The notes: generated by a model from the sequence alone, not told the origin. 35,194 nt of DNA from Chiloscyllium plagiosum (GCF_004010195.1 NC_057754.1:7173564-7208757), one strand, 5' to 3'; counted from the stretch's first letter, positions 1 through 35,194 are shown. Translations and numbers: made by a program.

Positions 1-44
1 GGGGCGGGGGGGGGGAAGAAAGAGGGGGGGGGGGGGGGGGGCTG

Positions 45-450
45 GGGAGAAGGGAGCTGAGTGCAATAGGTGATTGGAGGTGGGGGCAAAGGTGATAGGT
101 CGGAGAGGAGGGTGGAGCTGATAGATGGGAAGGAAGACTGACAGGTGGGACAGGTCATGAGGGCGGTGCTGAGCTGGAAGGTTGGAATTGAGGTAAGGTA
201 GGGGAAGGGGAAATGAGGAAACTGGTGAAGTCTACATCAATGCCCTGGGGTTGAAGTGTTCTGAGGCGGAAGATGAGGCGTTCTTCCTCCAGGCGTCGGA
301 TGGTGAGGGAGCGGCGGTGAAGGAGGCCCAGGACCTCCATGTACTCGGCAGAGTAGGAGGGGGGAGTTGAAATGTTGGGCCACGGGGCGGTGGGGTCGAT
401 TGGTGCGGGTGTCCCAGAGATGTTCCCTAAAGCGCTCTGCAAGAAGGTTT
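45..450 (-). mobile_element. Penelope-like retroelement fragment (C-terminal GIY-YIG endonuclease region plus pyrimidine-rich tail)
   Basis: Frameshifted ORFs read LLAERFREHL...PVAQHFNSP and RRLEEERLIFRLRTLQPQGIDVDF, typical of the PLE endonuclease C-terminus. Confidence 0.8.
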
Positions 451-832
451 CTCACTGGAACGTAGGAGGTCGAGAGATGACCTGATAGATATTTATAAAA
501 TAATGAGGGGTACAGATAGAGTTAATGGTAGTTGTCTTCTCCCTGGGATGGGGGATTTCAAGATCAGAGGGCAAGGAGAGAGATTTTAAAAAAAACACGA
601 TGCAATTTTTTTTTCCATAGAGGGTCGTTCGCGTGTGGAATGACCTTCCTGAGGAAGTGATGGACGCGGGTACGGTTACAATATTTGAGAGACATTTGGA
701 TAAGGACATGAATAGGAAAGGATTTGGAGGGATATGGGCCAGGAGGAGGCAGGGGGTCTAGTTTAGTTTGGGATTATGGTTGGCACAGGCTGGCTGGACT
801 GAAGGGACTGTTTTCGTGCTGTATGAGTCTAT
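451..832 (+). mobile_element. CR1-type LINE 3' fragment
   Basis: Similar to the CR1 3' ends at 11200-11600 and 17200-17575 (gtgtggaatga...ggaagtg...; tail gtgctgtatga.tctatg). Confidence 0.8.
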
Positions 833-908
833 GGCTAATTAGGGATGGGTAATAAATGCAGGACGTAACCAGTGACACCCGCATCCCGTGACTGACCTTC
901 AGAAGACA

Positions 909-1104
909 GGATGTTAGTTTGCTCGCTGAGCTGGAAGGTTCGTTTTCAGATGTTTCGTCACCATACTAGGTAACATCTTCAGTGAGGCCCACTGAAGATG
1001 TTACCTAGTATGGTGACGAAATGTCTGAAAACGAACCTTCCAGCTCAGCGAGTAAACTGACATCCAGGACCTCAACCTGAGCTACAGATCTTCTCAAAAC
1101 TCGT
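909..1104. mobile_element. Fold-back Penelope-derived mini-element with 76-bp inverted arms, 11-bp TSD and hammerhead-like core
   Basis: 909-984 is the near-perfect reverse complement of 990-1065; ttcagaagaca at 898-908 and 1105-1115; CTGAAGA-T-GTTACC/GGTGAC-GAAA-TGTC at 992-1025. Confidence 0.8.
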
Positions 1105-1315
1105 TTCAGAAGACAATTATCCAGCACAAACTGTGATGTGGACACTGACTGCAAGGTACCCGCACTGGTATGACGAGACGAGGGGGGGGGGGGGGGGGGA
1201 GAGAACAGAGAAGGGGCAAGTGGGCAGGGGGAGCCGAGAGGAGGGGTAAGGGGCCGAGAGACTGGCAGTGGGTCGGGACGGGGGGATTCGGACTGAGCTA
1301 TGTTGCCTCCCTTAC

Positions 1316-1416
1316 CTGGTCGTCGATGAGCTGAAGCTGCTGGCTGGTCTTGGTGTCCATGTCAATGGCAATGTCCCCTGATCTGCGTGCATCGTCTTGC
1401 AGCAACACTGACCCAC
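1316..1416 (-). CDS. STX5: Syntaxin-5 coding exon 8 (101 nt); gene continues off the left edge
   Basis: (G)GSVLLQDDARRSGDIAIDMDTKTSQQLQLIDDQ; acceptor ctccctccgcag, donor CAG|gtaagg. The SNARE motif and transmembrane exons are not in the window. Confidence 0.95.
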
Positions 1417-2277
1417 CTGCGGAGGGAGACATGCAGGAGTTGAGACGCTAGCATTAAGGCAGTGGGGTTGTGAAGGCTAGGGGTTGGGTGGAGACCTGGC
1501 CACATGACAGGAGGGAGGGCACGCAAGGGGAGTTTCACCAGAACGACACTGGGCCTGAAACAGTTAAATTACGAGGACAGGTTGCACAGATTGGTCTGTT
1601 CTTTGCGGGCTGGGGAGATTATGGAGGTGATTGGATTAAAATGTTTAAGATGATTAAAGAGTTCAACAGGGTCGATGGAGACAAAACTTAATTCCGCAGG
1701 GGTCGGTGGGGGTGAGCAGAAAGCAAAACCAGGTGAAAATCAGAATAATGGGAACCTGTTCAGGACGTTGGGCGGGGGAAATACTGGCAGGATTTTAGGA
1801 ACATAATGAAACAAGCAGCTGGAATCATGGTTACCCTCCATCTTGACCCCACTTGATCGAGCTCAGACCTGTCACACTCAGATTACTTTCACTGGCTTTA
1901 CCTGGGAGCACGTGCCCAGTTCCATGACCGTGCACACAGACAGAATATTCCTAATTTAGCGGAGTAGGAGAAGGCCATTCCGATTCTCAGGCTGGTCCTG
2001 GCATTCAGGGAGATTATAGCTAATGACAGTCTATTATTAGCAGATTACATCTAACAACTAAATATCATCCTCTGCTTCTTGGAAAGTCCCTATGTATGCA
2101 GATGTGCTTCCGGACATCACCATTTCCTGACAGATCTGTCACTAATTTTCTTGAAGATTCTGAACAAAACCCTATATTTCTTAAATAACAAATCGTTCAA
2201 CTAAAATTAATCTTTCACTTGTTAAAACCTTGAAAATGTTGATTTTGCATCCAAGGCAGTGAGAGACAGAGTGCAAA

Positions 2278-4135
2278 ACCACACCGTCCTGTATCAGGGT
2301 CAGTCAGGGACACAGGGTAACACACACCATTCTGTATCAGGGTCAGTCAGGGACACAGTCTAACACACACCGTCCTGCATCAGGGACAGTCAGGGACACA
2401 GGGTATAACACACCGTCCTGTATCAGGGTCAGTGAGGGACACAGTGTAACACACACCGTCCTGTATCAGGGTCAGTGAGAGACACAGTGTAACACACACC
2501 GTCCTGTATCAGGGTTAGTCAGGGACACAGTGTAACACACACCGTCCTGCATCAGGGACAGTCAGGGACACAGGGTAACACACACCGTCCTGTATCAGGG
2601 TCAGTCAGGGACACAGGGTAACACACACCGTCCTGTATCAGGGTCAGTCAGGGACACAGTAACACACACCGTCCTGTATCAGGGACAGTCAGAGACACAG
2701 TGTAACACACACCGTCCTGTATCAGGGTCAGTCAGGGACACAGTGTAACACACACCGTCCTGTATCAGGATCAGTCAGAGAGACAGTGTAACACACACCG
2801 TCCTGTATCAGGGACACAGTGTAACACACACCGTCCTGCATCAGGGACAGTCAGGGACAGAGTGTAACACACACCGTCCTGTATCAGGGTCAGTCAGAGA
2901 GACAGTGTAACACACACCGTCTGCATCAGGGACAGTCAGGGACAGAGTGTAACACACACCGTCCTGTATCAGGGTCAGTCAGGGACACAGGGTAACACAC
3001 ACCGTCCTGTATCAGGGTCAGTCAGGGACACACCGTCCTGTATCAGGGTCAGTGAGGGGCACAGTGTAACACACACCGTCCTGTATCAGGGTCAGTGAGA
3101 GACACAGGGTAACACACACCGTCCTGTATCAGGGTCAGTCAGGGACACAGGGTAACAGCGCACCGTCCTGCATCAGGATCAGTCAGAGACACAGTGTAAC
3201 ACACACCGTCCTGTATCAGGGTCAGTCAGAGACACAGTGTAACACACACCGTCCTGTATCAGGGTCAGTCAGGGACAGTGTAACACACACCGCCTTGTAT
3301 CAGGGTCAGTCAGGGACACAGTGTAACATACACCGTCCTGCATCAGGGACAGTCAGGGACACAGGGTAACACCGCACCGTCCTGTATCAGGGTCAGTCAG
3401 GGACAGTGTAACACACACCGTCCTGTATCAGGGTCAGTCAGGGACACAGGGTAACACACACCGTCCTGTATCAGGGTTAGTCAGGGACACAGGGTAACAC
3501 ACACCGTCCTGTATCAGGGTCAGTGAGAGACACAGGGTAACACACACCGTCCTGTATCAGGGTCAGTCAGGGACACAGGGTAACAGCGCACCGTCCTGTA
3601 TCAGGGTCGTCAGGGACACAGGGTAACACACACCGTCCTGTATCAGGGTCAGTCAGGGACAGTGTAACACACACCGTCCTGTATCAGGGTCAGTCAGGGA
3701 CACAGGGTAACACACACCGTCCTGTATCAGGGTCAGTGAGGGACAGTGTAACACACACCGTCCTGTATCAGGGTCAGTCAGGGACACAGGGTAACACACA
3801 CCGTCCTGTATCAGGGTCAGTGAGAGACAGAGTGTAACACACACCGTCCTGTATCAGTGACACAGGGTAACACCGCACCATCCTGTATCAGGGTCAGTCA
3901 GGGACACAGGGTGACACACACCGTCCTGTATCAGGGTCAGTCAGGGACACAGTGTAACACACACTGTCCTGTATCAGGGTCAGTCAGAGAGACAGTGTAA
4001 CACACACCGTCCTGTATCAGGGTCAGTCAGGGACACAGTGTAACACACACTGTCCTGTATCAGGGTCAGTTAGAGTGACAGTGTAACACCGCACCGTCCT
4101 GTATCAGGGTCAGTGAGGGACACACCGTCCTGTAA
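2278..4135. repeat. Minisatellite, ~43-bp unit, roughly 43 copies
   Basis: Unit acacaccgtcctgtatcagggtcagtcagggacacag(t/g)gtaac repeated head to tail, with occasional deletions. Confidence 0.97.
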
Positions 4136-4192
4136 CTGTGTCAGTAATTGCTGTAACAATTAGCGGATTCCTGTCATTGGGACAATGCTTAC

Positions 4193-4277
4193 CATAACCA
4201 TTCGCAGCTGATGGCGGGAGGCTTGAAACTGTGGCATGTGAGAACTGCTCTCTTCTGTTTTTCTGCATTTTGAGATT
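4193..4277 (-). CDS. STX5: Syntaxin-5 coding exon 7 (85 nt)
   Basis: NLKMQKNRREQFSHATVSSLPPSAANGY(G); acceptor cctaactggcag, donor G|gtaagc; phase 0 to 1. Confidence 0.95.
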
Positions 4278-5019
4278 CTGCCAGTTAGGGAGAGGATGTA
4301 TGAATGACAAGACATTAAAAACAGCCCAAGTTCACTCAGGTACAGTTCAATCTGAAGCGTGTGCAGCTGCTGCCTCCTAGGGACACCAGTGGTGTCTCCA
4401 CCTCTCTCTTGGGAAGCTCACAATAAGACACCAAATAAAAAACAATAGCGTGCCTAAAAAAAGGGGGTCAGACCTAACTGGGAAAATCCTGGGATGCAAG
4501 CTCGGAGGTCTCGGAGTCCCTCAGATTGAGATTAAAATGAAGCCGGCAGTGGACTCTATCCTTTAATATTTCACGTCAGGCACGCAGCAGCTTTACATTA
4601 TCACAAGGAAGAAACTTCGAGGGAGGCCGGGAGACTGGCTTGGCCTCAGGGAGGAGACTCTTCATAGCAGTCCTCCGAGACTTGTTGGTGCTACCCTGGT
4701 GACTAAGTGCCACCGAAACTGGCAATATCCCAGGATCCTCTTTACGTCGACTATGTCTGTACTCACTAATAGGACAGTGAAATCCTGCAGTTGCTGGAAA
4801 TCTTCATCAAACACAGAGAATGCTGGAGAAACTCAGCAGGTCTGGCTGCATCTGCAGAGAGAGAAACACCAGTTTGAATCTGGGCAGGACTTTCCTTCAG
4901 AGCTGACCCAGTTGCTGCTAGGTCTGCTGAGCTCCTCTGACATTGTCTGTGTTTGCTTCTTGCTAATACACCACCTCCGTTGCCCTAGGATGGGTCTTTC
5001 AGCTGTAGAGTCAGAGTCA

Positions 5020-5745
5020 TACAGCCAGAAACAGACAGTCAACAGAAACAGAGCGGAAACTGACTGACAGGTCCAACCAGTCCACACCATGCTCCAAACT
5101 AGACTTGCCCCAGCTGTCTGCACTTGGCCCATGTCTTATCCCTATGCATGAACTTATCCTAACGTCTTTTAAACAATCTAACTGTACCTGCATCCACCAC
5201 ATTCAGTGGCAGTTCATTCCACACATGGACCACTCTCAGGCCCTTTTTAAATCTTTCTTCTCTCACCTTACAAATACACCTAGTTTTGAACTCCCCTACC
5301 CGAGGGAAAAGACCCTTATCCACACCCCTCATGATTTTATAGACCTCAACCTTCTATGCTCCAGTGATGAAAGTCCCAGTCTATTTTTATATCTCAAACT
5401 CTGCATTCCTGACACCACCTGGTAAATCCTTTCTGAGCCCCTTTCCACTTTAATAATATCCTTCCGATAATGGGGTGACCACAACGGCACAAACTTTTCC
5501 AGAACAGGTTTCATCAACATCCTAGGCAAAAAGTGAGGACTGCAGATGCTGGAAATCAGGGCCTAGGTTAGAGCAGTGCTGGAAAAGCACAGCAGGTCAG
5601 GCAGCGTTCGAGGAGCAGGAAAAATCGACGTTTCGGGAACCCGATGAAGGGCTTTTTGCCCGAAAAGTCGATTTTCCTTCAACATCCTGTACAACGCGAA
5701 CATAACGTCCCAATTCCGTATACTCAGTGCTCTGACCAATGAGGC
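5020..5745 (-). mobile_element. CR1-type LINE 3' fragment interrupted by a mini-element at 5524-5678
   Basis: Minus-strand ORF WSPHYRKDIIKVER...LGLSSLEHRRLR; CR1 sequence resumes after 5688. Confidence 0.8.
5524..5678. mobile_element. Penelope-derived mini-element with 10-bp TSD and mutated hammerhead core
   Basis: tcaacatcct at 5514-5523 and 5679-5688; begins aaagtgaggactgcagatgctgg like the 19364 copy; CCGATGA-A-GGGC/GCCC-GAAAA-GTC at 5641-5669. Confidence 0.75.
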
Positions 5746-7137
5746 TCTGATACATGCTGACTTTGATTCACAGAAATGGACATCCTGGGTTACTGCCAGG
5801 ACCTAACGGCTGGGTTGGGCTGTCATAAGAGGTGTGACACAGGATGCAGTGCAAAGTGTCCTTAATCCTCTCTGGTATTTACTTCAACAGCCCCGGTTTC
5901 CTGCTCTGATGATCCAACCTTTCGCTTCCCTATCAGTGGGATCTGCTAATGGGATGAGCTGGTGGCTGGCAGGACTTAGCACAGGAAGGAAGGGCCTCAG
6001 TAATTCACAGATAGGGGTGAGAGATAATGCATTAAGATCCATTTTGGAGCGCACCGATGTCCCTCTGCTTCGGTTAGTGCAATTACCTGTTGATCACACT
6101 GGGTCAGAGTTGGGCGAAGTGATTCTGAATCACAACCAGGATCAATGTGACTCTCAGACCATTAACACCAAATAGTCTAGTTGACAAATTTTCCACCATG
6201 GCCCTGGGAAAGCACTGACTCTCAAGAGGCTGTGCTGCTAGTGCCACCTGTCCTCTGGAGTCTCAACCAACTGATCATCCTTTAAAAATAAGGAGTCACC
6301 CTTTAAGACAGAGGTGACGAGACATGTCTTCTCACAGACAGTCAGGAGTCTTTGAAACCCCCTTCCCCAAAAAGATGATGGGGGCAGAATCTTTGAATAT
6401 TTTTTTTTAAGATGGAGAGAGATAGATTTTTGTGTTACAGGAAGTTACAGCAACAGGATGTAGGCCATTCAGCCCCTCAAGCCTGTTCCACCATTTGATA
6501 ATATCAGGGTTGATTCATATACCTGCCTTTGGCCCATATCCTTCCATGCCTTTACTTAACAAAAATGTATCTACCTTGGATTTAAAATTAACAACTGACC
6601 CAGCATCCAGTGCTGTTTGTCAAAGAAAGTTCCCTTTGGGTGTCCTGGTGATCCCTGACATTTCTCCTGAACAGTCTGGCCCTAATTCTCAGGCTCTGCT
6701 CTTAGTTCTAGAATTGCCAACCAATGGAAATTATTTATTTTCAAATGCTATCTTTTCCCGTTAATACCTTGATCACCCTTTAACCTTCTAAATTCTGGAG
6801 AAAACAGGCCAGCCTGATTTATATAAACTCTTGCCATCACTTAAACCCTGGAGTCCAGATTTCTTTTGATAAGCAAAGGGCAAAGTAGGAGATGGCGTCG
6901 TGGAGCAGGTCCAACTTGGATCTAGTAGAACAGTGGGAAAGGGGGTCGAAAATGCCACCTCCTGTTACAACTTTGCCGCAATTCAGTCTCTGACTCCCTC
7001 CAGCCACGTGCGAAAGCAGCCACGCCAAGTGTGGGCTTTGCAACAGGGACACAGCCTGCGACAGCACGACCCCCCCCCCGCTCAGTTCGCAACTCTTACT
7101 GTGAGGTCAAGCTTTTCAACGTTCGAGCTGGTGTTAC

Positions 7138-7194
7138 CTCTGTCCTCACTTCGAGAACCGACTTAAAATCATTCGACATGGAGGCCAGCCGGGA
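7138..7194 (-). CDS. STX5: Syntaxin-5 coding exon 6 (57 nt)
   Basis: SRLASMSNDFKSVLEVRTE; acceptor ttttcccttcacag, donor GAG|gtaaca. Confidence 0.97.
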
Positions 7195-7758
7195 CTGTGA
7201 AGGGAAAAGACAACATGTCACCAAAATAAAAAGAGGGGGGAGGAAAGAGAGACTCGGTATCAGAAACAAAGGCTCACTCGAGGGGCAAGCGAGTTCACAG
7301 ATGACTTGCTGTGACTCAGGTGACGCACTGTCTTCCCAGTCCAGCAAGGTCATCGGCAATTAACGGTGATCCCTGTGTGTACTGCAGCCCCGTTGCACTG
7401 ACTATCTTGGTCTGAAATATGGGACCAAACATAATCTGACAACTACCGCTTCAGGACATATTCGGTGACTGAAAGTTTGGCTAAGGAGGTTGACTTTGCA
7501 CATTGGTAGGGGGGAGGCAGGGAGAGGCGAGGCAGGAGGAGCAGGAAGGCGGTGGGGGGGGGGGGAAAGAGAGGCGTAGGGACAATTTCTGAAGTTAGGT
7601 CCCCAGGCAGCGGGAGGCAGCCTTCCCAGCAATGCCCACGTCACGTCCCACAGCAGGTGGACAGGCTCGTGAATGAGCTGCACGGACACACCAAGAAAAC
7701 CGTTTTGTTCCCCGGATCCTGGCTCCGGGATAAGGAGCCAGCATGACAGTGGCATTAC

Positions 7759-7875
7759 CTGCAGGGAGACCACAATGGTGTTGGAATGCGTCTGTAAGTG
7801 TCGGCCATTTTGGCTCTCCTTGGTTCTCACAAAGTCTTGTAGTTGTGCGATCTGCTTGTTCAGGCTGTTTATATC
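7759..7875 (-). CDS. STX5: Syntaxin-5 coding exon 5 (117 nt)
   Basis: DINSLNKQIAQLQDFVRTKESQNGRHLQTHSNTIVVSLQ; acceptor ctgacctgttag, donor CAG|gtaatg. Confidence 0.97.
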
Positions 7876-8312
7876 CTAACAGGTCAGAAATAAATGATGT
7901 GAACAAAAACCGTTGACTAAAACACAGAATTGTACAGCATAGCATAAGGCCGCATCTGGAGTCACAGAACTCGGCCCATTGTGAGAAAGCTATCCAATTT
8001 GCCACACTCCTGCCTCCTCATTATCCCGGACCTGCAAATGCTGCCCTTTCAAACATTCTCATTCTCAACTTGAAAGCTCCTATTGAAGCTGTTCCTGCTC
8101 CCTTTCAGACAGCACGTTCCAGATCAGACAGTAAGATTCTCATCCCTCTCCTTCCCTTTCCTGATGAACTTTAACCTGTCTCTTCTGATCGCTGAGCACC
8201 TTTAAGCTTACATCGGTTTTTACTGATGCTGCCAACTTGCCCTCAGGTAGTAATCAGTCAGAGAGAAAAGGTGTCTCATCAGCAGTCTTGTGGATACTGT
8301 TCCCCCAAGTGT

Positions 8313-8640
8313 GTCATAGAATCCCCTCCAGTGTGGAAGCAGGCCACTCAGCCCATCAGGTTCACACTAACCCTCTGAAGAGCATCTCACCTAGACGCCC
8401 CCTATCCCCGTAATCCTGCATTCCCTCCAGCTAACCAACCTAGCCTGCACGTCCCTGGACAACATGAGCAATTGCCCCCATGGCCAATCCACCCTAACCT
8501 GCACACCTTTGGACTGTGGGAGGAAACCGGAGCACCAGGAAGAACGTGCGAAACGCCACCCAGACAGTCGCCCGAAGGTGGGATCGAATCTGGGTCCCTG
8601 GCGTTCTGAGGCAGCAGTGCTAACCACTGAGCCACCGTGA
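8313..8640 (-). mobile_element. HE1-like tRNA-derived V-SINE
   Basis: Minus strand: A box ggtggctcagtggttagc, B box gattcgatccc, V-domain ggtgctccggtttcctcccacagtccaaag. Confidence 0.85.
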
Positions 8641-9127
8641 GACGGAGAATCAAAAACCAGCGATGGATTCATTCTTGTACAACCCCGTGTTAGAGAAAAT
8701 TTGTACTTTTGGAACAGCGCTTAAAGCCTCGATGATGTAATCGCATTCCAGCCAATAAATACTTTAAAAATTTGTGCTTTACAAACAGCAGCCCCAAATT
8801 TATCAATTGTTATAGCAAATTCCTGTTAACGAAACGCCCATTATAGCAGAACAACCTGCATTTCTTTTAATTTCACCAAGTCTCGTGCCTTCCACTGTGA
8901 GGTTCTCTGTGATATTAACCCCTTTTTAAAGCTTATGCTGCACTTGCATAATCTTTGCTGAGAGCTCGGTCCCTTAAATATCCATCGCCACCTCAATGTC
9001 CTTAACCAGCCCACAGTCACAGCCAGGTATTACGCTCCTGGAGCTGTGCAAGGTTCAATAGAAATGCAGGTCTCGACTATCTTCAGGGGAGAATTGTGCA
9101 GTTTTAAAAAAAAAAGCAGCGGCAAAC

Positions 9128-9198
9128 CTGTTTGATGATGTACGTCAACTCCTCAATTTCGACAGCTTTGTCATCGAACAAGGATTTCCGCTTTGCCA
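9128..9198 (-). CDS. STX5: Syntaxin-5 coding exon 4 (71 nt)
   Basis: (L)AKRKSLFDDKAVEIEELTYIIKQ; acceptor ttctgtgacag, donor CAG|gtttgc; phase 1 to 0. Confidence 0.97.
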
Positions 9199-9269
9199 CT
9201 GTCACAGAACCAGGAGTCAGTGTCAGTACAAGGGAAAGGCAACGAAAACACAACATCAAATCAAATCAA

Positions 9270-10310
9270 ACCTAACCGAGGGCCTCAGGTGGTTTGTGCG
9301 TAGACTAACAGACTCTTGGGAGAGAGTTACACACTGGAACCTAATCGAGTGGCTCGGGGTGGTTTATATATAGAATAACAGACACCCAGGAGAGAGTTAA
9401 AGGCTGGAATCTAACTGAGGGGCTTGGGGTGTTTACATATAAAATACAACACCTGGGAATGAGTTACAGACTGGAATCTAACTAAGGGGTTCGGGGTGGT
9501 TTATATATAGAATAACAAGTACCCAGGAGAGAGTTACAGACTGGAATCTAACTGAGGGGGTTCAGGGTGGTTTGTAAATAGAATATAACACCTGGGAGTG
9601 AGTTACAGGCTGGAATCTAACTGAGAGGTTCAGTGTGGTTTATATATAGAATAACAGATACCTGGGAGTAACAGATGGAATCTAACGAAGGGGTTCGGGG
9701 TGGTTTATATATAGAATAACAGATACCTGGGAGTGAGTTACAGACTGGAATCTAACTGAGGGGTTCAGGGTGGTTTATATAGAGAATAACAGATACCTGG
9801 GAGTGAGTTAAAGACTGGAATCTAACTGAGGGGGTTCAGGGTGGTTTGTAAATAGAATATAACACCTGGGAGTGAGTTACAGGCTGGAATCTAACTGAGA
9901 GGTTCAGTGTGGTTAATATATAGAATGACAGATACCTGGGAGTGAGTAACAGATGGAATCTAACTGAGGGGTTCAGGGTGGTTTATATATAGAATAACAG
10001 ATACCTGGGAGTGAGTAACAGATGGAATCTAACGAAGGGGTTCAGGGTGGTTTATATAGAGAATAACAGATACCCGGGAGTGAGTTACAGACTGGAATCT
10101 AACTGAGGGGTTCAGGCTAGTTTATATCGAGAATAACAGATACCTGGGAGTGAGTTACAGATGGAATCTAACTGAGGGGTTCAGGGTAGTTTATATCGAG
10201 AATAACAGATACCTGGGAGTGAGTTACAGATGGAATCTAACTGAGGGGTTCAGGGTAGTTTATATCGAGAATAACAGATACCCTGCAGTGAGTTGCAGAC
10301 TGGAATCTAA
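9270..10310. repeat. Minisatellite, ~70-bp unit, about 15 copies
   Basis: Unit ggaatctaactgaggggttcagggtggtttatatatagaataacagatacctgggagtgagttacagact; period 70 between 9747 and 9817. Confidence 0.97.
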
Positions 10311-10621
10311 GGCAGAAGTTTAGAAGGTTTACAAACAGACCAAAGATCTGGGTCCATAATACAAAACTAGATGCGATGCTCCAGCTGGGCCTGACCTTCA
10401 GCATAACCTCCTTATTTATTATAATTCAGTGCCTTGACCTACACAGCCTGAGAATACACACACTTTATTAAAGGTCTCTCTTCGTCTCCTGCCACCTTCA
10501 CAGATTTATACACGTTTGCTCATACATCACTGGGCTAAATGGCCGGCCCCTTGTCTGTCCTTTCATCTGTGCCCGGTTGCAATTAATTATCATGCTTACT
10601 CCTGGCCACAGACTAGTTAGA

Positions 10622-10746
10622 TACAAAAAAAACCCTGCAGATGCTGGAATCCAAGGTAGTCAAGCAGGAGGCTGGAAGAACACAGCAAGCCAGGCAGCAT
10701 CAGGAGGTGGAGAAATTGATGTTTCGGGTGTAACCCTTCTTCAGGA
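10622..10746 (-). mobile_element. Penelope-like terminal repeat fragment with hammerhead-like core
   Basis: Minus strand reads CTGAAGA-A-GGGT-tac-ACCC-GAAAC-ATC (10744-10718) followed by the ...ccagcatctgcag tail shared with the other copies. Confidence 0.7.
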
Positions 10747-10769
10747 TCCAGGTTTGGAAACATCAGCAA

Positions 10770-11608
10770 GGTCAAATGAGGCCAATGGGCCGAGGAGTGG
10801 CAGATGGAGTTTAATTTAGATGAATGTGAGGTGCTACATTTTGGAAAGGCAAACCAGGGTAGCACTTATACACTTAATGGTAAGGTCCTGGGAAGCGTTG
10901 CTTAACAGAGACCTTGGAGAGCAGGTTCATAGCCCCTTGATAGTGGAGTCACAGGTAGACAGGATAGCGAAGGTGGTGTTTGGTATGCTTTCCTATATTG
11001 TCCAGTGTATTGAGTATATTAGCTGGGAGGTCATGTTTTGGCTGTACAGGACATTGGTGAGGCCACTTTTGGAATATTGCATGTAATTCTGGTCTCCCTG
11101 CTACAGGAAGGATGTTGTGAAACTTGAAAGAGTGCAGAAAAGATTTACAGGGATGTTGCCAGGGCAGGCAAGTTTAAAGGTATAGGGAGAGGCTGAACAG
11201 GGTGGGGCTGTTTTCCCTTAGTCTCAGAGGCTGAGGGGTCACCTTATAGAGGTTTATAAAATCATGAGGGACACGGATAGCATAAATAGACAAGGTCTTT
11301 TCCCCAGGTTGGGGGGAGTCCAACACTCAAGGGCATAGGTTTAGGGTGAGAGGGGAAAGACTTGACAGGACCTAACATGCAACTTTTTCACGTAGAGGGT
11401 GGTACGTGCATGGAATGAGCTGTCAGGGGAGGTGGTGGAGGCTGGTACAATGGCAACATTTAAAAGGCATCTGGATGGGGACATGAATAGAAAGGGTTTA
11501 GAGGGATACGGGCCAAATGCTGGCAAATCAGACTAGATTTATTTAGGATATCAGGTCAACATGAACGAGTTGGACCGAAGGGTCTGCTTCCATGCTGTAC
11601 ATCTCTCA
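10770..11608 (+). mobile_element. CR1-type LINE, 5'-truncated (RT C-terminus and 3' UTR)
   Basis: WQMEFNLDEC, RDLGEQVH, LYRTLVRPLLEYC motifs with stops and frameshifts. Confidence 0.9.
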
Positions 11609-12364
11609 CTCTCTCGCGCACCACACACTCCCCACCCTCTCCCACATCACACCCCCAAAGTCAGTTTCTCGGTTTAAATTCCCTCTGCTTAATACAAGTT
11701 TTTTGCACCTTGGAACGCGGGCGCCATCTAGTGCTTGGCTGCAAGAGTAACAGTGCTGCTGGGTTTCTCCAGGTGGACTGTGTACTGAAATATGAAGCCA
11801 GGGACCAGGGATGTGGACCGTAAATATAAGTGACTTGAGAGTGCATCAGAATCAGACTCCAGCTCAACAGCCCTATGTAGATAGGTGAGAGCGAGCGGGT
11901 CTGCGCACATCTTAAGTGTCCGCACTCCCCACAGACGGGGTGATTTCAGCAGCATCAGCTGATGTGTGTCAAGCCCCTCAATCAGTGCAGCGCACAGTGC
12001 AAGGATTCAGAGCACTCTCACACGATTCCTCCCAAGGGAACGTGGCCTTGCTGTGATCTGAGGCACACACAACACCCACTGTGGAGTGAGGGCTCAAGGC
12101 CAGCCTGTGGCCTGCACTCCCTCGATTCGAGGGCACGTCTGCTCACTGCCGTTATGGGTGTGAACGTCACTGAATGGGCCGATTCTTCACCCGCAGACCT
12201 ATGGGCATTTTAAAAAGATTTGTGCATGGGATGAGAGTATCGCTGGCAGGGTCAGAATGTATTGCCCATTCCTAATTACACAGAGGCCAATCGCTCTGGG
12301 TCTGGAGTCACATGTTGGCCAAATCAAGAAAGAATGCCAGATTTCCTTCCATAAGGAACATTTC

Positions 12365-12910
12365 AGAATCCGTCCAGTGTGGAAGCAGGTCACCTGGCCT
12401 ACCGAGTCTACACCGACCCAACCTCCTCTACCTAGCATTTCCCAGGGCTAACCCACCTGACTGACACACGCCTGGACATTATGAACAATTTAGCACAACC
12501 AATCCACCGAACCTGTACACCTTTGGACTGTGGGAGGAAACTGGAGCACACTGAAGGAACGGCCAATATGTTTCCAAGTCAGGATGATGTGCGGCTTGGA
12601 GGGGAAGTTGCTGGGCTGGTGTTCCCATGGATCTGTTGCCCTTGTCTCTTGCACTGGCCCTTGAAACTGCAGTTGGAGGACTCTTGGTTTTTGCCATATT
12701 GAGATCAGAGAATCCCTCCAGGGTGGAAGCAGGCCATTCAGCACATCGAGTCCACACTGACCCTCCGAAAAGCATGCCACCGAGATCCCCCCACCCTCTC
12801 GCTGTGACCCTGCATTTCCCATGGCTAATCCACCTGGCCTGTATATCCCTGGGCACTAAGGGACAATTTAGCATGGCCAAATCCACCCTAACCTGGATAC
12901 CTTTGGACAT
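12365..12910 (-). mobile_element. Two HE1-like SINE 3' fragments flanking a LINE fragment
   Basis: 12365-12550 and 12700-12910 resemble 8313-8540; 12565-12660 resembles the reverse complement of the LINE at 30680-31232. Confidence 0.6.
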
Positions 12911-13713
12911 TTAGTGAACCTGTTGGGGCTTTTATGACAATTGACAACGGGTCATCGTTAGGCTAACTTTACATTCCTGATCAGTCATGGTGGGATCCGA
13001 AGCCAGGTCTCCTGAGCCAGGAGTCTCTGGAACCAGGTTTACTGGTTCAAGGGCATTACCACTACGTCACCCTTGAGGGTGGGGGGGGAGAACATCCCCT
13101 GAGGCAGAGGGATCTGGAGAGTGGGGTGTGTGACCTTTTCTCTCTCAGCCGCTGCTCCGTCACATCACTAAGGCGCCTGCAAAGCTTTGATGCAGCTTGA
13201 CAGGACGGGGTTGTCTGAACGATAGCTTGTCCCAGTCAGTAGTATCAATGCTGCGCACTCCAAGGAAAACTTCATAGTGCCTTCAGCAGGTTTTTTTGGC
13301 CATCACTCTGCGGACGCTATGGTCAGTTTAACATTTCTCCTTTCAGTCCAGGTCCCGCGCACGCCACGAGCACTGCGCTCCGCAGACATGTACAGGCCCC
13401 TTCTGCTGACAGGTGGGACAGGGCCATGCGAGGAAGAGGCTGGCCTACTGGAGCTCATGGAGAGAACAGGCCAGCCCAGGAAAGCACCAGGACCACCATG
13501 AGGCCAGCGTGGCAGTGTCAGCAGTACCGCACCGCGAAGCCAGCTGACTCAAGCACCTGAAGCCTGGCACAACCGTTCAGGGCACTAACGCATCACGCCA
13601 TCCTAATGCAATTGCCCTGAACCCCCAATGGACCTCTCGTTTTGCCTGCTGGATGGAGAATTCCATAAGGACACACAACAGGGCTGTATTTCTCAAATGG
13701 TTCGGTTACTCAC

Positions 13714-13769
13714 ATATGGTCAGCTTTTCCAGCTTGGAGAATGTGTTACTCAAATCTTTACCGATCCGT
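13714..13769 (-). CDS. STX5: Syntaxin-5 coding exon 3 (56 nt)
   Basis: (K)RIGKDLSNTFSKLEKLTI(L); acceptor ttttgttgcag, donor T|gtgagt; phase 2 to 1. Confidence 0.97.
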
Positions 13770-14204
13770 CTGCAACAAAAAGAGACCGTGGTTATCACAT
13801 TCTTTCCACTCGACGCAAGGCCGTGAAATCTGCAGTTGTCATACTGAGCACTAATCTTCGCAAGTTGCTTTTTTGCACTTGGCCATGGGCTCACTCGCTA
13901 CCGGCCAAGGGCTCACTCGTTACCGGCCAAGGCAAGCACAGAAAGGGTCTCCATTAACGTTAAATGTTTCTCAGCAAGGCGGTGCTCGCTAATGATGGGA
14001 AATCATAGGATACAGTTCCGAATCTGAGGAAAGCTTCCTTTAGACTTTTAAACTGAAAATCACTGTGTCTATCAAACACTCCAGGATAGGGATGGCACAG
14101 GGTTGGAGAGAGAGTGTCGCTCCCTCTATGCTTTTAGACTAAAAGAGTAAAGGGAGCTTCACTTTCAAACTGAAAGTGAACAGAAAGTAGAGCCTTCTCA
14201 ACAC

Positions 14205-14382
14205 TGTCAGACAGGGACAGCACGGGGTTAGATACAGAGTAAAGCTCCCTCTACACTGTCCCCCCATCAAATACCCCCAGGACAGGGACAGCACGGGGTT
14301 AGATACAGAGTAAAGCTCCCTCTACACTGTCCCCATCAAACACTCCCCAGGACAGGGACAGCACGGGGTTAGATACAGAGTA
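14205..14382. repeat. Tandem repeat, ~70-bp unit, about 2.5 copies with degenerate copies upstream
   Basis: gacagggacagcacggggttagatacagagtaaagctccctctacactgtccccatcaaa recurs at ~14210, ~14281 and ~14351. Confidence 0.9.
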
Positions 14383-14879
14383 CAGCCAATATAGCCCAAA
14401 GGGGGCACACATGCTCCTGACTTGGCCGAATCCTCTTTCGCAGCATGCTAGAGACCTGTCTCATGTGGTGGCTCTGCCACAGTCATCACAGGTGTCCCTC
14501 ACATCAGTCAACAGCAAGCCAGTAAACAGGGAGCATGTGTTGCTCAAACCCCACCAATGTCCCAGGCCCCCAGAACAAAGCTGACCGCCTTTTCTGAATC
14601 GCAACACCGTCAATGGACAGGCAAGACACGGAGCACCACGAGCCATTGCCAAGGTAACCAGAACCTTTATCAGCTCATGGTTGAAATGGAGGCAATTCAG
14701 CAAAGGTGCTCTTCACATCCTCGCCAGCCCTACAACAATCCAGACAGATAAGAAAATCTCCGCTCTAATTGCCAATCAGTGCTGTGCTGGCTGATCTCAG
14801 CCACCAACGCACGCAGCTTGGAACGGAGGGATTTAGCCATGGTTCTTGTTCTCCACTGCACCAAAGCAGACCTCCCTGT

Positions 14880-15410
14880 GAAGCACTTCCTCAGGGGGCT
14901 ATGGAAATTTGGCAGATCTGTAAAAACTCCTAGATGCACCTTAGAAAGCATTCTATCTGGAAGCATCACGGGTTGGTACGGCGACTGCTCTGTCCAGGGC
15001 TGTAAGAAACTACAGAGAGTTGCAACCGCAGCCCAGTGCATCACGCAAATCAACCTTCCATCCACTGACTCCATCTATATTTTTGTACTGCTTCGGGAAG
15101 GCAGCCAACATCACCGAAGAATCCCCCCACCCCGGGGCTCATAACCTCTCCTGTCACGCAGGAGATACAAAAGCTTCAACACACGTACCAACAGGTTCAA
15201 GAACAGCTTCCTCCCTGCCGTTATTAGACTTCCGAACGGACCTCTTTAGTTTTAATTCATCTTGGTGCACCTCCTCTGTAGCCGTACCTTTACAATCCTC
15301 ACTCTGTTCTATAATCCTAATGCACTTTGTATGGTATGAGCCGTCCGCGCTGCATGCAAAAACAGCAGCTTTTCACTGTACCCAGGTCCGCGTGACAAGA
15401 ATAAATCGTC
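14880..15410 (+). mobile_element. Rex1/Babar-like LINE 3' fragment
   Basis: ESILSGSITGWYGDCSVQGCKKLQRV...LPSTDSIY and, after frameshifts, RRYKSFNTRTNRFKNSFLPAVIRL, typical of the Rex1/Babar ORF end; AATAAA near the 3' end. A related 3' end lies on the minus strand at ~23410-23600. Confidence 0.75.
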
Positions 15411-15472
15411 AAGCCAAGTGGAAGTGGCGCAGGCCACCCACGTGCCTGGTTTGTTCGCCAGTGTGCACTCAC

Positions 15473-15543
15473 TTTGCCATGGTGGTGAACTCACTCCGCT
15501 GGCGCACAGCATTCAGGAGAGGTTTGTTAACCTGCAGCCCATT
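15473..15543 (-). CDS. STX5: Syntaxin-5 coding exon 2 (71 nt)
   Basis: NGLQVNKPLLNAVRQRSEFTTMA(K); acceptor ctttgtctttgcag, donor AA|gtgagt; phase 0 to 2. Confidence 0.97.
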
Positions 15544-15961
15544 CTGCAAAGACAAAGATCAGACACGGGTGAAGCAAATGGCGTGCATAAAGATTAAGGT
15601 GTGCACTCGTACGGCACCTTTGACAACCCCAGACAGGCTTAAGTCCCTCCAGAGCCGACAAAACGCTTTATTTTCCCCCCCCCCCTCTCCATATAGTACG
15701 TCAGTGATGGAATGTGGACAGTATGGCAGCTCAGTTGTGCACAGAAAGATCCCATAAACAACAAGTTAATAATGCAACCGTCTGTTTTATTGATGGGAGA
15801 GGAAGACCACGCGGGGAGGACAGAAACAGCTTGACGGGAGAGGAAGTGAGCACATGCATGGGATAAAACATTTGCTACTAAGATAAGCACAGAGCAGCCC
15901 CAACGGCTGCAGAGATTCTCTGTCACTCCATCTGTTTCCACAGGGGGCTATGTACACTCAC

Positions 15962-16168
15962 CTGCCTGCTCTGCATGGACTTGCAAGCAGCAACAAACTC
16001 CTGCGTGCGGTCGCGGCACGACATGATCTCTTCCTGAAACGGGGGCACTGGGCCAGAAGCAACCGGGACCGAAGGGAGGGATTTGGAAGTGAGGACTTGC
16101 GTCTGTGTTGGCCCGAGGTAGACTCCCTGCTCAGTACTGGAGGGACCGTGGCGTCGTCGCGTATTCAT
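15962..16168 (-). CDS. STX5: Syntaxin-5, first coding exon (long-isoform ATG at 16168; short-isoform ATG at 16024)
   Basis: Translates MNTRRRHGPSSTEQGVYLGPTQTQVL...MSCRDRTQEFVAACKSMQSRQ, matching the vertebrate STX5 N-terminus (arginine ER-retrieval motif, QGVYLG, Sly1-binding RDRTQEF). Acceptor tttgtttccag before 16187; donor CAG|gtgagt at 15962/15961. Confidence 0.97.
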
Positions 16169-16178
16169 TGAGACTCAT
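16131..16178 (-). promoter_or_regulatory. Out-of-frame uORF (MSLNEYATTPRSLQY*) overlapping the STX5 long-isoform start
   Basis: ATG at 16178 lies inside the exon (acceptor 16187, or 16183 for the tandem AG), 10 nt upstream of the main ATG; TGA at 16131-16133. The ORF is read directly; its function is inferred. Confidence 0.6.
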
Positions 16179-16623
16179 AACCCCTGCCTGGAAACAAACC
16201 AGAGTCAGAGTGTACAACAATAACCTGCATTTATACAGCGCCTCTAAGATGGTGAGACCATCCACCCCCAGCACTTCGTAGAGTGGTATAACAGGAGACC
16301 AAAGGCTCAGTTAAAGAGGTTTAAGCTTTCAGGACCTTTTTAAAGGAAGCAGGGAGGTAGTTCTAAAGCTTCAGAAGCTGGGCACCAATGGAAATCACGG
16401 ATGGTCAAGGTGGCAGAATGGAAGACATTTCAAAGCACAGTAGCGCTGAAGAAGCTTAGTGTTCATGAGGGACAAATCTATGGCAGTATTGAAAACCAAG
16501 GCTGAGAATGTTTAAATTCAAACATTGTTGGACATGGGAGCCACTTATGGGTCAGGACCAGGCCATGTCTTCCAATACTAATACTCTTAGATGTCAGCTC
16601 TTCAGCAAACAATGACACTGATT

Positions 16624-16661
16624 GATAGATAGAGAGAAAGAGAGAGAGCGAGAGAGAGAGA
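16624..16661. repeat. (GA)n-type microsatellite
   Basis: gatagatagagagaaagagagagagcgagagagagaga. Confidence 0.9.
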
Positions 16662-16912
16662 CATCATTACGACAGCTACACATCTACAGCTCAGACCAGC
16701 ATTTACACATGAACTCGGTGAGCTTGCAGCACTTAACCCTCAGCAATACTGGAGGAAATGCAGGGCTGGCTTATCTCCCCGAATACACGGCAAGGAATCA
16801 CTCCCCACCACCCCCAATTAACAGAAATATTTTAACTCGCGCGTTATCAGTTGTTAAGGACCTCAAAGTTAAGTTCAGGTGAACAAAAAACTATTCAGCC
16901 CAAATAAGAAAA

Positions 16913-17576
16913 TGCAGTCGCAGGTAGATAGGATAGTGAAGGCAGCGTTTGGTATGCTTTCCTTTATTGGTCAGTGTATTGAGTACAGGAGTTGGGAGGT
17001 CATGTTGCAGCTGTACAGGACATTGGTTAGGCCACTGTTGGAATATTGCGTGCAATTCTGGTCTCCCTTGTATTGGAAAGATATTGTGAAACTTGAAAGG
17101 GTTCAGAAAAGATTTACAAGGATGTTGCCAGGGTTGGAGGGTTTGAGCTATAGGGAGAGGCTGAACAGGCTGGGACTGTTTTCCCTGGAGCGTCGGAGGC
17201 TGAGACCTTATAGAGGTTTATAAAATCATGAGGGGCATGGATAGGGTAAATAGGCAAGGTCTTTTCCCTGGGGTGGGGGAGGTCCAGAACCAGAGGGCAT
17301 AGGCTTAGGTGAAAGGGGAAAGATATAAAAGAGACCTAAGGGGCAACTTTGTGACACAGAGGGTGGTGTGTGTATGGAATGAGCTACCAGAGGATGTGGT
17401 GGAGGCTGGTTCAATTGCAACATTTAAGAGGCATTTGGATGGGTATATGAATAGGAAGGGTTTGGAGGGATATGGGCCGGTTGCTGGCAGGTGGGACTAG
17501 ATTGGTTTGGGATATCTGGTCGGCATGGACCAAAGGGTCTGTTTCCGTGCTGTATGCCTCGATGACTCTATGACTA
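16913..17576 (+). mobile_element. CR1-type LINE, 5'-truncated, relatively intact
   Basis: SQVDRIVKAAFGMLSFIGQCIEYRSWEVMLQLYRTLVRPLLEYCVQFWSP...LGLFSLERRRLR; tail gatgactctatgact. Confidence 0.92.
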
Positions 17577-18693
17577 TATATTTTCTCATCGACCTGTTCA
17601 GAGATGTTATTACACACTTCTGGAATAGGTGGGACTCGAAGTTGAGACTCCTGACTCAGAGGTAGGGACGTTACCCCACTGCATCATAAGAGCCCTCAAG
17701 CTCTCGCTTCTATACTGGTTTGATTGCTGGAAGCTCTAAACCCATATACATGCAATTGCAGTCTGTATCGTCCAATCTTACGTGAGCAGGGAGTCGTTGA
17801 GGTCCTGCTGGGGCTGGTTCTTACAAAGCTATCCAGTTATTCCCCACTCATTCTCTATGTTCCACAGAGGCTGACCATCCTAGCACCGATTCCTACCAAA
17901 TCTGTCTCCACTTCCCTTTAAGGCAGACCACACCTCTGTGTGCAAAATAGAAATTCTCATCTTCCCCCCCAGTTCTAGTCCCCTGTACTTCAGGAAGGTG
18001 GTGAGCACCCTCAACAGGGTGCAGAGGCAGATGGATCATAATGGCCCCAGGTTGGAGGGGTTTTAGTCAGAAGGTTGGGTTGGAGAAGCTGAGGTTGTTC
18101 TCATTGGGAAAAAGGGGTTGGACGGGGAGATTTGCTCAAGGGGGCTTCCATGGTGATAGGTTTGGAGAAGGTCAGGAAAGAGATGCTGGTCCCATTGGCT
18201 GATGGTACAGTGAGATTGAAGGCTTCAATTAGCTTGGAGGGCAGGGGGTGAAACTGCAAGGAAGAACATCTAATCATCACGGCGATGATAGGGACCTGGA
18301 ACCCGCTGCGGGCGAGGGTGGTGGAAGCAGAGACAATGAATGACTTCAAAAGGGAACTGGATGGTGCTGGAACTAAATTGCTCTGAGGGACTATGGGGAT
18401 AGAGCAGGGGAATAGGACTTGCTGGATATAAAGGGAGACTTGTGCCTTGTAATGAGGTTAGGGTTAGGTTAGATTCTGGGCTCACCCACCACCTGACGAC
18501 CTCCTTGGGGAAGTCGGTGGATAGGAGCCAGGCTGGGTGTGGTGACACCCACCATAGCCAAAGAGTTCTACCTTCACGCTACCGCGAGTTCAGTGAACTC
18601 AAATGAACTTCAGTTCGGAAGGGGAATGGTACTGAACCTGACACCTTGGCTCTGTTCCTCTCTCCACAGATGCTGAGTTTCTCCAGCATTCTC

Positions 18694-19245
18694 TGTGGCA
18701 TCTGATTGAGAATGTGTGTAGGGTATGAGCGGGTGGGGGAAAGAGTTTTGTGAAACAAGAGGCTTAGCTGAGCATGACTCAGATCGGGCAAGAACTTACA
18801 GTTAACAGTAAGTTAACAGCTGGAGGGAAGGGTCATGGGTTAACACGGTGGAAAAGCAGTCATTATGTAGAGCCATTTAACAAGATGAGGTAGCGTTCAG
18901 TATGCTATGTCAGTTAACAAGATGAAAAGTATTCATTATGTGAAGTCAGTTATTCATTGTGTAACAGCAGATGGCTTAATCTCTACCATTGACACTCGCT
19001 AATTGTAATGGTCACCCAATCAACATGTATGTTGCCTTATCTGGATGTTCCTCCCTGTAAAATGATTATATAATTCATTGAGAAACTGCTGTTTGAGAGA
19101 AGGCTGTGAACTCATGTCCCTGTGTACATGGGCAATCGTTTTCTCCCCCGACAGGGCCCGGAATAAAGGTGAAGGAGGTAAAACTATAACTGTGTCTCTG
19201 AGCATTTTGCTTCGACTGAGGGGGAAACGGGACGACACGATCACA
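18694..19245 (+). mobile_element. Probable solo LTR
   Basis: Repeated (G)TTAACA blocks, CCAAT 19016-19020, TATATAA 19067-19073, AATAAA 19162-19167, TGTG...CACA ends; no TSD confirmed. Confidence 0.5.
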
Positions 19246-19363
19246 CTAAGGACAGAACCCCCACCTTGGTCCTCACCTTCCACCCCACCAACCTCCAGCA
19301 AAAAGAAAAGTCCTCACTTTCTCCTGTAGCCCTGGAGTCTATGACAAAGCAAGTAATACCAAA

Positions 19364-19567
19364 GGAGAAAGTGAGGACTGCAGATGCTGGAGATCAGAGC
19401 TGAAAATGTGTTGCTGGAAAAGCGCAGCAGGTCAGGCAGCATCCAGGGAGCAGGAGAATCGACGTTTCGGGCCTTCCTGAAGAAGGGCTTATGCCCGAAA
19501 CGTCGATTCTCCTGTTCCCTGGATGCTGCCTGACCTGCTGCGCTTTTCCAGCAATACATTTTCAGCT
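19364..19567. mobile_element. Fold-back Penelope-derived mini-element with ~76-bp arms, 14-bp TSD and intact minimal hammerhead core
   Basis: 19397-19472 is the near-perfect reverse complement of 19493-19568; caagtaataccaaa at 19350-19363 and 19568-19581; CTGAAGA-A-GGGC-ttat-GCCC-GAAAC-GTC at 19477-19504. Confidence 0.85.
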
Positions 19568-20424
19568 CAAGTAATACCAAAACACTGCTTAGATTTTGAG
19601 AGTTTCTGACTCAACCACTTTCAGATAGTGAGTTCCAGACCCTAACCAATTTCTTTGTCATCCATCACTACTTACCTCAAATGGACATACCCTGGCTATA
19701 ACTCGTTTAATAATGGAAACAGTGCCTTTCTAACTAATCTCCTCATAATCTCACACACCTCTGTCAGGTCCCCTTTCGACGTTCACTGCTCTAAGGAAAA
19801 AGAACTCCAGCTTTTCCAATCGTTCCTCACATCTCAGATTATTCCCCACCACCCATCAGATTGCATCATGTCCTGGTTTCACTTTCTTTTACCAGTCTGA
19901 GCATTCTGTCATGGAAATCCCCATTCCAGCAAAGTCTGTGACGACAGAGTGAGCTCCACCCGCCCCCACTACTGCCTGAACTCCTGACTCACCCTGGCAT
20001 GCCTCTGTTATTTAAATCAGAATGAGGTTTAAGGCAGGAGCAGGGTCACTGTACGTGGAATCAGGAGATCGGTTGGACAATGGCCAGTGAGCAGGTGGAC
20101 GAGGCAGACAACAGGCTGTGAAGCAAGCATTCCTTGGCGGGTGGAGGGTGAGAAATGAAGGAGCGGGGCTGGGGTCGCACCACAGATTCAAGGGGGAAGC
20201 ATGTTTTTTACATTTGCAGAAGGAATCATATTAATACGGTTTACAGCGAGAGAGAATACAACATGGCGCAATAATGGGCACGACTCAAACAGCATTCTCG
20301 ACTGGGTTATGGGCAATGCTGACAAGGGTAGTATTTGCTGCCCATCCCTACATACCTCTGAACCGAGTGGCTTGCTCAGGCCGTTTCAGAGGAATGTAAC
20401 GTCGTGGGTCTGGAGTCACATCTA

Positions 20425-21192
20425 CACTGAACAGTACAGCACAGGAACCGGCCCTTTGGTCCATAATATCCTGCTAACCACGATGCCAAATTAAACTAAT
20501 CCCCTCTGCCTGCCCTTGGGTCCATATCCCTCCGTCCTTGCATATTCACATGCTTATCTAAAAAGTTCCTTAAACACCCCTATTGTACCTTCCTCCACCA
20601 TCACCACCCCGGCAGCACATTCTAGACACCTCCCACTCTTTAAAAAAAACTTGCCCCTCACATCTCCTTTGAACCTTTCCCCTCTCACTTGAAATGCACG
20701 TTCCCTAGAATTAGGTATTCCAGCCCTATCGACACAACTCAATTTTAGAGATTTCTATCAAGTCCAGAGAAAACAACTCCAGAGAAAACAACCTGAGTTT
20801 TTCCAGCCTCTTTTTCCAGCTCATATCCTCGAATCCAAGCAGCATCCTGGGAAACCTCTCCAGAGCCTCCACATCCTTCCTGTAATGTGGCGACCAGAAG
20901 TGAACGCAATACTCTAAGTGTGGCCGAACCAAAGTTTCATAAAGCTGCAACATGACATTCTGATTCAATTCCCCAACAATAAAGACAAGCATGCCAAATA
21001 CCTTCTTTACCACCTTACCTACTTGCACGGGCACTTTCAGGGAGCTATGGACTTGGACCCCAAGATCCCTCTGCACGTCAATGATGTTCAGGGACCTGTC
21101 ATTACCTCTATACTTTCCCTTGACAGTTGATCTCCCAAACTGCAGCACCTCACACGTGCCTGGATTAAACTCCATGTGCCATTTCTCTGCCC
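20425..21192 (-). mobile_element. CR1-type LINE, 5'-truncated
   Basis: WAEKWHMEFNPGTCEVLQFGR...QRDLGVQVHSSLK...LYETLVRPHLEYCVHFWSPHYRKD. Confidence 0.9.
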
Positions 21193-21279
21193 AAGGCCAG
21201 ACCGAGTAAAAAGAACATCGGGCTGAGCAGCCTGGCGCCACTCTCACCACCTCTGCTCACTCTCTCTGGGTAACAACTT

Positions 21280-21770
21280 CACGCAAAATACTGGAAATAC
21301 TCAGCAGGTTAGGCAGCAGCTACAGCTCTCTGGCTAACTTACATTCTTGCAACAGCAACAGAAAATACTGATAATATTCAGATCAGGCAGCAGCTGCAGG
21401 GAGAGAAACAGAGTTAAGATTACATCTCGATAACCTCTCATCTGTAACGGGGAAAGTTAAAGATGTAAGAGAAGGTTAGAGAGAAACAGCAAGGCCAGAG
21501 ATACAGGTGAGAGACAGGACAGATTGAATAGTTCATCTTACAAAGCCAATGGGAATGGTGATGGTGCAAGAAAATACACTTGAGGGAGAGAGGTTTGCAG
21601 AGACTATGGTCTGAAATTGTTGAACTCAAGTGGAGTCTGAAAGATTATAAAATGTCTAACTGGAAGATGAGGTGCTGTTCCTCAACCTTACATGGAGCCT
21701 CACTGGAACAGTGCAGCAGGTAGAGGACAGAGATGTCTGTGACAGCATCCAGATGAAGCATTCGGACAGC
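21280..21770 (-). mobile_element. Degenerate Penelope-like element 3' region
   Basis: aactggaagatgaggtgctgttcctcaac resembles 268-292 and 22795-22822; terminal ctggaaatactcagcaggt.aggcagca motif. Confidence 0.5.
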
Positions 21771-22429
21771 AAGCCACTAGCTGGGGCCTGAACGCGAGCA
21801 GAATTCTGCAAAGTGGAACTGAAATTGAATTGAATTGAAACACAGATAAATGAGGGTCGAGAGAGAGGAGAGATGATTGGGATTAAGCCCCAATGTGGTG
21901 TAGTCAAATTGAATTGTAGTAACTGTAACGACTCATCAGACTGTGAGTTCCCTGGCTGGACCACATTAACAGCCCCGATCAGTGAGCCCTGGCTGACAGA
22001 TAAAAAGAGGACAGGGAGCCGGAAGGGGCAAAGGGGCGAGCTACCCGAGAGTGGCCGGAAGGTGGGAGGGACAGGTGGGTTGCTAGGGGTCTGTATTGAA
22101 TGCACTGGTTTTTTTTATGTAATTGGACTGTCTTACACGTACAAATGTTACTCTTTTGTAATGATAGAAACTGGGATTTGAGGTTCCTCATTTCCCTGAA
22201 AACAGGTTGAACGGTAGAGTTTGGGTTTGGCTTTGCCGTTCCTCTCCCTTGGAACATTGCTGTTTCTCTGTATACAGCTGTTAATGTTAACTGTTATTAG
22301 TAAACTGTGTATTGTTTAATAATAAAAAGAGAGGACTGGGGCCCTCTTGTGGTGTAGAGGTAGAGTCCCTACCCCTGAACTAAGAGGCCTGACTTCAAAT
22401 TCCACCTGCTCCACAGGTGTGGAATAACA

Positions 22430-22895
22430 GAGTCAAAAAGTGTGGCGCTGGAAAAGCACAGCACATCAGGCAGCATCTGAGGAGCAGCAGCGTCAATGCT
22501 TTGGGCATAAGCTCTTTGTCAGGCATGTGGGATGGGGTGGGGTCCAAGAGGGCTTGGAGATAAATGGAAGGGTGGTTGGTGCTTGGAGAGGGAAGGTAGC
22601 TTGGAAGGTGATAGGTAGATGAAGGTGAGGGGTGGTGGGGTGATAGGTCGGAGAGGAGGGTGGAGCGGATAGGTTGGAAGGAAGATGGACAGGTAGGACA
22701 GTTCAAGAAGGCAGTGCCGAGTTGGAGGGTTGGGTCTGGGAATAAGAAAACTGCTGAAACCCACATTGATGCTGTGTGGTTGGACGGTCCCAAGGTGGGA
22801 AGATGAGGCATTCTTCCTCCAGGCGTCGGCTGGATTGGATTTGGCGGTGGAGTCGGCCCAGGATTTGCGTGTCCTTGGCAGAGTGGGAGGGGGTT
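22430..22895 (-). mobile_element. Penelope-like element 3' fragment nested in a short tRNA-derived SINE
   Basis: Clear similarity to 45-450 and to the terminal sequence at 19397-19470; SINE sequence 22340-22429 resumes at ~22908 (tctgaacaggttgat). Confidence 0.75.
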
Positions 22896-24684
22896 TATCT
22901 CAGTTTGTCTGAACAGGTTGATGTGGAAAAATAAGTTAATTTTAAAAAAAAAGTGAAGGGCTGACTTTAAAAACAAAGTGTCAGCCACTCTGACACCAAG
23001 CCATCTCTGCAGGAACTGGACCAGTGTCAAGGACATGGAAATAAAGGGTGACTTGGTAACAGGATTCCAGCCTCAGTGGAGTTATTTCAGAATGGAACAG
23101 CAGGTTTAAGAATGATGCGTTCCTGCTTCTAATTCATACGCTCATATGTTGATATGTAATCGAGGCAGAATTCCTGCTGCAGAAAATCCCACAAGACATC
23201 TCATCAGTGTGGAGAGAACAAATAGTAAGGAAAGGGAGCAGACAGAAGGCTTGCTTTCAAAGGTTTGACTGAGAGGCAAAGTGCAGAGAGAAGTGAGAGC
23301 TGAGTGCATTTGTCAGGATCACCTGCAGAGTAAACCCAACTTTCGACACACACATTCCATTTCAATTAAGTTCCTCCTTGCTATTGGGGTTGAAAGGAAG
23401 GGAGTCTACTTTGATTTGATTTATTGCAACATGTACCTAGGTACAGTGAAAAGTTGTTTTTGATTAGATTAGATTCCCTACAGTGTGGAAACAGGCCCTT
23501 CGGTCCAGCCACTCCGCACCAACCCACCCAGACCCATTTTGGGTGCAGCATACACAGATCATACCATACAAAGTGCAGTGGGTAATGGAGGAGAGCGAGG
23601 GATGTACAGCTGCAGAGGTTAACAGTGGATACTGAAGATAATGCTGAAAAAGCTAGCCAAATGGCATAGAAGTACCAAAATAAATCTAACATGAGTGATG
23701 CACTTTAGTGGGAAGAATAAGGTGGTCATTAGGTCTTTGAATAATCAATAGAGAGAGAGGCAGAGACATGTGGACACAGATTTCTACATCAATAAAAGCA
23801 AAGACACAGACTGTGCTTTTAATACAGGACTTTGTAAGTACGATGAGTTCAGTTCTACAGAGACAGAATTGAAAAACTGAGGCATTATGTTAAACTTGCA
23901 TCAAATCTTAAATGGACTGAAGTTGGAAGTTTCTGTGAGCATTTTTCATATCTATTTCATGAAACAGACATAAAAAGGACCAGACAAGGGGCAACAAAAT
24001 TACAAGGTTGATACTGGAACAGAAAGTTTACATCTGTCTATGTCTTACCCTGCACTAAAACTACACAGGCTTGTAGAACTGACAAATGAAGTGTCAAAGT
24101 TTCGTGCAGAGACTTACAAAGTGATTCACTTTAGGAGGAAGACCGAAAGTCAACATAAAATACAGGGTGAGGTTCTATAGGAGTTTTGGGAGTAGAGGGA
24201 CTTTTTCATGCACACACCATTGAATGTGGCACAACAGGTTCAGTTACTGAAGCATACGGATCCTAGGACTTATGTATAGGGGCATAAAGCACCAAAACAA
24301 GAATGTTGCAACAAACCCGCATGAAACACTGGGTCTGGTTCAGCTGGAGTAGTGTGTCCATTTCTGGGTGCCATGTATTAAGGAGGAAGAGAAGGAATTG
24401 GAGAGGGAGCAGCCTAGATTCTCAGCAGAATCAGTTACATGGGAGAAGTTGGGACTGTTTTCCTCGGTGTTTTGATTGAGGTGCTCAAAATCATGAGGCA
24501 GCCGGAGAAAAAAGTCAGGGAGAGATTTATCATTGAACGAAGGAACACAGGTAATTGACAAAACAAGCGATGGCAGTATAAACGAAACTTTTTCACACAG
24601 CAAGTGGTTGGTATCTGGAATGCACTGCCCGAGAGTGGTGGAGGCAGATTTCAGCAAAGCATTCAACAGGGAATTGAACAATTA

Positions 24685-24888
24685 TTAGATTAGATTCCCC
24701 ACAGTGTGAAAACAGGCCCTTCAGCCCAACCAGTCCACACCGGACCTCCGATGAGTAACCCCCCCAGACCCATTTCCCTCTGACTAATGCACCTAACACT
24801 TTGGGCAATTTAGCCTGGCCAATTCACCCTAACCTGCACATGTTTGGACTGTGGGAGGAAACCCATGCAGACATGGGGAGAATGTGAA
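24685..24888 (-). mobile_element. HE1-like SINE 3' part
   Basis: Reverse complement of ~26180-26394, with ttaga tandem tail. Confidence 0.8.
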
Positions 24889-26080
24889 GAGAAAGTAGGT
24901 ACAGGACTTGGGGCAAAGGCAGGGGTGTGCAGCAATGGGCGAGTTGCTCTCTATCACGATATTGTGCTCCAGCCCTTCCTCGAAGTCTGTGCTCCTCCAG
25001 TTCAGGTTTCTTATTCGTGTCTGACTTTCATCACTCACTTTTGGAAGGCATACCTTCAGCTACTCAGTTGCTTCAAGGACCTCTCTTCCCCACCTTTCAG
25101 ACCCTCCTCAAAAACGACAGCCGTCTGAGCTTCATCTGCCCGAGCATATACTTTTGTAACTCAGTCACATTTTGGAACGCCTGCACAGCACCGTGGCACA
25201 TTTTATTACATTAAAAACAAGTTGTTTGTGCCTGTTCAGTCTCTTTGCCCTGAGATTCTCTTCCTAAACCCTTCCACTTCCTCGAAGACCTCAGTTAAAT
25301 CTCAGCTCTTTGGTGAAGTTTTGGGCTCCTTAACTCTCTTATTCAACCGGCCTTTATTTTGTTCCTGGCACCCGAGGACCTATTCTTCCCCAGAGACATT
25401 CCTTTACAAATGTGGGAGCAGAAGCAGCTAATCCTGTCCCTTAAGCCTGCTCTGCCATTCAATAGGATTGTGGCCTCAGTGTACGGTACTTTCCTGGTTA
25501 CTCCCTATACCCTTAAATTCTTCATTAACAAGGGAGGTTGACCTACCGGTGTTAAAATTATTTCATGATCCTCCACCTATCATTCTCCAGGGAAGAGAAT
25601 TCCAAAGAGTTATGACCCTCAGAAAAATATAATTCTCATCCCCATCCGAAATGCGAGACCCCTTATTTCTATACCATGTTTCTTGTATCATCTGCTAGTC
25701 AACCTGCTCTCCTGCACAAACACTCGCAGAAAAATAAAATCAATGGCTCTTTTATTCTGCTCCCAACTCTTCAGTGCAAACAAACATGCGGGCAACCTAA
25801 TTACAGACAATGTAACCTGGCAACTCCAGTAAGCAGCCAAACCAAGTCAGAAACTGAGAGAAACTGAAATCTTTCTATCCCCTTGAAAATATTCCAAGCT
25901 GCACTTAAAACACCACTGGCGAGATTAACACCCTCGGTTGCACATTGTGTGACATATAGCTCAACACCAGTCATTAATGGGCTAAATTCTGACTTTGTTC
26001 CCTTTTTAAAAAGACAAAGATGAATTGAAACAAACTGAGGGTGTATTTTTGCATATATGTTTGTTTTCTCTTTAAAAAAA

Positions 26081-26394
26081 GGGGCAGCACTGTGGCTCAG
26101 TGGGTAGCACTGCTGCCTCACAGCGCCAGGGACCCAGGTTCGACTCCAGCCTCAGGCAACTGTCTGTGTGGAGTTTGCACATTCTCCCCGTGTCTGCGTG
26201 GGTTTCCTCCGGGTGCTCCGGTTTCCTCCCACAGTCCAAAGATGTGCAGGTCAGGTGAATTGGTCATGCTAAATTACCCATAGAGTTAGGTGCATTAGTT
26301 AAGGGGAATGGGTCTGGATGGGTTACTCTTCGAAGGGTCTGTGTGGACTAGTTGGGCCGAAGGGCCTGTTTCCACACTGTAGGGAATCTAATCA
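26081..26394 (+). mobile_element. Full-length HE1-like tRNA-derived V-SINE
   Basis: A box gtggctcagtgggtagc, B box ggttcgactcc, V-domain ctgcgtgggtttcctccgggtgctccggtttcctcccacagtccaaaga, CR1-like tail gggcctgtttccacactgtagggaatctaatc. Confidence 0.9.
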
Positions 26395-26814
26395 TATTAG
26401 AAAGTAGTTTGCCATAAAAGCAGCACTAGCCTGGCAATGCTGCTCCACGTCTATAACCTGCTTGAAAATCTCCACCTCACATTTGTCCTTTTATCTATGG
26501 GCACAAATGCCAGCCCAAAATATCATTGTCTTTGGTCCCTGGCTGAGGAGGACGTGGATTCCAGTCCACTCCAAAAGATGTGAGCCCATAACAAACTCCA
26601 AACTCTACCATGCCAGTACGTTCCATGTTTCTGTAAGCTTTTCCCCTCGAGAAATGGGTTCCTCGAGGGCTTGGTCTCACAAACCACAAGGGGGATTTAC
26701 AGTGTTCCCCTCTGAGCAGGCAATATATCGGGATGGAGCGCTGCTTTCAGCAGCTGCTCTTCGCCCTCGATGAATGCTCCCTTTCTCTCATGCGGAGAGC
26801 TGGAGGAAGAGAAT

Positions 26815-27090
26815 GTGAGAGGGCGTGCTGCAGTGTTCGAGGTGCCACACCTCAGATAAAGTCAAACTGAGGCCCCATCTGCCCCCTCAGGGTAGCTAAT
26901 AAAGATCCAATAGAAAATATAGCAAGTGTGTGTGTGGGGTTGGCAGACTGAATTTTCTCTATCGCCCCAGGGTGCAGCATTTACCCCTCAGCCCACATTC
27001 ACTAAAACAATTTCTGGGACCAAGTATTCCATGAACCTGCACAGCTGTGCATGCGCTGGTTGCAACGTTTCTGACATTCCAGGAGTGACA
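26815..27090 (+). mobile_element. Old Deu-domain SINE (SacSINE1-like) remnant
   Basis: gaggtgccacacctcagataaagtcaaactgaggccccatctgccccctcagg...aaagatcc resembles the Deu domain as recalled. Related remnants on the minus strand at ~15705-15795, ~34190-34510 and ~34890-34990. Confidence 0.55.
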
Positions 27091-27499
27091 GGATTTGGGA
27101 AGTTGAGAAAGGAAATTCTTCCTCCAAACCAGTAGACGTTTCTCTTGGTTCAGTGCCAAAACAGCTGGCTCCATCCAGAGCAGCCTAGCAAAACGAGTGT
27201 GGTTTCCCCAGTCTTCAACCAACACAATGCACCCCCTCCAATAAGTAGTTAAAAAAAAAATGAATTGGAGCAAGAACATGAAAGCCTTCCTCCCCCTCTT
27301 GTTGCCCAGCGACAATGACTGACTGTACTGTTCACAGTTCATTAACTCAGCACAGAGCAGGATGCAGACTTCCTGGCTCAGTAAGTTCCACATCACCAGA
27401 ATGTACTGAACCAGCAAGCTGCTGGCAATCTTTCCTGGCAATCACAGTCAATCACTCTGGCCGGGTGGCCAATGCAGCACAGCACGCTCCCACAGCAGA

Positions 27500-28027
27500 G
27501 CACTTGAAATTTGCGTCACAGGTAGACAGGGAGGTTAAGGCAGCCTTTAGCACGTTGCCTTGATTGCTCAGACCCGTGAGAATGGGAGTTAGGTCGGCGT
27601 TTTGAGGTAGTATGGGATGTTGGTAGTCTCTCTTCTGGAGTGCTGTGCGCAACTCTGGTTGCCCTGCGGGATGACCTTATAAAGGCTATGAACTCATAAG
27701 GGGCAGAGATAAGGTGTACAGCAAGGGTCTTTTCCCTAGGGTTGGGGGAGTTCAAAACCCGGGACTATAATTTTAAGGTGAGGTGAGAAAGTTTTCAAAA
27801 GGACACATGGGGCAATTTGTACTTTTAAACAGAGTGGCTCGTGTGTTGAATGAACTTCCAGAGGAAGTGATAGATGCAGGTACAGTTCCAACATTTAAAA
27901 GAGATCTGAATAAGTTCATGAATAGGAAACGGTTGGAGGGATAGTGGGAAGAGTTTAGCTTGGGAATCCGGTCAGCTTGGACTAGCTGGACTGACGGGTC
28001 TGTTTCCATGCTTTATGACTCTATGAC
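27500..28027 (+). mobile_element. CR1-type LINE fragment with internal deletion
   Basis: LKFASQVDREVKAAF, then jumps to gaccttata.agg..tat; tail tatgactctatgac. Confidence 0.8.
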
Positions 28028-29123
28028 CCAGTCACCCAGAATATTCTGATTACTTAAACAGAAGGGAATTATCTGGTGTCTTAATTAAGACAGGATAATG
28101 TCTTAATTAAACATCATCCGGTCATCCAAGTATCATGAACGATGGCACATGCCCATCCCTGTGGTGTTTCCACTGGAAGCACTGGCCTAGAATGTGCCTC
28201 AAGTGGGTTTTGGACTGAGGGATGTGCCAAAAGAAATCGAACAGAACATATCACACCCCCAACAAATTTCCAGCTGCAATGTGAATTTGAAAAGATTCAT
28301 GCACATGGAAGCCAGGAGGCTCAATCTCCACATTATGGGGATACGGAGACCAGGAACGTGACTTTGAAAAATTCTCAGGTCTCACAGCATCTGTGGATAA
28401 AAACAGTTTAATCTCTCTCATACGGTCTAACTTCTTCAATTCTGAAAAGAGTCATACTGGACTTAAAATATTAACTCTTGTTTTTCTCTCTCCACAGATA
28501 CTGCTGGACATCTTGAGCTTCTCCAGCAGTTTCTGTGCTTGCTTGAGATTTCCAGCATCTGCACCATCATGCTTTTTAACTTGAAAATTCCTCTGTGCCC
28601 AGAATGTATCCTCTTGATCTACACTTCAAGAATCGATAACAATAACAACTTCGTCTCAAAGTTTCACTGGCCCATGTAGCAACAATAAACAAGTGTAAAA
28701 ACTGACTGCAAATTGTTGTGGGATGTCTCAAAGGCACATTCTTATTAGAAACCACTTCCCAAGCCTCGTATTGGAATATACATTACACTTGACCCTTTTG
28801 TACATCTAATCCTTACAACCCCATTCGGCCCAACTGGCCCACACCAACTCTCTAAAGAGCATCCCATTCAGACCCATCCCCCTACCCTCAGTAACCCTGC
28901 TTTTCCCGTGGCTAACGCAGCTCACCTACACAGCCCTGAACACTATGGGGAATTTAGTGCGGCCAATCCAGCTAACCTGCACATCTTTGTTCACAGTGTA
29001 TTAAACTATCTCAAAAACAAACAAGCCGGCTGCAGAAACTTGGTGAAAGCAACAGCAGAGTCAATCAAGGTTTGGTATTCTGCAACATTGCTTAGGAATT
29101 CTGAGCACAATTAGTTCTTTTTA

Positions 29124-29204
29124 TCAACCCCGTGGAGTTGTTTCCTCGGACAGAGTTTGATTCATCCATTTGTCCAAATATATTGTTAGCATTTCAAGGA
29201 CAGG
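29124..29204 (-). CDS. Putative last coding exon E of an unidentified small protein
   Basis: Acceptor ctttctcgtgtgttgcctggctacccag; phase 0; PVLEMLTIYLDKWMNQTLSEETTPRG then tandem stops TGA TAA. Confidence 0.45.
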   Translation of the reverse strand, partial: PVLEMLTIYLDKWMNQTLSEETTPRG

Positions 29205-29499
29205 CTGGGTAGCCAGGCAACACACGAGAAAGAGCTTTTACACAACCATCGCCCTATCATTGGTTCACTACATAGCAGCATGAAGAGAGATTATAGAGCA
29301 TGGCAACGTCCCTACCTTTGAACCAGGATGCCGAGGTTCAAGTCACACCTGCTCCAGAGGGGCGGATAATAACACCACTGAACAGGTTGATTAGAATACA
29401 TCGGCAAGGGTTGCAGAATTGATTTCGGTCGCTGGGTTTTATTTCACCCAGTACTGCAATTCTGAAAGTTAGGCAAGGGGTGACTGACATATTACACCA

Positions 29500-30000
29500 A
29501 TCACTTTGCACAGAACTTTAAACCCTTGTAAAACGCCCCAGTGGACCGCACGAGTGTCTGTAAAACAAAGTTTGGTAGTGAGCTACATAAGGAGTTGAGC
29601 ACAGCTTGACCAGCTGGGCAAATGAGGTAGATTTTAAAGGATGGGAGGGAGAGGTTTAGGGACGGAATTTCAGAACTTGGGGTCCCAGGCACCTGAAAGG
29701 CACAGGAACTACTGATTGAGTGATGGAATTCAGGGATGGACAAGAGATCAGAAATAGAGGGTAGAGATATCGAGCCTTGCCAGGGCTGGAGCTTCCAGAG
29801 ATTTTATTTTGGGGGGGGGGGGGGCGCAGATGATGTTGTAGAGCCTGGAGGTTACAGAAATAGAATCATAAATGATGGGAGAAGTTGCAGCAGCTGGAAA
29901 ACATTACAGAGATAGGGAGAAGTGAAGCCACAGAGGGAAACACATGAATACTAAACACAAGGCCTTCCAGACTGGGAGACAGTGTAGGTAAGTGAGTATG
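29500..30000 (-). mobile_element. Degenerate L2-like LINE 3' region
   Basis: ggagaggtttagggacggaatttcagaacttggggtcccaggcacctgaaaggcac resembles 7570-7630 and 16330-16400. Confidence 0.5.
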
Positions 30001-30512
30001 GGAGGGTGGAAAGGGGTTGGGAAAATCAATGAACATAGTTCATTGAGATAGGGGCAGCATTATCATTCAACCACATCAAATCAACTGAAATCCTGTGCTG
30101 CAGAGCTGCGTTCCTGATGATCAGCACACACCTCAATTGCTGAAAGAAATGGAAAAACAGGCTTTGGAGGCAGGTGCTATGATATAGTGGACCACAGGGC
30201 CTGTTCATGTACTGTACTAAGTTCTAGGATATAAAGACCACAGAAGCTTGTCTTGACAAAATAACACACTGTCAACTTCACAAGCATTAAATGAAGATAT
30301 TTACCAACAGGAAACGAGGGTAGCTACACAACTTTAAAGTTGTGTTAAAGAGTTTTGGTTTCACTTTCAAAGTTCCTCTTTGAGTGACACTTGGTCATCA
30401 GCAAAATCAATCTTCTGTATGGTTGATCATCCTCATCCATTTTATTTTGTTCCAGCTCAGTATACCTTCTCAAACTCAATTTACTGGGTCTTTAAAATCA
30501 GAATTCACGTAC

Positions 30513-30552
30513 CTTTGGGACTCTTTCCACACGGAAGATCATAAAGTTTAGC
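30513..30552 (-). CDS. Putative exon D of an unidentified small protein
   Basis: Acceptor gcaaagtttcag (weak), strong donor AAG|gtacgt; 40 nt, phase 2/0; (K)LNFMIFRVERVPK. Confidence 0.45.
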
Positions 30553-30679
30553 CTGAAACTTTGCATGCTATGTGACATTGGCATTGGTATGTGGCAGCCC
30601 TTTGAGATAATTTATTTTGATTTTTATTACACATATCTGGTAGTGGGTAATTGAAATGGGTTGGAACCAACACTATGAA

Positions 30680-31232
30680 AATGACCGCTGATCAGTAATT
30701 TAACATAAATACTGCGGTAACGAGGGTAGCTCAAAGGCTGGGAATTCTCCGAAAGGTAAATTACACCCTGACTCCCAAAGCCTGTCCATCATTGACACAA
30801 GTCAGGAGTGGAGTGGATCTTCACTTGCCTGGATGAGTGCAGCTCCAACAACACAAGAACTTTGATACTTCCCAGCATAAAAGAAGCCACAACCATTCAC
30901 TCTCTCAATCACTGATTCTGGGAAATGCACTGCAGCAACTCAAAGCTCCTGCAACAGCACCTTCCAACCAGCTACCCCTACCACCCGGAAGGATAAGAAC
31001 AACAGACACACGGGAGGACCACCATCACCGGCATGTTCCACCACAACCAATAAATCAGCCTGAGCTGGAACAATGTCGGGTGCTCCGTTAATACTGTGGG
31101 AACTCCCACCATTCCGATGTTCAGAGCCTACCAACACAACTGCAGTGGTTCAAGAAAGTAGTTCACCACCACCAGCTCAGAGGTCATTAGGGCTGGGTAG
31201 TAAAGCCAGCGACGCTCAAGTAAAAAGAGAAA
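30680..31232 (+). mobile_element. Degenerate non-LTR retroelement 3' region (second family)
   Basis: caagtcaggagt...cacttgcctggatgagtgcagctccaacaac RT-end sequence; tail gccagcgacgc related to 835-895, 12215-12280 and 20320-20350. Confidence 0.55.
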
Positions 31233-32782
31233 ACTTTGGGAAAAGTGGTAAATATTCCTCAGTCCTGCCTGCGGTGTTAGTAATGAATACAAGACATTGC
31301 CATTCACAGATATGGCAGAAACACCTTCCACATGTGTTCTCAGATCATATACCATTAAGTACAAGAACATAGGAGGTGGCCATTCAGCCCCTCAACCCCA
31401 TTCTGTTGCTCAGATTATGGCTGGATATATATCCCTCCATTGTGGCACTGTTGCCTTAACAAACTTAGACCATAAGGGATAGGAACAGGAGGAGGCCATT
31501 CAGCCCCTTGAGCCTGCTCCGGCAATCGGATCATGGCTAATCTGACATTCCTGACATCCATGTTCCTGCATCTTTCCCATAACCCTAGATTCCTTGACTG
31601 ATTAAGAATCCATCCATCTAGGCCTTAAATACACAGTCCTCGCAGCTCGATGACTCAATGGGCTGCTTCTAACGTTTAACTTATTCTTTCGTGGGACATG
31701 GGGGTCCCTGTCGATGGTAGCACCTGTTGCTCATTTTTAATTGACCCTTAAACGGAGTGGCTGGACGATTTCAGAGGGCAGTCAATAGTAAGGTACCTTC
31801 TAACTTCTGCTATAGCAGCTTCCAATTAGCGTGTACAGAACTCATCATGGCTGCACAGCTTACAGTAAATGCTGGTTGAGAGTCAACCACATTGCAACCA
31901 CATTGCTGCCACATGTGGGCCAGACCATGTGAGAACAGCAGACTTCTTTAAGGGTGAATGGACGAGTTTTTTTAAACAAATAAAAACAGGTGATTGTGTA
32001 ATGGCCTCATTATTGAGGCTTGTTTTTCCAACTTTAGAGCAGCAAACTTTTTATTAACAAGCACCTATGGGACCAGGAGTATGTCAAGTGACCAAGCATT
32101 CCTGACAATGAAGGAGGCCCACGTAAATCAATAGAAAACACACTAACTAATAGAAATGTAAGGCAGGGGGCATACACATCATTGTCATAGTTTATTTATA
32201 ATGTAATTCACAAATAATAATGCAACATTGCCTTAAATAAAACTTATCAGCAGAGAGCCTGATCACTCACACGCTCTCAACGGACTACTCAGACATCACT
32301 GTATTTGAGGAGAAGTTGACTCAAAATTTAATCAACTATTGATCATTCGTGTGGTCATTTGCTTGAACAAGTGTATTTACACTGGAGGTAAATAAATTTT
32401 AAAAACTATAATAATTGAGCAGGATAACACGTTAAATGCTGTAGTATTTGAGGTTTATAATTTTTATGATTTATCAAGACTGCCCATTCATAAGGCGCTA
32501 GTTAAAATAAAGTTTGCTGTATTTGAATCTAAACTACACCAGCTGATGTGGTTGAAGTCTCAGAGGTTAAATGGTGCACCATCAACAGCACTCCAGCAGG
32601 AAGCCTGTCTCTAGTCAGATAAAGCATTGCAGCTTGGACAATCAAAAAGTTGGGGGGTGGGGGAGGAGGTGTTTGACGCAACCATGCCTGACACCTGTCT
32701 TCATCTCAAAGGAAAGCGCGATGGATCCATATTGTTAGGAAGCAAACAAGCAACGGCAATAAACTTCAAAGAACGCCCATAC

Positions 32783-32831
32783 TTCAGCAGAATCTTCCTT
32801 CGGTCCTCACTATCTACAGATTTGAAGATCT
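32783..32831 (-). CDS. Putative exon C of an unidentified small protein
   Basis: Strong acceptor ctctcattttgttctgacag, donor GAA|gtatgg; 49 nt, phase 1/2; (E)IFKSVDSEDRRKILL(K). Confidence 0.5.
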
Positions 32832-34077
32832 CTGTCAGAACAAAATGAGAGCCAGGTTGTTCAGAGGTGATGCTAAGAATTGCTTTCCCACGCTAACAGC
32901 AGTGGAGACATGGAACTCTTCCCCTCCTCTCTTCCAAAAGCTGTCAAGGTAAGAAGCTTAAATTTGGAGGGTGAAAGGTTTTCATCAGGCCAACCGGTTT
33001 AACGGTTATTGAGCAAAAGGGGGGGGTAAGATGGAGTTAAGGTGCAAGTCTGATCAGACTGAATGAAAGAAAGGACTCTCAGAAGCAGGACGTGGCCATT
33101 CAGCCCCTCAAGCCTGTCAGTTCCTACAGTCCTATACCAGAAATGTAGCAAGGTTAAATCTGGAAATACAGCATGAGGTACTTCCAAGACAGAAGGCAAT
33201 GCAAAGGCTGATCAAAATGGGAACAGGACACAGGATCATACCCAAGAATTTTACACCAATTTCCCCTCCCCTGGTTTACGGATTCTTGCACGAACATACA
33301 CTTATCAAAGCCAAAATTATTGACCGTAGTAGTAGCTTTGAAATGTAGGTTCTAGTGACCAAAATCGCCTACCCAGAAGGAACATGCTGCTAACCACACA
33401 CTATGGTCCCCCCGATCATGGATATCAAAGCTCAATGCAAAGGGCCCAACCATGGCAATCCATTTTGCAAATATAAATGTACGATTTACAGCGTTGGTAA
33501 ACCCCCAGCCATTCAGTAATATCATGGTTGATCCAATCGCGGCTGCCCTGGACAACCTTTCACCACCTTTGCTCATCAAGAATCTAGCTACCTTTACCTT
33601 AAAAATATCCAAGATTTCTGCTGCCCACAGTCTTTTCAGGAAGAGTTGAAAGATTCCCAACCCTCAGAAAAAAAATCCTTCTTATCTCTACTCCAAATGG
33701 GCAACCCCTAATTTTGAAGCAGTCCAGCTCCAGAAGGTCCCTCAAGAGGGAGGCTCCTGTCTACATGCACCATGTCAAGACTCCTTGTAGGTTTCAACTA
33801 AGTCACCTCTTATTCTTTAATCCAGCCGAGGTAAATATTTTCAAGCATCCCTCAATCTGTACAGATGCCAATCTGACTGCTGATCCCACAAATTACAGGC
33901 TTGAACCAATTGACTCCAGGGCTCTATAACATTACACAACTCTAACAAGCACCAATCCCAGTGTTAATGACCAGGGTCCAGTAAATTGTAATTTGGCTGA
34001 ATTTGCCAGCAACGCCGACAAATGAGAGTCAGAAATACAGTCTTGCATCTACCAGTCATGAAACCTTTTGAAGATAC

Positions 34078-34131
34078 CTCCGATCATTTGATCCAAACAA
34101 ACTTCCAAGACTTCAGCACACATATGATGGG
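34078..34131 (-). CDS. Putative exon B of an unidentified small protein
   Basis: Acceptor ctcccttctgcacattcag, donor GAG|gtatct; 54 nt, phase 1/1; HHMCAEVLEVCLDQMIG; non-repetitive sequence. Confidence 0.4.
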
Positions 34132-34896
34132 CTGAATGTGCAGAAGGGAGCCAGTCTCATCCAATGACAATTTAAGCCCAACAAAGGAGAAAAAGCTTGC
34201 ATTTACATAGCACGCTTTATGCCCTCAGGATGCCCAAAGCACTTTGCAACCTCAGGAATGACATTGACAAACAATGGTTTGCGTGCAGGAAGTTCCCACG
34301 CAGAGAATTCATCTGCCTCAGGGATACTGCTTCACAGGAGGAAAGAACATTTTGCACCTTATGCCAGCAAACTTTCTCAACAGTTAGACAGGAGTCTCAG
34401 TTTTTAATGCCTTGTCAGGAGAGTATAGCCCTCCCCAACAGTCCAGCCTCAGTCTGAATTATGAGAGCTCCTGTCCTGAGGGACTTTCTGAGTAAAGCCA
34501 GCATTCTCAGCAATATCATCATCAAGCTTCAGCTTAAACACCGCTAGTAGTCAATTCCATCAGCCTTCCCCACCCCCGAAACCGGAGTAGATGATGCAGA
34601 TCTGAGGGAACTATGTAGCGCAAAGTTCACTCTGGTGTAAGGAGTGGCAAATTCTGTGCAGCCGACATGTAACGACTGCAGAGACAAAGTGAGAGTACAG
34701 GCTCGTGTTTCAGCGGCACTGCCCCTCAGCCTCACAACCTGCTGAAATAGACAGGCAGGAGGCTGGAAGAACACAGCAAGCCAGACAGCATCAGAAGATG
34801 CTTGTAGAGTTCTTCCAGACTCTAGCCTGTCTATTTTGGATTCCAGCATCTGCAGATTTTTCTCTCTCACAACCTGCCGAAGCCATCCATAGCCAA

Positions 34897-35160
34897 TGGA
34901 GAACTTTTGAATTGTTGGGCTGTAGGAAACATGGCAGCCAATTTGCATACAGCAAGCTCCCAGAAACGGCAACATTACAATGCTGACCAGGCGAGGGGCA
35001 GGAAGAGGGCGAGGGGGGCCGGACAGAGTGGAGAACTTTTGAATTGTTGGGCTGTAGGAAACATGGCAGCCAATTTGCATACAGCAAGCTCCCAGAAACG
35101 GCAACATTACAATGCTGACCAGGCGAGGGGCAGGAAGAGGGCGAGGGGGGCCGGACAGAG
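34897..35160. repeat. Exact 132-bp tandem duplication
   Basis: 34897-35028 equals 35029-35160 by eye; followed by a third partial copy of ggcgaggggggccggac. Confidence 0.92.
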
Positions 35161-35194
35161 GGCGAGGGGGGCCGGACGGCGGGGAGGAAGAGGG

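Follow-up and report, generated by a model that had tools for sequence, protein, structure and literature searches.

The nearest described parallels to the locus studied here come from work on transcripts and genes that share a 5' region. PMC12548281 reports microprotein isoforms that end in a 5'UTR intron (miP-5'UTR-IPA) in 297 human genes; 3'-seq, long-read and Ribo-seq data support them. PMC2568002 describes promoter-sharing pairs such as CPNE1/RBM12, for which cDNA and RT-PCR evidence and conservation as far as zebrafish are given. Nested genes are often testis-biased, according to PMC11694760. We analyzed a window of 35,194 nucleotides of the Chiloscyllium plagiosum genome (GCF_004010195.1 NC_057754.1:7173564-7208757), in which a first-pass annotation had proposed a small, unrecognized spliced gene near STX5, assembled from four short exons (segments A to D; Table 1). 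As in miP-5'UTR-IPA, the candidate would be a small open reading frame on the strand of a host gene, situated after its 5' noncoding exon and before its first coding one. In the two worked examples of that study, the frame lies in one alternative last exon, whereas here it would be divided over four predicted spliced exons. As in CPNE1/RBM12, a second same-strand coding sequence could in principle use the host's 5' exon. STX5 is absent from the main texts of PMC12548281 and PMC11694760. In PMC4236578, Stx5 is mentioned a single time, where it marks the Dact4 locus, and stx5 and nxf1 do not occur as text in 12 of its 14 supplements. Our literature search, which took in few subscription papers, turned up no publication that describes a gene of this kind at the STX5 locus.

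The architecture proposed for the four segments was borne out by inspection. AG precedes all four segments and GT follows the first three, and the junction phases are 1, 2 and 0 for A-B, B-C and C-D, as had been claimed. The joined frame is open for 71 codons from the ATG and then reads TGA TAA, and it is also open upstream of the ATG as far as the acceptor of segment A, the first acceptor. Each segment has one match in the 3.56-Gb genome assembly (G000), namely, itself, a count that does not in itself prove rarity, and no paralogue of segment D as protein was found there. None of the segments overlaps a repeat in a self-comparison of about 1 Mb. The description of the segments as islands of nonrepetitive sequence did not hold, as the same self-comparison leaves 84% of the 6.3-kb region nonrepetitive.

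Table 1. Features of the window and their coordinates, counted from its first base
Feature	Position	Strand	Details
STX5 exon 2 (first coding exon)	15962..16187	-	Long-form ATG 16168, short-form ATG 16024; spliced contigs in X1 and X8; translation
Further STX5 coding exons	15543-15473, 13769-13714, 9258-9188, 7875-7759	-	AG/GT borders, open frames (borders of 9258-9188 read by eye)
Further STX5 coding exons, continued	7194-7138, 4277-4193, 1416-1316	-	AG/GT borders, open frames
Inferred STX5 intron 1	16188..35194, running on into the adjoining assembly gap	-	Unplaced 5' contig end at 16188
Segment A	34078..34131	-	Proposed exon, 54 nt, phase 1 to 1, ATG at 34123
Segment B	32783..32831	-	Proposed exon, 49 nt, phase 1 to 2
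Segment C	30513..30552	-	Proposed exon, 40 nt, phase 2 to 0
Segment D	29124..29204	-	Proposed last coding exon, 81 nt, 26 codons plus TGA
Alternative last segment	30026..30139	-	Acceptor stronger than that of D; fits A-B-C in phase
Degenerate U3 snoRNA-like copy	26635..26823	+	Rfam RF00012, 47.5 bits; antisense in inferred STX5 intron 1

The position of the segments relative to STX5 depends on where that gene begins. By their sequences, we take the genes of this region to be STX5, NXF1, PYGM, GPHA2 and a WDR26-like gene; Pfam gave no match on STX5 exon 2. STX5 exons 2 and 3 are carried by one contig in each of two RNA-like runs (depth of 109.7 in X1 and 34.8 in X8) with the joint 15543^15962, and exon 2 is additionally found in 9 reads of run X6. 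The STX5 contigs run 96 or 112 nt past the acceptor at 16187 into a CpG-rich 5' exon. A search that allowed up to 6 edits did not locate this 5' end in the window or in the 200 kb upstream of it, and it has no exact match in G000. The window contains no N, whereas a 3,688-base N gap begins directly beyond its last base, and two further N gaps precede the 3' end of NXF1. The last 94 bases of the window have 71% GC and 7 CpG, and segment A begins about 1.1 kb from this GC-rich gap edge. The STX5 5' exon is thus missing from this assembly, and exon 1 probably lies in the gap at the window edge. Because exon 2 is joined straight to an exon that is absent from the window and probably lies in the gap, segments A to D most likely lie in STX5 intron 1, on the same strand as STX5. 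Their placement upstream of STX5 in the first-pass annotation is therefore probably wrong. A silent assembly deletion between 29124 and 16187 would undo the intron 1 placement and is less likely. The 30 known bases of exon 1, read by eye, are open in the frame that would join segment A, as they are in all three frames. In the U3 snoRNA-like copy, the first GAUGA box and the terminal CUGA box deviate from the consensus, and this copy is likely a pseudogene.

We read RNA joints and depth over 28600-34890 in four runs, of which X1 and X8 were the informative ones (about 2% of X6 was read, with its 9 reads on STX5, and no reads of X7 were placed). No reads of a further run, X9, were placed either. 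X1 and X8, from unspecified tissue, consist of assembled contigs in which rare forms are lost, and their RNA label is a guess. The junctions that the proposed gene predicts (34078^32831, 32783^30552 and 30513^29204) do not occur among the 15 of 27 joints listed. In every one of the four runs, the bin with segment C (30490-30699) and that with most of segment B (32800-33009) had a depth of 0; in the segment A bin (34060-34269), it was 0 in X1 and 0.43 in X8. An unspliced 193-base contig of X1 (29095-29287; depth of 2.8) spans segment D and its acceptor. X1 is labeled as another organism, and this contig has 0 differences to the window. Other intronic contigs are present in both X1 and X8 at depths of 3 to 6. 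The only form seen in the RNA contigs joins STX5 exon 1 to exon 2. The RNA data argue only against broad expression of A to D.

Splice sites were scored with a rough weight matrix over the 429 GT and 406 AG sites in 28500-35194. The donors of A, B and C ranked 19, 22 and 1 among the GT sites, and the acceptors of A, B, C and D ranked 21, 3, 160 and 49 among the AG sites. The candidate's acceptors scored -4.1 to 6.1 and its donors 1.0 to 5.7, compared to 4.8 to 8.3 (three acceptors) and 2.4 to 8.1 (five donors) at correctly placed STX5 sites. The acceptors of segments C and D are weak. Around the ATG at 34123, position -3 is C and position +4 is T, a poor Kozak context. Segment D ends in a stop and lacks a good donor. 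The poly(A)-like hexamers nearest to it are variants at 29002 and 28412; AATAAA is absent within 3.3 kb of its stop codon and first occurs at 25756. With the alternative last segment, the A-B-C-30139 chain beat A-B-C-D on splicing plus composition (28.4 versus 19.7), whereas A-B-C-D had the higher score for composition plus amphipathicity (6.05 versus 4.46).

The matching phases had been offered as evidence for a gene. When the cutoffs are matched to the weakest sites of the candidate itself, 348 admissible four-exon chains of 65 to 85 amino acids exist in the same 6.3 kb (28600-34899), and at least one exists in 37 of 60 gap-free control window-strands. The phase match consequently carries no weight. 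Among the 348 chains, A-B-C-D ranked first on amino acid composition plus helical amphipathicity (score of 6.05) and 17th on splice score. Its protein-likeness score was reached in 0 of the 60 nearby control window-strands, in 20 of 2,634 simulated windows (2 of 2,634 when the splice score had to be reached too) and in 4 of 166 wider real control window-strands (1 of 166 with the splice score), where real exons were left unmasked and windows with N were dropped. These wider controls held 47,772 chains in 107 of the 166 window-strands. A-B-C-D is the best chain ending at D and comes sixth among end states at its splicing-plus-composition score of 19.7, a value that was reached by 8 of the 60 controls, some of which hold unmasked NXF1 exons. 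Helical families often reach the protein-likeness score, which none of 37 windows from true coding sequence nearby did. Since the composition and amphipathicity measures were picked after the sequence had been seen and a 35-kb window offers about 11 window-strands, a chance rate from a few percent up to a quarter is realistic for each window of this size.

Amino acid composition and codon statistics gave different pictures. The composition of A-B-C-D is protein-like (P = 0.0035), and its helical moment is high compared to random chains (P = 0.0014) and to its own shuffles (P = 0.012). GC3 is 0.465, against 0.625 in 23 neighboring true exons; 27 EF-hand stretches taken from other parts of the genome average 0.459. 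Overall GC is 0.42, against 0.53 in the 23 local exons, and one of the four segments exceeds both of its flanks in GC by more than 0.03. A local codon model, itself weak, placed A-B-C-D at z = -0.05 relative to the background, and 35% of random chains matched or beat its synonymous codon score. The CpG ratio was 0.52 versus 0.32 (P = 0.11), and the purine share gave a P of 0.03, both counting against a chance chain.

External homology searches used contiguous single-exon frames and would detect very close relatives only; they are weak tests because single exons were the queries. The frame of segment D (30 amino acids) had 0 matches at an E value of 0.001 among 1.84 billion representatives. The frame of segment B (40 amino acids, 17 of them exonic) gave 4 candidates, none at an E value of 10, in a search confined to lengths of 71 to 2,000 in which even an exact 17-residue match might miss the cutoff. 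Pfam assigned 0 families to the four exon frames, the ESM Atlas was blank for exon frames, and the PDB had 0 matches for segments A, C and D. For the segment B frame, the PDB returned three PUF chains at an E value of about 0.5, aligned partly on intron codons.

We also compared the joined A-B-C-D frame locally with three sets of home-made profiles. For the histone fold (PF00808), an archaeal profile of 29 sequences gave -0.1 bits, with 146 of 2,000 shuffles as high, and a DR1 profile gave -0.9 bits (589 of 2,000), while shark histone folds score 13 to 30 bits on the histone profile. The EF-hand (PF13499) gave 5.3 bits over the A-B junction with one partial loop (16 of 2,000 shuffles as high), and the Dpy-30/dimerization-docking motif (PF05186), with a profile built from 6 fragments, gave 3.4 bits over 14 of 42 positions (10 of 2,000). 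With about six motifs considered by eye, the resemblances to the histone fold, EF-hand and Dpy-30 are not significant. The likeness to the histone fold and Dpy-30 lies in amphipathic helices that, by eye, have a similar register. By eye, there were also resemblances to HEAT, F-box and death-domain spacings. On the EF-hand profile (27 shark sequences), the A-B junction matches the helix and the loop, but the candidate loop has neither the glycine at position 6 nor the acidic residue at position 12 that EF-hand loops carry. If the product is real, a non-calcium EF-hand-like element is the best hint as to its nature, and a weak one.

Our weighing of the explanations is a judgement and not a computation. 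The idea of a real small gene gains from composition and amphipathicity that are rare in controls, but it is opposed by the absence of the proposed joints among those listed, the low GC3, the background-like codon use and the lack of homologues in the weak single-exon searches, and the balance leans to chance. We give slightly better than even weight to the reading that A to D form a chance splice chain in STX5 intron 1 from which no protein is made. STX5 exon 1 would then join exon 2 directly, with A to D removed as part of the intron; the low-depth unspliced contigs may derive from intron RNA or from carried-over DNA, and the protein-like appearance may reflect the best pick among many chains across many windows. 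That A to D belong to a real gene, taking all forms of this idea together, seems to us somewhat less than an even prospect.

The form of a real gene that survives best, unlikely as we consider it, is a low or tissue-restricted transcript driven by the STX5 promoter, or by an internal promoter close by, that would include the spliced segments A to D and terminate within intron 1. Its product would be a small amphipathic all-helical protein of at least 71 amino acids, most likely a protein-binding module, and the transcript would compete with full-length STX5 mRNA. Consistent with this are the protein-likeness of A-B-C-D, the start of A some 1.1 kb away from the GC-rich edge of the gap, a last segment with a stop and no good donor, and the open frame of the known 30 bases of exon 1 (shared by all three frames), as well as the architectural precedents in PMC2568002 and PMC12548281. 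The STX5 promoter is active in X1 and X8, but these runs have neither a listed joint nor depth for the proposed exons; the missing AATAAA within 3.3 kb of the stop, the low GC3 and the lack of significant membership in the histone-fold, EF-hand or Dpy-30 families also count against such a transcript.

Alternatively, A to D could form the 3' end of a longer gene on this strand that overlaps the STX5 promoter and whose 5' exons lie in the upstream gaps, which we regard as improbable. In favor of this, the frame stays open to the acceptor of A, the ATG has a poor context, and three N gaps are situated between the window and the 3' end of NXF1. Between two of these gaps, after NXF1, lies an acidic open frame of at least 361 codons with a single match in the genome; the segments would possibly be linked to this frame, which had no relative among 7,995 scored candidates of 198 to 632 amino acids. 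However, the acidic frame has its own stop, its sole fair phase 1 donor is near its 5' end, no convincing phase 1 exon was found between 34132 and the second gap, and the A to D exons have no RNA. It is very improbable that the segments are the decayed remnant of an old multiexon gene, still in frame with its splicing lost. Protein-like composition, intron-like GC3 and weak acceptors would fit such a history, but the 71 codons have no stop or frameshift and no parent was found in G000 for D as protein or for any segment as DNA.

Under the preferred reading of a chance chain, the locus indicates that phase-matched, protein-like chains arise readily in shark introns, as in 4 of the 166 control window-strands. 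A less likely outcome would be a four-exon gene in the STX5 5'UTR intron that uses the STX5 promoter in a restricted tissue and encodes a small helical protein of an undescribed family, with a switch of splicing and intronic polyadenylation between two products. Such a gene would add an undescribed small vertebrate protein. A housekeeping gene of trafficking and a second product would then depend on one promoter, each transcript being made at the expense of the other, in an architecture that is already known.

On the minus strand of the genome contig carrying STX5 (G000:C45, about 7.02 to 7.39 Mb), the order is NXF1, an acidic open frame, STX5 and a WDR26-like gene; the plus strand carries PYGM and GPHA2. 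In humans NXF1 lies downstream of STX5, and the shark order therefore differs from the human one. The acidic frame directly follows the 3' end of NXF1, is terminated by its own stop and has a single match in the searched genome. It had no relative among 7995 scored candidates (198 to 632 aa) and no Pfam family. Probably, it is the final exon of an unrecognised gene.

Features in and beyond the window
Feature	Location	Strand	Remarks
U3 snoRNA-like copy, degenerate	window 26635-26823	+	47.5 bits, boxes mismatched
Acidic open frame, partly repetitive, at least 361 codons	L003:5229-6311 (G000:C45)	-	between two gaps
DR1-like histone-fold frame, diverged	L038 (G000:C101836:173-409)	-	small contig
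Direct duplication, near-exact, ~130 bases	window 34897-35160		adjoins assembly gap
Direct duplication, near-exact, ~130 bases	L002 ~7780-8050		adjoins assembly gap
Tandem arrays, 43-base and 69-base units	window 2257-4124 and 9272-10310		within STX5 introns

The U3-like copy lies antisense to STX5 within its inferred intron 1 and is likely a pseudogene. Both ~130-base duplications are likely gap-edge artefacts. Besides the diverged DR1-like frame, another stretch (L039) holds a DR1 copy. Separately, near-identical eukaryotic histone H4 genes occur in many prokaryote genome records (L071 to L150), likely through contamination of those assemblies.

Within STX5 exon 2, the assembly has A at window position 16061, versus G in runs X1, X6 and X8, reflecting either an allele or an assembly error. 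An out-of-frame ATG at 16178 (minus strand), 10 bases upstream of the long-form ATG (16168), starts a 15-codon frame that overlaps the latter. This frame is a putative upstream ORF that may have a regulatory role.
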